Assembly (NCBI RefSeq): GCF_050920415.1
Contig: NZ_CP169309.1
Length of the DNA stretch: 64,000 nucleotides
From: Escherichia coli
Lineage (GTDB): Bacteria; Pseudomonadota; Gammaproteobacteria; Enterobacterales; Enterobacteriaceae
Strand: one strand, 5' to 3'
Shown: one piece after another, positions 1 through 64,000 of the stretch
Layout of the letters: every line of letters starts with the position of its first letter
Position numbering within the stretch: the first letter of the stretch is position 1
Program-made: the position numbers and the translations under genes
The notes under the pieces: model-generated
The model's input: the letters and a program-made list of their open reading frames with translations, nothing else
Told to the model about the DNA's origin: nothing
The model's database searches: none

Positions 1-29761: not shown

Positions 29762-30580
29762 GTGAAACGACTACAAGCATTTAAATTCCAGTTAAGACCA
29801 GGTGGTCAACAGGAGCGTGAAATGAGGCGCTTCGCAGGCGCATGTCGTTTCGTTTTCAATCGTGCTCTGGCGCTTCAGAATGAGAATCATGAGGCCGGTA
29901 ATAAATACATCCCTTACGGGAAAATGGCTTCCTGGTTGGTTGAGTGGAAAAACGCCACTGAAACGCAATGGCTTAAAGATTCGCCCTCACAGCCATTGCA
30001 ACAGTCACTGAAAGACCTTGAGCGGGCTTACAAAAACTTCTTCCAGAAGCGGGCTGCTTTTCCCCGATTCAAAAAGCGTGGACAGAATGATGCATTCCAC
30101 TACTCGCAGGGCGTTAAGCTCGATCAGGAAAACAGCCGTATTTTTCTGCCGAAACTGGGCTGGATGCGCTACCGGAATAGCCGTCAGGTCACGGGTGTTG
30201 TGAAAAATGTCACTGTCAGCCAGCCGGGGCGCAATGTCCGGGCAAAATCAGGTTTAAACCGTTCGATACTGGATCAGGGCTGGTATGAAATGCGCCGTCA
30301 GCTTGAGTACAAGCAGCTCTGGCGTGGCGGTCAGGTGCTTGCTGTTCCGCCAGCGTACACAAGCCAGCGTTGCGCGTGCTGTGGTCATACAGCGAAAGAA
30401 AATCGCCTGTCACAAAGTAAATTCAGATGCCAGGTATGTGGATATACAGCGAACGCCGATGTAAATGGCGCTCGTAACATTTTAGCGGCGGGGCACGCCG
30501 TTCTTGCCTGTGGAGAGATGGTGCAGTCAGGCCGCTCGTTGAAGCAGGAACCCACCGAAATGATTCAGGCGACAGCCTGA
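29762..30580 (+). CDS. tnpB: TnpB-like protein, short (272 aa), apparently lacking the central RuvC-I/II region
   Basis: N-terminus [13 protein letters not shown]...FPRFKKRG...[10 protein letters not shown]-terminal zinc finger CACCGH...CQVCGY and [10 protein letters not shown]; no GIDLG-type motif seen. Confidence 0.7.
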
Positions 30581-30620
30581 ACGTAGCAGGGATCCACGTC
30601 CTTCAGGGCGTGGAGGATGT

Positions 30621-32446
30621 GTGCGCCCAGCATGGGCGCGATCTTGGAGGTGAAAGTCCTCCCGCGAGCTGACCACAGCGAGCGAAAGGAAGTGCAACTG
30701 CGTGAGGGCGACCGGGCGTGGGGAGGAAGCACGGAATGAACCCGTGAGCCGATGAACAAGAATCGGATATGAGGCGCGATGGAGCAAGGCGAGCAGGCAC
30801 ATCACTGCGAAGCTTTCGTGGTCAAGTCGAAGTCGCGTAGATCCGGCGGTTGTGCGGGGAAGGATCGCGTTCTTACCTGGGGAGATCTCGCCTCATGCCT
30901 GAAAGGGCAACGTCGTAAGACGGAGCGAGAAGTCAGCAGAGGCCGTAGTAGTCAGGACTCCGACGAAGGGCCGAACGAGAAGGAAAGCCAGAAGATATGA
31001 CTCCTGACAGGACATTGCGTCAGAAGCCGGGGAAGCCCGGGCGCATCGTGGGCAGCGAGGGTGAAGCCCGCGCGGTCTCGTCGCGTGACGAAGCACTGTC
31101 GGCGAGTCATGACCCGGAAGGCTTGGGGCGAGCGGACCTGCTTCAACAGGTGCTCTCGCGCGAGAACATGGTCGAGGCGTGGAAACGCGTCAAGGCCAAC
31201 AAGGGAAGTGCAGGTGCTGATGGATTGACCATCGAGCAGACTGTTGAACACCTCAAGACTCGCTGGCCATACATTCGGGAAGCGCTTCTCAACGGGACAT
31301 ATCGGCCTCAGCCTGTGCGTCGCGTGGAGATTCCGAAACCGACTGGTGGCACTCGGGAATTGGGCATTCCGACAGTTACTGATAGGCTCATTCAGCAAGC
31401 GTTGCTACAAGTCCTGCAACCGTTGATCGACCCGACATTCTCGGAGTTCAGCTATGGCTTCCGGCCGGGCCGGAGCGCGCACGACGCAGTGCTACAAGCA
31501 CAGCGGTACGCGCAAGATGGATTCCGGGTGGTAGTTGATGTTGACCTTGAGAAATTCTTTGATCGGGTCAACCACGACATTCTGATGGACCGACTTGCCA
31601 GGCGAATCGCCGACAAAGCCGTACTACGGCTGATTCGGCGCTACCTGCAAGCTGGGATCATGGCGGATGGTGTGGTAATGGCGCGTGACGAGGGGACGCC
31701 GCAAGGCGGTCCACTGTCTCCGCTGTTGGCCAATGTGTTGTTGGACGAAGTAGATCGGGCGCTGCAACAGCGCGGTCATCGCTTCGCCCGGTACGCCGAC
31801 GACTGCAACGTGTACGTTCGCAGTCAGAAGGCGGGAGAACGAGTACTGCGTTGGATGCGCAAGATGTATGAGCAGTTGCATCTGCGCGTGAACGAGAAGA
31901 AAACCGAAGTGGGTCCGGTATTCGGGCGTAAGTTTCTCGGCTATTGCCTTCGGCGCTGGTCAGGAAACACCGTCAAGATTGCTGTTGCTCCGAAGGCGCT
32001 CGACACGTTCAAACGGCGTATCCGGCTCATCACCAGACGCGTTGGAGGCCAGGGCATAACCCAGATTGCCGAACAGATGCGGATATACCTTCGAGGCTGG
32101 AAGTCCTACTTCCGGCTGGCACAAACCCCGAAGATATTCAAAGATCTGGATTCGTGGATACGTCACCGACTCCGGGCTATCCAGCTGAAGCACTGGCGCA
32201 CGGGAACGACTGTCTATAATCGCCTCCGCAGTCTCGGGGCTACCCATGAGCAGGCCGCACTTATGGCAGGAGGCGCGGGGCACTGGTGGAGACACAGCGA
32301 AGCTGGGCTGAACCGTATACTTACAGTCGACTACTTTGATGCTTTAGGTTTACCTCGACTCGCATAACCTCAACTTCTCGAACCGCCCGGTGCGGACCCG
32401 CATGCCGGGTGGTGTGGCAGGGGCGCCGCCTTGTGCTGCCCCCTAT
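30621..32446 (+). mobile_element. group II intron (bacterial class C-like) with internal RT/maturase ORF
   Basis: Begins GTGCG; GC-rich structured 5' region; IEP ORF in the domain IV position; downstream 30-nt hairpin with 2-nt bulge (about 32383..32412) as domain V; ends ...CCCTAT. Confidence 0.7.
30997..32367 (+). CDS. group II intron-encoded reverse transcriptase/maturase, no endonuclease domain evident
   Basis: 456 aa; RT motifs (RRVEIPKPTGGTRELGIP, FRPGRSAHDA, YADDCNVYV) and C-terminal maturase-like region. Confidence 0.9.
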   Translation: MTPDRTLRQKPGKPGRIVGSEGEARAVSSRDEALSASHDPEGLGRADLLQQVLSRENMVEAWKRVKANKGSAGADGLTIEQTVEHLKTRWPYIREALLNGTYRPQPVRRVEIPKPTGGTRELGIPTVTDRLIQQALLQVLQPLIDPTFSEFSYGFRPGRSAHDAVLQAQRYAQDGFRVVVDVDLEKFFDRVNHDILMDRLARRIADKAVLRLIRRYLQAGIMADGVVMARDEGTPQGGPLSPLLANVLLDEVDRALQQRGHRFARYADDCNVYVRSQKAGERVLRWMRKMYEQLHLRVNEKKTEVGPVFGRKFLGYCLRRWSGNTVKIAVAPKALDTFKRRIRLITRRVGGQGITQIAEQMRIYLRGWKSYFRLAQTPKIFKDLDSWIRHRLRAIQLKHWRTGTTVYNRLRSLGATHEQAALMAGGAGHWWRHSEAGLNRILTVDYFDALGLPRLA

Positions 32447-32451
32447 GCCGA

Positions 32452-33123
32452 TCAATAAACAGGTTGAATTAACTCCGCTCCCTGGTTTTTGACATTACCT
32501 ACCGCGCGCGACACAGGGTGCCAGGTGAACTGGTTTGCTGGCACACAGCCACTGGTAGCGATTTCTGAGGCTTCTTTACCGCTAATCTCTTGCCGCATCC
32601 ATTCCCGCGCAGTTTCTGGCGACAGTACCAGCGGGCGGCGGTCATGAATATCTACCAGGCCCTGGTCTGCTGCTGCAGTGACAATTAAAAATCCTTCGGC
32701 CTCGTCACCGCGCTCAAACGGTGTGCTACCTATCGCGGCCATAAAAACAGGTTGTCCATCAGCGCGATAGATAAAATAAGGCTGTTTTTTGTCGCCTTCT
32801 TTTTTCCACTCAAACCAGCCATCGGCAAAACAGATTGCCCGACCATGTTGCCAGAGCGGTTTAAACATACGACTGGTTGCCGCAGTTTCTACGCGGGCGT
32901 TAATCAGCGGCGGTTTATCCCACCATCCGGGAGCATATCCCCAGAAAACCGGATCCAGATGAAGGTGTTCATCACGTTCACTGAGCAGAAGAACTTTGGT
33001 TCCCGGCGCGACGTTGTATCTGCCAATGGGTTCGGGATCGTAGGGAATATCGCGTTCAATATCTTCCGCGAGAAGCGCAAGGTAATCTTCACGCGTTTGG
33101 GATTGGGCAAAGCGTCCACACAT
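32452..33123 (-). CDS. yedK: SOS-response-associated peptidase (SRAP) YedK
   Basis: 223 aa starting MCGRFAQS (Cys2). Confidence 0.9.
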   Translation of the reverse strand: MCGRFAQSQTREDYLALLAEDIERDIPYDPEPIGRYNVAPGTKVLLLSERDEHLHLDPVFWGYAPGWWDKPPLINARVETAATSRMFKPLWQHGRAICFADGWFEWKKEGDKKQPYFIYRADGQPVFMAAIGSTPFERGDEAEGFLIVTAAADQGLVDIHDRRPLVLSPETAREWMRQEISGKEASEIATSGCVPANQFTWHPVSRAVGNVKNQGAELIQPVY

Positions 33124-33231
33124 AGCAACCTCCTGAGATCACCCTGAAAAGAATAGGAGAGGGGGCGGGTAAAATCTATATGATACAGAGACAACGATGT
33201 TCCCGCTGTGGGACACAGCGGGAAGGAGGGA

Positions 33232-33465
33232 TTATTTCTGAATTAAATAACGAATGGTCGGCCCGTCTTGCTGAATATCCAGCACCGTATAGCCGTGATT
33301 ACGCGCATCCAGTGGAATATTATTGATCGACTGCGGACAGTCGCTCACCACTTCCAGGATCTCACCTTTTTTTAATTGCGGCATCGCCTCAAGGGTTGCA
33401 ACTGCCGGATAAGGGCAGGGTTCACCCACCATATCAAGGCGGTAATCAGGAACGATATTTTTCAT
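33232..33465 (-). CDS. yedF: TusA-like sulfurtransferase YedF
   Basis: 77 aa with CPYP motif. Confidence 0.85.
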   Translation of the reverse strand: MKNIVPDYRLDMVGEPCPYPAVATLEAMPQLKKGEILEVVSDCPQSINNIPLDARNHGYTVLDIQQDGPTIRYLIQK

Positions 33466-34667
33466 GCGATCTCCTTAGCTGTCTGCGGTGCCGCATGGCG
33501 GAAGAAGCGTTTTTCCCAGCCGATAATCAACATCAGCGCAGCAAACAGCAGCAAATATGTCACCAGCAGGCCACCCATCGGGCCAAAGGTTTTCAGGAGG
33601 TTGATTTTGTCCCAGTCGGTGGCCAGCGCCGGAGCGAAATCATCCCAGTAATACGCCAGAATCGTTGAGCCGATCACATTGCCCAGACCGACCCACCAGT
33701 AGTGCACCTGGCCTTCTACCGCGCGGTACATCCAGCCGGTTTCGCAGCCGCCTGCCAGCACGATGCCAAATCCAAACAGCAAACCACCAATTACCGCGTT
33801 TGGTCCTGCCCACATGATTTTGGGTTCAACGCCTAACTGTACGTAACTTAAGATCCCGATGGCACTTACCGCCATACCGATAATGATTGCTTTCGCCATG
33901 TGGGTACGTCCGGTGATCCACATATCGCGGAACGCCGAAGTAAAGCAGATTTGCGCACGTTCAATCAGTAAACCAAAGCCGACGCCAAACAGCATTGCCA
34001 GCCCCAGTTTTGGTTGGTTCATCGCCGTCAGCAGCGCCCAGCCCAGCATGCCGAAAAAGACCAGCATCCCGAGACGAAAACGACGCCGCGCCTGATCCGG
34101 TTTTTGCGTCAGCGGTGAGGCGGCAGAAACTTTCTGCATTTTCACGGGAATACGGAAGATGGGCAGCAGGGTAAAGCGCGCGCCAAACCATGAACCAATG
34201 GCAGTGGCGATGGCAAAGAACCAGGCATGCAGCGAGAACTGAGGAATGCCGGTAAAGAACGCCGCCAGGTTACAGCCCATTGCCAGACGCGCGCCAAAAC
34301 CGGCGATAATGCCGCCAATGATGGCCTGCATAATGCGGATACGGCTGCGCGGCATGCGCAGTTTGACATTGTTGGCCCACAGCGCTGCAGCAAAGCAGCC
34401 GCCAAACATACCGAGGATCATCATTCCGTCGATGCGGGTTAATGGCGATCCTTCCAGATGAATAATTTTAAAATAACCCCACTCTTCAGCATGGACGCCA
34501 AACAGCTGCAAAAGCTGACCGCCCCAACGGGTAAATTCACCCGTGACTGCCCAAAAGGTGCCAGTGATGCCAAAATAGTAAGTGGAGAGAATACCCGCCG
34601 CGATGACCGCGGGGATGGGCGCCCAGAATTTAATCAACCAGGCGTGTTTGAATTGCTGCCATGACAT
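33462..34667 (-). CDS. yedE: YedE/YeeE-family membrane transporter
   Basis: 401 aa polytopic membrane protein; overlaps yedF stop. Confidence 0.85.
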   Translation of the reverse strand: MSWQQFKHAWLIKFWAPIPAVIAAGILSTYYFGITGTFWAVTGEFTRWGGQLLQLFGVHAEEWGYFKIIHLEGSPLTRIDGMMILGMFGGCFAAALWANNVKLRMPRSRIRIMQAIIGGIIAGFGARLAMGCNLAAFFTGIPQFSLHAWFFAIATAIGSWFGARFTLLPIFRIPVKMQKVSAASPLTQKPDQARRRFRLGMLVFFGMLGWALLTAMNQPKLGLAMLFGVGFGLLIERAQICFTSAFRDMWITGRTHMAKAIIIGMAVSAIGILSYVQLGVEPKIMWAGPNAVIGGLLFGFGIVLAGGCETGWMYRAVEGQVHYWWVGLGNVIGSTILAYYWDDFAPALATDWDKINLLKTFGPMGGLLVTYLLLFAALMLIIGWEKRFFRHAAPQTAKEIA

Positions 34668-34850
34668 GAATGTAGCCTCTGAACTCAGAAGGTTTGAAAC
34701 AAGAGTCGCGAATCATACATCAAACAAATTTATTTTCGGGGTAATAATTCACAAAAATAATAGTTAGATCAAATTTCTCTCTGAACCTGGAAAGGCTGGC
34801 GACATCAGGGCTTTAATGCCACAATCCTCTTTTCTTCTCATGCAGGACGA

Positions 34851-35267
34851 ATGATGAAAAAACTCGCAATTGCAGGCGCGCTCATGTTGCTGGCGGGCTG
34901 TGCCGAAGTCGAAAACTATAACAATGTCGTTAAAACCCCCGCGCCGGACTGGCTGGCGGGCTACTGGCAGACCAAAGGGCCGCAAAGTGCGCTGGTCAGT
35001 CCGGAAGCGATAGGCAGCCTGATTGTCACTAAAGAGGGCGATACCCTCGATTGCCGTCAGTGGCAGCGGGTGATTGCTGTGCCGGGTAAGTTGACATTGA
35101 TGTCTGATGATCTCACTAACGTTACCGTAAAACGTGAGCTGTACGAGGTTGAGCGTGAAGGTAACACCATTGAGTACGATGGAATGACGATGGAGCGTGT
35201 GGATCGTCCGACGGCAGAGTGTGCCGCTGCGCTGGATAAAGCGCCGTTACCGACGCCATTGCCGTAA
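34851..35267 (+). CDS. yedD: lipoprotein YedD
   Basis: 138 aa with lipobox (LLAGCAE). Confidence 0.8.
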   Translation: MMKKLAIAGALMLLAGCAEVENYNNVVKTPAPDWLAGYWQTKGPQSALVSPEAIGSLIVTKEGDTLDCRQWQRVIAVPGKLTLMSDDLTNVTVKRELYEVEREGNTIEYDGMTMERVDRPTAECAAALDKAPLPTPLP

Positions 35268-35300
35268 TGAAATCTCCCCGGCTTGCCGCCGGGGATGAAT

Positions 35301-36788
35301 TTAAATCACCTCTTCGATAACCCACACGCTGACGCTGCCGCCGTTGCAAAAGAAGGTCGCTTCGCCGTTTTCGTCGGTTACTACACTTTCTTGCCGGTTC
35401 CCCAGAAAATCACGCCAGGTTTTATTGCCGTAATTCTCTCCTAAATGAATGGTTTTTTCGCCATCATCTCCGTTCGACATGACCACCACGCAGCCGGGAT
35501 ATTCGTCGGTGCCACTGCGGCTAAAGGCAATGCAGTTCGGATGGTCGAAAAATAACGTCTGTACACCGTGGGCGAAACGCTGACGGGCGAGAATTAATTC
35601 ATCAAGTTGTTCGATTATTGGCATATCTATCGGATAGGTTTGCCCGTCACCACCGACATCTTCGTAATGTGCACCGTAGAGATCCGGATAGAACACCGAA
35701 GGAACGCCATTTTCCCGCAACAAAATTAGGGCGTACGCCAGCGGTTTAAACCACGGTTCGACCGGCGCTTCGAGGGCTTGCAACGGTTGGGTGTCGTGGT
35801 TGGCAACGAGGGTTACGGCGTGAAAAGGATCGGCTTCCACAAGCGTCCCAGTGAAAATCTGCGTCATGTCGTAGTCGCGTCCCATGCGCGATGCTTCATG
35901 GAATTTCATCTGCAGCGGCGCATCGAACAGCATGGTTTTGCCTTCCACCTGATCAATATACGTTTGCAGCTTATCAACTTCATGCGACCAGTATTCCGCC
36001 ACAATAAACAGCGGCTTTGGCGCAACTTCCTGTACGTGTTCGATCCACTCTTTATAAAACCACGCCGGAATATGTTTGACCGCATCAAGACGAAAACCGT
36101 CGCATTGCGTTTGTTCCATCACCCAGCGCGCCCAGTATTTAATCTCTTCCGTCACGGCATGATTGCGAAAATCGATATTCTCGCCCATCAGGTAATCGAA
36201 ATTACCGAGTTCATCATCAACCTGATCGTTCCAGCCTTCGCCGGTGTAGTCGTTAACAATTTTAAAAATGCCATCTTCATCAGGATTTTCGATATGGTCG
36301 ATACCGCTAAAACATTTGAAATCCCAGATAAACTGTGAGTATTGCCCGGCACGGGCGGGGAAGGTGTAACGCGTCCAGCCTTCGCATTCAATGATTTCTT
36401 CATCAATTTGCGTACGGTCGTCAGCATTAACGCGCTGCACGCGAATAGCTTCTTTTTCATCCGCGCCCATTTTGTGATTGACTACCACGTCCAGCAGCAC
36501 CGCAATGTCATTACGTTTCAGGGCGTCAATGGCGGCCAGCAGTTGTGCTTTATCGCCATATTTAGTAGGGATGCTGCCTTTCTGATCAAACTCGCCTAAA
36601 TCAAATAAATCATAGGAGTCGTAGCCGACCGAATACCCGCCCGATGCGCCTTTATAGGCGGGCGGCAACCAGACCATATTGATACCAATATCATTAAAAC
36701 CGTCGGCGCGCTCGGCCAGTTCAGGCCAGAGCTTACCGCCTTCCGGGTAATACCAGTGAAAACATTGTAACAGCGTGGGATTACGCAT
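35301..36788 (-). CDS. amyA: cytoplasmic alpha-amylase AmyA
   Basis: 495 aa, GH13 family motifs. Confidence 0.9.
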
Positions 36789-36865
36789 TCTTCGACTCCA
36801 TTCAAGGGGAACATTAGAAGCGTAGCCGTAATCGGATTATTCGCGAGCCATCGGCTCGTTAAGAT

Positions 36866-37231
36866 TCAAAAGAGGTTATCCTGCGGAGCCAGCACAAAGC
36901 CGCCCTGATCGCCATAGGCACTTAACACCGATTTTTGCACTGATGACTGACCGACCAGTTTCGCCAGTTCATCCATCCGAATCTGCAATAACTGCTTTAC
37001 CCTGCTTTCGTTGTCGAGAATCAGGCGCAGCATCGGGCGGAGTTGCTCCTGCATCGTGGTGGACGGATCAATCTCTTCAGTCAGATGTGCAATCTCCTGC
37101 ACCGCATTCACATACGCCATTTCGCTGGCGATGAGTTCGTCCCATTGTTCTTCCGTTGCCAGGCGTAACATGAGCTGGCTTTTTTCGACGAGTTGTTGCC
37201 AGGCGAAATACAAATGCGGTGCATGGTTCAT
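36866..37231 (-). CDS. fliT: flagellar chaperone / FlhDC anti-activator FliT
   Basis: 121 aa; operon fliDST. Confidence 0.9.
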
Positions 37232-37641
37232 CAGACTGGGTCCTGAATCAAAGAAGGGGAGAGTAAAGACTCTTTCCAGGCATCGGCAATATTGCGCATT
37301 AATGCTTCCACTTCTTCGACTGCGGAGACATCGTTGCGTAAATTGGCTTGCAGCAAGCGCCTGACCATATAGCTATAAAGAGCAATCAAGTTTTGGGTTA
37401 GTTCGTCTTTGCTCTCTTCATCAAGACTCACCTGCAGCCCGTTCTCAATGATGTTGATCGCTTTTGACAAAGAGACGCCTTTGCCTTGCTGATTGTTGTC
37501 CTGCATAAACAGGCGCGCTCTAACCAGTGCGCTCAGCACTCCATCAAATAGCATGGTGACCAGCTGCTGCTGGCTGGCGCTCATTACGGCGCTTTCGACG
37601 CCAATTTGTGCATAGGCCTGGGTGCCTTTTGCCGCGTACAT
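37231..37641 (-). CDS. fliS: flagellin-specific chaperone FliS
   Basis: 136 aa. Confidence 0.9.
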
Positions 37642-37656
37642 AGTTTCTCCTGAAGA

Positions 37657-39072
37657 TTATTTCGAGTTGCTATTTGAGGTGTCGAACTGCTGTGTCAGAT
37701 AGCTACTGGTGGAGTTAAGCGAGTTCATTAACACATCTAATTGGGTGAACTGGGCTTTATAGCGCGTCATTAAGGTATCGATACGCTCACTGGCTGCGTT
37801 GTACTGGTCGGTCAAATTATTCAGCGTTTTGCTGACGCCATCTTTTGCGGCCTGGATTATCCCGGTGGAAGAGAGCCAACTGGTTAGGTTGCTACTAATG
37901 CCGGTGGTTACCCCTGTACTTTTACCGTCACCTATAAACATTTCACCGATGCCAGTGGCATCTTTTTTTAGCGCCGTTTGCAGTTTGTCGGTCGCGATTT
38001 CCAGCTTGCCGGTACTGGCATCGCTGGTAATGCCAATCTGTGCCAGCGTTTTATAGTTTGAACTGCTGTGAGTATTGGCGAGCAAGGTTTTAAGCTGAGT
38101 CTGGATGGTACGCAGTGTGGAGTCACCGAGTAATGCGCCATTGCTGGAGTCCTGACTCTCTGCTCCGGCATCGACAGCGGTGTATTTGGTTAAGCTGCTG
38201 AACGTATCCTGCAATGAGTTATAGGCATCCACCCACGCTTTAACCGCATTTTCAGCTTTGGATGTGTCTTTACTGATGGTCAGTGTCTGATTACCGGTGG
38301 TGACGTCATTCAGGTTGAGGGTGATATCTTCCAGCGCGTCGCTGATAGTGTTACTACTGTTTTCAATCTCAACGTTATTGACTGTCAGTTTGGCGTTTTG
38401 CGCAGTGACGCTTTCAATCATGCCATTGCTGCTATCACCCGACGTTCCGTTGTAACCCATAAAACTTTCCAGGGCGCTGTCGCCGCTGACGCTAAGATTC
38501 ATAGCGTTATCGCTGCCCGTATCGTTAGCGGTGATGGACAGACGATATTCGCCGTTTCCCACATTGATGATACTGGCGCTGACACCAGCTTTGGCGTTGT
38601 TAATGGCATCGCGAATGCCGGAAAGTGACGAGTTACCCGCGCTGATATCAATCGTGACCGGATCTTTACCGCCGCCTTGTTGGATGGTCAGTACGCTATC
38701 GCTGGTGGCGATGGCGGCTTTACTGTCTTTTTGACTATTTTTTGTTGTCAGCGTCTGTGCCTGCGCCAGTTGGCTAACGCTAATGGTGTATTTCCCGGCA
38801 ATCGCGCTGCCCGTGGTGGTGGCGCTGAAAGCCGATGAACTGCTGGTGGTTGAGGTGGCGGTAAATAAATCGGCTTTATTCAGTGCTGTGTTGGCTGTCT
38901 GGAAACTCTCTAGTGCACTTTTCAGCGTCCCGTAGGCGCTCAGTTTCGCGGTGTAAGAGCTTTGCTGTTTTGATATCGGCGTCAGGGTAGATTTTTCTGC
39001 CGCCTCCAGACTGTCAAGGATGCTGCTTAAGTCCAGCCCCGACCCAACCCCAAGCGTTGAAATACTAGCCAT
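37657..39072 (-). CDS. fliD: flagellar filament cap protein FliD
   Basis: 471 aa, MASISTLGVGSGLDLSSILDSL... Confidence 0.9.
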   Translation of the reverse strand: MASISTLGVGSGLDLSSILDSLEAAEKSTLTPISKQQSSYTAKLSAYGTLKSALESFQTANTALNKADLFTATSTTSSSSAFSATTTGSAIAGKYTISVSQLAQAQTLTTKNSQKDSKAAIATSDSVLTIQQGGGKDPVTIDISAGNSSLSGIRDAINNAKAGVSASIINVGNGEYRLSITANDTGSDNAMNLSVSGDSALESFMGYNGTSGDSSNGMIESVTAQNAKLTVNNVEIENSSNTISDALEDITLNLNDVTTGNQTLTISKDTSKAENAVKAWVDAYNSLQDTFSSLTKYTAVDAGAESQDSSNGALLGDSTLRTIQTQLKTLLANTHSSSNYKTLAQIGITSDASTGKLEIATDKLQTALKKDATGIGEMFIGDGKSTGVTTGISSNLTSWLSSTGIIQAAKDGVSKTLNNLTDQYNAASERIDTLMTRYKAQFTQLDVLMNSLNSTSSYLTQQFDTSNSNSK

Positions 39073-39114
39073 ATAAATTCCTTAATCATGCGACGTATAG
39101 AACGAATACCGGGG

Positions 39115-39141
39115 TTATCGGCGTAAGCGGGGCAAAGTTTA
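39115..39141 (-). promoter_or_regulatory. sigma-28 (FliA) class 3 promoter candidate for fliDST
   Basis: On the minus strand TAAACTTT-N11-GCCGATAA. Confidence 0.55.
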
Positions 39142-39214
39142 CGATTTATTTTTTGGCTTAATGACACGAACAGCAACGAGGAAGGGGAGTATTTCGACCG
39201 CTAGAAAAAAATTC

Positions 39215-39241
39215 TAAAGGTTGTGAGTGACCAGACGATAA
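39215..39241 (+). promoter_or_regulatory. sigma-28 (FliA) class 3 promoter candidate for fliC
   Basis: TAAAGGTT-N11-GACGATAA about 75 bp upstream of the fliC start. Confidence 0.6.
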
Positions 39242-39317
39242 CAGGGTTGACGGCGACGAAGCCGAAGGGTGGAAGCCCAATACTTAAACCGTAGACTTGA
39301 AAACAGGAAAATGAATC

Positions 39318-40649
39318 ATGGCACAAGTCATTAATACCAACAGCCTCTCGCTGATCACTCAGAACAACATCAACAAAAACCAGTCTGCGCTGTCGACTTC
39401 TATCGAGCGCCTCTCTTCTGGTCTGCGCATTAACAGCGCTAAAGATGACGCTGCGGGCCAGGCGATTGCTAACCGCTTCACTTCTAACATCAAAGGTCTG
39501 ACTCAGGCCGCACGTAACGCCAACGACGGTATCTCTCTGGCGCAGACCACTGAAGGCGCACTGTCTGAAATCAACAACAACTTGCAGCGTGTTCGTGAAC
39601 TGACCGTTCAGGCCACTACCGGTACTAACTCTGATTCTGACCTATCTTCAATCCAGGACGAAATCAAATCCCGTCTCGATGAAATTGACCGCGTATCCGG
39701 TCAGACTCAGTTCAACGGCGTTAATGTTCTTTCCAAAGATGGTTCAATGAAAATTCAGGTTGGTGCGAATGATGGTCAAACTATCTCCATCGATCTGAAG
39801 AAAATTGATTCTTCAACTTTGGGGCTGAATGGCTTCTCAGTTTCTAAAAACTCTCTTAATGTCAGCAATGCTATCACATCTATCCCGCAAGACGCTGGCG
39901 ATAAACCTGTTGATGTTAACTTTGGTACTACTACTGAGTCTGCAGCAATTGCAGCTAAATTGGGTGTATCCGATACGTCAAGCCTGTCGCTGCACAACAT
40001 TCTTGATAAAGATGGTAAGGCAACAGCTGATTATGTTGTTCAGTCAGGTAAAGACTTCTATGCTGCTTCTGTTGATGCCGCTTCAGGTAAAGTAACCTTA
40101 AACACCATTAATGTTACTTATGATGATTATGCGAACGGTGTTGACGATGCCAAGCAAACAGGTCAGCTGATCAAAGTTTCAGCAGATAAAGACGGCGCAG
40201 CTCAAGGTTTCGTCACACTTCAAGGCAAAAACTATTCTGCTGGTGATGCGGCAGTCATTCTTAAGAATGGAGCAACAAGTCTTGAGTTAACTGATCTGAA
40301 TTTAAGTGATGTTACTGATACTAATGGTAAGGTAACCACAACTGCGACTGAGCAATTTGAAGGTGCTTCAACTGAGGATCCGCTGGCGCTTCTGGATAAA
40401 GCTATTGCATCAGTCGACAAATTCCGGTCTTCTCTAGGTGCCGTGCAGAACCGTCTCGATTCCGCTATCACCAACCTGAACAACACCACCACCAACCTGT
40501 CTGAAGCGCAGTCCCGTATTCAGGACGCCGACTATGCGACCGAAGTGTCCAACATGTCGAAAGCGCAGATTATTCAGCAGGCAGGCAACTCCGTGCTGTC
40601 TAAAGCGAACCAGGTACCGCAGCAAGTTCTGTCACTGTTACAAGGCTAA
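39318..40649 (+). CDS. fliC: flagellin FliC
   Basis: 443 aa; conserved N-terminus MAQVINTNSLSLITQNNINKNQSALS and C-terminus ...QVPQQVLSLLQG with a variable central region. Confidence 0.95.
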   Translation: MAQVINTNSLSLITQNNINKNQSALSTSIERLSSGLRINSAKDDAAGQAIANRFTSNIKGLTQAARNANDGISLAQTTEGALSEINNNLQRVRELTVQATTGTNSDSDLSSIQDEIKSRLDEIDRVSGQTQFNGVNVLSKDGSMKIQVGANDGQTISIDLKKIDSSTLGLNGFSVSKNSLNVSNAITSIPQDAGDKPVDVNFGTTTESAAIAAKLGVSDTSSLSLHNILDKDGKATADYVVQSGKDFYAASVDAASGKVTLNTINVTYDDYANGVDDAKQTGQLIKVSADKDGAAQGFVTLQGKNYSAGDAAVILKNGATSLELTDLNLSDVTDTNGKVTTTATEQFEGASTEDPLALLDKAIASVDKFRSSLGAVQNRLDSAITNLNNTTTNLSEAQSRIQDADYATEVSNMSKAQIIQQAGNSVLSKANQVPQQVLSLLQG

Positions 40650-40666
40650 TGGCCTTAACCTGCCTG

Positions 40667-40692
40667 ACCCCGCCACCGGCGGGGTTTTTTCT
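40667..40692 (+). terminator. Rho-independent terminator of fliC
   Basis: CCCCGCC-ACCG-GCGGGG hairpin followed by TTTTTT. Confidence 0.7.
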
Positions 40693-40812
40693 GTCCGCAA
40701 TTTACTGGTAACCCCCAAATAACCCCTCATTTCACCCACTAATCGTCCGATTAAAAACCCTGCAGAAACGGATAATCATGCCGATAACTCATATAACGCA
40801 GGGCTGTTTATC

Positions 40813-41532
40813 GTGAATTCACTCTATACCGCTGAAGGTGTAATGGATAAACACTCGCTGTGGCAGCGTTATGTCCCGCTGGTGCGTCACGAAGCATTGC
40901 GCCTGCAGGTTCGACTGCCCGCGAGCGTGGAACTTGACGATCTGCTACAGGCGGGCGGCATTGGGTTACTTAATGCCGTCGAACGCTATGACGCCCTACA
41001 AGGAACGGCATTTACAACTTACGCAGTGCAGCGTATCCGTGGCGCTATGCTGGATGAACTTCGCAGCCGTGACTGGGTGCCGCGCAGCGTGCGACGCAAC
41101 GCGCGTGAAGTGGCACAGGCAATAGGGCAACTGGAGCAGGAACTTGGCCGCAACGCCACGGAAACTGAGGTAGCGGAACGTTTAGGGATCGATATTGCCG
41201 ACTATCGCCAAATGTTGCTCGACACCAATAACAGCCAGCTCTTCTCCTACGATGAGTGGCGCGAAGAGCACGGCGATAGTATCGAACTGGTTACTGATGA
41301 TCATCAGCGAGAAAACCCGCTACAACAACTGCTGGACAGTAATCTGCGCCAGCGGGTGATGGAAGCTATCGAAACGTTGCCGGAGCGCGAAAAACTGGTA
41401 TTAACCCTCTATTACCAGGAAGAGCTGAATCTCAAAGAGATTGGTGCGGTGCTGGAGGTCGGGGAATCGCGGGTCAGTCAGTTACATAGTCAGGCCATTA
41501 AACGGTTACGCACTAAACTGGGTAAGTTATAA
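40813..41532 (+). CDS. fliA: flagellar sigma factor sigma-28 (FliA)
   Basis: 239 aa, GTG start. Confidence 0.95.
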   Translation: MNSLYTAEGVMDKHSLWQRYVPLVRHEALRLQVRLPASVELDDLLQAGGIGLLNAVERYDALQGTAFTTYAVQRIRGAMLDELRSRDWVPRSVRRNAREVAQAIGQLEQELGRNATETEVAERLGIDIADYRQMLLDTNNSQLFSYDEWREEHGDSIELVTDDHQRENPLQQLLDSNLRQRVMEAIETLPEREKLVLTLYYQEELNLKEIGAVLEVGESRVSQLHSQAIKRLRTKLGKL

Positions 41533-41577
41533 CGTCAGTAAATGCCGCACTTTAATTTTGACTACCGGGAGTTCTTA

Positions 41578-42129
41578 ATGATGGTGCAGCACCTGAAAAG
41601 ACGGCCATTAAGCCGCTATCTTAAAGACTTTAAACACAGCCAGACCCATTGCGCGCATTGCCGTAAATTACTCGATCGCATTACCCTCGTTCGCGACGGC
41701 AAAATAGTGAATAAAATCGAGATTTCCCGCCTGGACACGCTGCTTGATGAAAATGGCTGGCAAGTGGAACAAAAATCATGGGCGGCATTGTGCCGATTCT
41801 GCGGTGATTTACATTGCAAAACACAGAGTGATTTTTTCGATATTATCGGCTTTAAGCAATTTCTTTTTGAGCAAACTGAAATGAGCCCAGGTACGGTGCG
41901 TGAATATGTCGTTCGTCTGCGCCGTTTGGGTAATCATCTTCACGAGCAAAATATTTCCCTCGATCAGCTGCAGGACGGTTTCCTTGATGAAATCCTCGCC
42001 CCGTGGCTGCCCACTACCAGCACCAACAATTACCGCATTGCGTTACGGAAGTATCAACACTATCAGCGTCAAACGTGTACCGGACTTGTGCAGAAATCCA
42101 CCAGCCTGCCTGCTTCTGATATATATTAA
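41578..42129 (+). CDS. fliZ: regulator FliZ
   Basis: ORF 41542..42129; start taken at MMVQHLKRRPLSRYLKDFK (183 aa). Confidence 0.85.
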   Translation: MMVQHLKRRPLSRYLKDFKHSQTHCAHCRKLLDRITLVRDGKIVNKIEISRLDTLLDENGWQVEQKSWAALCRFCGDLHCKTQSDFFDIIGFKQFLFEQTEMSPGTVREYVVRLRRLGNHLHEQNISLDQLQDGFLDEILAPWLPTTSTNNYRIALRKYQHYQRQTCTGLVQKSTSLPASDIY

Positions 42130-42216
42130 ATAAGAATAAGATGTAGCGGAGTTGTTTTTGTGTTTACAAACAATGGCTCTACACTGCAAACAGACATAAC
42201 AACATTCGGGGTGAAT

Positions 42217-44108
<1,892 letters not shown>

Positions 44109-44122
44109 CTCCGGAAACGCTC

Positions 44123-44791
44123 ATGCAAGAAAGTATACAACTGGTTATTGATTCCTTGCCGTTCCTGCTGAAAGGGGCTGGGTATACGCTGCAACTCAGT
44201 ATCGGCGGCATGTTTTTTGGCTTACTGCTAGGGTTTATTCTCGCGCTGATGCGCCTGTCGCCAATCTGGCCCGTGCGCTGGCTGGCGCGTTTTTATATCT
44301 CTATTTTTCGTGGTACGCCACTCATCGCACAATTGTTTATGATCTATTACGGCTTGCCGCAGTTTGGCATCGAACTAGATCCCATTCCGTCAGCAATGAT
44401 TGGTCTGTCGCTAAACACTGCCGCCTATGCTGCCGAAACGCTGCGCGCCGCCATTTCTTCTATTGATAAAGGTCAGTGGGAAGCTGCTGCCAGTATTGGT
44501 ATGACGCCGTGGCAGACCATGCGTCGCGCGATTTTGCCACAGGCGGCGCGGGTGGCGTTGCCGCCGCTGTCGAACAGCTTTATCAGCCTGGTAAAAGATA
44601 CATCGCTGGCCGCGACAATCCAGGTGCCGGAGCTGTTCCGTCAGGCGCAGTTGATTACCTCGCGTACGCTGGAGGTGTTCACCATGTATCTGGCGGCTTC
44701 GCTCATCTACTGGATCATGGCGACAGTGTTATCGACGTTGCAGAACCATTTTGAGAATCAACTTAATCGCCAGGAGAGAGAACCAAAATGA
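44123..44791 (+). CDS. tcyL: cystine ABC transporter permease TcyL (YecS)
   Basis: 222 aa membrane protein. Confidence 0.9.
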   Translation: MQESIQLVIDSLPFLLKGAGYTLQLSIGGMFFGLLLGFILALMRLSPIWPVRWLARFYISIFRGTPLIAQLFMIYYGLPQFGIELDPIPSAMIGLSLNTAAYAAETLRAAISSIDKGQWEAAASIGMTPWQTMRRAILPQAARVALPPLSNSFISLVKDTSLAATIQVPELFRQAQLITSRTLEVFTMYLAASLIYWIMATVLSTLQNHFENQLNRQEREPK

Positions 44792-45540
44792 GTGCCATTG
44801 AAGTTAAGAACCTGGTGAAAAAATTCCACGGTCAGACGGTGCTGCACGGTATCGACCTTGAGGTGAAGCCTGGCGAAGTAGTGGCAATTATCGGTCCGAG
44901 TGGTTCCGGCAAAACCACGTTGCTACGCAGCATAAATCTGCTGGAACAACCGGAAGTGGGAACCATCACCGTTGGCGATATCACCATTGATACTGCACGT
45001 TCATTAAGTCAGCAAAAATCGCTGATTCGCCAGTTGCGTCAGCACGTCGGGTTTGTCTTCCAGAACTTTAATTTGTTTCCGCATCGTACGGTGCTGGAAA
45101 ACATTATTGAAGGGCCGGTGATCGTCAAAGGCGAACCGAAAGAAGAGGCCACGGCGCGTGCTCGCGAGCTGTTGGCGAAAGTTGGGCTGGCAGGTAAAGA
45201 AACCAGCTATCCACGTCGTTTGTCTGGCGGTCAACAGCAGCGTGTCGCGATTGCGCGAGCGCTGGCTATGCGTCCTGAGGTGATTTTGTTTGACGAGCCA
45301 ACGTCGGCGCTGGATCCAGAGCTGGTGGGCGAAGTCCTGAACACCATCCGTCAGCTGGCGCAGGAAAAGCGCACGATGGTGATTGTGACGCACGAAATGA
45401 GCTTTGCCCGGGATGTTGCGGACCGGGCGATCTTTATGGACCAGGGGCGGATAGTCGAGCAGGGGGCCGCAAAAGCGTTATTTGCCGATCCTCAGCAGCC
45501 TCGCACTCGCCAGTTTCTCGAGAAGTTTCTGCTGCAATAA
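44788..45540 (+). CDS. tcyN: cystine ABC transporter ATP-binding protein TcyN (YecC)
   Basis: 250 aa; Walker A GPSGSGKTT and signature LSGGQQQRV. Confidence 0.9.
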   Translation: MSAIEVKNLVKKFHGQTVLHGIDLEVKPGEVVAIIGPSGSGKTTLLRSINLLEQPEVGTITVGDITIDTARSLSQQKSLIRQLRQHVGFVFQNFNLFPHRTVLENIIEGPVIVKGEPKEEATARARELLAKVGLAGKETSYPRRLSGGQQQRVAIARALAMRPEVILFDEPTSALDPELVGEVLNTIRQLAQEKRTMVIVTHEMSFARDVADRAIFMDQGRIVEQGAAKALFADPQQPRTRQFLEKFLLQ

Positions 45541-45769
45541 TAAGAAAAAATCAGCCCAGACGGCGCTCTTGTCGGGGCTGAACGCCATTTCAAGTGTGAT
45601 AAAAGTGCTTAATGAATCAGCCTAACTCATTAATAACATAAGAGAATGTGATGTCTTGCAAAAGTACTTTATTACCTGAATAATATAATTTATATATAAA
45701 TCTTATTTATGTGATAGTTTGAATTATCATTATAAATGATACTCACTCTCAGGGGCGTTGCGGTTTACT

Positions 45770-46492
45770 ATGCAGGATACGGATTTTTTCAGCTGGCGTC
45801 GCACGATGCTGTTGCGTTTTCAGAGGATGGAGGCCGCAGAAGAGGTCTACCATGAAATCGAGCTTCAGGCTCAGCAGCTGGAGTACGATTACTATTCGTT
45901 ATGTGTTCGCCACCCGGTACCATTCACGCGACCTAAAGTAGCTTTCTACACCAATTACCCTGAGTCGTGGGTGAGTTATTATCAGGCAAAAAACTTTCTC
46001 GCCATTGATCCTGTGCTGAACCCTGAAAACTTTAGTCAGGGCCATTTAATGTGGAATGATGACTTATTCAGCGAAGCACAGCCGTTATGGGAAGCCGCGC
46101 GCGCACACGGTTTACGCCGTGGTGTCACCCAGTATTTAATGCTGCCAAACCGGGCGCTGGGCTTTTTGTCCTTTTCCCGTTGCAGCGCGCGCGAAATACC
46201 CATTCTTAGTGATGAACTGCAATTAAAAATGCAGTTACTGGTGCGCGAAAGTCTGATGGCTCTGATGCGTTTAAATGATGAAATAGTGATGACGCCAGAG
46301 ATGAATTTCAGCAAGCGCGAAAAAGAAATTCTGAAATGGACGGCGGAAGGGAAGACATCAGCAGAGATAGCGATGATTTTGTCAATCTCTGAGAATACGG
46401 TCAATTTCCATCAGAAAAACATGCAGAAAAAAATCAATGCACCGAATAAGACCCAGGTTGCCTGTTACGCGGCCGCTACTGGCTTAATTTGA
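45770..46492 (+). CDS. sdiA: LuxR-family quorum-sensing regulator SdiA
   Basis: ORF 45758..46492; start taken at MQDTDFFSWRRTMLLRFQ (240 aa). Confidence 0.9.
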   Translation: MQDTDFFSWRRTMLLRFQRMEAAEEVYHEIELQAQQLEYDYYSLCVRHPVPFTRPKVAFYTNYPESWVSYYQAKNFLAIDPVLNPENFSQGHLMWNDDLFSEAQPLWEAARAHGLRRGVTQYLMLPNRALGFLSFSRCSAREIPILSDELQLKMQLLVRESLMALMRLNDEIVMTPEMNFSKREKEILKWTAEGKTSAEIAMILSISENTVNFHQKNMQKKINAPNKTQVACYAAATGLI

Positions 46493-46558
46493 TCGCTTTT
46501 CTTTCTGCGTGCCAGATGCAAAAACCGGCTGAAAGGCACGCTCTCAGCCGGTTTTATA

Positions 46559-46783
46559 TTACTGACGGTAGGCTTGTTTAATTTGCTTAACCGTTTTGGA
46601 AAATACAGCAGCCTGGGTTTCGTCTTCGATCAGCGCAAGCTGTTTTTCCATCTTTAACATCACGCGGCCCGCGTCAGCTTGTCCCATCGCCTGCAGCATC
46701 AGCGTCAGCATCGCTTTCAGGCAGGAGACTTCATTTGCCAGTTCTTGATTATTCTCGGCAGTAGAAAAATCAGGCGTACTCAT
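46559..46783 (-). CDS. yecF: small protein YecF
   Basis: 74 aa; position between sdiA and uvrY. Confidence 0.8.
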
Positions 46784-47241
46784 TTATTTTCCTCGTCATG
46801 TTGCAATGAAAATTTGCGGTGAAAAATGTTAAGGCGGCGGAGTATACCATAAGCTTTGCTAAAAATAGCAGTGGTTGTTTTTTGAGCGTGCCGTCAACGG
46901 TGCTATTAAATGCGTTAATATAATGACCAATAAATATTTTTATCATGAATGTTTTTTGCCCGTATTGTTCGGGTTAATTAATGTTACATATTCAGCGGGC
47001 TGATTTTCATTTTTGCTGAATAAAGGTAATTTTTGTCACATTTCGTCGCAGGGCTTACTGTGAAACGATCCGGTAAGCCGTTGGTGACGGGCGTGACCAT
47101 AACTGTGGACAATCGAATTGACAAAAACGAGAGAAAAATCGAATACCCACCATTTTTAACGTTTCAAAGTTGCAATAAAAACCGCTAATATACGAATGAC
47201 TAACTATCAGTAGCGTTATCCCTATTTCTGGAGATATTCCT

Positions 47242-47898
47242 TTGATCAACGTTCTACTTGTTGATGACCACGAACTGGTGCGCGCAGGGATACGACGCAT
47301 TCTGGAAGATATAAAGGGTATAAAAGTCGTTGGTGAGGCATCGTGCGGTGAAGACGCCGTTAAGTGGTGCCGGGCAAATGCCGTTGACGTGGTGCTAATG
47401 GACATGAGTATGCCGGGCATTGGCGGTCTTGAGGCGACGCGTAAAATCGCGCGTTCCACAGCTGATGTAAAAATCATCATGCTTACGGTCCATACAGAAA
47501 ACCCTTTACCAGCGAAAGTCATGCAGGCCGGTGCTGCTGGCTACCTCAGCAAAGGCGCGGCTCCGCAGGAAGTCGTGAGTGCGATTCGTTCTGTTTATTC
47601 TGGACAGCGTTACATTGCTTCTGACATCGCTCAACAAATGGCGTTAAGCCAGATCGAACCAGAAAAAACAGAAAGCCCATTTGCCAGTTTGTCTGAACGT
47701 GAATTGCAGATTATGCTGATGATCACCAAGGGCCAGAAGGTCAATGAGATCTCAGAACAGCTCAATCTCAGTCCGAAAACGGTGAACAGCTACCGCTATC
47801 GTATGTTCAGTAAACTAAACATTCATGGCGATGTTGAGCTGACTCACCTGGCAATTCGCCATGGTCTGTGTAATGCGGAGACATTATCAAGTCAGTGA
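47242..47898 (+). CDS. uvrY: response regulator UvrY
   Basis: 218 aa, TTG start, [19 protein letters not shown]; receiver domain plus LuxR-type HTH. Confidence 0.9.
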
Positions 47899-49727
47899 GT
47901 GATCAGTTTGACGCAAAAGCGTTTTTAAAAACCGTAACCAGCCAGCCAGGCGTTTATCGCATGTACGATGCTGGTGGTACGGTTATCTATGTCGGCAAAG
48001 CGAAAGACCTGAAAAAACGGCTTTCCAGCTATTTCCGTAGCAACCTCGCTTCGCGCAAAACCGAAGCGCTGGTCGCCCAGATCCAGCAAATTGATGTAAC
48101 GGTTACTCATACAGAAACCGAAGCGCTGTTGCTGGAACACAACTACATCAAACTCTATCAGCCGCGTTATAACGTTTTGCTACGCGATGATAAATCTTAT
48201 CCTTTTATCTTCCTGAGTGGCGATACCCACCCGCGTCTGGCGATGCATCGTGGTGCGAAGCATGCCAAAGGTGAATATTTCGGCCCGTTCCCGAATGGCT
48301 ATGCCGTACGTGAAACACTGGCGTTACTGCAAAAGATATTCCCCATTCGCCAGTGCGAAAATAGTGTTTATCGCAATCGCTCGCGTCCGTGTCTGCAATA
48401 TCAGATAGGGCGCTGTCTGGGACCGTGCGTTGAAGGACTGGTGAGTGAAGAAGAATACGCTCAGCAGGTCGAGTATGTGCGCCTGTTTTTGTCTGGCAAA
48501 GATGATCAGGTGCTTACGCAACTCATTAGCCGTATGGAAACTGCCAGCCAGAATCTGGAGTTTGAAGAAGCGGCACGTATTCGCGACCAAATTCAGGCGG
48601 TGCGACGCGTCACCGAAAAACAGTTTGTGTCCAATACCGGCGACGACCTTGACGTTATTGGTGTGGCGTTCGATGCGGGCATGGCTTGTGTCCACGTATT
48701 GTTCATTCGTCAGGGTAAAGTGCTCGGCAGCCGCAGCTATTTCCCGAAAGTGCCGGGCGGTACGGAACTGAGCGAGGTGGTGGAAACCTTCGTAGGTCAG
48801 TTCTATTTACAAGGCAGCCAGATGCGCACCTTACCGGGTGAGATCCTGCTCGATTTTAATCTTAGCGATAAAACGCTGCTCGCCGATTCCCTTTCAGAAC
48901 TGGCGGGACGCAAGATTAATGTTCAAACCAAACCTCGCGGCGATCGGGCGCGTTATCTGAAACTCGCGCGCACCAATGCGGCGACGGCCTTAACCAGCAA
49001 ACTTTCGCAGCAATCTACCGTTCACCAGCGACTGACCGCGCTTGCCAGCGTGTTGAAATTGCCGGAAGTGAAGCGGATGGAGTGCTTTGACATCAGCCAT
49101 ACCATGGGTGAACAAACCGTCGCCTCCTGTGTGGTATTTGATGCTAACGGCCCGCTGCGTGCGGAGTATCGGCGCTATAACATTACTGGCATTACGCCGG
49201 GCGATGATTATGCGGCGATGAATCAGGTGCTGCGTCGGCGTTATGGTAAAGCCATCGACGACAGTAAGATCCCGGATGTGATCCTTATCGACGGCGGCAA
49301 AGGCCAGCTTGCACAGGCGAAAAATGTCTTCGCCGAACTGGATGTCTCATGGGATAAAAATCATCCGCTGCTACTTGGCGTTGCCAAAGGAGCAGATAGG
49401 AAGGCTGGGTTGGAAACGCTGTTCTTTGAGCCGGAAGGTGAGGGATTCAGTTTGCCGCCAGATTCTCCCGCGCTGCATGTTATCCAACATATTCGCGACG
49501 AATCACACGATCACGCGATTGGCGGGCACCGCAAAAAACGGGCGAAGGTCAAAAATACCAGTTCCCTGGAAGCCATTGAAGGCGTCGGGCCAAAACGTCG
49601 GCAAATGTTGTTGAAATATATGGGCGGTTTGCAAGGTTTACGTAACGCCAGCGTCGAGGAAATTGCAAAAGTGCCGGGTATTTCGCAAGGTCTGGCAGAA
49701 AAGATCTTCTGGTCGTTGAAACATTGA
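47895..49727 (+). CDS. uvrC: excinuclease ABC subunit C (UvrC)
   Basis: 610 aa, N-terminal GIY-YIG region ([18 protein letters not shown]). Confidence 0.95.
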
Positions 49728-49783
49728 TGTCTCTGTAGCAACATAGGGGTAATCTTACTGACAACAGATAGTTACCCGTCATT

Positions 49784-50332
49784 ATGCAATTTAATATCCC
49801 TACGTTGCTTACACTGTTCCGTGTCATCCTTATCCCATTCTTTGTATTGGTCTTTTATCTGCCTGTCACCTGGTCGCCGTTTGCCGCCGCGCTCATTTTC
49901 TGCGTCGCGGCGGTGACTGACTGGTTCGATGGTTTTCTGGCACGCCGCTGGAACCAGAGTACCCGGTTTGGTGCTTTCCTTGACCCTGTAGCAGATAAAG
50001 TTCTCGTGGCTATCGCCATGGTGCTGGTAACCGAGCATTATCACAGCTGGTGGGTGACATTACCGGCGGCAACGATGATCGCCCGTGAAATTATTATTTC
50101 TGCGCTACGCGAATGGATGGCAGAGTTGGGTAAACGCAGTAGCGTGGCTGTCTCCTGGATTGGGAAAGTGAAAACCACTGCCCAGATGGTAGCGCTGGCC
50201 TGGCTGCTGTGGCGTCCGAACATTTGGGTTGAGTACGCCGGTATTGCACTTTTCTTTGTGGCTGCGGTACTGACTCTGTGGTCAATGTTGCAATATTTGA
50301 GCGCTGCGCGTGCAGATTTGCTTGATCAGTGA
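49784..50332 (+). CDS. pgsA: CDP-diacylglycerol-glycerol-3-phosphate 3-phosphatidyltransferase PgsA
   Basis: 182 aa; CDP-alcohol phosphotransferase motif region. Confidence 0.95.
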
Positions 50333-50483
50333 TCGTTTCGGCGCAATTTTCAGCAAACGATCAAAAGTGGTGAAAAATATCGTTGACTCATCGCGCCAGG
50401 TAAGTAGAATGCAACGCATCGAACGGCGGCACTGATTGCCAGACGATAATAAAATCAAGTGATTAACTGATTGCTTGATGAAT

Positions 50484-50559
<76 letters not shown>

Positions 50560-50612
50560 GTTTAAAAGACATCGGCTTCAGCGGATGTCCGGCTGAAAGG
50601 CCTGAAGAATTT

Positions 50613-50686
50613 GGCGCGTTAACAAAGCGGTTATGTAGCGGATTGCAAATCCGTCTAGTCCGGTTCGACTCCGGAACGCGCCTCCA
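50613..50686 (+). tRNA. cysT: tRNA-Cys (GCA)
   Basis: GGCGCGTTAACAAAGCGG...GATTGCAAATCC...GGTTCGACTCCGGAACGCGCCTCCA. Confidence 0.9.
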
Positions 50687-50698
50687 CTTTCTTCCCGA

Positions 50699-50785
50699 GC
50701 CCGGATGGTGGAATCGGTAGACACAAGGGATTTAAAATCCCTCGGCGTTCGCGCTGTGCGGGTTCAAGTCCCGCTCCGGGTACCA
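50699..50785 (+). tRNA. leuZ: tRNA-Leu (UAA)
   Basis: GCCCGGATGGTGGAATCGGTAGACACAAGGGATTTAAAATCCC...GGGTTCAAGTCCCGCTCCGGGTACCA with long variable arm. Confidence 0.9.
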
Positions 50786-50828
50786 TGGGAAAGATAAGAA
50801 TAAAATCAAAGCAATAAGCAGTGTCGTG

Positions 50829-50852
50829 AAACCACCTTCGGGTGGTTTTTTT
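50829..50852 (+). terminator. Rho-independent terminator after the tRNA cluster
   Basis: ACCACC-TTCG-GGTGG hairpin followed by TTTTTTT. Confidence 0.7.
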
Positions 50853-51325
50853 GTATTTGTATTTTGTTAAATGGCGGTAAAGTGGCGATGGTGTGGCGAT
50901 ATGCAGAAATAATGATAGTACACGTCTGTTTAAACTCTAAGGGTGAAGCAAAACTCTCCTGCAACTCATCTGCATTTCGCATATTGAACTAGGGCCTTGG
51001 TTAAACCAAAGTTTTTTCTGGGATCTTCCCACTCAACTTCATTTTTCCTCCTACCATCCACCAAAAGGTGTCTGCGCTACTCTATCTTTTTTAATCTGAC
51101 AACATCCTGAGAAAAAGACAAATTCGTTAGATTTACTGTCTTTCTGCTGCCTCGAATGCTGATGTCTGCAGCACTGATAATAACTCTATCTCTTTGATAT
51201 AGATCTTTTTTTTGATGAATTGCACGGCATATTATCGTGATGGCACCTTCTTGTTAAAGGTGTTGTACTCCTCATCTCGATTTTATGATGTGGGCTATGA
51301 TTGGTTAGTAATAGAGTGTATCGGT

Positions 51326-51607
51326 ATGCGATGTGGTTTATTAATGGCAATCTGCCTTTGTTTGGTATCTTTTAGTGGGTATGCAGCAACAGGAAAGTCA
51401 GATGCTCAGATCAAGAAAGAAATAATTAAAGAGTCCATTGAATCTTATCCAGGCAATTGTGCGTGTCCGTATAATCATGCAAGGAATGGTAGTAGATGTG
51501 GTGGACGCAGTGCATATAGCCGTACTGGAGGGTATGACGTGGTATGTTATGAAAGTGATGTTACCGATGAAATGATCCGGCAATGGAAGCAGGAGAATGC
51601 TGAGTAA
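51326..51607 (+). CDS. small Cys-rich secreted protein (possible YHYH-like domain)
   Basis: ORF 51212..51607; start taken at MRCGLLMAICLCLVSFSGYAATG (signal peptide); motif YPGNCACPYNHARNGSRCGGRSAYSRTGGYDVVCYESD. Confidence 0.45.
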   Translation: MRCGLLMAICLCLVSFSGYAATGKSDAQIKKEIIKESIESYPGNCACPYNHARNGSRCGGRSAYSRTGGYDVVCYESDVTDEMIRQWKQENAE

Positions 51608-51796
51608 TCTCTTTTAACTGATTTGTTGTGCGAGCATAATGTGCAGTTAACGGCTCACTAGCTAGTGAGAGTTCCAAAAAGAAACCCCGCAGTTTTTACG
51701 CTGCGGGGTTGTTATTCATGCCTATGAGATAGGGTGCCTTATCGGCCTTACCCTGGCAACCGATTGACGGGGAGTTGCCTCCCCGTCGCGGTTTCC

Positions 51797-51937
51797 TTAC
51801 TGCTTACACTGTAAGAACGCCGCAAACTCCGCTCCCCAGAAGCTCATCCGTATTTCACACAGCGAACCGTGCAGCATCCAGATGATGAGGATTACCGTCA
51901 CGCAGAACGTGATGGCCGTAAGCGATTTTTGCGACAT
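51797..51937 (-). CDS. Hok/Gef-family type I toxin-like small ORF (46 aa); coordinates approximate
   Basis: Hand translation MSQKSLTAITFCVTVILIIWMLHGSLCEIRMSFWGAEFAAFLQCKQ: hydrophobic helix then SLCEIR...E.AAF, resembling plasmid R1 Hok as recalled; below the 60-aa cutoff of the ORF track. Confidence 0.4.
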   Translation of the reverse strand: MSQKSLTAITFCVTVILIIWMLHGSLCEIRMSFWGAEFAAFLQCKQ

Positions 51938-52126
51938 AGCGCTTGCTCCTTTGTTGGAGAGGCGCTAACCTATCACTTGCTAGGTTGACGGGTTAGGGCC
52001 TCGGTTAAACAGAAATGTTTTCCGGGGCCTTTCCACATCCGGCCTTCGGGTATTCCCTCCGACCATCAGCCGAAAGGCACCCGCACGTAATCTATCGCTT
52101 TTTTGTTACTCCGGCAATTCTGCCTG

Positions 52127-52387
52127 TTAATTCTGAGGTAAAGGCAAACTCATCTGATTGTTTCCCCTGTGTGAAGCTGGCAGCTCATGCCACGGGATAC
52201 CTTCTGAAGAGTGAACGCCGGAGGCGTGTTTTGATGTGAATTTATGGAAAGCTTCCAGTGTTGAGAAGCATACGCCGCATTCCAGATTGTTACACTGGTA
52301 ATACTTTTGCCGCACGGTGTTTGAATCATTTTCCGGACGACTGGTGCGGATACGGGCAGATGCGCCACAAAGCGGACAACGGAACAT
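52127..52387 (-). CDS. ogr: P2 Ogr-like zinc-finger late-gene activator
   Basis: 86 aa, MFRCPLCGASARIRTSR...YYQCNNLECGVCF; next to gene D. Confidence 0.7.
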   Translation of the reverse strand: MFRCPLCGASARIRTSRPENDSNTVRQKYYQCNNLECGVCFSTLEAFHKFTSKHASGVHSSEGIPWHELPASHRGNNQMSLPLPQN

Positions 52388-52429
52388 AGCGACCTCCCTT
52401 AACGTGGTGCTGCCGCTATTCTAAGTTGC

Positions 52430-53539
52430 TCACTCTGTTTCCGCTATCCATTCCGGGATTTTTGCTTCAAGCTCAAGCTGCGTGGTAAAGCCGCTGTTAT
52501 CAATGGTGTGCTCGGCTTTTGCAATAATCCAGTCCTGATTGTCGATGTCACTTTTGAAGCCTGTCACCGTGCCATGCATTTCGGGATAGAGTTCTGCACG
52601 TCCACGCGCCAGCGTGATGGAGAATGATGCGGCTCCGCGTTGTAGTTGCTGCCACTTTGCCGCCGCTGCGCGTCTTGCTGCCTGCTCGTTCTGATAAGTC
52701 TTGCGTAACACAAACACATTGCCTTCCGCGCCTTCCATATAATCACCTTCACGGCTGCTGCTTTTCTCCTTTTTGGGTTTTGGCGGTTTACGGCGTTTTA
52801 CGCTGACTTTTTTCTTTTTCCCGTAATTAAGATCAAGCCAGTAGGCGCGTACCCCCGTATACGCCTCGCGGTCAGCAATACGGAACTGATGGCGATCGCC
52901 GCTGCTGCGTGTAATGGCGAACGAGGGCAACGGCTGGCCCTGTGCGTTCACGCCACCACCTGGCATGATGAATAACAGATTGCCGCTTTTTACCGTGGTG
53001 ATTGCGCCCAGCATTTCCGCCATGCGCGTAAGGAAGGACATGTCGCTTTCTTCGGTCTGGTCGGCGTGGTCGATTTCAATATCCATCAGCATTTCGCTGA
53101 TTTGCGGTTTCAGGCCGTATCGGTGAGCAATTGCAGACACCACGCGTTCAACGGTCACATCATGCCAGGATACTTCGCGCTTGACGTTAAATTCATCCCG
53201 AAAATCTGCGCTTCTGGCTGAAATGGTCAGTCTGTCGGGCGGTCCTTCATGAGCAATTTCATCAACAATGTAAGTGCCTTTTTCTGTCAGCGGTTCTCCT
53301 TTCCAGCCAATGAGAACCGTCAGGCGCGCGCCCCGTGGCGGTAGCTGCAACTGACCATCTGCATCATCCAGCGTGATGGTGAGCTGGTCCGCCTCAAATC
53401 CCCGGTTGTCGGTCAGTGACAGGCTCATCAGGCGCTCTGCCACGCCTGACAGCGTTTTACCCTCCGCGAGAATATCAAAATCCGGCATTTTCACGGGGTC
53501 TGTGCCCTGACTGAGCAATTGCATGGTGGTGTCGGTCAT
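52430..53539 (-). CDS. P2 gpD-like tail protein (phage late control D family)
   Basis: ORF 52430..53671; start taken at MTDTTMQLLSQGTDPVKMPDF; overall resemblance to P2 gpD as recalled. Confidence 0.75.
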   Translation of the reverse strand: MTDTTMQLLSQGTDPVKMPDFDILAEGKTLSGVAERLMSLSLTDNRGFEADQLTITLDDADGQLQLPPRGARLTVLIGWKGEPLTEKGTYIVDEIAHEGPPDRLTISARSADFRDEFNVKREVSWHDVTVERVVSAIAHRYGLKPQISEMLMDIEIDHADQTEESDMSFLTRMAEMLGAITTVKSGNLLFIMPGGGVNAQGQPLPSFAITRSSGDRHQFRIADREAYTGVRAYWLDLNYGKKKKVSVKRRKPPKPKKEKSSSREGDYMEGAEGNVFVLRKTYQNEQAARRAAAAKWQQLQRGAASFSITLARGRAELYPEMHGTVTGFKSDIDNQDWIIAKAEHTIDNSGFTTQLELEAKIPEWIAETE

Positions 53540-53696
53540 CTGTTCCCTCCCTGTGCGGCATGGTCGCATGTGCGTGCGGAGGGGGTTACTGCTTTTTGTT
53601 GTCGCCGTGGCGGGAGAACGGCGCAGGGGTGAGATTACGCGCGTGGTGGGTGATGATTGTTGCCGAATCATTTAACGGATACAAGGGGCTGAAGCT

Positions 53697-54881
53697 ATGA
53701 GTGAAACTCGTTTTCATGGTGCCCGTGTTACGGAAAATACCGACCTGGTAACAGCGATTAACGATGTTGATTCCAGCGTTATCGGTATCGTGGCAACGGC
53801 GGATGATGCGGACGCGGAGCTGTTCCCGCTGAACAAGCCCACATTGCTGACCCGCGTCAATGACGTGCTGGGAAAATGCGGAACAACGGGGACGCTTTAT
53901 CGTGCGCTTAAGGCCATCGCAGACCAGGTGAGCACAAAGGTGATCGTCGTTCGCGTGGCTGAACACAAAGAAGAAGACGGAAAAACGCAGGATCAACTGG
54001 TTATCGGTGGTTCTGAATCTGACGGCAGCTATACGGGGATGTATGCGCTGCTTGTTGCAGAGCAGGATGAAAGCATCGGATACCGTCCGCGTATTCTGGC
54101 CGCGCCGGAGCTGGACACGGAGGCGGTGACAAAATCCTTGTGCGTGATTGCGGGTAAACTGCGCGCGTTTGTGTATGCCACATGTCATGGTTGTAACACG
54201 ATGGCTGAGGCGATTACCTACCGCCAGAAATTCAACGAACGTGAGGTGATGCTCTTATGGCCTGACTTCATCGCCTACAACCCGAAAAGTGGCAAAAACG
54301 AAACGTTCCCCGCGCCTGCTTATGCGTGCGGCCTTCGTGCGTACATTGACCATGAGCAGGGCTGGCACAAATCGCTGTCCAACGTTCCGGTTAAAAATGT
54401 GCTGGGAATGTCCAGGCATGTGTTCTGGTCGTTGCAGGCCGAAGACAGTGATGCCAACAGCCTCAACAACAAAGAAATCACGACCATTATTCGTCGCAAC
54501 GGGTTCCGCTTCTGGGGCAACCGCACACCGGAAACGAACGCCTACATCTTTGAGGTGTATACCCGAACCGCACAGGTACTGGCTGATTCAATTGCGGAAG
54601 CGCAGTTTGAAACCATCGACAGTCCACTGACGCCTGCGAACGTGAAGGATGTTATCAGTGCCATCAGGGCAAAACTGGATTCACTGGTTACTGCCGGGAA
54701 ACTGATTGGCGCGTCGTGCTGGTATGACGTGGTGGATAACAGCACCACGGATTTACGTCAGGGGCGTGTGCGTATTCGCTACAAATATACGCCTGTTCCT
54801 CCGCTGGAAGATATGGAGCTTTACCAGACGTTTACTGATGAATACTTTGATCCCGCATTTGCGGTGTTGGGAGGTGTCTGA
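53697..54881 (+). CDS. P2 FI-like contractile tail sheath protein
   Basis: 394 aa; segments match P2 FI as recalled (ADDADAELFPLNKP, KLRAFVYA, DHEQGWHKSLSNV, RRNGFRFWGNRT, YTPVPPLE). Confidence 0.9.
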   Translation: MSETRFHGARVTENTDLVTAINDVDSSVIGIVATADDADAELFPLNKPTLLTRVNDVLGKCGTTGTLYRALKAIADQVSTKVIVVRVAEHKEEDGKTQDQLVIGGSESDGSYTGMYALLVAEQDESIGYRPRILAAPELDTEAVTKSLCVIAGKLRAFVYATCHGCNTMAEAITYRQKFNEREVMLLWPDFIAYNPKSGKNETFPAPAYACGLRAYIDHEQGWHKSLSNVPVKNVLGMSRHVFWSLQAEDSDANSLNNKEITTIIRRNGFRFWGNRTPETNAYIFEVYTRTAQVLADSIAEAQFETIDSPLTPANVKDVISAIRAKLDSLVTAGKLIGASCWYDVVDNSTTDLRQGRVRIRYKYTPVPPLEDMELYQTFTDEYFDPAFAVLGGV

Positions 54882-55393
54882 TGGCTGTACCAAAACATCT
54901 TCGCTTTTTTACGCTGTTTGTGAATGGTGAAAACGAAGTGGGTAAGGTGACGTCCGTCACTCCACCTAAACTGACGCGCAAAACTGAAAGCTATCGTGGC
55001 GGTGGCATGATGGGGGCGGTGAGTATCGACCTCGGTCTTGATGATTCTGCGCTTGATGCGAGTTTTGTCATGGGGGGCGCAGTTCGTGAGCTGTTCCTTA
55101 AATATGGCGGCACGATTGACAGCACGTTGCTGCGTTTTGCGGGTGAATACTACACCGATGCAGAAAGTGATCTGTATGAAATCGAGATGCGCGGGCGTGT
55201 GACGGAAATTGATATGGGGGAAGCCAAACAGGGCGAAGCCACATCACACACTTACGCTGTCAAAAACACCTACTACAAGCTGAGCGTTAACGATCGTCCG
55301 CTGTGGGAAATCGACCTGCTGAACCACATCTACCGGAAGGACGGCAAGGACATCGTGCCTGATCGCATCCGTTCCGCGCTTGGGCTTGGCTGA
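54881..55393 (+). CDS. P2 FII-like tail tube protein
   Basis: 170 aa (TPPKLTRKTESYRGGGMMGA..., ...RSALGLG). Confidence 0.85.
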   Translation: MAVPKHLRFFTLFVNGENEVGKVTSVTPPKLTRKTESYRGGGMMGAVSIDLGLDDSALDASFVMGGAVRELFLKYGGTIDSTLLRFAGEYYTDAESDLYEIEMRGRVTEIDMGEAKQGEATSHTYAVKNTYYKLSVNDRPLWEIDLLNHIYRKDGKDIVPDRIRSALGLG

Positions 55394-55449
55394 TAAGTAA
55401 TATGCAGGCGGCGCAGTGCGTCGCCTCTGACTGAAAAAGGAGACAACTG

Positions 55450-55824
55450 ATGCAAAACATCAATACTGAAACCCGGAATAACGCCGTGGCGGATGATGTG
55501 ACGGCAGGTGAGGATATGGCTGTCGAACGTGGCGTAAAACTGGCCCGACCAATTGAGCGCGGTGGCGAAAAAATCACGTATGTGGAAATTACCGGGGCTA
55601 TTGAGCAGGCTGGATCTCTGCGTGGTCTGTCGCTGTCTGATGTGCTGAATCTGAAAGCGGATACCATGTTCACGCTGTTGCCTCGCGTGACCTCGCCACG
55701 ACTGGATGAAGTGATGATTAAAAAAATGTCGTCACGCGATTTTATTCAGTTGTGCGCTGTGGCTGTAAATTTTATGAGCGAGCCAGACTCTGGCGCGAAG
55801 AGCGTGCAGGAGACGGCAGCGTAA
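55450..55824 (+). CDS. P2 gpE-like tail assembly chaperone
   Basis: 124 aa immediately upstream of the tape-measure gene; overlapped by a -1 frame ORF. Confidence 0.7.
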   Translation: MQNINTETRNNAVADDVTAGEDMAVERGVKLARPIERGGEKITYVEITGAIEQAGSLRGLSLSDVLNLKADTMFTLLPRVTSPRLDEVMIKKMSSRDFIQLCAVAVNFMSEPDSGAKSVQETAA

Positions 55825-55988
55825 TCACCCTGGTGTGCTTTGAGCACATCGAAGATCTGGTGGCGGATATTGCCGCCATTTTTAACTGGTCGCCCGCCGA
55901 AATCTTCATGATGACGCCCGGCGAAGTGGTTAGCTGGCGTGAGCGGGCGGCACTTCGCAGCGGGAATGCAGACAATGAAGACTCTTGA
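55722..55988 (+). other. gpE' extension frame: predicted -1 frameshift product E+E'
   Basis: The -1 frame is open from 55722 to 55988; candidate slippery sites are an A7 run at 55720..55726 and the heptamer A AAT TTT at 55767..55773. Confidence 0.5.
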
Positions 55989-58776
55989 TATCCGGGTCGC
56001 TTTCAGCGCCGTTGACAGACTGACCCGGCCTGCCGAAAACGCCCGCCGCCTGATGGGGCAGTTTGGTGACTCCATCCAGCGAACGCAGGGGGCGATCAAA
56101 AATCTCGAGCGTCAGGCGCGTTCATTTGAGCGCGCCCGTGACGCTGTCAGTAAAGCGGATGCGAGCATCGTGAAAGCACGACGCCAGCTTAACGCCCTTA
56201 ATCAGTTACAACGCACGGGTACAGTGCTCAGCGAAAAACAACAAAAGCTGATGCAGCAGTTAAGCACCCGGCTTGAACGCCTGAATGAATCGCGCACACG
56301 GGAAATTCAGAAAATGCGGGAGCTTGGCGGAGAGCTGAAACGCCACGGCATTTCCCTGACAGGCAGCGATAACACCATCCAGCAGGCCATCAGACGCACC
56401 GAACAGTACAACAACCAGCTTGAACGCGAACGGCAGACGCTTGCGCGTGTAACGCGGGCGCGTGAGCGGTATTCGCGCGCGCAGGAAACTGCTGGAAAAC
56501 TGAAAACAGGTGGTGCGCTGGCAATTGGTGCGGCAGCGGCTGGCGGCTATGCTGCCGGGCGTTTTTTGCAGCCTGCGATCGGGTTCGGGAAAGAGATGTC
56601 CCGCGTTCAGGCACTGACGCGAATCGACCAGAACAGCCCACAGTTTAAGGCGCTGCGTGAGCAGGCGTTAAAACTTGGCTCTGAAACGCAGTTCACCGCA
56701 GGCGATGCCGCCAGTGGACAGGCATTTCTTGCAATGGCTGGCTTCACACCGCAGGCCATTCAGGCTGCGCTTCCGGGCGTGCTGAGCATGGCAACGGCTG
56801 GCGGCATGGATCTCGGCGAGACGGCGGATATTGGCTCAAATATCCTGACGCAGTTCGGCCTTTCTGCTGACCAGATGGACCGGGTTGGTGACACACTCAC
56901 CGCAGCGTTTACCCGTACCAACACTGACCTTCGCGCACTGGGCGAAACCATGAAATATGCAGGTCCGGTGGCGGGTAAGCTGGGAATATCGCTGGAGCAG
57001 GCCGCAGCGATGGCGGGCGTGCTGGCGAATATGGGTATCAGAGGGAGTGATGCCGGGACGGCAATGCGTGCCAGCCTGGCTCGTCTGGCATCACCGCCAA
57101 AGGCAGCAGCAGAGGCGCTGAAAGAGCTTGGTGTGGCAGTTTCTGACGCGAACGGCAAAATGCGCCCGATGGAGGATGTGCTGGCCGACCTTTATAAAGC
57201 CACCCGCAAATACGGGGAAGTTGACCGGGTATCCTTCTTTAAGGACATCGCCGGGGAAGAGGCTTTCACATCATTTATGGCCCTCGTTGATGCAGCGGGT
57301 GACGGGTCCTTACCCAAACTGAGAAAAGAACTTGAAGGCGCGCGCGGTGAGGCTGAACGCACAGCAAAGGTTATGGCCAACAACCTTGACGGCGATCTGA
57401 AATCACTCGGCAGTGCATGGGAAGGGTTGCGCATCCGCATTGCAGATCTGATTGACGGTCCGCTGCGTTCTGTCACGCAGTGGCTCACGCGTGTGGTATC
57501 AAAGGTGACGGCGCTGGCGCAGGCCCATCCCGCACTGACGCGCCAGCTACTGATAGCAGGCGGTGCGTTGCTGGCAATGACTGCAACGGTTGGCTCGTTG
57601 TCGCTGGCTATTGGTGTGCTTGCTGGTCCGCTGGCAAAACTGCGTCTTGGTTTTTCCCTCCTGACCGGATCAATGAATGCTGTCAGGGTCCTGCCAGCAC
57701 TATGGGGAATGGTGACGGGTTCCGTTTCTTTGCTGGGAGGTGCTATCGGGGCGCTGTTCAGTCCGGTTGGTCTTATCGTGGCTGCGCTTGCCGGAGCTGC
57801 CATTCTTATCTGGAAATATTGGGATCCCATCAGGGCATTTTTTGCCGGGGTGTTCGGCGGGATTATGGAAAGGCTGACCCCGTTGCGCGAAACCTTTGAA
57901 CGGTTTGGCCCTGTTTTTGACGTAATCGGAAGCGGGATCAGCCAGGTGTTTAACTGGTTTAAATCGCTGCTGTCACCGATGGAGTCCAGCAAGGAAACGC
58001 TGGATAAATGTACCAGTGCTGGCGAGATATTCGGTAACGTTCTTGGCGGTGCGTTACAACTTGTTCTGACACCTGCAAAAATGTTGCTGGATACGCTGGC
58101 GTGGATACTTGAAAAGCTCGGTGTGCTTCCGGATGAAGCGGAAAGGGCGCGCAAGAAAATCGAAGACGCACAGCGTGCGGCCATTCTTCAGGACAAGGTT
58201 GCCTTGCTTCAGGGGGACCTGGCGAAAATCAATCCGCCGAAGCCTGTGGAAAATGGCACCGGAGGTGATAAACCCAAAGACAACAAACCGCTCACAGACA
58301 GCAATACCGGTACGCTACGCAGACTCAGCAAGATTGCTGATAACACAGGTAAGCTGGTTGATGAGACGAAAAAACGCATTGGCCCTGGCGATATTGTCTT
58401 TAAGAACCTGCCCCGCGCACTTGCTGTTCGTGGGGAGTGGCAGGAGCGGAAGATTGCGCAGGTCAGTAAGCCTGCTTCCGCAATCAACATCACACCTGTG
58501 GTCCCGACTCCTCTGCCTCCGGCGCTGGTCCCTGTTGTTGCGGCCAGCTCCCGCCCGGTGGCGGAGGCCATACGATCGCCAGTGGCATCAGTTCCTGCAA
58601 CTTCCCGTAACCGGGAGCCTGTTGTCTCCGGATTTGGCGGTGAAATTCATGTTCATCTGCATAACGTTGTTACGCAGAATCCCCGCGAACTGGCGAAACT
58701 GGTCGGTGAAATGGTCAGGGCAGAATTGGAACGACGCGACCGTGCCGGACGTGGCAGTTTTTACGATAAAGATTGA
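55939..58776 (+). CDS. phage tail tape-measure protein (gpT-like); start uncertain (alternative Met at 55975)
   Basis: 945 aa; Ala/Gly-rich and coiled-coil segments; between E/E' and U. Confidence 0.85.
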   Translation: MSGRHFAAGMQTMKTLDIRVAFSAVDRLTRPAENARRLMGQFGDSIQRTQGAIKNLERQARSFERARDAVSKADASIVKARRQLNALNQLQRTGTVLSEKQQKLMQQLSTRLERLNESRTREIQKMRELGGELKRHGISLTGSDNTIQQAIRRTEQYNNQLERERQTLARVTRARERYSRAQETAGKLKTGGALAIGAAAAGGYAAGRFLQPAIGFGKEMSRVQALTRIDQNSPQFKALREQALKLGSETQFTAGDAASGQAFLAMAGFTPQAIQAALPGVLSMATAGGMDLGETADIGSNILTQFGLSADQMDRVGDTLTAAFTRTNTDLRALGETMKYAGPVAGKLGISLEQAAAMAGVLANMGIRGSDAGTAMRASLARLASPPKAAAEALKELGVAVSDANGKMRPMEDVLADLYKATRKYGEVDRVSFFKDIAGEEAFTSFMALVDAAGDGSLPKLRKELEGARGEAERTAKVMANNLDGDLKSLGSAWEGLRIRIADLIDGPLRSVTQWLTRVVSKVTALAQAHPALTRQLLIAGGALLAMTATVGSLSLAIGVLAGPLAKLRLGFSLLTGSMNAVRVLPALWGMVTGSVSLLGGAIGALFSPVGLIVAALAGAAILIWKYWDPIRAFFAGVFGGIMERLTPLRETFERFGPVFDVIGSGISQVFNWFKSLLSPMESSKETLDKCTSAGEIFGNVLGGALQLVLTPAKMLLDTLAWILEKLGVLPDEAERARKKIEDAQRAAILQDKVALLQGDLAKINPPKPVENGTGGDKPKDNKPLTDSNTGTLRRLSKIADNTGKLVDETKKRIGPGDIVFKNLPRALAVRGEWQERKIAQVSKPASAINITPVVPTPLPPALVPVVAASSRPVAEAIRSPVASVPATSRNREPVVSGFGGEIHVHLHNVVTQNPRELAKLVGEMVRAELERRDRAGRGSFYDKD

Positions 58777-58782
58777 GGAGTC

Positions 58783-59277
58783 ATGGCCATGATGATGATC
58801 TACGGCATGTTTGTTTTTGAGCTGCGCACATTGCCGCATCAGCAGTTACAGCAAAACAAAAGCTGGCGGCATGTGAAAAATGAACGCGTTAACCGTTCAG
58901 CAAGCTGGCAGTATATCGGGGCAGGCGATGATCGCATCGTTCTTTCTGGTGTGCTTTATCCTGAAATTACAGGTGGCGAAGTATCGCTTTCGTTGCTGAC
59001 CACGCAGGCATATACAGGACGCCCCTGGCCTCTGATTGATGGTGTCGGGCAGATTTACGGCATGTATGTCCTGACCGGAACGAATACGACCCGCTCCGAG
59101 TTTGATCGCTACGGTAAGGCGAAAAAGATAGAATTTTCACTGACCCTTGAACGCTGTGATGAGGATTTGCGGGAGCGCCTGCAATCCTCATCGTTCAGCG
59201 ATATGCTGTCCGGCTTCAAAGATAAGGTCACATCATCCCTTAACAGCGCGGCCAGCTCCGTTAAAGGGCTGTTTTGA
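58783..59277 (+). CDS. P2 gpU-like tail protein
   Basis: 164 aa (MAMMMIYGMFVFELRTLPHQQLQQNKSWRH...PLIDGVGQIYG). Confidence 0.8.
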   Translation: MAMMMIYGMFVFELRTLPHQQLQQNKSWRHVKNERVNRSASWQYIGAGDDRIVLSGVLYPEITGGEVSLSLLTTQAYTGRPWPLIDGVGQIYGMYVLTGTNTTRSEFDRYGKAKKIEFSLTLERCDEDLRERLQSSSFSDMLSGFKDKVTSSLNSAASSVKGLF

Positions 59278-59284
59278 TTAACGC

Positions 59285-59314
59285 AAAACCGCTAATGGTC
59301 AGATTAGCGGTTTT
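59285..59314. terminator. bidirectional hairpin terminator between gpU and the convergent invertase gene
   Basis: Perfect 12-bp inverted repeat AAAACCGCTAAT-GGTCAG-ATTAGCGGTTTT overlapping the invertase stop codon. Confidence 0.55.
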
Positions 59315-59903
59315 CATTTTCCTGAGTCTGCCTGGTTGTTTCTTCAGCCTGTATATCGCCTACAGGGTGATAACGATAAATCGTCGATATGCCGATGTCG
59401 TAAATGATCGCCAGTTGTTTCCTGTCATGACCGTTTTTAATCAGCCTCGCTATTTGCTCGTGTTGTTCTTTTGTCAACTTCGGGCGACGTCCGCCAATGC
59501 GCCCCCGTGCGCGCGCTGCCGCCAGCCCGGCCAGTGTACGCTCTACAATTAATTCACGTTCCATTTCGGCTAAAGCCCCCATGACGTGAAAAAAGAAACG
59601 CCCCATGGGTGTTGATGTGTCAATGCTGTCCGTCAGACTACGGAAATTAACACCTTTTTCCCGCAATTCCTCAATAAGCGTGATCAGGTGTTTCATACTT
59701 CTGCCCAGTCTGTCCAGCTTCCAGACAACCAGCGTATCTCCTTCTGATAGCGTTCTGATCAGTTTTTTCAATCCCGGTCTGGCTGATTTCGTTCCGCTGA
59801 TTTTATCTTCAAAAATCAGTTCACATCCTGCGCACTCCAGCGCGTTACGCTGCAATTCTGTATTCTGGTCATTTGTTGATACGCGGACATAGCCAATAAG
59901 CAT
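59304..59903 (-). CDS. serine site-specific DNA invertase (Gin/Pin/Hin family)
   Basis: 199 aa, MLIGYVRVSTNDQNTELQRNAL... (catalytic Ser region), C-terminal HTH. Confidence 0.9.
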   Translation of the reverse strand: MLIGYVRVSTNDQNTELQRNALECAGCELIFEDKISGTKSARPGLKKLIRTLSEGDTLVVWKLDRLGRSMKHLITLIEELREKGVNFRSLTDSIDTSTPMGRFFFHVMGALAEMERELIVERTLAGLAAARARGRIGGRRPKLTKEQHEQIARLIKNGHDRKQLAIIYDIGISTIYRYHPVGDIQAEETTRQTQENENR

Positions 59904-59960
59904 GATGGATCCCCTGAATAAAAACCGGGGATGATGCCAGTTAGCCGTAATCTCTGCATT

Positions 59961-59986
59961 TTCTTAAACGTTGGTTTGGGAGAAGG
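59961..59986. repeat. invertase crossover site (left), inside the alternative tail-fibre 3' segment; approximate
   Basis: TTCTTAAACGTTGGTTTGGGAGAAGG; a related copy lies in inverted orientation within gene H. Confidence 0.5.
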
Positions 59987-60440
59987 TGCTCCAGCTATTG
60001 GCGTTCCGTTCTTCTGGCCGTCCGCCGCAATGCCAGATACCGTAATCGAAAGCTGGTCCGGCATGGTGTTTTTGAAGTTCAACGGCGCGAAATTCTCTGC
60101 CACTGATTACCCTGTGCTGGCGAAAGTGTTTCCTTCGCTGGTATTACCTGAAGCCCGCGGTGATTTCATTCGTATCTGGGATGATGGCCGTGGTGTTGAT
60201 AGTGGCCGTGCGTTACTTTCCGCGCAATCAGACGATTTCAAAACGCACGAGCATAAAATTTTAGGGCTAAATGGAAGTGGCAGTAATGTAGTGTTTGGCA
60301 CCGTTTCGAATGCTTCTCCATTATATACCAGCGGCGTTAGTCAGCCGGGTGGAAGTGCTTTGCCCGCTTTTCAAAACCCAGGCGGTACTGAAACGCGTCC
60401 CCGTAACATCGCATTCAACTTTTTAGTAAGGGCTAAATAA
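59961..60440 (+). other. alternative tail-fibre C-terminal segment (Hv'), currently not fused to H
   Basis: Part of ORF 59931..60440; no separate start expected; would be joined to the constant part of H after inversion. Confidence 0.55.
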
Positions 60441-61033
60441 TGAAACCTGTTTTTGATGAAAATGGACTGGCTACAGTGCCGGGTGATATGCGTTGTTTTT
60501 ATTATGATGCAGTAACGTATGAATATACGGGCTGGTCTGATGAATATATTAATACTGGTATAAGTATGCCCGCCTGTTCCACTGGTATTGACCCTGGCGA
60601 AAACATTCCGGGAAAAGTGGCTGTATTTACAGGTAAGGGATGGAGCCATGAAGAGGACCATCGCAATGAGACTGTTTACTCAATCGAAAATGGCGCAGCT
60701 GTTACAGTGGATTATATCGGTGCCATCAAAAACGGTTATGTCACGCTTTCACCGTTAACGCCATATGATAAATGGGATGGTGAGAAATGGGTGACAGATA
60801 CTGAGGCACAACACGGTGCCGCAGTAGAAGCGGCAGAAGCACAGCGTCAGCCACTGATTGATGCTGCAATGGCTTCCATCAGTCTGATTCAGCTGAAATT
60901 ACAGGCCGGGCGGAAGCTGACGCAGGCAGAAACCACCCGGCTTAACGCCGTGCTTGATTACATTGACGCGGTGACGGCAACAGATACGAGCACCGCTCCG
61001 GATGTCATCTGGCCTGAACTGCCGGAGGCGTAG
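60440..61033 (+). CDS. tail fibre assembly protein (alternative copy, tfa')
   Basis: 197 aa; C-terminal region ...TTRLNAVLDYIDAVTATDTSTAPDVIWPELP. Confidence 0.75.
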   Translation: MKPVFDENGLATVPGDMRCFYYDAVTYEYTGWSDEYINTGISMPACSTGIDPGENIPGKVAVFTGKGWSHEEDHRNETVYSIENGAAVTVDYIGAIKNGYVTLSPLTPYDKWDGEKWVTDTEAQHGAAVEAAEAQRQPLIDAAMASISLIQLKLQAGRKLTQAETTRLNAVLDYIDAVTATDTSTAPDVIWPELPEA

Positions 61034-61439
61034 GCCATTCAATATCTGGAGCACTGGAGGTATCAACCAGTTCCAGTGCGTCCAGATAATCCAGCCACAA
61101 ATTATATTGCGCCAGTTCCTCACCTTTCAGACGACCAATAGCCGCTTTACCAGGCCATTGCTTGGTATTCATATATTCGTTGGACTGATTAATCAATTGC
61201 TGTTTTTTCAATTCGGCTGCGGCAATCTGTTCCTCATGTGTTGGTGGTGGAATTTCAGACCATGCAGGAAAACCATTTTCCTCAGCGATACGGATTTTTC
61301 CTTTCGGCGGTAATCCGGAAAACTCAATATACACCTGCTCATCAACTTCAACAGCATCATCTGGCCATGAATTTACATTGATGTAGTCATCCTTAAGCGC
61401 AGGATTCACAAAAATATTTAAAGATGGACTAAAAAACAC
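61005..61439 (-). CDS. tail fibre assembly protein (active orientation)
   Basis: 144 aa; C-terminal ...NLWLDYLDALELVDTSSAPDIEWPTPP; convergent with and overlapping tfa'. Confidence 0.75.
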   Translation of the reverse strand: MFFSPSLNIFVNPALKDDYINVNSWPDDAVEVDEQVYIEFSGLPPKGKIRIAEENGFPAWSEIPPPTHEEQIAAAELKKQQLINQSNEYMNTKQWPGKAAIGRLKGEELAQYNLWLDYLDALELVDTSSAPDIEWPTPPAVQAR

Positions 61440-61440
61440 A

Positions 61441-64000: not shown

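Follow-up and report, generated by a model that had tools for sequence, protein, structure and literature searches.

The window, by which we mean the whole stretch of 64,000 nt of Escherichia coli DNA analysed here, carries fliE, emrE, ybcL, ybcM, an IS200/IS605-family element, a group II intron, yedK, yedF and yedE in this order. The open reading frame (ORF) under study starts with a GTG codon and occupies positions 29762..30580 on the plus strand. It is the tnpB gene, or insQ, of an IS609 copy located beside yedK and has undergone an in-frame deletion of 390 bp, encoding 272 instead of 402 amino acids. Between positions 29200 and 30700, the window is 100% identical to strain MFDS1022581, in which RefSeq labels the same ORF "RNA-guided endonuclease InsQ/TnpB family protein". 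Further upstream, the gene ybcL (27142..27579), encoding a Raf kinase inhibitor-like protein, is frameshifted with an extra G at position 27167 in comparison with strains N96 and 13C1079T, and it is listed as a pseudogene in the RefSeq annotation of an identical genome.

The IS609 copy at yedK

The left end of the element (29266..29322, plus strand) begins directly after the target TTAT (29262..29265) and contains the hairpin CCCCGTCCTTCAGGGTGGGG at 29282..29301. It is followed by tnpA on the minus strand (29323..29754), an intact gene for a Y1 (HUH) transposase of 143 amino acids that was identified by its ORF, by the Pfam domain Y1_Tnp in an identical product and by its IS200/IS605 annotation. 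The tnpA of one allele is named "IS200/IS605-like element IS609 family transposase" in RefSeq. Only seven bases separate tnpA from the tnpB ORF on the opposite strand. Downstream of tnpB, the first part of the right end (30581..30620, plus strand) is identical to the right ends of IS609 copies at yedK and ydcO, includes the hairpin TCCACGTCCTTCAGGGCGTGGA at 30593..30614 and stops at the T of the terminal TCAA. The last three nucleotides of the right end, CAA, are located beyond the intron at 32453..32455 (plus strand), as revealed by comparison with right ends devoid of the intron. Both hairpins have the core CGTCCTTCAGGG in common, which occurs in the window only at positions 29285 and 30597.

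IS609 copies at yedK and ydcO terminate with ...GGATGTCAA (also given as ...TCCACGTCCTTCAGGGCGTGGAGGATGTCAA). The empty site of K-12, AATCTCCAGGCTTAT^CAAACAGG, is equivalent to the left plus the right flank of the insertion, with TTAT as target and without duplication. The copy in the window exhibits the properties of IS609, namely a Y1 TnpA, subterminal hairpins, no terminal inverted repeats and an insertion 3' of a short, non-duplicated target.

The adjacent gene yedK (32452..33123, minus strand) encodes a SRAP peptidase, and its TGA stop codon is the complement of the TCA at the end of the element. IS609 has inserted into the yedK stop codon; YedK is extended by one residue (Cys or Tyr), and a new TGA is provided by the IS end, an arrangement also present in a second sequence (L024, 1150..1260). 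In the window (sites 29262..29265 and 32452..32456), the T of this stop codon is contributed by the last base of the intron.

Other alleles at the locus harbor a nonsense mutation in codon 96 of tnpA, insertions of IS1 or IS3-family elements in tnpA, or a tnpA that has lost its stop codon, and yet another allele is characterized by a 100-bp deletion comprising the 3' end of tnpB and the right end. In many strains, tnpB at this position is intact and encodes 402 aa while tnpA is broken (L009..L012, L028), which is the opposite of the window with its intact tnpA and deleted tnpB. When the closest complete genome was inspected for full-length copies elsewhere, a check proposed in the initial annotation, none was detected. 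This genome carries IS609 at one place only, and hence no full-length InsQ would be available in trans.

A comparison of the guide scaffold with Rfam yielded exclusively sub-threshold matches to RAGATH-18 (29.5 bits), HgcC (22.3 bits) and sot0042 (17.1 bits). They overlap the 3' end of tnpB and the right-end hairpin (30507..30550 in the window; 4254..4437 in sequence L002). HgcC and sot RNAs are known to overlap the 3' ends of tnpB genes in archaea. We regard the matches as weak hints that may represent faint echoes of a guide-RNA scaffold. A literature search on IS609 in combination with TnpB retrieved nothing relevant.

The group II intron in the right end

The group II intron (30621..32452, plus strand) has a length of 1832 nt, reads GTGCG...GAT and is inserted at T|CAA within the IS609 right end. 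It encodes a reverse transcriptase/maturase (30997..32367, plus strand; TIGR04416, 420 bits) and matches the Rfam models group-II-D1D4-3 (103.6 bits) and D1D4-1. Its boundaries were set with the help of alleles lacking the intron. The insertion is located 6 nt after the right-end hairpin, and the IS boundary follows 3 nt further. The same T|CAA point is occupied in another IS609 copy (L025, ~3530..3640) and after a solitary right-end-like hairpin on a plasmid (L026, ~2990..3515), which together with the window amounts to three independent contexts. We also considered 113 copies of introns from other bacteria that share the first 22 nt. Almost all of them reside a few nucleotides after a strong hairpin, and several follow IS605-like ...GGAGGATGT hairpins.

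Class C (IIC) introns are described as occupying sites 3' of terminators or of other inverted repeats (PMC1702495). The intron of the window shares this placement immediately after a hairpin; the hairpin used here, however, is the right end of an IS200/IS605 element and not a terminator. We consider the intron to be class-C-like, an assignment that is based on the insertion site, with generic Rfam group II domains and TIGR04416 as the only matches. A search of the literature on group II introns for a link to right ends of IS609 or IS605 gave no result. About 1400 complete E. coli genomes contain, at one chromosomal position, a 3' fragment of 225 nt that stems from a related intron and corresponds to 32228..32452 (92-93% identity); the full intron is found in only two.

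It had been asked initially whether the region following the tnpB stop codon still matches a right-end guide-RNA scaffold. The stretch 30581..30620 is unchanged right-end sequence, but it ends 3 nt before the end of the IS, and the primary transcript continues into the intron and not into a guide flank. The intron splits the hairpin and the putative guide-RNA scaffold of the right end from both the terminal CAA and the flank that would act as guide, and it represents a second lesion of the copy in the window.

The 390-bp deletion and the lost parts of InsQ

Strain N96 possesses a 402-aa insQ at the same locus with the same neighbours. In an alignment with this full-length allele, the tnpB of the window shows a single gap of exactly 390 nt, equal to 130 codons, and is otherwise 99.7% identical with 3 substitutions. 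The 9-bp direct repeat GTCAGCCAG is present twice in the full gene (nt 454-462 and 844-852), its two copies lying 390 nt apart. The only remaining copy (30215..30223, plus strand; codons V152-S153-Q154) constitutes the deletion junction, and the deleted span can be written as codons 155-284 or, equivalently, as codons 152-281. The initial annotation had proposed an in-frame internal deletion of roughly 130 codons near codon 160, and thus came close to both the exact size and the position at codon 152-155. Replication slippage and microhomology-mediated illegitimate recombination classically leave such a trace, in which the sequence between two short direct repeats is lost together with one of the copies. 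The geometry of the junction suggests that the loss of 390 bp arose by one of these two processes acting between the GTCAGCCAG repeats. Since 390 is divisible by three, the frame was not disrupted. An assembly artefact was also considered and rejected, since the junction is seen in 30 complete genomes and in many draft assemblies.

In comparison with IS609 elements encoding the 402-aa InsQ/TnpB, the retained parts of the gene are 95-100% identical at the nucleotide level, and the element displays the same divergent order of tnpA and tnpB, the hairpins of the left and the right end, and the terminal TCAA. In contrast, the gene in the window lacks codons 155-284 and hence the RuvC-I Asp and the RuvC-II Glu, and the right end of the element is broken by the group II intron.

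With respect to family membership, the 272-aa protein scores 224 bits against the NCBIfam model guided_TnpB, whose cut-off is 100. This match consists of two stretches, the first of which places residues 7-157 on profile positions 1-172 of 389, whereas the full-length allele is matched in a single stretch covering positions 1-388. A Pfam search of the 272-aa product identified HTH_OrfB_IS605 (residues 1-48, E 2e-14) and Cas12f1-like_TNB (residues 174-240, E 3e-24), and no OrfB_IS605/RuvC domain (PF01385). Full-length relatives contain PF01385 in addition to the two other domains. The product is homologous to the TnpB family, but lacks the central OrfB_IS605/RuvC domain with its RNase H fold and a complete RuvC D-E-D triad.

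Full-length InsQ could be aligned with ISDra2 TnpB (8BF8, 8EXA, 8H1J) over residues 3-372 with an E value of 2.5e-52. In this alignment, the InsQ residues D183 (GLDAG), E267 (VIEDL) and D363 (NADVNG) correspond to D191, E278 and D361 of ISDra2 TnpB, which form its catalytic centre (PMC10097598). The motifs GLDAG (RuvC-I D183) and VIEDL (RuvC-II E267) were not found in the 272-aa protein, and both are located within the deleted segment. The region 30371..30460 (plus strand) still encodes the zinc finger C204/C207...C223/C226 of the TNB domain and the RuvC-III residue D233 (D363 of the full-length protein; codon 30458..30460). In a family alignment of 51 sequences, C204, C207, C223 and C226 are invariant, D233 is near-invariant, and the RuvC-II Glu is kept in at least 90%. 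The alignment to ISDra2 TnpB and the TnpB profile searches thus confirm what had been noticed from the ORF in the first place, i.e. the absence of the RuvC-I/RuvC-II core together with the preservation of the N-terminal region, the zinc finger and the RuvC-III motif.

The structure of ISDra2 TnpB comprises the domains WED (residues 1-12 and 117-176), REC (13-116), RuvC (185-326 and 360-375) and TNB (327-359) (PMC10097598). Counted through the alignment, the deleted part is equivalent to residues ~162-289 of ISDra2 TnpB and takes away the last strands of WED (162-176) as well as approximately three quarters of the first RuvC segment (185-289), and with it the larger part of the RuvC domain and its RNase H core. 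The contacts of ISDra2 TnpB with its guide (omega) RNA include Q227, R231, R232, R238 and K263 (PMC10097598), and the equivalents of these five residues fall within the deleted span. An AlphaFold model of the 272-aa protein, built on 50 diverse relatives, is limited to the WED/REC lobe, a long helix, the zinc ribbon and a terminal helix and is devoid of the five-stranded RNase H sheet. No more than the N-terminal ~150-160 residues of the model superpose on WED and REC of ISDra2 TnpB, with an rmsd of 1.9-2.4 A. The pLDDT of 91 (pTM 0.65) stems from the alignment of full-length relatives and is uninformative on the stability of the deleted protein, and the model served only to show which elements are left.

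Because two of the three catalytic residues, those aligning with D191 and E278 of ISDra2 TnpB, are gone, we can safely infer that the 272-aa product would be unable to cleave DNA, in line with the nuclease-dead state assumed initially. It is also reasonable to expect that normal guide-RNA binding would be lost. Given the predicted inability to cleave DNA and the absence of the RNA-contacting part of RuvC, the product is most likely non-functional, and the ORF would be a pseudogene with the outward appearance of a gene.

Distribution, origin and fate of the short allele

The frequency of the short allele was determined with a junction probe of 45 nt across the deletion that cannot seed on full-length copies. 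It detected the allele in 30 of 5426 complete E. coli genomes (0.55%), at one place each. IS609 resides at yedK in approximately 1090 complete genomes, which is about a fifth of all complete E. coli genomes. This number is based on a full-length probe consisting of the 3' half of tnpB, the right end and yedK, which was covered to at least 80% (the threshold applied) in 1059 complete genomes, and on the corresponding short-allele probe, which was covered in 1092. The short allele accounts for ~3% of the complete genomes with IS609 at yedK. A search for the junction in thousands of IS609 copies at other loci remained negative. In a wider collection of assemblies, the common short protein was present in 1356 blocks and the variant of the window on 85 contigs, and every sampled contig encoding one of the two commonest short variants represented the yedK locus. 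An open frame was seen in each of the seven short alleles that were examined. The junction counts and the restriction to one locus indicate that the allele is real, lineage-restricted and young. Its persistence and expansion within one or more successful lineages nevertheless count against its interpretation as a pseudogene.

Of the 30 junction carriers, 29 are devoid of the intron and have a flanking haplotype in common, with identical EmrE, YbcM and YedK proteins; the remaining carrier is of the window type. On the left side of the junction (26249 to 30180), the window is nearly the same as N96, and 48 sites separate it from the common short haplotype. On the right side, it equals the common short haplotype through the end of the IS, including site 30323 at which most full-length alleles differ. 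About 55 sites from 30323 onward distinguish the lineage of the window from genomes of the N96 type. The N96-like left flank, set against the 29 carriers of the common haplotype, means that the deletion sits on two backgrounds. We compared its origin by three-way and nine-way SNP maps, and the switch of haplotypes is compatible with recombination or with recurrence of the deletion. The switch at the junction would most simply be explained by a single origin and subsequent homologous recombination.

It is conceivable, if rather unlikely, that a slippage hot spot gave rise to the identical deletion of 390 bp on more than one occasion. This would leave the main explanation in place and modify it with regard to the origin of the allele, not to its function. 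Perfect 9-bp repeats would favor such a recurrence, and the two backgrounds with their 48 differing sites to the left of the junction are in agreement with it. However, the identity with the common short haplotype to the right, including site 30323, is more simply accounted for by one origin and recombination, and thousands of IS609 copies at other loci never yielded the junction. Transfer by recombination and recurrence could both underlie the two flanking haplotypes, and either would also fit an allele under selection. A codon comparison of 12 alleles revealed slightly more non-synonymous than synonymous changes in tnpB. Two non-synonymous changes and one synonymous change are private to the common short alleles (13C type), with one additional non-synonymous change in a single strain, numbers that are too low for a dN/dS estimate.

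The initial annotation had further raised the possibility that the short protein is retained for an RNA-binding or regulatory role. In its broadest form, this explanation holds that a nuclease-dead derivative similar to TldR proteins acts as a trans-dominant inhibitor of IS609 TnpB, as a regulator binding the TAM or DNA, or as an RNA-binding protein. The preserved frame, the intact zinc finger and the intact N-terminal WED/REC lobe are compatible with this idea, as is the finding that considerably more than a thousand public assemblies contain the allele and that it is associated with two haplotypes. The N-terminal lobe, which superposes on ISDra2 TnpB at 1.9 A, is moreover predicted with high confidence and might fold on its own. 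On the other hand, a frame is preserved by chance in one deletion out of three, the allele is confined to 0.55% of the complete genomes and ~3% of the occupied loci, and it shares 99.7% identity with a full-length allele. In addition, the missing RuvC segment comprises the omega-RNA contacts of ISDra2 TnpB and the surface that binds the pseudoknot, the presence of tnpA and of both IS ends provides no sign of domestication, the guide region is cut off by the intron in the window, and the closest genome is without a full-length InsQ. A retained function of this kind is therefore very unlikely in our view, and the initial suggestion is not upheld. It is likewise very improbable that the intact WED/REC lobe, a helix and the zinc finger form a stable mini-TnpB that binds TTAT or guide RNA and either restrains IS609 TnpB in a trans-dominant manner or serves as a small regulator binding DNA, positive selection and recombination having spread it to two haplotypes.

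TldRs form conserved clades that have acquired point mutations and/or C-terminal truncations while the overall fold and the RNA-binding interface are kept, and they are domesticated, associated with fliC or oppF, and equipped with a guide against a host target (bioRxiv 10.1101/2023.11.30.569447). The loss of RuvC catalytic residues, two of three in the protein of the window, is common to both. In contrast to TldRs, however, an internal deletion of 130 amino acids runs through the fold and the RNA interface of the protein studied here. Its gene is a rare allele within a recognisable IS with tnpA, left end and right end, and not a member of a conserved, transposon-free clade. The would-be guide is the ordinary right flank or, in the window, intron sequence, and no target in a host promoter is apparent.

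A natural TnpB subfamily in which 272 amino acids would be the regular length can be dismissed almost with certainty: four short proteins align colinearly with the query in one stretch (P0212, 228 aa; P0221, 243 aa; P0259, 295 aa; P0264, 263 aa), but their deletion boundaries all differ and one of them has a scrambled C-terminus, the close relatives are 402 aa long, the distant ones mostly have ~400 aa and are split at the junction (~152), and a full-length allele is known at the very same locus. Among the best 120 hits in clusters of 90% identity, nearly all have 402 aa, and the 272-aa cluster has 150 members compared with 21,309 and 2,768 in the large full-length clusters. The best 150 representatives of 50% clusters are mostly about 360-480 aa long and match the query in two stretches with a break at ~150-155; the four colinear proteins are among them, and one of the four keeps the RuvC-II motif. 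These four proteins stem from unrelated TnpB lineages with 41-48% identity and carry internal deletions through the RuvC region. They are independent decay products and do not constitute a family. Separate lineages with their own boundaries imply that internally deleted tnpB remnants with an open frame are a seemingly recurring form of decay.

Taken together, the ORF is very probably a pseudogene generated by a slippage-type deletion, a decayed tnpB (insQ) of the known element IS609. The allele is rare and recent and probably dead, and it does not represent a new kind of protein. For genome annotation, it is of relevance that pipelines call the 272-aa ORF an RNA-guided endonuclease despite two missing catalytic residues; an open frame and a family HMM score above the cut-off are thus no proof of an active nuclease. 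The intron may merit a study of its own, given that a hairpin-seeking intron here uses the right-end hairpin of IS200/IS605 elements, on which TnpA also relies, lands inside the TnpA cleavage motif and uncouples the scaffold from the guide. With regard to the biology of these elements, the locus at yedK provides a further example of IS decay, in which probable slippage between short repeats was followed by the invasion of the remnant by another mobile element.

Follow-up and report, generated by a model that had tools for sequence, protein, structure and literature searches.

A class C group II intron within the right end of IS609 in Escherichia coli and its probable targeting of an IS605-family terminal hairpin

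Results and discussion

IS609 and its interrupted right end

We analysed a 64,000-nt stretch of an Escherichia coli contig (NZ_CP169309.1; hereafter the window), in which a group II intron, an insertion sequence and the host gene yedK adjoin. The insertion sequence, described as IS200/IS605-like in an earlier sequence-only reading, was identified as IS609 (IS200/IS605 family) and is 96.6-97.6% identical to the annotated IS609 of K-12 MG1655. Its left end (29266..29301, plus strand) aligns with the start of K-12 IS609, includes a weakly folding subterminal hairpin (29282-29301; -4.0 kcal/mol) and is preceded by a TTAT target motif (29262..29265, plus strand), with the same junction at K-12 IS609, L015 and L002. 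The tnpA gene (29323..29754, minus strand) encodes a Y1 (HUH) transposase of 143 aa, as indicated by the ORF, the RefSeq annotation and a Pfam Y1_Tnp match on the identical gene in L014. The tnpB/insQ gene (29762..30580, plus strand; stop codon 30578-30580) is internally deleted by 390 bp in a BLAST comparison with K-12 IS609, with the deletion junction at ~30212-30223, at a 12-nt repeat, and its product is shortened from 402 to 272 aa. The TnpB domains detected were HTH_OrfB_IS605 and the zinc-ribbon domain, and Pfam OrfB_IS605 was absent from the 272-aa protein but present in the 402-aa form. Membership in IS609 is thus reflected in the subterminal hairpins, which stand in for inverted repeats, the Y1 HUH TnpA together with a TnpB gene, and the TTAT (left) and ...TCAA (right) ends seen in four contexts, in keeping with an IS that inserts 3' of a constant tetranucleotide and duplicates no target. 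A RAGATH-18-like motif (30507..30550, plus strand) lies where the guide-RNA (omega RNA) scaffold is presumed to be encoded, at the tnpB 3' end; it scored 29.5 bits against a gathering score of 44.9 (cmscan), and the same sub-threshold match occurs in L015. A sot0042 match was weaker still. Both are at most a hint of a guide-RNA motif.

Downstream of the tnpB stop lies the right-end subterminal hairpin of IS609 (30593..30614, plus strand), with a 9-bp stem (30593-30601 with 30606-30614), a TTCA loop and no T run (CCACGTCCTTCAGGGCGTGG at 30594-30613). Its DNA fold is -7.7 kcal/mol (z -3.0), and a terminator scan did not report it as terminator-like. K-12 IS609 terminates in ...GGATGTCAA; in the window, comparison with K-12 places the last three nucleotides of the right end, CAA, at 32453..32455 (plus strand), parted from the hairpin by the intron. 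At each E. coli-type junction the intron is followed by CAA, beyond which the sequences diverge.

Intron boundaries

In intron-free genomes, the right end reads ...GGAGGATGT followed by CAACAAACAGG, with CAA directly after GGAGGATGT, whereas the filled site in the window reads ...GGAGGATGT^GTGCG...CCCTATGCCGAT^CAATAAACAGG. The inserted segment is therefore 30621..32452 (plus strand; 1832 nt; GUGCG...GCCGAU). It matches the filled-minus-empty difference at two loci and has the 5' GUGYG and 3' AY boundaries of a group II intron. The sequence-only reading had placed the GTGCG start at about 30621, and the comparison of filled and empty sites fixed it at exactly this nucleotide. The 3' end had been put at ...CCCTAT at about 32446; the empty-site genomes move it 6 nt further, to 32452, and the TA within CCCTAT forms the domain VI bulge, with a predicted branch A at 32445. 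Nor does the intron end 5 bp before the stop codon of the convergent host gene yedK (32452..33123, minus strand). On the plus strand this codon appears as TCA (32452-32454), made up of the final intron T (32452) and the first two bases of the terminal CAA of the IS. For annotators, the intron 3' boundary overlaps the yedK stop. Finally, the intron had been located after the end of the IS, but it actually lies inside: 6 nt separate it from the right-end hairpin upstream and 3 nt from the IS609 terminus downstream (...GGATGT^CAA), its orientation is that of tnpB, and it splits the terminal TCAA as T^CAA.

Ribozyme structure and the intron-encoded protein

The initial assignment to a class C group II intron with a reverse transcriptase (RT) and maturase was upheld by Rfam matches, by covariation in domains V and VI and by an endonuclease-less protein nearest to the GsI-IIC RT. 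A multi-domain D1-D4 core was recovered by Rfam group-II-D1D4-3 (30702-30872, 103.6 bits, E 4e-20) and D1D4-1 (30890-30971, 46.8 bits), and a D1-D3 consensus fold of 25 relatives (RNAalifold) contained 98 pairs, 37 of them compensatory. This fold was limited to relatives of >=70% identity, leaving out 13 distant sequences that inflated the alignment to 607 columns. Domain V, estimated from the letters at ~32383..32412, was found at 32382..32413 (plus strand; CCGCCCGG...CCGGGUGG); it is 32 nt long, with a 2-nt bulge and CGC at the catalytic-triad position. A CGC in place of the AGC triad and a shortened helix are IIC hallmarks of domain V. Domain VI (32415..32450, plus strand) has a bulged UA (32444-32445), whose A, the predicted branch point, lies 7 nt from the 3' end, within the usual 7-8 nt. 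The RNAalifold model of domains V and VI (six sequences) includes five pairs with compensatory changes, among them the basal domain VI helix, which changes from GGCA/UGCC to GGGA/UCCC in relatives. The domain structure, proposed as a check, could thus be modelled, with covariation.

The terminal loop of a domain I hairpin carries a candidate EBS1 (ACAUC, 30799..30803, plus strand) that is complementary at all five positions to IBS1 (GATGT, 30616..30620, plus strand), the last 5 nt of the 5' exon. Changes in this loop are matched by changes in the 5' exon among 21 relatives (covariation, 4.67 of 5 positions paired), above every one of 200 shuffled EBS1/IBS1 pairings (3.55 +/- 0.17, maximum 4.0). 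For EBS3, no D1 column covarying with the +1 base was detected among 11 full-length relatives; the +1 base is C at all E. coli-type sites, and C32453 is the presumed IBS3.

The ORF at 30997..32367 (plus strand), taken from the outset as the intron-encoded protein (IEP), encodes 456 aa with an RT bearing YADD and a maturase domain but no endonuclease domain (Pfam RVT_1, 8.6e-40; GIIM, 2e-18; no other domains). Its best solved relative is the GsI-IIC RT of Geobacillus stearothermophilus (6AR1, 8e-129; aligned over residues 48-455), and the four best solved matches are all IIC proteins (6AR1, 7UIM, 5HHJ and 5HHL), whereas a IIB and a IIA protein reached 2e-42 and 6.5e-38, respectively. By match scores, the IEP groups with class C proteins, which settles the suggested check of its class: it is nearest to the GsI-IIC RT and far from IIA, IIB and retron RTs. 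GsI-IIC differs in host and intron lineage, and its likeness to the window intron is known at the protein level. A retron or DGR RT was rejected, as retron RTs reached only 1e-5 to 1e-6 against 8e-129 for IIC, and GIIM is present.

Empty and occupied sites

Intron-less copies, which the sequence-only reading had suggested looking for, were readily found: this IS609 beside yedK occurs without the intron in many E. coli genomes (intron-free sites at yedK, L004 and L005; the matches H57-H95 all list yedK). A plasmid copy of the intron (L015) has 0 mismatches to the window intron in 1832 nt, within a host IS609 that has diverged from the window IS (41 mismatches in 870 nt), and its reconstructed empty site was found at 99.8% in five plasmids. 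Because intron-free IS609 is present at the same loci (yedK and the hicB plasmid site), the IS arrived first, and the IS609 beside yedK is older than the intron. Insertion of the IS next to a resident intron was rejected, since it is the intron, not the IS, that is missing from the empty sites. Identical introns at two loci, each locus also known intron-free, are indirect evidence of self-splicing and retromobility.

At least six further contexts have the intron at the same nucleotide of an IS609-type right end, one of them being the L015 plasmid copy. GGATGT^CAA junctions occur in a plasmid region adjoining a traG fragment (L006/L008), at an ORF-less mini-intron on P1-like plasmids (L007), in a remnant between ygiV and parC (L002) and in one-hairpin mini-IS609 elements (L003 and L178). 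At the P1-like site, IBS1 is buried inside an extended 12-14 bp stem; the empty site of this mini-intron was not found, and in phage P1 and its relatives the homology stops precisely where the palindrome begins, at its 5' foot. Two IncF plasmid fragments (L136 and L137) carry CGA, not CAA, after the intron. Occupation of the same nucleotide in several independent contexts argues for a homing site rather than a one-off event, and takes the earlier suggestion that the IS end hairpin may have been the intron target a step further.

A shared junction could also have arisen by transposition rather than repeated homing, if the intron had entered once and IS609 and intron had then been moved by TnpA as one DNA unit via the regenerated TCAA. 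The terminal CAA is indeed kept, TCAA is restored by the last T of the intron, TnpA accepts end motifs at variable distance (PMC10055086), and the ygiV-parC remnant unites the IS609 left end, the intron 3' end and CAA. However, intron-free IS609 sits at exactly the same loci. The 1832 nt of the intron show no difference between the window and L015, whereas the two host IS copies are 2-7% divergent and do not have the same gene content. In addition, a 92%-identical intron resides in an IS with a TnpB that shares just 58% identity with InsQ. We therefore regard such joint movement as very unlikely.

The full-length intron was present in only 2 of 5426 complete E. coli genomes, the second copy with a broken ORF, and most E. 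coli matches to the intron are fragments; the ~1,360 chromosomal matches, one of which was inspected, are probably IS609-intron remnants. This census would suit a dead relic or a one-off ectopic insertion whose adjacency to a hairpin is coincidental. Against this, the IEP in the window is uninterrupted, retains YADD and aligns with the GsI-IIC RT from end to end, the assembly collection lists the identical protein in 155 of its blocks, identical copies lie at two different loci that both have empty counterparts, and the same nucleotide has been hit repeatedly, so that an inactive relic is hardly credible. Judged from these comparisons of sequence, the window very probably holds a bacterial class C intron of recent mobility, which reached the right end of an IS609 already in place by retrohoming.

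Relatives and target types

A comparison with class C insertion sites had been proposed, and we made it with the sites of relatives. Relatives that are ~75% identical or less, found in Burkholderia, Pseudomonas and Pandoraea, lie after ordinary terminators (135 distinct sites; stem-to-site spacer mostly 5-9 nt), and the window intron lies 6 nt after the 9-bp stem, the spacing of right-end-type sites. The six closest distinct relatives (>=77% identity over 900 nt) were all at right-end-type sites, and a metagenome scan with an intron-only pattern recovered 11 such sites, five of which have TnpB homologues (30-58% identical to InsQ) upstream. In L172 and L193, the two aligning to the protein C-terminus, TnpB ends 45-51 nt before the intron; in L076, no tnpB was seen within its 144 nt of upstream sequence. 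We read this as a recently mobile IIC sublineage that appears to have been retargeted from terminators to IS605-family right-end hairpins. A second target that is not a terminator, CACGCC-TTCG-GGCGTG GGATGA|, was also noted.

These sites also bear on whether the hairpin itself is recognised. The conserved right end (GGAGGATGT/CAA) might instead be read by base pairing and protein contacts, with the hairpin present only for TnpA. In keeping with this, occupied sites show hardly any variation in the stem 3' flank GGAGGATGT and in CAA, and the hairpin (-7.7 kcal/mol) is much weaker than the terminators of relatives (-10 to -14 kcal/mol). Yet the 135 terminator sites share a stem-loop and a short IBS1 but no sequence, with a spacing similar to that of the right-end-type sites; stem-loop dependence is established for class C introns (PMC4424553, PMC3522654); and at L159 a different tail (GAGTGTT) is matched by its own EBS1 (AACAC) with the hairpin in the same register. 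Recognition by sequence without the hairpin thus seems unlikely, though less so than joint movement with the IS. The hairpin stems at 16 occupied right-end-type sites differ, with compensatory changes. The role of the hairpin is inseparable from that of the conserved surrounding sequence (GGAAUCC...GGAGGAUGU CAA), because TnpA also constrains that sequence.

Proposed route of insertion and its consequences

In the retrohoming that we favour, the intron ribonucleoprotein (RNP) would use the top-strand right-end hairpin of the IS as the class C DNA stem-loop, normally a terminator. Recognition may take place while the strand is single-stranded and would be completed by the 5-bp IBS1-EBS1 pairing and C at +1, after which the intron would reverse-splice into the top strand. 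Because the IEP lacks an endonuclease, cDNA synthesis would be primed from the nascent strand at a replication fork. Judged solely by the GC skew, which is positive throughout the window, the target strand is probably the lagging-strand template.

Once in place, the intron may be expressed by tnpB transcripts that read through, since the hairpin has no T run, and splicing would restore ...GGAUGU-CAA-flank RNA, which is the normal TnpB guide-RNA scaffold/guide junction. As the window TnpB is internally deleted, the consequence for guide RNA is moot for this copy. The intron moves the hairpin 1.8 kb from the cleavage motif, by which TnpA excision is probably impaired; at the distal junction, however, TCAA is regenerated by the last T of the intron. 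Since TnpA is flexible as to spacing and is able to act on other end motifs further downstream (PMC10055086), immobilisation of the IS is uncertain. A further possibility, to which we attach rather low confidence, is that this class C clade is a dedicated parasite of IS605-family right ends that exploits the single-stranded hairpin of TnpA, makes guide-RNA formation dependent on splicing and hinders TnpA excision, in a three-way conflict of retroelement, transposase and RNA-guided nuclease.

Comparison with known introns

The window intron shares with the terminator-type IIC introns (B.h.I1, Di.ze.I1 and So.gl.I1) a small ribozyme (~460 nt without the ORF), a CGC domain V triad, an IEP lacking the endonuclease domain, a short EBS1-IBS1 pairing and insertion a few nucleotides 3' of a DNA stem-loop, with ~75% nucleotide identity to terminator-targeting relatives. 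In contrast to these introns, its target is the TnpA-recognised right-end hairpin of IS200/IS605, which has no T run; its EBS1 is ACAUC where those of relatives are A-rich (AUGAA, AAGAA); and its site is specific enough to act as a homing site. The IIC-attC introns (S.ma.I2 group) were likewise retargeted from terminators to a folded single-stranded hairpin used by the recombinase of another element (PMC4424553, PMC7923331). Their partner is an integron with its integrase, whereas that of the window intron is an IS605-family transposon with a Y1 transposase, whose terminal cleavage motif the intron splits.

The sequence-only reading had called a retroelement nested on a transposon end an unusual composite. 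This stands for the IS200/IS605 right-end hairpin as a target but not for the nesting, as E. coli group II introns are commonly found inside IS elements (PMC3522654): E.c.I2 and E.c.I9 home into H-rpt IS, E.c.I3 into IS679 and E.c.I4 into IS3-family elements (PMC3522654). Like the window intron, these have their homing sites in multicopy insertion sequences, but they belong to other classes and target transposase genes at long sequence-specific sites, whereas the class C window intron inserts at a non-coding terminal hairpin. IS609 is absent from the reported targets of IS-homing introns in E. coli, and the same survey reported no class C intron for Escherichia, its only class C introns being Di.ze.I1 and So.gl.I1 (PMC3522654). 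In the searchable literature we found no description of an association between this intron and an IS605-family element, and the intron may already have a catalogue name.

Three target specificities of bacterial group II introns have been reviewed, namely homing sites, terminator motifs and attC sites (PMC4424553), to which the IS605-family right-end hairpin would be added as another structured-DNA target of class C introns. This hairpin resembles attC in serving, as folded single-stranded DNA, the recombinase of another element, in keeping with a model in which single-stranded stem-loops at replication forks are read by IIC RNPs. For experiments, the intron would provide a IIC element native to E. 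coli, with an IEP that appears intact and a target that is defined and easy to mutate.

The position of the intron, exactly at the guide-RNA scaffold/guide boundary, links it to TnpB biology. In IStrons, as at the window locus, a self-splicing intron and a TnpB/guide-RNA transposon share DNA, and splicing and guide-RNA formation can interact (PMC10690162, PMC4227781). An IStron, however, has a group I ribozyme that spans the whole IS and moves with it as DNA, whereas the window holds an autonomous group II retroelement that is nested in the last right-end nucleotides and would move itself via RNA. An IStron was accordingly rejected for the window, where the ribozyme is group II, has its own RT and occupies only the last part of the right end. 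The L015 and L172 copies carry full-length TnpB and allow asking whether group II splicing and guide-RNA formation interact as in group I IStrons.

Boundaries of the intron within IS609

We searched for intron-less copies of the IS end and found the same IS609 without an intron beside yedK in many E. coli genomes. Two such empty sites (L004 and L005) read ...CGTGGAGGATGT^CAACAAACAGG (caret, junction), while the filled site in the window reads ...CGTGGAGGATGT^GTGCG......CCCTATGCCGAT^CAATAAACAGG, and this comparison defines the insert as 30621-32452 (plus strand, 1832 nt). The 5' end proposed in the sequence-only reading, GTGCG at 30621, is therefore correct, whereas the 3' end, which had been placed at ...CCCTAT at about 32446, lies 6 nt further on. 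RNAalifold modelling of six copies and relatives agrees with the later end and assigns the TA of CCCTAT to a bulge of DVI (32415-32450), in which the branch A (32445) is followed by seven nt. The same model gives a 32-nt DV at 32382-32413, matching the earlier estimate of about 32383-32412, and the basal DVI helix shows compensation, GGCA/UGCC being replaced by GGGA/UCCC in the relatives from Burkholderia and Pseudomonas. The intron had also been described as ending 5 bp before the yedK stop, but its final base, T32452, already belongs to the stop codon, which reads TCA on the plus strand.

The host element is IS609 (29266-30620 plus 32453-32455 by comparison with the K-12 copy), with 96.6-97.6% identity to the annotated IS609 of K-12 MG1655, which starts TTAT^CCGGTGCGCC and ends ...GGAGGATGTCAA^ (carets, element boundaries). 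Location at the right end of an IS200/IS605-like element was thus confirmed, but the intron does not follow the element: it lies 3 nt inside the right terminus, divides the terminal TCAA as T^CAA, and has the orientation of tnpB. At all examined junctions CAA is retained 3' of the intron and the sequences diverge beyond it, which fixes the IS609 terminus. The right-end hairpin already noted 3' of the tnpB stop (stem 30593-30601 with 30606-30614) folds as single-stranded DNA (9 bp, -7.7 kcal/mol, z -3.0); no T run follows it, and it was absent from the terminator scan output.

In the window (32452-32455) as at both empty sites, yedK terminates in a stop codon (TGA; plus-strand TCA) that spans the right terminus of IS609, so that element and host gene overlap there. 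In the window a T/C difference immediately beyond the IS also replaces the final Cys of yedK with Tyr. In the window, tnpB has lost 390 bp in frame from its interior at a 12-nt direct repeat (30212-30223); it encodes 272 aa versus 402 and lacks the Pfam OrfB_IS605 region. This deletion is common to many other E. coli (the L005 group) and the most similar IS copy (N96, 99.7%) has a full-length gene; the deletion is either recurrent or was transferred by recombination.

Ribozyme, encoded protein and classification

Group II domains could be modelled, with Rfam matches to group-II-D1D4-3 (30702-30872; 103.6 bits, E = 4e-20) and D1D4-1 (30890-30971; 46.8 bits) in addition to DV and DVI, and, for the 5' 372 nt, with a consensus structure across 25 relatives (98 pairs, 37 with compensatory changes). 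The IEP ORF, delimited earlier at 30997-32367, encodes 456 aa with RVT_1 (8.6e-40) and GIIM (2e-18) and no other domain. Its closest solved relative is the GsI-IIC RT (8e-129, residues 48-455), followed by three further IIC intron RTs, whereas a IIB protein (2e-42), LtrA of class IIA (6.5e-38) and retron RTs (about 1e-5 to 1e-6) were far weaker matches, in line with the group II assignment made at the outset. The ribozyme without the ORF is ~460 nt, and its DV has CGC at the triad position; a small ribozyme, a 32-nt DV and a CGC triad are IIC traits.

The terminal loop ACAUC (EBS1, 30799-30803 in the 25-relative consensus fold) is complementary to the final five exon bases, GAUGU. In relatives this loop varies with the exon (AUGAA/UUCAU, UAGAA/UUUUA and AAUGG/UCGUU), and over 21 distinct intron/site pairs 4.67 of 5 positions were paired, against 3.55 ± 0.17 in shuffles, which never exceeded 4.0. 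Apart from EBS3, for which no location was found, the intron shows each class C defining feature tested.

Repeated insertion at one nucleotide

The same insertion nucleotide is used at seven junctions (window, L015, L006/L008, L007, L002, L003 and L178), which on sequence comparison argues strongly for homing, not chance. The yedK site is occupied in the window, L014 and 22 similar assemblies. The second junction (L015, a 61.5-kb contig) lies in a tnpA-less IS609 with full-length TnpB, adjoining hicB, and five E. coli plasmids contain its reconstructed empty site (99.8% identity over 800 nt). Movement of IS609 and intron as one unit is contradicted for these two copies: intron-free IS609 at the same loci shows that the IS was resident first, and the introns are identical (0 mismatches/1832 nt) in diverged IS copies (41 mismatches/870 nt). 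Such co-transposition may have contributed to older copies. A dead relic is unlikely, given the intact IEP, which occurs in 155 indexed blocks of the assembly collection, and identical introns at two loci.

The third junction (L006/L008) is in a plasmid-derived region adjoining a traG fragment, and the fourth in P1-like plasmids (L007 and further records, from a set of about 90 plasmid matches, H35-H55 and H105-H134), where a 483-nt ORF-less derivative resides. At the fifth (L002 3983-4228, E. coli STEC711, between ygiV and parC), TTAT is followed by 14 nt from the start of the IS609 left end, then by the 3'-terminal 224 nt of a 92%-identical intron, and finally by CAA. This arrangement resembles what would remain of an old IS609 that carried the intron and has since lost its middle part; of about 1,360 chromosomal matches with this extent, L002 was the only one inspected. 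The remaining two (L003 3990-4025 and L178) are one-hairpin hybrids of left and right ends, that is, mini-IS609 elements.

Several details accompany these copies. The 483-nt derivative (L007 4001-4483, plasmid pCombat11I9-3) arose by a deletion fusing IEP codon ~13 to the DV 5' strand at a GCCCGG repeat, changing the CGC triad to AGC and weakening the lower DV stem. It follows a perfect palindrome, TTGACATCCTCCACG...CGTGGAGGATGTCAA, that is absent from phage P1, whose homology stops exactly at the palindrome 5' foot. The L002 remnant has no RefSeq annotation. In L003 and L178 the left-end CCGTAAA(A/G)CCCCGT is directly joined to the right-end half GGGCGTGGAGGATGT, with the intron at the usual point, as if the two hairpins had recombined within their common CCTTCAGGG loop. 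Two 5'-truncated fragments on IncF plasmids near sopA (L136 1330-1385 and L137 2915-2970; 94-95% identity to the window intron) end GCCGAT^CGATAAGG, with CGA following instead of CAA, and may mark a variant or ectopic site.

Relatives and their target sites

A species scan with a 26-nt pattern from the intron 5' end (one genome per species) gave at least 120 loci, and nearly all those listed follow a GC-rich stem and T run, as do about 75%-identical copies in Burkholderia stagnalis, P. putida pKF715A and Pandoraea. The metagenome scan, based on a 44-nt intron-only pattern and thus unbiased as to exon, gave 57 contigs with four groups of 5' flanks: about 25 terminator-like sites; 11 sites of the form GGAAUCC-stem-CUUYAGG-stem-GGAGGAUGU^; about 8 reading CACGCC-TTCG-GGCGTG GGATGA^, with EBS1 UCAUC; and about 5 ending GTGCC or similar (TTGCC, TCGCC). 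In the second group, CAA lies 3' of the intron wherever readable, and a TnpB homologue is upstream at five sites (identity to InsQ: L172, 58% over full length; L165, 57%; L193, 48%; L159, 30%; L147, a fragment), ending 45-51 nt before the intron in L172 and L193, the two that align to the protein C-terminus.

The stems of this group differ between sites and are mutually compensating. That homing reads sequence only, the hairpin having no role, would fit the nearly invariant flanking GGAGGAUGU and CAA and the fact that TnpA also constrains the stem, but we consider it improbable. When relatives are ranked by identity with the window intron over 900 nt, the top six distinct ones (77-98%) all occupy right-end-type sites, and terminator-type relatives start at 76%. 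Most right-end sites have 6 nt between stem and insertion point; in 135 terminator sites this distance is mostly 5-9 nt.

A sister group of 1902-nt metagenome introns (L144, L145, L157, L163, L170, L176 and L181) follows the non-terminator hairpin CACGCC-TTCG-GGCGTG and GGATGA^; EBS1 UCAUC matches this site, the 3' exon begins TAC, and the 2 kb upstream yielded no TnpB resembling InsQ. In the leaf-nodule symbiont Candidatus Burkholderia verschuerenii UZHbot4, a related class C intron immediately follows a terminator on at least 58 contigs (L017-L074); in almost every case the copy is no more than about 300 nt from where the fetched stretch ends. This points to massive proliferation, and the copies may fragment the assembly.

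Proposed mechanism and comparison with known systems

From established class C behaviour (PMC4424553, PMC3522654), we infer that the RNP would recognise the single-stranded right-end hairpin of the IS top strand together with GAUGU and C at +1, and would reverse-splice into that strand. Because the IEP has no endonuclease, cDNA synthesis would be primed from a nascent strand at the replication fork. Judged by cumulative GC skew alone, which is positive throughout the window, the targeted plus strand is probably the lagging-strand template. Since the hairpin is not a terminator, tnpB transcription should continue into the intron, unlike in terminator-resident class C relatives, which rely on read-through. 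Splicing would regenerate a ...GGAUGU-CAA-flank RNA, by analogy with IS605-family elements the putative scaffold/guide junction of the TnpB guide RNA (PMC10055086). At the DNA level the hairpin and cleavage motif are now 1.8 kb apart, which probably hampers TnpA excision. Meers et al. reported flexible spacing and usable alternative downstream end motifs (PMC10055086), and the final intron T recreates TCAA, for which reasons we treat immobilisation of the IS as just a possibility.

Known bacterial group II intron specificities comprise homing sites, terminators and attC sites (PMC4424553), and the present intron differs from known class C members in targeting the IS609 right end. In an Enterobacteriales survey, E. 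coli introns homed into H-rpt IS, IS679 and IS3-family elements, and class C introns occurred only in Dickeya and Sodalis (PMC3522654). Kapitonov et al. described group II introns encoding an RT-HNH fusion in cyanobacterial IS605 elements (PMC4810608); that protein has an endonuclease domain, unlike the window IEP, and no end specificity was reported there. In the literature searched, the specialist intron database aside, no report connects IS609 with group II introns or the ends of IS200/IS605 elements with class C introns. The finding would gain in interest should a real interplay between the intron, TnpA and the TnpB guide RNA emerge.

Gene setting of the window

The window matches the chromosome of E. 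coli MFDS1022581 at 100%, with the gene order fliE, emrE-ybcL-ybcM, IS609 (tnpA on the minus and tnpB on the plus strand), ltrA and yedK-yedF-yedE (minus strand). Between fliE and IS609 (25500-28400; L001 1933-3793) lie emrE, a frameshifted ybcL and ybcM; in K-12 these genes belong to the DLP12 prophage, and yedL-yedN-yedM-intG occupies the corresponding position. The fliE-IS609 interval appears to be a variable island. The Rfam scan further identified ordinary known RNAs, namely RseX (5153-5242, minus strand; 99.3 bits), DsrA (13578-13664; 102.9 bits) and three tRNAs (50484-50782).

Follow-up and report, generated by a model that had tools for sequence, protein, structure and literature searches.

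Are the two motifs that lie back to back between fliD and fliC in this stretch of Escherichia coli DNA the FliA (sigma-28) promoters of the two genes, and is the flagellin locus that they serve intact? We examined the whole stretch of 64,000 nucleotides (here called the window), which is E. coli chromosome; a 1-kb query taken from around the promoters was 100% identical to strain R32_14_1F. The genes are ordered amyA-fliT-fliS-fliD on the minus strand, followed by fliC-fliA-fliZ-tcyJ on the plus strand, in an orientation inverted relative to that of K-12. The fliD-fliC intergenic region measures 245 bp. We conclude that both motifs are almost certainly the known FliA promoters, driving fliDST and fliC divergently. 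Two back-to-back FliA promoters for fliD and fliC had been the core reading of a first-pass annotation of this DNA, and it is borne out by orthology to the sites that FliA binds in K-12. Both promoters have been well characterized already, and their presence and apparently functional sequence are the expected state. There is nothing new in the promoter finding as such, which was already known.

Promoter elements and gene content of the fliD-fliC locus

We located the motifs by direct reading and by a pattern search of both strands. Both had been reported exactly, to the base, and the interval first given for them, 39115-39241, corresponds to the span between the two -10 boxes. The fliD site, TAAACTTT-N11-GCCGATAA, is on the minus strand at 39141..39115 (in full, TAAACTTTGCCCCGCTTACGCCGATAA) and carries 1 mismatch to TAAAGTTT-N11-GCCGATAA. 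The fliC site, TAAAGGTT-N11-GACGATAA, occupies 39215..39241 on the plus strand (in full, TAAAGGTTGTGAGTGACCAGACGATAA) and carries 2 mismatches to the same pattern. Compared box by box, the -35 elements TAAACTTT and TAAAGGTT each match TAAAGTTT at 7/8 positions, the variant found at fliD being also that of K-12 motA. The -10 elements match GCCGATAA at 8/8 positions for fliD and at 7/8 for fliC (GACGATAA). Each promoter points into a flagellar gene and lies the right distance ahead of it. The A-tract GAAAAAAATTC before the fliC -35 box is a possible UP-element. The coordinates of these and other features are collected in Table 1.

Table 1. Features of the fliD-fliC locus and other FliA-matrix matches in the window
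Feature	Position	Strand	Remarks
fliL promoter FliA motif	19303..19330	-	Rank 5; identical to the K-12 ChIP-seq motif
Orphan FliA-matrix match GGAAGAAGCGTTTTTCCCAGCCGATAAT	33500..33527	+	16.7 bits; good -10, no -35; antisense, inside the start of yedE
fliD CDS	37657..39072	-	471 aa; NCBIfam NF005955, 686 bits, residues 1-464 against profile 1-465/465
Predicted fliD class 3 start	39108	-	7th nt after GATAA; 5'UTR of ~36 nt, 39108..39073
fliDST sigma-28 -10 box GCCGATAA(C)	39114..39122	-	Perfect consensus; K-12 has ACCGATAAC
fliDST promoter spacer GCCCCGCTTAC	39123..39133	-	11 nt in all alleles and genera; sequence free to vary
fliDST sigma-28 -35 box TAAACTTT	39134..39141	-	Same as in the K-12 fliDST FliA motif; invariant in 18 sequences from ~16 genera
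Conserved block between the promoters, candidate FlhDC box	39160..39202	.	AATGA-CAC-GAACAGCA-N11-GAGTATTT-CGA-CCGCT
A-tract GAAAAAAATTC	39204..39214	+	Adjoins the fliC -35 box; nearly invariant in 18 sequences
fliC sigma-28 -35 box TAAAGGTT	39215..39222	+	Same as in the K-12 fliC FliA motif
fliC promoter spacer GTGAGTGACCA	39223..39233	+	11 nt; 7/11 bases unlike K-12 GTTTTACGACA
fliC sigma-28 -10 box GACGATAA(C)	39234..39242	+	Same as in K-12; invariant in 18 sequences
fliC transcription start	39248	+	By orthology to the mapped K-12 start; 70-nt 5'UTR, 39248..39317
fliC CDS	39318..40649	+	443 aa, H25-type; NCBIfam NF005953 (635.8 bits) and NF005294 (510.7 bits), full length
fliA promoter FliA motif	40761..40788	+	Rank 2; identical to the K-12 ChIP-seq motif

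The promoter motifs had also been taken to show that the flagellin locus is intact. The locus is indeed intact, but this follows from its reading frames and not from the motifs: each of FliC, FliD, FliS, FliT and FliA (5/5) has its full length and scores above the curated NCBIfam cut-offs from end to end. The fliD gene is annotated as such in the near-identical strain as well. The FliA protein of the window is the same as K-12 FliA at 239/239 residues, and the promoter specificity should therefore carry over from K-12. In FliC, the N and C termini are conserved and match those of K-12, and the middle of the protein is variable. Because this central region is 98.8% identical to that of the O165:H25 strains 2012C-4227 and 2013C-4830, we assign fliC as an H25-type allele. 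The H25-type flagellin of the window was found in 146 of 5,426 genomes, NCTC9088 among them. With the two promoters in place, a sigma factor identical to that of K-12 and unbroken target genes, the strain is genetically competent for an H25-type filament. The result has little weight beyond annotation, namely that the strain has the standard late-flagellar control region.

We also searched the region for other features. No credible gene was seen among the small open reading frames of the intergenic region, none of which reaches 50 aa; they use TTG or GTG starts and overlap the promoters. An Rfam scan at the gathering score returned nothing in the fliD-fliC intergenic region, and no family was found in 38900..40900 even at E values of up to 1. 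A terminator-like hairpin at 39122..39143 on the plus strand, over the fliD promoter spacer, was put down to chance; the K-12 allele does not conserve it, and there is no plus-strand gene upstream of it.

Comparison with the mapped promoters of K-12

Both K-12 promoters have been studied experimentally. In a genome-wide analysis by ChIP-seq and RNA-seq, no FliA peak of K-12 was stronger than that of fliC (FAT 110, motif TAAAGGTTGTTTTACGACAGACGATAAC), which was also the most FliA-dependent gene, with expression falling from 2319 to 11 in a fliA deletion; the FliA ChIP-seq peak at fliDST had a FAT of 43 and the motif TAAACTTTGCGCAATTCAGACCGATAAC (PMC4183435). On the basis of transcription-initiation mapping, RegulonDB places the fliCp +1 at the T of cagggtTgacgg (NC_000913.2 position 2001700), 7 nt after GATAA and 70 nt ahead of the ATG (Fitzgerald 2014 Table S3). 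As cited in a bioRxiv preprint (10.1101/2020.01.02.893370), Kundu et al. 1997 transcribed, gel-shifted and footprinted K-12 fliCp with E-sigma-28 in vitro; the preprint adds assays of its own. For the fliD start, the RegulonDB fliDp1 entry (Fitzgerald 2014 Table S3) gives no coordinate, and a literature search found none. Applying the 7-nt rule from the mapped fliC start, we predict that the fliD class 3 start lies at about 39108.

The first-pass annotation had suggested mapped K-12 promoters as a standard of comparison, and by this standard the two sites correspond, as orthologues in the same position, to the fliDST and fliC promoters of K-12. The fliC promoter of the window shares with K-12 fliCp (RegulonDB ECK120009887) the -35 box TAAAGGTT, the -10 box GACGATAAC, the upstream A-tract and the cagggtTgacgg around +1. 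The 11-nt spacer, the 70-nt 5'UTR and the distance to the ATG are the same, too. The two alleles differ in 7 of the 11 spacer bases (GTGAGTGACCA in the window, GTTTTACGACA in K-12) and in parts of the 5'UTR, and 19 bp found further upstream in K-12 are absent from the window. On the fliD side, the promoter of the window and the K-12 fliDST FliA promoter (fliDp1) agree in the -35 box TAAACTTT, in the spacer length of 11 nt, in how they lie relative to the fliD ATG and in their divergence from fliC. Here the differences are a single base in the -10 box, GCCGATAA as opposed to ACCGATAA in K-12, and the sequence of the spacer. Consequently, the fliD boxes match those of K-12 at 15/16 aligned positions.

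Conservation in E. coli and other Enterobacterales

In the 5,426 complete genomes of E. coli that were searched, two classes of the intergenic region were seen, with almost nothing between them. The window type (at least 95% identity) was found in 1,325 genomes and the K-12 type (near 70%) in about 3,187, and 913 gave no match. The window and K-12 alleles themselves are about 72% identical. We aligned three window-type and five K-12-type intergenic sequences. The three window-type sequences and, among the K-12-type ones, O157:H7, O127:H6 and O89m:H10 were identical at all 32 box positions. The exceptions in this alignment were K-12, with a private A in the fliD -10 box, and one strain in which the fliD side is replaced by IS1. 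The spacers differed at about half of their positions, and their length was always 11 nt. The K-12 fliD -10 box, ACCGATAA, is thus the outlier, since the window, O157:H7, O127:H6, the H10 strain and almost all other genera have GCCGATAA. The 61-mer of K-12 occurred exactly in only 360 of the 3,188 genomes with a K-12-type allele.

An interrupted locus was seen in E. coli 2015C-3121 (L006, locus 1..400), where an IS1A at the -35 box of the fliD promoter parts fliD from fliC and the fliC promoter is intact.

For the comparison across genera, one genome per species was searched. To avoid a bias on the promoter, the scan was seeded with the 20 nt that begin the flagellin coding sequence, and the DNA upstream was then scored. 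Fifty-five loci of other Enterobacterales had a divergent fliD. In these, the best sense FliA motif ended 65-93 nt before the flagellin ATG, and the best antisense motif was TAAACTTT-N11-GCCGATAAC or a close variant, starting 177-317 nt upstream of the flagellin ATG. In an alignment of 18 sequences, the four boxes stood out as nearly invariant islands. The Escherichia/Enterobacter/Kluyvera group retains TAAAGGTT...GACGATAAC at the flagellin promoter, its -35 box being invariant within the group. Salmonella and Citrobacter (L036, L074, L040 and L019) have the same back-to-back layout, the same distances and the fliD motif TAAACTTT-N11-GCCGATAAC, but their flagellin promoter is TAAAGTTC-N11-GCCGATACA instead of the TAAAGGTT-N11-GACGATAAC of the window. 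As read from these alignments, the back-to-back promoter architecture is conserved in several genera of the Enterobacterales. The case for the fliC site rests on its orthology and on the conservation of its boxes and 11-nt spacing, while the sequences of the spacers vary.

Proposed activation of the two promoters and probable dual control of fliDST

At both promoters, regions 2 and 3 of FliA would read the extended -10 box (GCCGATAA at fliD, GACGATAA at fliC) over the fixed 11-nt spacer, and transcription would begin about 7 nt downstream of the -10 box, for fliC at the position given by orthology and for fliD near the predicted one. Completion of the hook-basal body would lead to export of the anti-sigma factor FlgM, and the free FliA would then fire both promoters; this scheme is the established model. 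Flagellin (fliC) would in this manner be made together with the cap protein, its chaperones and the regulator (fliDST). With 73 bp between the -35 boxes and about 140 bp between the starts, there is room for two holoenzymes at once, and they need not compete. We infer that both promoters are active in the strain from which the window comes.

The inputs to the two transcription units are expected to differ. Expression of fliC would rely almost wholly on its sigma-28 promoter, and fliDST would have an FlhDC-activated sigma-70 class 2 promoter too, the sigma-28 promoter serving as a second, late input. The description of the locus as class 3 architecture is thus accurate for the FliA promoters but not in the sense of pure class 3 control, given that fliDST of K-12 is a dual class 2/3 operon. 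Expression of K-12 fliDST dropped from a wild-type value of 633 to 356 when fliA was deleted and to 3 when flhD or flhC was deleted (PMC4183435), and FlhDC has been shown at K-12 fliDST by ChIP-qPCR. Because deletion of fliA lowers K-12 fliD only about 1.8-fold, the sigma-28 promoter of K-12 fliD contributes little under standard conditions.

These data favor, with reasonable probability, the view that the fliD motif is a genuine FliA site with a secondary role. Most fliDST mRNA would then come from the FlhDC-activated sigma-70 class 2 promoter, and the sigma-28 promoter would become important only at a late stage, as in swarming or the repair of filaments. Such a division of labor would refine our main explanation and not replace it. 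In line with this view, Fitzgerald 2014 attributes most transcription of the dual-regulated genes, under the conditions of that study, to the FlhDC-dependent promoters. The Salmonella work cited there proposes that the class 3 fliDST promoter is needed for swarming and filament repair, and PMC10597343 depicts EcoCyc-style sigma-70 elements at fliDSTp.

The sequence between the sigma-28 promoters may also point to a class 2 input. A block conserved across genera is found there, for which the 18-sequence alignment gives the form AATGG-N3-GAATAA(C)G-N11-GAGTATTT. The window copy is more degenerate than that of K-12 and of most genera. With a geometry that resembles the FlhDC consensus reportedly defined by Stafford et al. 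2005, the block is a likely candidate for the site at which FlhDC activates class 2 transcription of fliD. The published FlhDC motif is itself weak and degenerate.

Three observations run the other way. A scan of the intergenic region with the sigma-70 consensus revealed no promoter-like site; this is a weak point, as activator-dependent class 2 promoters are expected to score poorly. The -10 box of the window is a perfect GCCGATAA, unlike the ACCGATAA of K-12, and the sigma-28 promoter of the window could thus be stronger than its K-12 counterpart. Finally, the candidate FlhDC box is more degenerate in the window allele.

The fliD-fliC region as a divergent cassette

When the window was compared with K-12, fliD, the promoters and fliC appeared as a sharply bounded divergent cassette of about 3 kb (37650..40700). 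Identity to K-12 is 50-90% inside the cassette and 96-100% in the flanking fliS/fliT and fliA/fliZ genes, with edges at the fliS/fliD junction (~37650) and at the fliC terminator (~40700). The FliD protein of the window is 80% identical to K-12 FliD and 89-90% identical to the FliD of Pseudocitrobacter. The intergenic region behaves likewise, with 86% identity to Pseudocitrobacter compared to the 72% to K-12. The abrupt drop in identity and the affinity to Pseudocitrobacter indicate that the promoters travel inside an exchangeable fliD-fliC cassette.

Two length differences lie within this segment. At 39203/39204 there is a 19-bp indel, where K-12 has an extra ACAAAAAATGGCTGTTTTT between the central block and the fliC A-tract, and the promoters are 19 bp closer to each other in the window. 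The short form is common to the window-type E. coli sequences aligned (3/3) and Pseudocitrobacter. The spacer between fliC and fliA (40650..40812) is 163 nt long, compared to 320 nt in K-12. The absent ~157 nt hold the body of FliX, a sigma-28-dependent small RNA, with its two REP sequences, and only the terminator hairpin at 40666..40686 is shared. On this evidence, the K-12-type FliX, which represses fliC mRNA in K-12, is probably not made from the fliC allele of the window.

These differences raise the alternative that the promoters are the known ones but that the window allele is regulated differently in quantity from that of K-12. The candidate causes are the 19-bp deletion, the G in the fliD -10 box, the different fliC spacer and the 3'UTR without the FliX body. 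The 19-bp indel draws both promoters and the candidate FlhDC box closer together; G in place of A at the first base of the fliD -10 box raises the matrix score from 19.0 to 22.4 bits; and a repressor of fliC mRNA in K-12 is affected by the loss of the ~157 nt with the FliX REP sequences. We nevertheless regard a quantitative difference as unlikely. The short form also occurs in Pseudocitrobacter and, as part of the H25-type window allele, in about 29% of the E. coli genomes with the locus, and normal function is therefore clearly possible with it. Moreover, the G form of the fliD -10 box is the common one. It is similarly doubtful that the promoters are part of a cassette whose lateral exchange alters flagellar regulation between E. 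coli lineages. If this were true, either through a shifted FlhDC/FliA balance at fliD or through the post-transcriptional feedback on fliC, lineages would differ in regulation in addition to their H antigen.

Matrix scores of the FliA sites

The window was also scanned for the consensus and with weight matrices. Matches to TAAAGTTT-N11-GCCGATAA with at most 3 mismatches numbered 3, compared to 0.54 +/- 0.78 expected per shuffled window. The third match, at 27450, has 3 mismatches and is weak. A FliA matrix was then built from 50 K-12 ChIP-seq sites (Fitzgerald 2014 Table 2; PMC4183435), from which fliC and fliD were excluded to avoid circularity. We used it in two versions, one with all 28 columns and one in which the 11 spacer columns were set to zero (motif-only), and scanned about 128,000 positions.

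With the motif-only matrix, the fliD site scored 22.39 bits and ranked first, a score that was reached in 0 of 200 random 64-kb sequences. The fliC site scored 16.87 bits and ranked third, with 0.165 such sites expected per random window. With the 28-column matrix, the fliD site again ranked first (20.45 bits), and the fliC site ranked ninth with 13.85 bits, below the mean random-window maximum of 15.0 +/- 2.0. We dropped the 28-column version in favor of the motif-only matrix; its spacer columns are nearly uninformative, and their noise pushed fliC below chance. The top five motif-only sites were, in order, those of fliD, fliA and fliC, an orphan site and that of fliL, so that 4/5 are known flagellar promoters. 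The orphan match is probably due to chance.

By matrix score alone, the fliD site is unambiguous and the fliC site is borderline. The matrix scan proposed in the first-pass annotation therefore supports its reading fully for fliD and only in part for fliC. The low score of fliC arises because A replaces C at the second -10 position (GA, not GC), which FliA matrices penalize. A score below threshold had been named as grounds for rejecting the promoters. This argument is invalid for fliC, since the K-12 fliC promoter, which is proven by experiment, does no better on the same matrices (16.9 bits motif-only and 12.8 bits with 28 columns), and a low matrix score thus does not refute the fliC site of the window. 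A matrix threshold alone would miss fliC, the strongest FliA promoter of E. coli, and orthology together with conservation are the sound tests. That one or both motifs might be chance look-alikes or decayed, non-functional copies, as the full-matrix fliC score and the many E. coli isolates that are non-motile from causes elsewhere in the regulon could suggest, is very improbable in view of the fliD score, the orthologous position, orientation and distance of both sites, boxes that stay invariant in E. coli and between genera where flanks and spacers diverge, the exact agreement of the fliC boxes and the near agreement of the fliD boxes with those of K-12, and the intact FliA and downstream reading frames.

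The fliC leader and a possible TldR target

In the leader of fliC (39251..39278), two short hairpins, CGGC/GCCG and GGGU-GGAA-(A/G)CCC, can be read by eye within the first 31 nt. Pairing was possible in 83% of cells, compared to 26-46% in shifted registers, and in two pairs both partners had changed in a compensatory way in other genera, from C-G to U-A and from U-A to C-G. This covariation lends the putative hairpins modest support. RNAalifold found no consensus structure on the whole fliC 5'UTR.

In Enterobacter, the host fliC promoter is a target of phage-encoded TldR RNA-guided repressors (PMC10705468). Read on the opposite strand, the ATAAC of the sigma-28 -10 box gives GTTAT, the TAM of TldR, and the fliC promoter of the window carries it on the minus strand at 39242..39238. 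Within the stretch 39222..39242 (minus strand), the 9 nt that adjoin the TAM, CGTCTGGTC, match the putative Enterobacter target, taken here from the opposite strand of the L039 fliC promoter. Over the putative target as a whole, 5 of 16 positions differ between the window and that Enterobacter sequence. The correspondence comes from reading the sequences. We detected no tldR and no second flagellin gene within the window. K-12 matches the putative Enterobacter target over only 6 nt, and off-target binding of TldR in K-12 has been observed by ChIP-seq.

Other features of the window

Rfam matches elsewhere in the window included DsrA, RseX and three tRNAs, at 13578..13664, 5153..5242 and 50484..50782, respectively. 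At about the same position, the annotation of strain R32_14_1F shows a tRNA Gly-Cys-Leu cluster. A group II intron was located at 30702..32367, with the Rfam domains D1-D4 at 30702..30971 and an open reading frame for a 456-aa reverse transcriptase/maturase at 30997..32367. The intron interrupts the insQ/TnpB gene of an IS200/IS605 element beside yedK. Of 5,426 genomes, only MFDS1022581, which matched a 3.5-kb query in full, had this intron/tnpB arrangement over at least 80% of the query.

Follow-up and report, generated by a model that had tools for sequence, protein, structure and literature searches.

An intact chromosomal fliC gene of Escherichia coli predicted to encode flagellin of H-antigen type H25

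The question raised by this locus is which H-antigen type is specified by a fliC gene whose product has a shorter central region than that of Escherichia coli K-12. The stretch of DNA analysed, hereafter the window, comprises 64 kb of an E. coli genome. An earlier, sequence-only reading of it had described a 443-aa flagellin, identified as fliC, with canonical N- and C-terminal regions and a central region shorter than that of the K-12 protein, and had taken the latter as a sign of a different H-antigen type. The gene, its parts and its direct neighbours were located as follows:

39318-40649, plus strand: fliC coding sequence, assigned as H25 allele, 443 aa and stop codon (open reading frame, Pfam, identity to H25 strains)
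39318-39842, plus strand: conserved N-terminal region, aa 1-175
39843-40379, plus strand: central variable region, aa 176-354
40380-40646, plus strand: conserved C-terminal region, aa 355-443
37657-39072, minus strand: fliD, filament cap, 471 aa, divergent from fliC (open reading frame, annotation in strain R32_14_1F)
40813-41532, plus strand: fliA, sigma-28, directly downstream of fliC (open reading frame, annotation in R32_14_1F and K-12)

The fliC gene is a single unbroken open reading frame of 1332 bp, from ATG to TAA. Its product was matched by Pfam Flagellin_N (PF00669) at residues 5-140 (E = 1.2e-46; 158.7 bits, cutoff 26.6) and by Flagellin_C (PF00700) at residues 357-441 (E = 7.9e-32; 109.9 bits, cutoff 23). 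On the minus strand it is neighboured by amyA, fliT, fliS and fliD, on the plus strand by fliA, fliZ, tcyJ and dcyD; according to the open reading frame map and the annotation, the order amyA-fliT-fliS-fliD / fliC-fliA-fliZ-tcyJ is the same as at the fliC locus of K-12 MG1655 and of other E. coli. FliD has 471 aa in the window and 468 aa in K-12. A second flagellin gene was looked for across the 64-kb window and none was seen. The gene is thus intact and ordinary and lies at the canonical chromosomal locus, and its earlier identification as fliC agrees with the open reading frame, both flagellin domains and the fliD/fliA neighbourhood.

The fliC gene of K-12 MG1655 is annotated with 1497 bp (498 aa), which makes the FliC of the window 55 aa shorter. 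This gap falls wholly within the central region, with 179 aa in the window compared to 234 aa in K-12 and an identity of 18.5% between the two, whereas the conserved ends are 93.7% (aa 1-175) and 94.4% (last 89 aa) identical to K-12. All that had been said of the protein on first reading, namely canonical ends, a shortened centre and an H-antigen type other than that of K-12, is therefore borne out. K-12 FliC (H48, filament structure 8cxm) resembles the FliC of the window in its locus, in its promoter and terminator elements and in the D0/D1 parts (ca. 94% identical), but differs in the central region, which is 55 aa longer and shares only the stated 18.5% identity; a K-12-type (H48) flagellin is excluded on these grounds. 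The GC content of the central region (39843-40379) is 41.9%, that of the conserved ends 48-53%, and that of the window 50.2%.

For assignment of the H type, the gene was compared with the fliC-H25 data of Beutin, Delannoy and Fach (PLoS One 2015, PMC4441469), who sequenced fliC from eight H25 strains, belonging to serogroups O2, O15, O100, O103, O145, O165, O172 and O177, and found it to be 1332 bp long (443 aa). The length of the fliC gene in the window is equal to this value. Table 2 of the same paper gives a generic fliC-H25 TaqMan assay, with primers and probe designed on the type-strain sequence AY250007 (H25 type strain HW26), and a further assay specific to the 'fliC-H25[O145]' allele cluster. 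All six primers and probes were found in the window with 0 mismatches, with no matches expected by chance:

39993-40073, plus strand: target of the generic fliC-H25 real-time PCR, with the forward primer at 39993-40015, the probe at 40020-40048 and the reverse primer at 40053-40073
39825-39948, plus strand: target of the fliC-H25[O145]-cluster PCR, gene positions 508-631

The oligonucleotides of the cluster-specific assay are located at 39825-39850, 39862-39889 and 39923-39948, which correspond to gene positions 508-533, 545-572 and 606-631, as published.

A full-length fliC with 96-100% identity to that of the window is carried by 146 of 5,426 complete E. coli genomes, and the same 146 genomes were recovered at ≥96% when the central region was searched alone. 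The next best central-region matches (22 genomes) reach ca. 67% identity over 39-65% of the region. The fliC alleles matching the window thus form a discrete allele class. Among the serotyped members, CFSAN004176 is O145:H25 (PMC5567499) and 2012C-4227 is O165:H25 (PMC4683243); the nucleotide identity of the window fliC to these is 98.9% and 98.8%, respectively. Within the central region, 6 nt of 543 differ from O145:H25 CFSAN004176 (98.9% identity). As an internal check, the alleles of CFSAN004176 and 2012C-4227 were compared with each other and found to differ at nt 1134, in agreement with the single difference reported between the O165 and O145 fliC-H25 sequences (PMC4441469).

Length, six oligonucleotides, serotyped relatives and the nt 1134 cross-check together make the H25 genotype well supported. 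The comparison of the central region with H-type references that had been proposed earlier gives H25, a call that draws on the oligonucleotides and gene length in the literature together with the genomes of serotyped strains. Judged from its sequence, the gene is almost certainly an intact chromosomal E. coli fliC encoding a flagellin of H-antigen type H25.

With regard to the allele, the three cluster-specific matches place the window fliC in the 'fliC-H25[O145]' cluster of Beutin et al. 2015. The EHEC O145:H25 and O165:H25 genes (CFSAN004176, NZ_CP014583; 2012C-4227, CP013029; LN555738 and others) are equal in length, in locus and in both PCR target sites, but differ from the window by 15-16 nt and 4 aa. 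From the O145:H25 allele of CFSAN004176 the distance is 15 nt and 4 aa, all four of these in the central region (window to O145:H25: N265D, G282D, S321G and E323A), and an identity with the EHEC O145 allele itself is ruled out by these differences. Seven synonymous differences within the 5' 330 nt set the window gene apart from the EHEC allele; strain CX21 agrees with the window at all but one of these seven positions. E. coli R32_14_1F, a goat strain from Nebraska, carries a fliC (WP_000079779.1) that is 100% identical in nucleotide sequence to the window gene over its whole length. In public collections, the protein occurs unchanged on 90 contigs. A difference of 4 residues from O145:H25 has also been reported for the O2:H25 allele (PMC4441469), which fits the distance observed here, as a match of count only.

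The more distant H25 alleles of MRY15-117, 2014C-3061 and 30COLEC are 8-11 residues away from that of the window. With a single exception, at residue 365, every amino acid difference found between the H25 alleles lies at residues 192-323. Two rarer E. coli flagellins, with 447 aa (strain 300490) and 432 aa (LR-03), are similarly short, can be aligned through the centre and are 79-80% identical overall; their central identity to the window is 56% for the strain 300490 type and 47% for the LR-03 type, which sets them apart as distinct types. In MFDS1022581 (NZ_CP169399.1, 1-1710), a Korean food isolate, the 5' end of fliC-H25 is cut off by IS2 and the remaining 1215 nt are identical to the window; with its fliC truncated in this way, the isolate is presumably non-motile.

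Candidate control elements around the gene were searched with the sigma-28 consensus TAAAGTTT-N11-GCCGATAA and with a terminator scan:

39215-39241, plus strand: sigma-28 (FliA) class-3-type promoter of fliC, TAAAGGTT-N11-GACGATAA, 2 mismatches to consensus
39115-39141, minus strand: sigma-28-type promoter of fliD, 1 mismatch to consensus
40666-40690, plus strand: intrinsic terminator of fliC, a hairpin with a 9-bp stem rich in GC and a loop of 3 nt, and a T run

The element at 39215-39241 was matched by sequence, and we take it to be the fliC promoter from what is known of the flagellar regulon. Aligned with the K-12 sequence, neither of the two sigma-28-type promoters shows a change, and the terminator-like hairpin is kept in K-12 and in every other strain aligned. 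Transcription of fliC would start from the promoter at 39215-39241 and would stop at the hairpin at 40666-40690.

In the flagellins of solved filaments (Salmonella FliC; E. coli K-12, H6 and H7), the conserved ends form the D0/D1 core and the centre forms the exposed H-antigen domain. To our knowledge, there is no filament structure for H25; the closest solved sequences to the FliC of the window are all flagellins. An AlphaFold2 model, calculated from an 8-sequence alignment, is of low confidence (mean pLDDT 56.8) and shows long helical ends, with helices at residues 7-35, 45-100 and 106-129 of the N-terminal region likewise of low confidence, and a mostly beta centre, in which a block of residues ca. 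180-330 has a pLDDT of 64-90. Foldseek matches of the model are flagellins at a TM of ca. 0.3, which supports the helical ends and the beta-rich centre only. By analogy with the solved flagellins, the D0/D1 core of the filament would be built from the helices of aa 1-175 and 355-443, and the mostly beta centre of 179 aa (aa 176-354) would constitute a surface-exposed outer domain bearing the H25 epitopes. From what is known of the flagellin family we infer that the protein is expressed, assembles into a filament, exposes its central domain and reacts as H25 in serotyping.

Other readings of the gene were weighed against this assignment. That it specifies a different or new H type, sharing the length of fliC-H25 by coincidence, could draw on the public annotations of the exact protein, which read only 'FliC/FljB family flagellin', and on an H type assigned without the complete 53-type reference set. 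It is nevertheless exceedingly improbable, given 6 differences in 543 central nucleotides from O145:H25, six exact H25 oligonucleotides and a central-region identity of no more than 47-56% to the nearest non-H25 flagellins; moreover, of the reference strains H1-H56, none other than H25 was positive in the H25[O145] assay (PMC4441469). The four central substitutions relative to O145:H25 might instead mark an antigenically shifted sub-variant that is poorly typed by standard H25 antiserum, as the predicted surface domain contains all four positions (265, 282, 321 and 323), with a change of charge at three of them. O15:H25 and O103:H25, with 7-8 residues different, are still serotyped as H25 (PMC4441469), and alleles 8-11 residues from the window fall in the same ≥96% class, which leaves such a sub-variant highly unlikely.

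It is also conceivable that the genotype is fliC-H25 but that H25 is not displayed, either in a non-motile strain or in one with a flagellin from flkA, fllA, flmA or flnA elsewhere. Many fliC-H25 strains are non-motile (PMC4441469, Table 4), alternative flagellin loci do occur in E. coli (PMC7018530), and the view taken here is 64 kb of the genome, with flhDC beyond the window end owing to a prophage insertion. Against this, the fliC open reading frame, promoter boxes and terminator are intact, as are fliA, fliZ, fliD, fliS and fliT; strains using an alternative locus have an inactivated fliC (PMC7018530), whereas that of the window is not inactivated, and the window is without a second flagellin. 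An undisplayed H25 is on balance improbable.

Read as an intact fliC-H25, the gene is an already known one, with nothing novel in the flagellin itself, and the finding bears on no open biological question. In practice, the gene is of use for inferring the serotype, since it shows the strain to carry fliC-H25; the usefulness for typing that had been claimed for it holds in so far as the type can now be named. The H25[O145] PCR cluster is common to O2, O100, O145, O165, O172 and O177 strains (PMC4441469), and because it spans several serogroups, the fliC-H25[O145] PCR would be positive here whether or not the strain is EHEC O145. The window allele falls inside the cluster but is distinct from that of EHEC O145, and fliC gives no indication of the O group. 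A positive fliC-H25[O145] PCR without serogroup O145 matters to diagnostics using that assay.

Downstream of the gene, the fliC-fliA spacer (40650-40812) comprises 163 nt in the window compared to 320 nt in K-12. In the K-12 fliC 3'UTR, a 156-nt block with two REP-like palindromes lies past the stop codon and ahead of the terminator. The window is without this block, and what is left of the K-12 3'UTR here are ca. 15 nt past the stop codon and the terminator. In the K-12 annotation, a 195-nt sRNA, FliX, is placed over the fliC 3'UTR, and its active form FliX-S (ca. 100 nt) contains one of the REP sequences (Melamed et al. 2023, PMC10578931). The 156-nt block makes up 80% of K-12 FliX and all of FliX-S save its terminator. 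An Rfam scan of 39000-41000 gave no match, even at E ≤ 1. At least 787 of the 5,426 complete genomes have the short 3'UTR form, O25b:H4-ST131 and O104:H4 among them, and the form varies within H25, as 2014C-3061 has the long one. Lack of the 156-nt block is a common polymorphism; its presence or absence within the species is not discussed in the FliX paper (PMC10578931). We put forward tentatively, at somewhat below even probability, that the repression of flagellar and ribosomal-protein genes by FliX may be a strain-variable accessory trait tied to the fliC allele block and not a species-wide circuit.

Filament genes are known to be exchanged as a block. Across 37452-40951, the region comprising fliD and fliC, 3 mismatches to R32_14_1F were counted, whereas divergence is 1-2% in the 18 kb around it; this comparison of one genome pair gives a weak indication that the genes for cap (fliD) and filament (fliC) may be shared as one recombination block. 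The flanks of R32_14_1F are ca. 99% identical to the window with several indels, and it is a different strain.

A group II intron at ca. 30621-32451 is missing from R32_14_1F. Its open reading frame (30997-32367, plus strand) encodes a 456-aa maturase with RVT_1 and GIIM domains, and Rfam models of group II intron D1-D4 match at 30702-30971 (plus strand). The intron sits between an IS200/IS605 tnpB remnant and yedK, abutting the 3' end of yedK. The IS200/IS605 element consists of tnpA (29323-29754) and the tnpB remnant (29762-30580, 272 aa), the latter with an internal deletion of ca. 380 nt relative to R32_14_1F. Further downstream, a tRNA-Gly/Cys/Leu cluster (50484-50785) is followed by contractile-tail prophage genes from ca. 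50790 to the window end at 64000, which by the annotation of matching genomes include tail sheath, tape measure, a VgrG/Pvc8-family protein and tail fibres. At this position, R32_14_1F has yecA-tyrP-ftnA...flhDC and no prophage.

Follow-up and report, generated by a model that had tools for sequence, protein, structure and literature searches.

P2-like phages carry accessory (lysogenic-conversion) genes, among them old, tin and Z/fun. Their known defence hotspot lies between gpA and gpQ (Rousset et al. 2022, PMC9122126). The gene studied here, a 93-codon frame called ORF93, shares with the P2-like accessory genes its non-essential character, a variable slot, an atypical base composition and absence from sister phages. 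It differs from them in place, its slot running from attP to hok/ogr and the published P2 hotspot from gpA to gpQ (PMC9122126), and in product, which is a small predicted-exported protein rather than a cytoplasmic nuclease or ATPase. The phages P88, P88_4B11 and Chuche share a hok-ogr-D-tail end that is 95–97% identical to that of the prophage described here, whereas they hold other cargo between int/attP and hok, lack ORF93 and, in the region compared, lack the leuZ att.

Three described protein groups can be set beside the product. phrog_27544 is the same prophage protein family as ORF93, matched at full length (E 1.5e-59, residues 13–93 against profile positions 1–81 of 81), and this PHROG carries no function; it covers the phage-borne subset alone, whereas the wider family of 2,308 clusters adds plasmid, chromosomal and multidomain members. 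Excalibur (PF05901), an extracellular Ca2+-binding domain, and the ORF93 domain are both small cysteine-containing extracytoplasmic modules, and each is met either as a stand-alone domain following a signal peptide or on the C-terminal side of secreted nucleases of the SNase and DUF1524/GmrSD_C kinds. The analogy is one of architecture only, with no sequence or profile similarity in Pfam or hhalign comparisons; the Excalibur loop DxDxDGxxCE is absent in ORF93, where the loop reads N-x-A/D-R-N/A-G-S/R-x-C-G and is not acidic. YHYH-domain proteins, like ORF93, are short and exported with a compact conserved C-terminal motif, but the conserved residues of ORF93 are Cys, Arg, Ser, Gly and Tyr, without a His-rich motif.

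We analysed a stretch of 64,000 nucleotides from an Escherichia coli genome (contig NZ_CP169309.1), referred to throughout as the window. ORF93 occupies positions 51326–51607 on the plus strand, with an ATG at 51326 and a TAA ending at 51607, and its product reads MRCGLLMAICLCLVSFSGYAATGKSDAQIKKEIIKESIESYPGNCACPYNHARNGSRCGGRSAYSRTGGYDVVCYESDVTDEMIRQWKQENAE. An earlier note on this DNA had proposed a 93-residue frame with the motifs CACPY and RCGGRSAY. This was borne out by reading the ORF, where the motifs appear as C45-A-C47-P-Y and R57-C58-G-G-R-S-A-Y64, and by PGAP, which calls the identical frame in 99.6%-identical genomes as WP_071529678.1 (hypothetical protein). Some gene finders begin the gene 37 codons further upstream, which yields a protein of 130 aa. 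This N-terminal extension is missing in the Salmonella orthologue and in all distant homologues, where a leader of roughly 20–25 residues passes directly into the conserved domain; we therefore preferred the 93-aa start and dropped the 130-aa one.

The signal peptide was called by rule from the sequence (−3/−1). The leader has a basic n-region and a hydrophobic core of 14 residues; G-Y-A, with small residues at −3 and −1, precedes the predicted cleavage point, after which the mature protein would begin with ATGK. A lipoprotein reading was rejected, as the leader is without a lipobox. Across the family, a hydrophobic leader stands ahead of the domain in 215 of 273 scored proteins. With this rule-based leader and four invariant cysteines, the earlier description of a small Cys-containing protein with a signal-peptide-like start holds.

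ORF93 is a real, conserved gene. A word-indexed homology search returned 260 homologous proteins at E-values from 1e-22 to 1e-57, the distant ones at 50–60% identity (1e-22 to 1e-29). A family profile run against 1.84 billion representatives gave 2,308 matches at E≤1e-3, 1,474 of which reach E≤1e-10, each match being the representative of a 50%-identity cluster. Thirteen positions are invariant in an alignment of 62 diverse sequences (S37, Y41, C45, C47, P48, G55, C58, G59, R61, S62, A63, G69 and C74). The window allele differs from that of O26/O157 by seven synonymous and two non-synonymous changes (dS 0.133, dN 0.009), so that dN/dS between E. coli alleles is about 0.07; the gene is under purifying selection. 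It was found in 575 of 5,426 complete E. coli genomes, and the STEC lineages that carry it include O157:H7, O26, O145, O121 and O103.

These results bear directly on whether ORF93 might be no gene at all, and instead a chance open frame in an AT-rich attP arm. Its low GC, its weak Shine-Dalgarno (GAG) and the failure to find a consensus sigma-70 site upstream of it on the plus strand would all suit such a frame. Conservation refutes that reading, to which we give practically no probability: it is contradicted by the thousands of homologues with their 13 invariant positions, by the dN/dS ratio, by the GAGG Shine-Dalgarno of the Salmonella orthologue (68% identity) and by a confident AF2 model.

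The genes upstream of the prophage are uvrC and pgsA, followed by the tRNA cluster glyW-cysT-leuZ, which leuZ ends. In the K-12 annotation the order continues from leuZ to the 3'ETS-leuZ sRNA and then yecA. Homology between the window and K-12 (blastn) ends at 50854, which is also the end of a 125-bp direct repeat (Table 1) composed of the 3' 56 nt of leuZ and the entire 3'ETS-leuZ, including its terminator at 50828–50849. The repeat occurs again in E. coli 95-3192 (L005, 21106–21230), at 100% identity and directly before yecA, and in E. coli O6:H16 (L025, 29190–29311), at 96.8% identity and directly after a phage integrase gene (int, 28082–29083). No further att-like copy was found at 50860–64000 of the window. 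Because attL ends at 50854 and a second att follows the integrase, ORF93 is the first prophage gene and not a host islet. The comparison places it within the two attachment sites, as the first gene after attL, and corrects the position proposed earlier, between the tRNA genes and the prophage. The prophage is laid out as attL, ORF93, hok/sok, ogr, D and tail genes, continuing to int and attR; the order in the circular phage would be int - attP - ORF93 - hok/sok - ogr - D.

Two further observations concern this integration site. The att repeat is unusually long at 125 bp and holds the whole 3'ETS-leuZ sRNA sponge together with its terminator, so lysogens have a second copy of 3'ETS-leuZ at attR, separated from the tRNA operon. 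In the O6:H16 genome, the leuZ site contains, beyond the prophage attR, another integrative element in tandem (L025, 29489–33635), whose arm-type integrase is interrupted by an IS21-family element.

Table 1. Features of the leuZ end of the prophage, in window coordinates
Feature	Coordinates	Strand	Evidence
tRNA-Leu(UAA) leuZ	50699..50785	+	ARAGORN, Rfam tRNA, K-12 annotation
attL copy of the 125-bp direct repeat	50730..50854		blastn against K-12; recurrence of the repeat in relatives
Low-GC (37–39%) non-coding spacer, from att core to ORF93	50855..51325		Composition profile
Predicted Sec signal peptide of ORF93	51326..51388	+	Residues 1–21, MRCGLLMAICLCLVSFSGYA; predicted cut after A21, −3/−1 rule
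Mature domain of ORF93 (about 70–72 aa) and stop codon	51389..51607	+	Alignments, AF2 model, core charge
Bidirectional intrinsic terminator	51683..51710	both	Terminator scan; GC-rich hairpin
hok/sok toxin-antitoxin locus	51797..52082	-	PGAP Hok/Gef in relatives; Rfam RF01794
ogr/Delta-like zinc-finger late activator	52127..52387	-	ORF list; PGAP in a relative (L001)
Phage late control gene D (tail protein)	52430..53539	-	PGAP in L001, transferred to window coordinates

GC content is 37–41% over 50850–51600, which covers ORF93 and the spacer upstream of it, against 50–55% on both sides. The spacer presumably holds a putative attP arm and a putative ORF93 promoter. No Ogr-type TGT-N12-ACA dyad was found upstream of ORF93 in the prophage part, and the total number of such dyads in the window is at chance level. 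Downstream, one terminator is common to the convergent ORF93 and hok transcripts. The hok-like neighbour reported earlier was confirmed, with the coding sequence at 51797–51937 (minus strand) assigned to the Hok/Gef family by PGAP and the sok/5' hok mRNA region at 51927–52082, where the Rfam sok model RF01794 scores 47.3 bits, under its gathering score of 59. The same hok is labelled 'MokW-like host killing' in P88-like phages. The hok/sok locus is a neighbouring cargo or stability module.

Beyond hok/sok, the core of the P2-like prophage opens with the ogr/Delta-like gene, and after D the region continues from 53697 with genes for the tail sheath, tube and tape measure. The mechanical ORF of gene D (52430–53671, minus strand) would encode 413 aa, against 369 aa in the PGAP annotation of relatives (52430–53539); the upstream ATG is probably not used. 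In the O26:H11 strain 11368, a gene for a 379-aa 'YecA family protein' lies between ogr and D (L003, 6475–7614), and the ogr-D junction of the O26 prophage is another variable point of the same prophage end.

We compared the slot occupied by ORF93 across related phages and genomes. Homology with the P88-like phages (Xuanwuvirus, Peduoviridae) begins at 51674 for Chuche and at 51725 for P88_4B11, and extends rightwards over hok, ogr and D. Between int/attP and hok, Chuche carries Com and a DNA methyltransferase and P88_4B11 five hypothetical genes, in both cases without ORF93. In JJ1886, where a prophage of this type is integrated downstream of serS, nothing fills the slot; in strain E272, where the prophage is at flk, the slot is taken up by TagO-like and zinc-ribbon genes. 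Across the 5,426 complete E. coli genomes, the hok-ogr-D end is present in 900, and in 313 genomes it is joined to ORF93 and the leuZ att. Because near-identical hok-ogr-D ends (about 96%) occur without ORF93, its GC is atypical and the slot is variable, ORF93 is dispensable accessory cargo. As optional cargo of a P2-like prophage it fills a low-GC slot whose content varies, in agreement with the cargo role suggested in the earlier note, and it shows three of the features by which a moron is recognised: a location inside att, a dispensable, variable slot and an atypical base composition. That note had held that its proposal would fail if the frame lacked conservation or was missing from close relatives with the same prophage. 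The frame is strongly conserved; at the same time, many close relatives of this prophage lack it, as one would expect of an accessory gene.

Searching 50,697 isolated-phage records returned none with the ORF93 protein, and the phage evidence comes from prophages alone, many of them decayed. In IMG/VR prophage contigs, the gene usually lies 0.5–1.6 kb from a contig end or beside an integrase; one contig (L056) holds two family copies (3379–3675 and 5001–5201) about 1.3 kb apart, so duplication within one element is possible. ORF93 is retained in lineages whose surrounding prophage has decayed. In O157:H7 (L002, 5565–6975), IS30 stands in place of hok, ogr and most of D, and ORF93 is kept; in 95-3192 (L005, 7888–20758), the tape-measure gene is truncated by IS3, and a type I R-M / DUF262 island lies within the same att pair. 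The Salmonella enterica orthologue occupies the same leuZ position and is accompanied by two hok loci. In two Salmonella contexts (L011, 5600–7300; L014, 5724–7452), the orthologue, a sok remnant and the two hok loci form a single cassette. The L014 cassette adjoins an att-like copy (89.6% identity to window 50729–50833) and lies between tail-fibre genes, surroundings that look like tandem prophages.

We next consider the protein family. The domain search that the earlier note called for found no Pfam or NCBIfam model: ORF93 gave a single sub-threshold match to Sclerostin (E 0.0058) among 24,736 Pfam models and no match at E≤10 among 18,950 NCBIfam models, and Pfam models likewise gave no match on 65 family domain sequences. 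No family of the PADLOC-DB v2 defence HMMs matched at E≤1. Apart from the full-length match to phrog_27544, two weak PHROG matches, phrog_14503 ('membrane associated protein') and phrog_3117, involve the core motif only. Every family member is named 'hypothetical protein' in its source, and a literature search on the protein, its motifs and the leuZ P2-like prophage found nothing relevant.

The family is found mostly in Proteobacteria. It is present in 116 plasmid records (Xanthomonas, Pantoea, Rhizobium, Brucella, Klebsiella, and ColN plasmids of E. coli and Shigella), and some of the carriers are conjugative Xanthomonas plasmids or small ColN plasmids. The ColN paralogue is 100 aa long, has 49% identity to ORF93 (L006, 775–1077 in E. 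coli; L007, 466–768 in Shigella sonnei) and sits in a four-gene block with an Exc2 family lipoprotein and two proteins without a Pfam domain. This block faces the cna-cni-lysis genes. Chromosomal and metagenomic contexts are mixed and often resemble mobile elements (relaxase, P4 cII, holins). No recurring neighbour gene was found across the family contexts, and Pfam gave no match on ten neighbour genes from the ColN, Xanthomonas, Pseudomonas and metagenome contexts.

Short flanks, consistent with a signal peptide and a single domain, were seen in 209 of 280 distinct domain instances, and tandem duplications of the domain exist. Fusion partners were counted among the 46 long family members: SH3_3 in 14, SH3_4 in 8, SNase and PG_binding_1 in 3 each, and TonB_C and GmrSD_C in 1 each. 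Two family members (P0159 and P0290) have an SNase domain followed C-terminally by the family domain, and a further protein (P0217) contains an Excalibur-like motif together with it. All the fusion partners are extracytoplasmic, being either cell-wall-targeting modules or secreted nucleases.

Structure prediction, also suggested in the earlier note, yielded a confident model of the mature domain. Using 65 domain sequences, AF2 modelled the mature 70 residues with a mean pLDDT of 92.6 and a pTM of 0.77; for full-length ORF93 the pLDDT was 83. The predicted fold has an N-terminal helix, a loop-rich core with the four cysteines and one short beta-bridge, and a C-terminal helix. Along the sequence, this corresponds to an amphipathic helix, then a Cys-rich cationic core (C45, C47, C58 and C74; CG-x-RSAYS-[RK]-x-GG), then the C-terminal helix. 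No structural neighbour of the mature-domain model was found in the PDB, and a sequence-profile search of the PDB gave one chance match (E 1.5). The four cysteines, invariant in alignments of both 62 and 65 sequences, most likely form two disulfides; alternatively, they may make up a Cys4 metal site. Family-wide, the core has a median net charge of +4; R61 is present in 92% of sequences, and position 66 is R or K in 98%. In E. coli the mature protein as a whole is slightly acidic (pI 5.8), although the charge of its core is +3.

Taken together, we consider it probable that a P2/P88-like (Peduoviridae) prophage, inserted in the leuZ 3' end, carries ORF93 as an accessory gene (a moron, for lysogenic conversion) that encodes a predicted Sec-exported, disulfide-bonded envelope binding module. 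Judging from the sequence, the 21-residue leader would route the protein through Sec, and the domain of about 8 kDa left after cleavage would fold in the periplasm with its four cysteines paired as two disulfides. The domain would be a self-contained extracytoplasmic module, which elsewhere is attached to SH3_3, SH3_4, PG_binding_1, TonB_C, SNase or GmrSD_C. Its cationic loop, CG-x-R-S-A-Y-S-R/K, may bind a conserved anionic polymer of the envelope or the extracellular space, for example peptidoglycan or nucleic acid. The stand-alone module, expressed from the prophage, might then alter an envelope property of the lysogen, a step that is speculative. The family architecture and the cationic loop together suggest anionic-polymer binding. 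We think a fast-evolving protein less likely as the partner: with conservation this high among distant proteobacteria, a ligand that is invariant, or conserved and not a protein, is a better fit than the protein target of an arms race. The domain could also be an effector and not a binder, as its fusion partners are themselves binding modules. A broader proposal, which we regard as possible and put forward tentatively, is that ORF93 represents an undescribed extracytoplasmic family, a polymer-binding four-Cys module of at least 2,300 clusters that occurs stand-alone or fused, travels on phages and plasmids as a cassette of one gene and may confer an envelope phenotype such as DNA exclusion or wall protection.

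Other readings give the exported protein a more specific task. It could be a periplasmic superinfection-exclusion or anti-invader factor acting against phage DNA, conjugative DNA or colicins. The Com/methylase pair in the slot of a sister phage would fit this, as would the placement of the 49%-identical paralogue next to an Exc2 entry-exclusion lipoprotein on ColN plasmids, the presence of the family on conjugative and mobilisable plasmids and the fusion of some members to nucleases. Defence cargo is known in P2-like phages, though at the gpA-gpQ hotspot (PMC9122126), which is a different locus. Against an exclusion role, no PADLOC model matches, an identity of 50–60% among Enterobacteriaceae, Xanthomonas and Pseudomonas is unusual for an arms-race protein, and many of the copies either carry a fused SH3 or PG-binding domain or lie in ordinary chromosomal contexts; we judge this role unlikely, while giving it more weight than the remaining readings. 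Slightly less likely again is that the domain is a Ca2+- or Zn2+-binding accessory domain, a functional analogue of Excalibur that would, when alone, buffer metal in the periplasm or carry a cofactor. Like Excalibur, the domain does follow secreted SNase and GmrSD_C nucleases on their C-terminal side, one protein (P0217) joins an Excalibur-like motif to it, and its four invariant cysteines include a CxC pair. Yet the Excalibur HMM gives no match and hhalign against the Excalibur sequence returns a probability of 0.1; the acidic DxDxDG loop is missing from a core that is cationic, and an even number of cysteines in an exported proteobacterial protein favours disulfides.

The neighbourhood of ORF93 raises a further possibility, that it is a functional partner of hok/sok within a joint cassette. 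The two genes are convergent on a common terminator, and the Salmonella ORF occurs together with two hok loci in two prophage contexts (L011 and L014). The association breaks down in both directions, however, with hok present without ORF93 in P88-like phages and in the serS and flk prophages, ORF93 kept in O157:H7 after IS30 removed hok, and plasmid and Pseudomonas family members without hok nearby, which makes a partnership improbable. Least credible among the readings of the exported protein is a small metal-binding secreted protein of the YHYH type, the resemblance that the earlier note had pointed out. The likeness is superficial, consisting of small size, export and a conserved Cys/Gly-rich motif. 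None of the 65 family domains matches the YHYH model at E≤1, and neither Pfam nor NCBIfam gives a YHYH match to ORF93 at E≤10; the mature protein has no YHYH string and a single His (H51), which is not conserved. We hold this identity to be very improbable, and retain the envelope binding module as the preferred reading.

On present evidence, ORF93 is a conserved hypothetical moron and not a new kind of system. About 1 in 10 complete E. coli genomes carries it. The domain itself occurs very widely and is better conserved than is usual for small secreted proteins, yet it has neither a Pfam nor an NCBIfam model and no solved relative. Once defined, the ligand of the domain would annotate thousands of 'hypothetical proteins' and would also make sense of a domain that repeatedly accompanies SH3, PG-binding and SNase domains. 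Knowing the ligand could further show the selective benefit of this prophage and plasmid cargo.

What the first reader, a model, noticed from the sequence alone, without database searches (positions are those of the whole stretch)
55720..55988. Candidate programmed -1 frameshift in the tail chaperone gene (E/E')
The -1 frame is open from 55722 to 55988 and overlaps the 3' half of gpE, as in P2 and lambda-type tail chaperones. Two candidate slip sites are present: an A7 run at 55720..55726 and a classical X XXY YYZ heptamer A AAT TTT at 55767..55773.
Basis: partly seen in the sequence, partly recalled or inferred. Interest (0 to 1): 0.35.

Follow-up and report, generated by a model that had tools for sequence, protein, structure and literature searches.

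The report
P2-type tail chaperone frameshift, variant site
This is the well-known programmed -1 ribosomal frameshift that lets P2-like phages make two tail-assembly chaperones (E and E+E') from one start codon, found here in a common E. coli prophage that slips on A AAT TTT instead of P2's T TTT TTG.

Summary
Gene E (55450-55824) lies between the tail tube and tape-measure genes. The -1 frame is open from 55722 to 55988, and its translation matches Pfam PF06528 "Phage P2 GpE" (E=2.9e-12) and phrog_1756 (E=8e-38).

The fused E+E' aligns colinearly with P2 E+E' (E=2e-28). P2's slip codon F85 aligns with window F108 (55771-55773).

Across 86 related loci, amino-acid conservation switches from frame 0 to frame -1 at this Phe codon. 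Every locus has an in-phase X XXY YYZ heptamer there.

The window does not keep the P2 heptamer: T TTT TTG has become T TTT ATG. It is the only in-phase heptamer in the whole E ORF.

This allele occurs in about 598 of 5426 complete E. coli genomes and in the plaque-forming phage PhiSM. The E' extension is intact in 78 of 78 true-homologue IMG/VR contigs.

The A7 run (55720-55726) is out of phase, and relatives have a -1-frame stop just downstream of it, so I reject it as the conserved slip site.

I found no significant or conserved downstream stimulatory structure.

Verdict: a real but ordinary feature, a new member of a known kind with a small slip-site twist. Databases annotate E' as a separate 51-aa gene.

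The parts
55450..55824 (+). Gene E, the tail assembly chaperone (124 aa, frame 0)
   Evidence: ORF. phrog_103 'tail protein' E=2.6e-36. Pfam PF10109 Phage_TAC_7 scores 21.3 bits, below the 25-bit cutoff. It lies between FII and T.
55767..55773 (+). Proposed slip heptamer A AAT TTT (P site AAT Asn107, A site TTT Phe108)
   Evidence: It is the only in-phase X XXY YYZ in the E ORF. It overlaps the position of P2's T TTT TTG by 4 nt. It is conserved in all 18 window-clade loci of the E'-seeded sample. A_AAU_UUU is frameshift-prone in E. coli reporters: 0.07 / 0.36 / 11.4 % (PMC4066793 supplement).
55770..55776 (+). Degenerate remnant of the P2-type heptamer: T TTT ATG instead of T TTT TTG (T to A at 55774, Leu to Met in E)
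   Evidence: Comparison with P2, P88, Yersinia and Enterobacter phages.
55773..55988 (+). E' extension in the -1 frame (71 codons plus TGA stop). The predicted fusion E(1-108)+E' is 179 aa, with junction ...AVAVNF|YERARLW...
   Evidence: Translation. phrog_1756 E=7.8e-38 from the first residue after the slip. BLASTP of the fusion against P2 E+E' gives E=2e-28 and is colinear across the junction. The -1 frame is conserved from this codon onwards.
55860..55967 (+). Conserved E' core domain (Pfam PF06528 Phage_P2_GpE)
   Evidence: residues 47-82 of the 55722-55988 translation, E=2.9e-12, 46.3 bits against a cutoff of 23.
55782..55817 (+). Irregular 13-bp hairpin 8 nt downstream of the heptamer. 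Possible stimulator, not supported statistically.
   Evidence: MFE -19 kcal/mol for 55774-55833 but z=-0.46 against shuffles. It is present in the window clade only. It is absent in the P88 clade and in 2 window-type contigs that have P88-like downstream sequence.
55720..55726 (+). A7 run (Lys-Lys codons AAA AAA + A), rejected as the conserved slip site
   Evidence: Wrong phase. The preceding -1 codon is TAA. In relatives the -1 frame is closed downstream of it.
55833..55988 (+). Database-style stand-alone 'GpE family phage tail protein' CDS (GTG start, 51 aa). I regard it as an annotation artefact of the unannotated frameshift.
   Evidence: PGAP annotation of the 99.8 % identical E. coli locus. 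The conserved -1-frame motif W-x-x-E-R-x-G-D-G lies upstream of this GTG.
55975..58776 (+). Tape measure gene T. Its start overlaps the end of E', as in P2.
   Evidence: PF10145 E=1.2e-58. PGAP start is equivalent to 55975. An alternative ATG lies at 55966.
54881..55393 (+). Tail tube gene FII, immediately upstream of E
   Evidence: PF04985 E=7.8e-46.

Best explanation
Gene E and the overlapping -1 frame E' are the tail-assembly chaperone pair of a P2-like (Xuanwuvirus/P88-type) prophage.

Most ribosomes translate E (124 aa) and stop at 55822-55824. A minority slip back one nucleotide when Asn-tRNA and Phe-tRNA occupy AAU UUU of the heptamer A AAU UUU (55767-55773). They re-pair on AAA UUU, read UAU (55773-55775) next, and continue to the TGA at 55986-55988. 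The product is a 179-aa E+E' fusion (...AVAVNF-YERARLW...).

By analogy with lambda gpG/gpGT and P2 E/E+E', the shared N-terminal part would bind the tape-measure protein T. The E' domain would recruit tail tube subunits, and the slip frequency would set the E : E+E' ratio.

What is shown:
- the gene order
- homology of both frames to P2 E and E'
- the exact codon where conservation changes frame
- the presence of the heptamer

What is inferred:
- that slippage occurs on this heptamer rather than by a P-site-only slip on the same U-run
- its efficiency
- the chaperone function
For: Gene order:
- The order is FI-FII-E-E'-T-U, each with strong Pfam hits.

Homology of the -1 frame:
- It matches PF06528 (E=2.9e-12) and phrog_1756 (E=7.8e-38, starting at the first post-slip residue).
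- The modelled fusion aligns colinearly with P2 E+E' (33 % identity, E=2e-28). Phe108 is an invariant alignment column that coincides with P2's slip codon.

Conservation switches frame at the Phe codon (14 clade representatives):
- In the 16 codons before it, frame 0 has mean identity 0.45 and frame -1 has 0.25. Eight of 14 representatives have -1-frame stops there.
- In the 16 codons after it, frame 0 has 0.39 and frame -1 has 0.57. None of 14 has a stop.

Heptamers in 86 loci seeded on the E' domain:
- Every locus has at least one in-phase canonical heptamer at that codon.
- 23 have TTTTTTG/A only, 29 have it plus an upstream XXXTTTT, 18 have AAATTTT only (the window clade), and 16 have CCCTTTC only.

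The allele is common and works in a live phage:
- It is in about 598 of 5426 complete E. coli genomes.
- 78 of 78 true-homologue IMG/VR contigs have an intact 71-aa extension.
- The plaque-forming temperate phage PhiSM carries it (PMC6456863).

Literature:
- In E. coli reporters A_AAU_UUU shifts at least as well as U_UUU_UUG once a stimulator is present: 0.355 vs 0.247 % with IS911 and 11.4 vs 0.77 % with the IS3 pseudoknot (PMC4066793 supplement).
- P2 precedent: slip at TTTTTTG, E 91 aa, E+E' 142 aa (PMC3091744).
- gpG/gpGT mechanism (PMC5009743).
Against: - There is no direct evidence of the fusion protein for this phage.
- Without a stimulator, A_AAU_UUU gave only 0.07 % in reporters, close to background.
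- I found no significant or conserved downstream structure (z = -0.46 and -0.73) and no Rfam element.
- No SD-like sequence is visible 6-17 nt upstream (55750-55761, TTGTGCGCTGTG).
- E matches its Pfam family only below the gathering threshold (21.3 < 25 bits), and NCBIfam gave no hit.
- All public annotations I saw treat E' as a separate gene or omit it.
Confidence: 0.85

Rival explanations
1. The site and product are the same but the mechanics differ. A P-site-only slip of Phe-tRNA on the U UUU tetramer (55770-55773) happens while the A site waits for Met-tRNA on AUG. This replaces simultaneous two-tRNA slippage on A AAU UUU.
For: U_UU.U is among the more slippery tetramers in E. coli (hierarchy A_AA.G >> U_UU.C > U_UU.U, PMC4066793). 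The product (N-F-Y...) is identical, so the comparative data cannot separate the two.
Against: In every lineage lacking TTTTTTR, the third base of the preceding codon completes a full heptamer: GTA AAT TTT in 18/18 and GTC CCT TTC in 16/16. Lineages that keep TTTTTTG tolerate GTT AAT, ACG CCT and GAT there. That pattern is expected only if P-site re-pairing of the upstream tRNA matters.
Confidence: 0.08
2. E' is made on its own, by initiation at GTG 55833 (the 51-aa 'GpE family phage tail protein' of PGAP) or at GTG 55752. No frameshift is involved.
For: This is how RefSeq/PGAP and several phage records annotate it. An in-frame GTG exists at both positions.
Against: - The -1 frame is conserved as protein from the Phe codon onwards, including W-x-x-E-R-x-G-D-G, which lies upstream of 55833.
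- No Shine-Dalgarno sequence sits at a usable distance from either GTG. The nearest AGGAG is at 55810-55814, with an 18-nt gap to 55833.
- The GTG is not conserved in the Klebsiella, Enterobacter or P2 clades.
- In P2 the E' frame is translated as an extension of E (PMC3091744; Christie et al. 2002, from my own knowledge).
Confidence: 0.04
3. The shift happens at the A7 run (55720-55726), either by ribosomal slippage on A AAA or by transcriptional slippage adding one A. The fusion would be ...MIKK-NVVTRFYSVVRCGCKFYER...
For: In the window clade the -1 frame is open from 55722, directly after the run. A-runs are slippery.
Against: - It is out of phase (AAA AAA A), and the P-site tRNA would re-pair on UAA.
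- The same run is present in 101/101 P88-type contigs, but there the -1 frame is closed 18 nt downstream. It is also closed in 3/78 window-type contigs.
- The product would replace 16 conserved E residues (SSRDFIQLCAVAVNF) with unconserved sequence.
- Seven As is short for efficient transcriptional slippage (my own knowledge).
Confidence: 0.02
4. The T to A change destroyed the P2 slip site, frameshifting is lost, and this prophage is tail-defective.
For: The canonical T TTT TTG is absent. A_AAU_UUU alone is weak without a stimulator.
Against: The allele is carried by about 598 complete E. coli genomes. In 78/78 IMG/VR homologues the 71-aa E' frame is still intact. The plaque-forming phage PhiSM has exactly this site.
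Confidence: 0.03

Closest known systems
Bacteriophage P2 E / E+E' programmed -1 frameshift (Christie et al. 2002; annotated in NC_001895 at 19685)
   Same: - Same gene position between FII and T, with E' overlapping the start of T.
- Homologous E and E' sequences (fusion against fusion E=2e-28; PF06528).
- Slip at the homologous Phe codon.
- No evident downstream stimulatory structure (PMC3091744).
   Different: - The slip heptamer is A AAT TTT, one codon upstream of P2's T TTT TTG, which is degenerate here (TTTTATG).
- E is longer (124 vs 91 aa), with an N-terminal extension.
- The E/E' overlap after the slip is 17 codons against 8.
- The fusion is 179 vs 142 aa, with a 10-residue insertion carrying W-x-x-ER-x-GDG.
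- The D gene lies on the opposite strand, upstream of FI, rather than after U.
Escherichia phage P88 and other Xuanwuvirus/Gemsvirus prophages
   Same: Same operon layout and 83-85 % nucleotide identity over E/E'. Same Val-Asn-Phe context (GTA AAT TTT).
   Different: P88-type alleles keep both heptamers (A AAT TTT TTG). The window allele keeps only the upstream one. In P88-type alleles the -1 frame is closed 31 nt upstream of the Phe codon, against 49 nt in the window type.
Klebsiella Reipivirus-type prophages (e.g. ST16-OXA48phi5.4)
   Same: They too have lost T TTT TTG (TTTCTTG) and retain only an upstream overlapping heptamer, C CCT TTC, at the same codon. This is a parallel case of slip-site shift.
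   Different: A different heptamer (Pro-Phe). About 50 % protein identity.
Lambda gpG / gpGT tail assembly chaperones (Levin et al. 1993; Xu, Hendrix & Duda 2004, 2013, 2014)
   Same: [quoted passage not shown]
   Different: No Pfam family other than PF10109 and PF06528 matched either frame. Lambda's heptamer is G GGA AAG (my own knowledge). This is a contractile-tail phage.

Membership tests
P2-type E / E+E' frameshifted tail assembly chaperone pair | The gene lies between the tail tube gene (FII) and the tape-measure gene (T). | tested here: met
   FII 54881-55393 (PF04985, 7.8e-46), E 55450-55824, T 55975-58776 (PF10145, 1.2e-58)..
P2-type E / E+E' frameshifted tail assembly chaperone pair | The upstream ORF is homologous to gpE (Pfam PF10109 Phage_TAC_7). 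| tested here: inconclusive
   Pfam gives 21.3 bits, below the 25-bit gathering cutoff, and NCBIfam gives no hit. However, phrog_103 gives E=2.6e-36, and BLASTP against P2 E+E' covers the E part. Homology is clear; formal Pfam membership is not reached.
P2-type E / E+E' frameshifted tail assembly chaperone pair | A second ORF in the -1 frame overlaps the 3' end of E, is homologous to P2 E' (PF06528), and ends inside the start of T. | tested here: met
   The -1 ORF is 55722-55988. PF06528 gives E=2.9e-12, 46.3 bits against a cutoff of 23. It overlaps the T start by 14 nt.
P2-type E / E+E' frameshifted tail assembly chaperone pair | An in-phase slippery heptamer sits at the conserved Phe codon where coding conservation changes frame. 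| tested here: met
   A AAT TTT at 55767-55773. A heptamer is present in 86/86 relatives.
P2-type E / E+E' frameshifted tail assembly chaperone pair | The slip sequence is T TTT TTG, described as conserved among P2-like phages (PMC3091744). | tested here: not met
   The window has T TTT ATG at 55770-55776. 34 of 86 sampled loci also lack TTTTTTR.
P2-type E / E+E' frameshifted tail assembly chaperone pair | A frameshift fusion protein is actually made (about 10 % in P2) and is essential for tail assembly. | not testable with these tools
   This needs a reporter fusion, western blot, mass spectrometry or genetics. The only indirect support is that plaque-forming PhiSM carries the same site.
Stimulated -1 PRF signals (dnaX / IS3 / IS911 type: heptamer plus downstream hairpin or pseudoknot and/or upstream SD) | A conserved downstream RNA structure lies 5-9 nt after the heptamer. 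| tested here: not met
   Fold z-scores range from -0.73 to +1.19 in five clades. The window-clade hairpin 55782-55817 is not shared with P88. Rfam found nothing.

The most novel reading that the evidence does not exclude
This may be slip-site turnover inside a conserved recoding signal. The ancestral P2 heptamer T TTT TTG has been knocked out in this very common E. coli prophage lineage (T to A at 55774). Frameshifting would have been taken over by the overlapping heptamer A AAU UUU one codon upstream.

The same shift happened independently in a Klebsiella lineage (C CCU UUC). Lineages with both heptamers (A AAT TTT TTG, C CCT TTT TTG) would be the intermediates.

A lineage-specific hairpin (55782-55817) might compensate as a stimulator. 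I give that part alone only about 0.2.
Probability: 0.6. Interest if true: 0.35.

Novelty: new member of a known kind. Interest (0 to 1): 0.22.

Why it matters
The practical consequence is for annotation. In RefSeq/PGAP and phage records of this prophage family, E' is called as a stand-alone 51-aa "GpE family" gene or left out. About a quarter of complete E. coli genomes carry one of the two alleles. The real product is most likely a 179-aa frameshift fusion.

For recoding biology, it offers a small natural series of alleles: TTTTTTG only, both heptamers, or the upstream heptamer only. This series could be used to ask which heptamer is used in P2-like phages. It could also help explain how about 10 % frameshifting is reached without an obvious stimulator.

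It changes nothing about the known mechanism of tail assembly chaperones.

Tried and rejected
- The A7 run as slip site is rejected: wrong phase, and not usable in relatives.
- Downstream stimulatory structure: I folded 60- and 100-nt windows after the heptamer in the window and 60-nt windows in P88, P2, Klebsiella and Enterobacter relatives. None differs from shuffles. The window-clade hairpin is not conserved.
- An Rfam scan of 55300-56200 at E<=1 gave only a chance snoRNA hit.
- No SD-like sequence is visible upstream of the heptamer by eye.
- NCBIfam gave no hits for E, E' or the fusion.
- A PDB sequence search with the E+E' profile found no solved relative.
- The primary P2 paper (Christie 2002, PMC135442) is not held. 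P2 facts are taken from PMC3091744, the RefSeq annotation and my own knowledge.
- Literature searches for an AAATTTT slip site in phage tail genes or in Xuanwuvirus found nothing relevant.
- The exact 16-mer scans of IMG/VR also returned about 16 chance matches in unrelated contigs. I filtered these out by requiring the E tail motif.
- I first suspected that D on the opposite strand meant a rearrangement. It is the normal layout of P88-like phages.
- A search for long inverted repeats around the invertase found none.

Full report
**What is in the sequence**

Window 53697-59277 (+) encodes a P2-type contractile-tail operon:
- FI sheath, 53697-54881
- FII tube, 54881-55393 (PF04985, 7.8e-46)
- E, 55450-55824
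- T tape measure, about 55975-58776 (PF10145, 1.2e-58)
- U, 58783-59277 (PF06995)

E is read with codon starts congruent to 1 mod 3. The frame one base behind it has a TAA at 55719-55721. It is then open for 88 codons to TGA 55986-55988 and overlaps the last 103 nt of E.

**Where the window comes from**

The region is 98 % identical to Xuanwuvirus P884B11 and to Citrobacter phage Shae_phiSM. It is 83-85 % identical to phage P88 and its relatives.

Homologues occur in 1373 of 5426 complete E. coli genomes. The prophage starts near 51.7 kb, next to a tRNA Gly-Cys-Leu cluster.

In the 99.8 % identical RefSeq locus, PGAP annotates E as "phage tail protein". It annotates a separate 51-aa "GpE family phage tail protein" starting at the GTG equivalent to 55833. 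No frameshift is annotated. Other phage records do the same or omit E'.

**Is the -1 frame a real coding extension?**

Yes.
- Its translation matches Pfam PF06528 "Phage P2 GpE" (E=2.9e-12).
- It matches phrog_1756 (E=7.8e-38). That match begins at the first residue after the proposed slip, not at the annotated GTG.
- E itself matches phrog_103 (2.6e-36). It matches PF10109 only weakly (21.3 bits, cutoff 25).
- A fusion modelled as E(1-108) plus the -1 frame from 55773 is 179 aa. It aligns in one colinear block with P2 E+E' (33 % identity, E=2e-28).
- The same modelling rule applied to P2 reproduces the published length of 142 aa (PMC3091744).

**Locating the slip site**

P2's annotated site is GGT TTT TTG (Gly-Phe-Leu) at NC_001895:19685.

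In the multiple alignment of fusions from six phages, the Phe is an invariant column, F108 in the window. Its codon is 55771-55773.

I collected 80 further loci from IMG/VR using only patterns in the E' domain, so the sample is not biased towards any slip sequence. I analysed them together with the reference phages.

Conservation in 14 clade representatives:

| Region | Frame 0 (E) mean identity | Frame -1 mean identity | Representatives with a -1 stop |
|---|---|---|---|
| 16 codons before the Phe codon | 0.45 | 0.25 | 8 of 14 |
| 16 codons after the Phe codon | 0.39 | 0.57 | 0 of 14 |

The conserved -1-frame motif W-x-x-E-R-x-G-D-G lies between the Phe codon and the annotated GTG. The coding signal therefore changes frame exactly at this codon.

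**The twist**

The window does not have P2's heptamer. At the homologous position it reads GTA AAT TTT ATG (Val-Asn-Phe-Met). T TTT TTG has become T TTT ATG.

What remains is the overlapping heptamer A AAT TTT, one codon upstream. It is the only in-phase X XXY YYZ in the whole E ORF.

Heptamers at the Phe codon across the 86 loci:

| Heptamers present | Loci | Note |
|---|---|---|
| TTTTTTG or TTTTTTA only | 23 | includes P2 |
| AAATTTT plus TTTTTTG | 20 | P88 type |
| CCCTTTT plus TTTTTTG | 9 | |
| AAATTTT only | 18 | window clade |
| CCCTTTC only | 16 | Klebsiella Reipivirus clade |
| none | 0 | |

In both clades that lack TTTTTTR, the preceding Val codon always ends in the base that completes the heptamer (GTA AAT, GTC CCT). 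Clades that keep TTTTTTG tolerate GTT AAT, ACG CCT, GCA CCT and GAT there.

This pattern argues that at least one full heptamer is under selection. It also argues that the upstream heptamer has taken over in the window lineage.

**Is the variant functional?**

- The exact window-type 16-mer occurs in 94 IMG/VR contigs. Of these, 78 are true E homologues, and all 78 keep an intact 71-aa E' extension.
- An 86-bp probe across the site finds the window-type allele in 598 complete E. coli genomes. The P88-type allele is in 820.
- Citrobacter phage Shae_phiSM carries exactly this site. PhiSM is described as a fully functional, plaque-forming, lysogenising temperate phage related to P88 (PMC6456863). 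That the GenBank record is the phage of that paper is my inference from name and host.

Published -1 frameshifting in E. coli reporters (PMC4066793 supplement):

| Motif | No stimulator (%) | IS911 stimulators (%) | IS3 pseudoknot (%) |
|---|---|---|---|
| A_AAU_UUU | 0.070 | 0.355 | 11.4 |
| U_UUU_UUG | 0.118 | 0.247 | 0.77 |
| C_CCU_UUC | 0.19 | 1.4 | 23 |

The authors single out R_RR.U_UU.Y as frameshift-prone despite its mixed composition. So losing TTTTTTG need not reduce frameshifting.

**The A7 run**

It is read as AAA AAA A (Lys-Lys), which is not the X XXY YYZ phase. The P-site tRNA would have to re-pair on the UAA at 55719-55721.

A shift there would replace 16 conserved residues of E with unconserved sequence.

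The same run exists in 101/101 P88-type contigs, but there a TGA closes the -1 frame 18 nt downstream. This is also true in 3/78 window-type contigs. The open -1 frame from 55722 to 55766 is therefore a lineage-specific accident, and I reject the A7 run as the conserved slip site.

**Stimulators**

- Folding 60 and 100 nt after the heptamer gives energies no better than dinucleotide shuffles (z = -0.46 and -0.73).
- The same holds for P88, P2, Klebsiella and Enterobacter relatives (z from -0.01 to +1.19).
- The window clade can form an irregular 13-bp hairpin at 55782-55817, 8 nt after the heptamer. Five of its pairs are broken in P88 (my own base-by-base comparison of the consensus sequences). 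Two window-type contigs with P88-like downstream sequence lack it.
- Rfam has nothing.
- No SD-like motif lies 6-17 nt upstream.
- Absence of a structure was also reported for P2 and Burkholderia P2-like phages (PMC3091744).

**Mechanism and comparison**

This is the P2 E/E+E' system. It works like lambda gpG/gpGT. The common part binds the tape-measure protein, the frameshift extension recruits tube subunits, and the slip frequency fixes their ratio (PMC5009743). That function is inferred here, not shown.

The window meets the defining features of gene position, homology of both frames, and an in-phase heptamer at the homologous codon. It does not meet the feature "slip sequence TTTTTTG".

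Production of the fusion cannot be tested with these tools.

**Verdict**

The second candidate site is right and the first is wrong.

It is a new member of a known kind. It has a modest point of interest (slip-site shift, with a parallel in a Klebsiella lineage) and a practical annotation consequence. Interest is low to moderate.

Noticed in passing
window 52430-53671 (-) and 52127-52387 (-): The baseplate hub / late control gene D (PF05954) and an Ogr/Delta zinc-finger gene (PF04606) lie upstream of FI on the opposite strand. In P2, D follows U and ogr follows D. The same layout is annotated in the near-identical E. coli prophage (ogr, D, then FI-U), and P88's FI-to-T stretch matches it, so it is the normal arrangement of this group and not a local rearrangement.
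   Followed up: partly
window 59304-61440: A serine DNA invertase (PF00239 + HTH_7, 59304-59903, minus strand) sits next to plus-strand ORFs at 59931-60440 (no Pfam hit) and 60440-61033 (tail fibre assembly, PF02413). These face the minus-strand tail fibre gene H (61441-62922). This looks like a Mu G / P1 C-type invertible host-range segment. No inverted repeat of 20 nt or more was found with a 12-nt seed, so the crossover sites were not located.
   Followed up: partly
window 50484-50785: A tRNA-Gly(gcc), tRNA-Cys(gca), tRNA-Leu(taa) cluster lies about 0.9 kb from where similarity to P88-like phages begins (about 51.7 kb). It may mark the prophage attachment site. att repeats were not searched for.
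   Followed up: no
L026 / L097 (IMGVR_UViG_2534681835_000034) and one other contig: Two contigs combine the window-type TTTTATG site with P88-type flanking sequence (E tail ...NFMSGADSGGKNEQATEA). This is either recombination within the 86-bp region or an independent T to A change. These contigs lack the window-clade hairpin.
   Followed up: partly
L005, L054-L069 (Klebsiella Reipivirus-type contigs): In this clade the -1 frame is open for 250-265 nt upstream of the E stop, far longer than needed. The slip region reads GTC CCT TTC TTG, so the clade has independently lost TTTTTTG while keeping C CCT TTC.
   Followed up: partly
PMC6456863 versus OR565851.1: The paper describing PhiSM reports siphovirus-like non-contractile tails by TEM. 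The genome deposited under that name encodes a P2-type tube and tape measure; its FI-position ORF is labelled 'late control gene D protein' in that record, and I assume it is the sheath homologue from the gene position, as in P88. I did not resolve this inconsistency.
   Followed up: no
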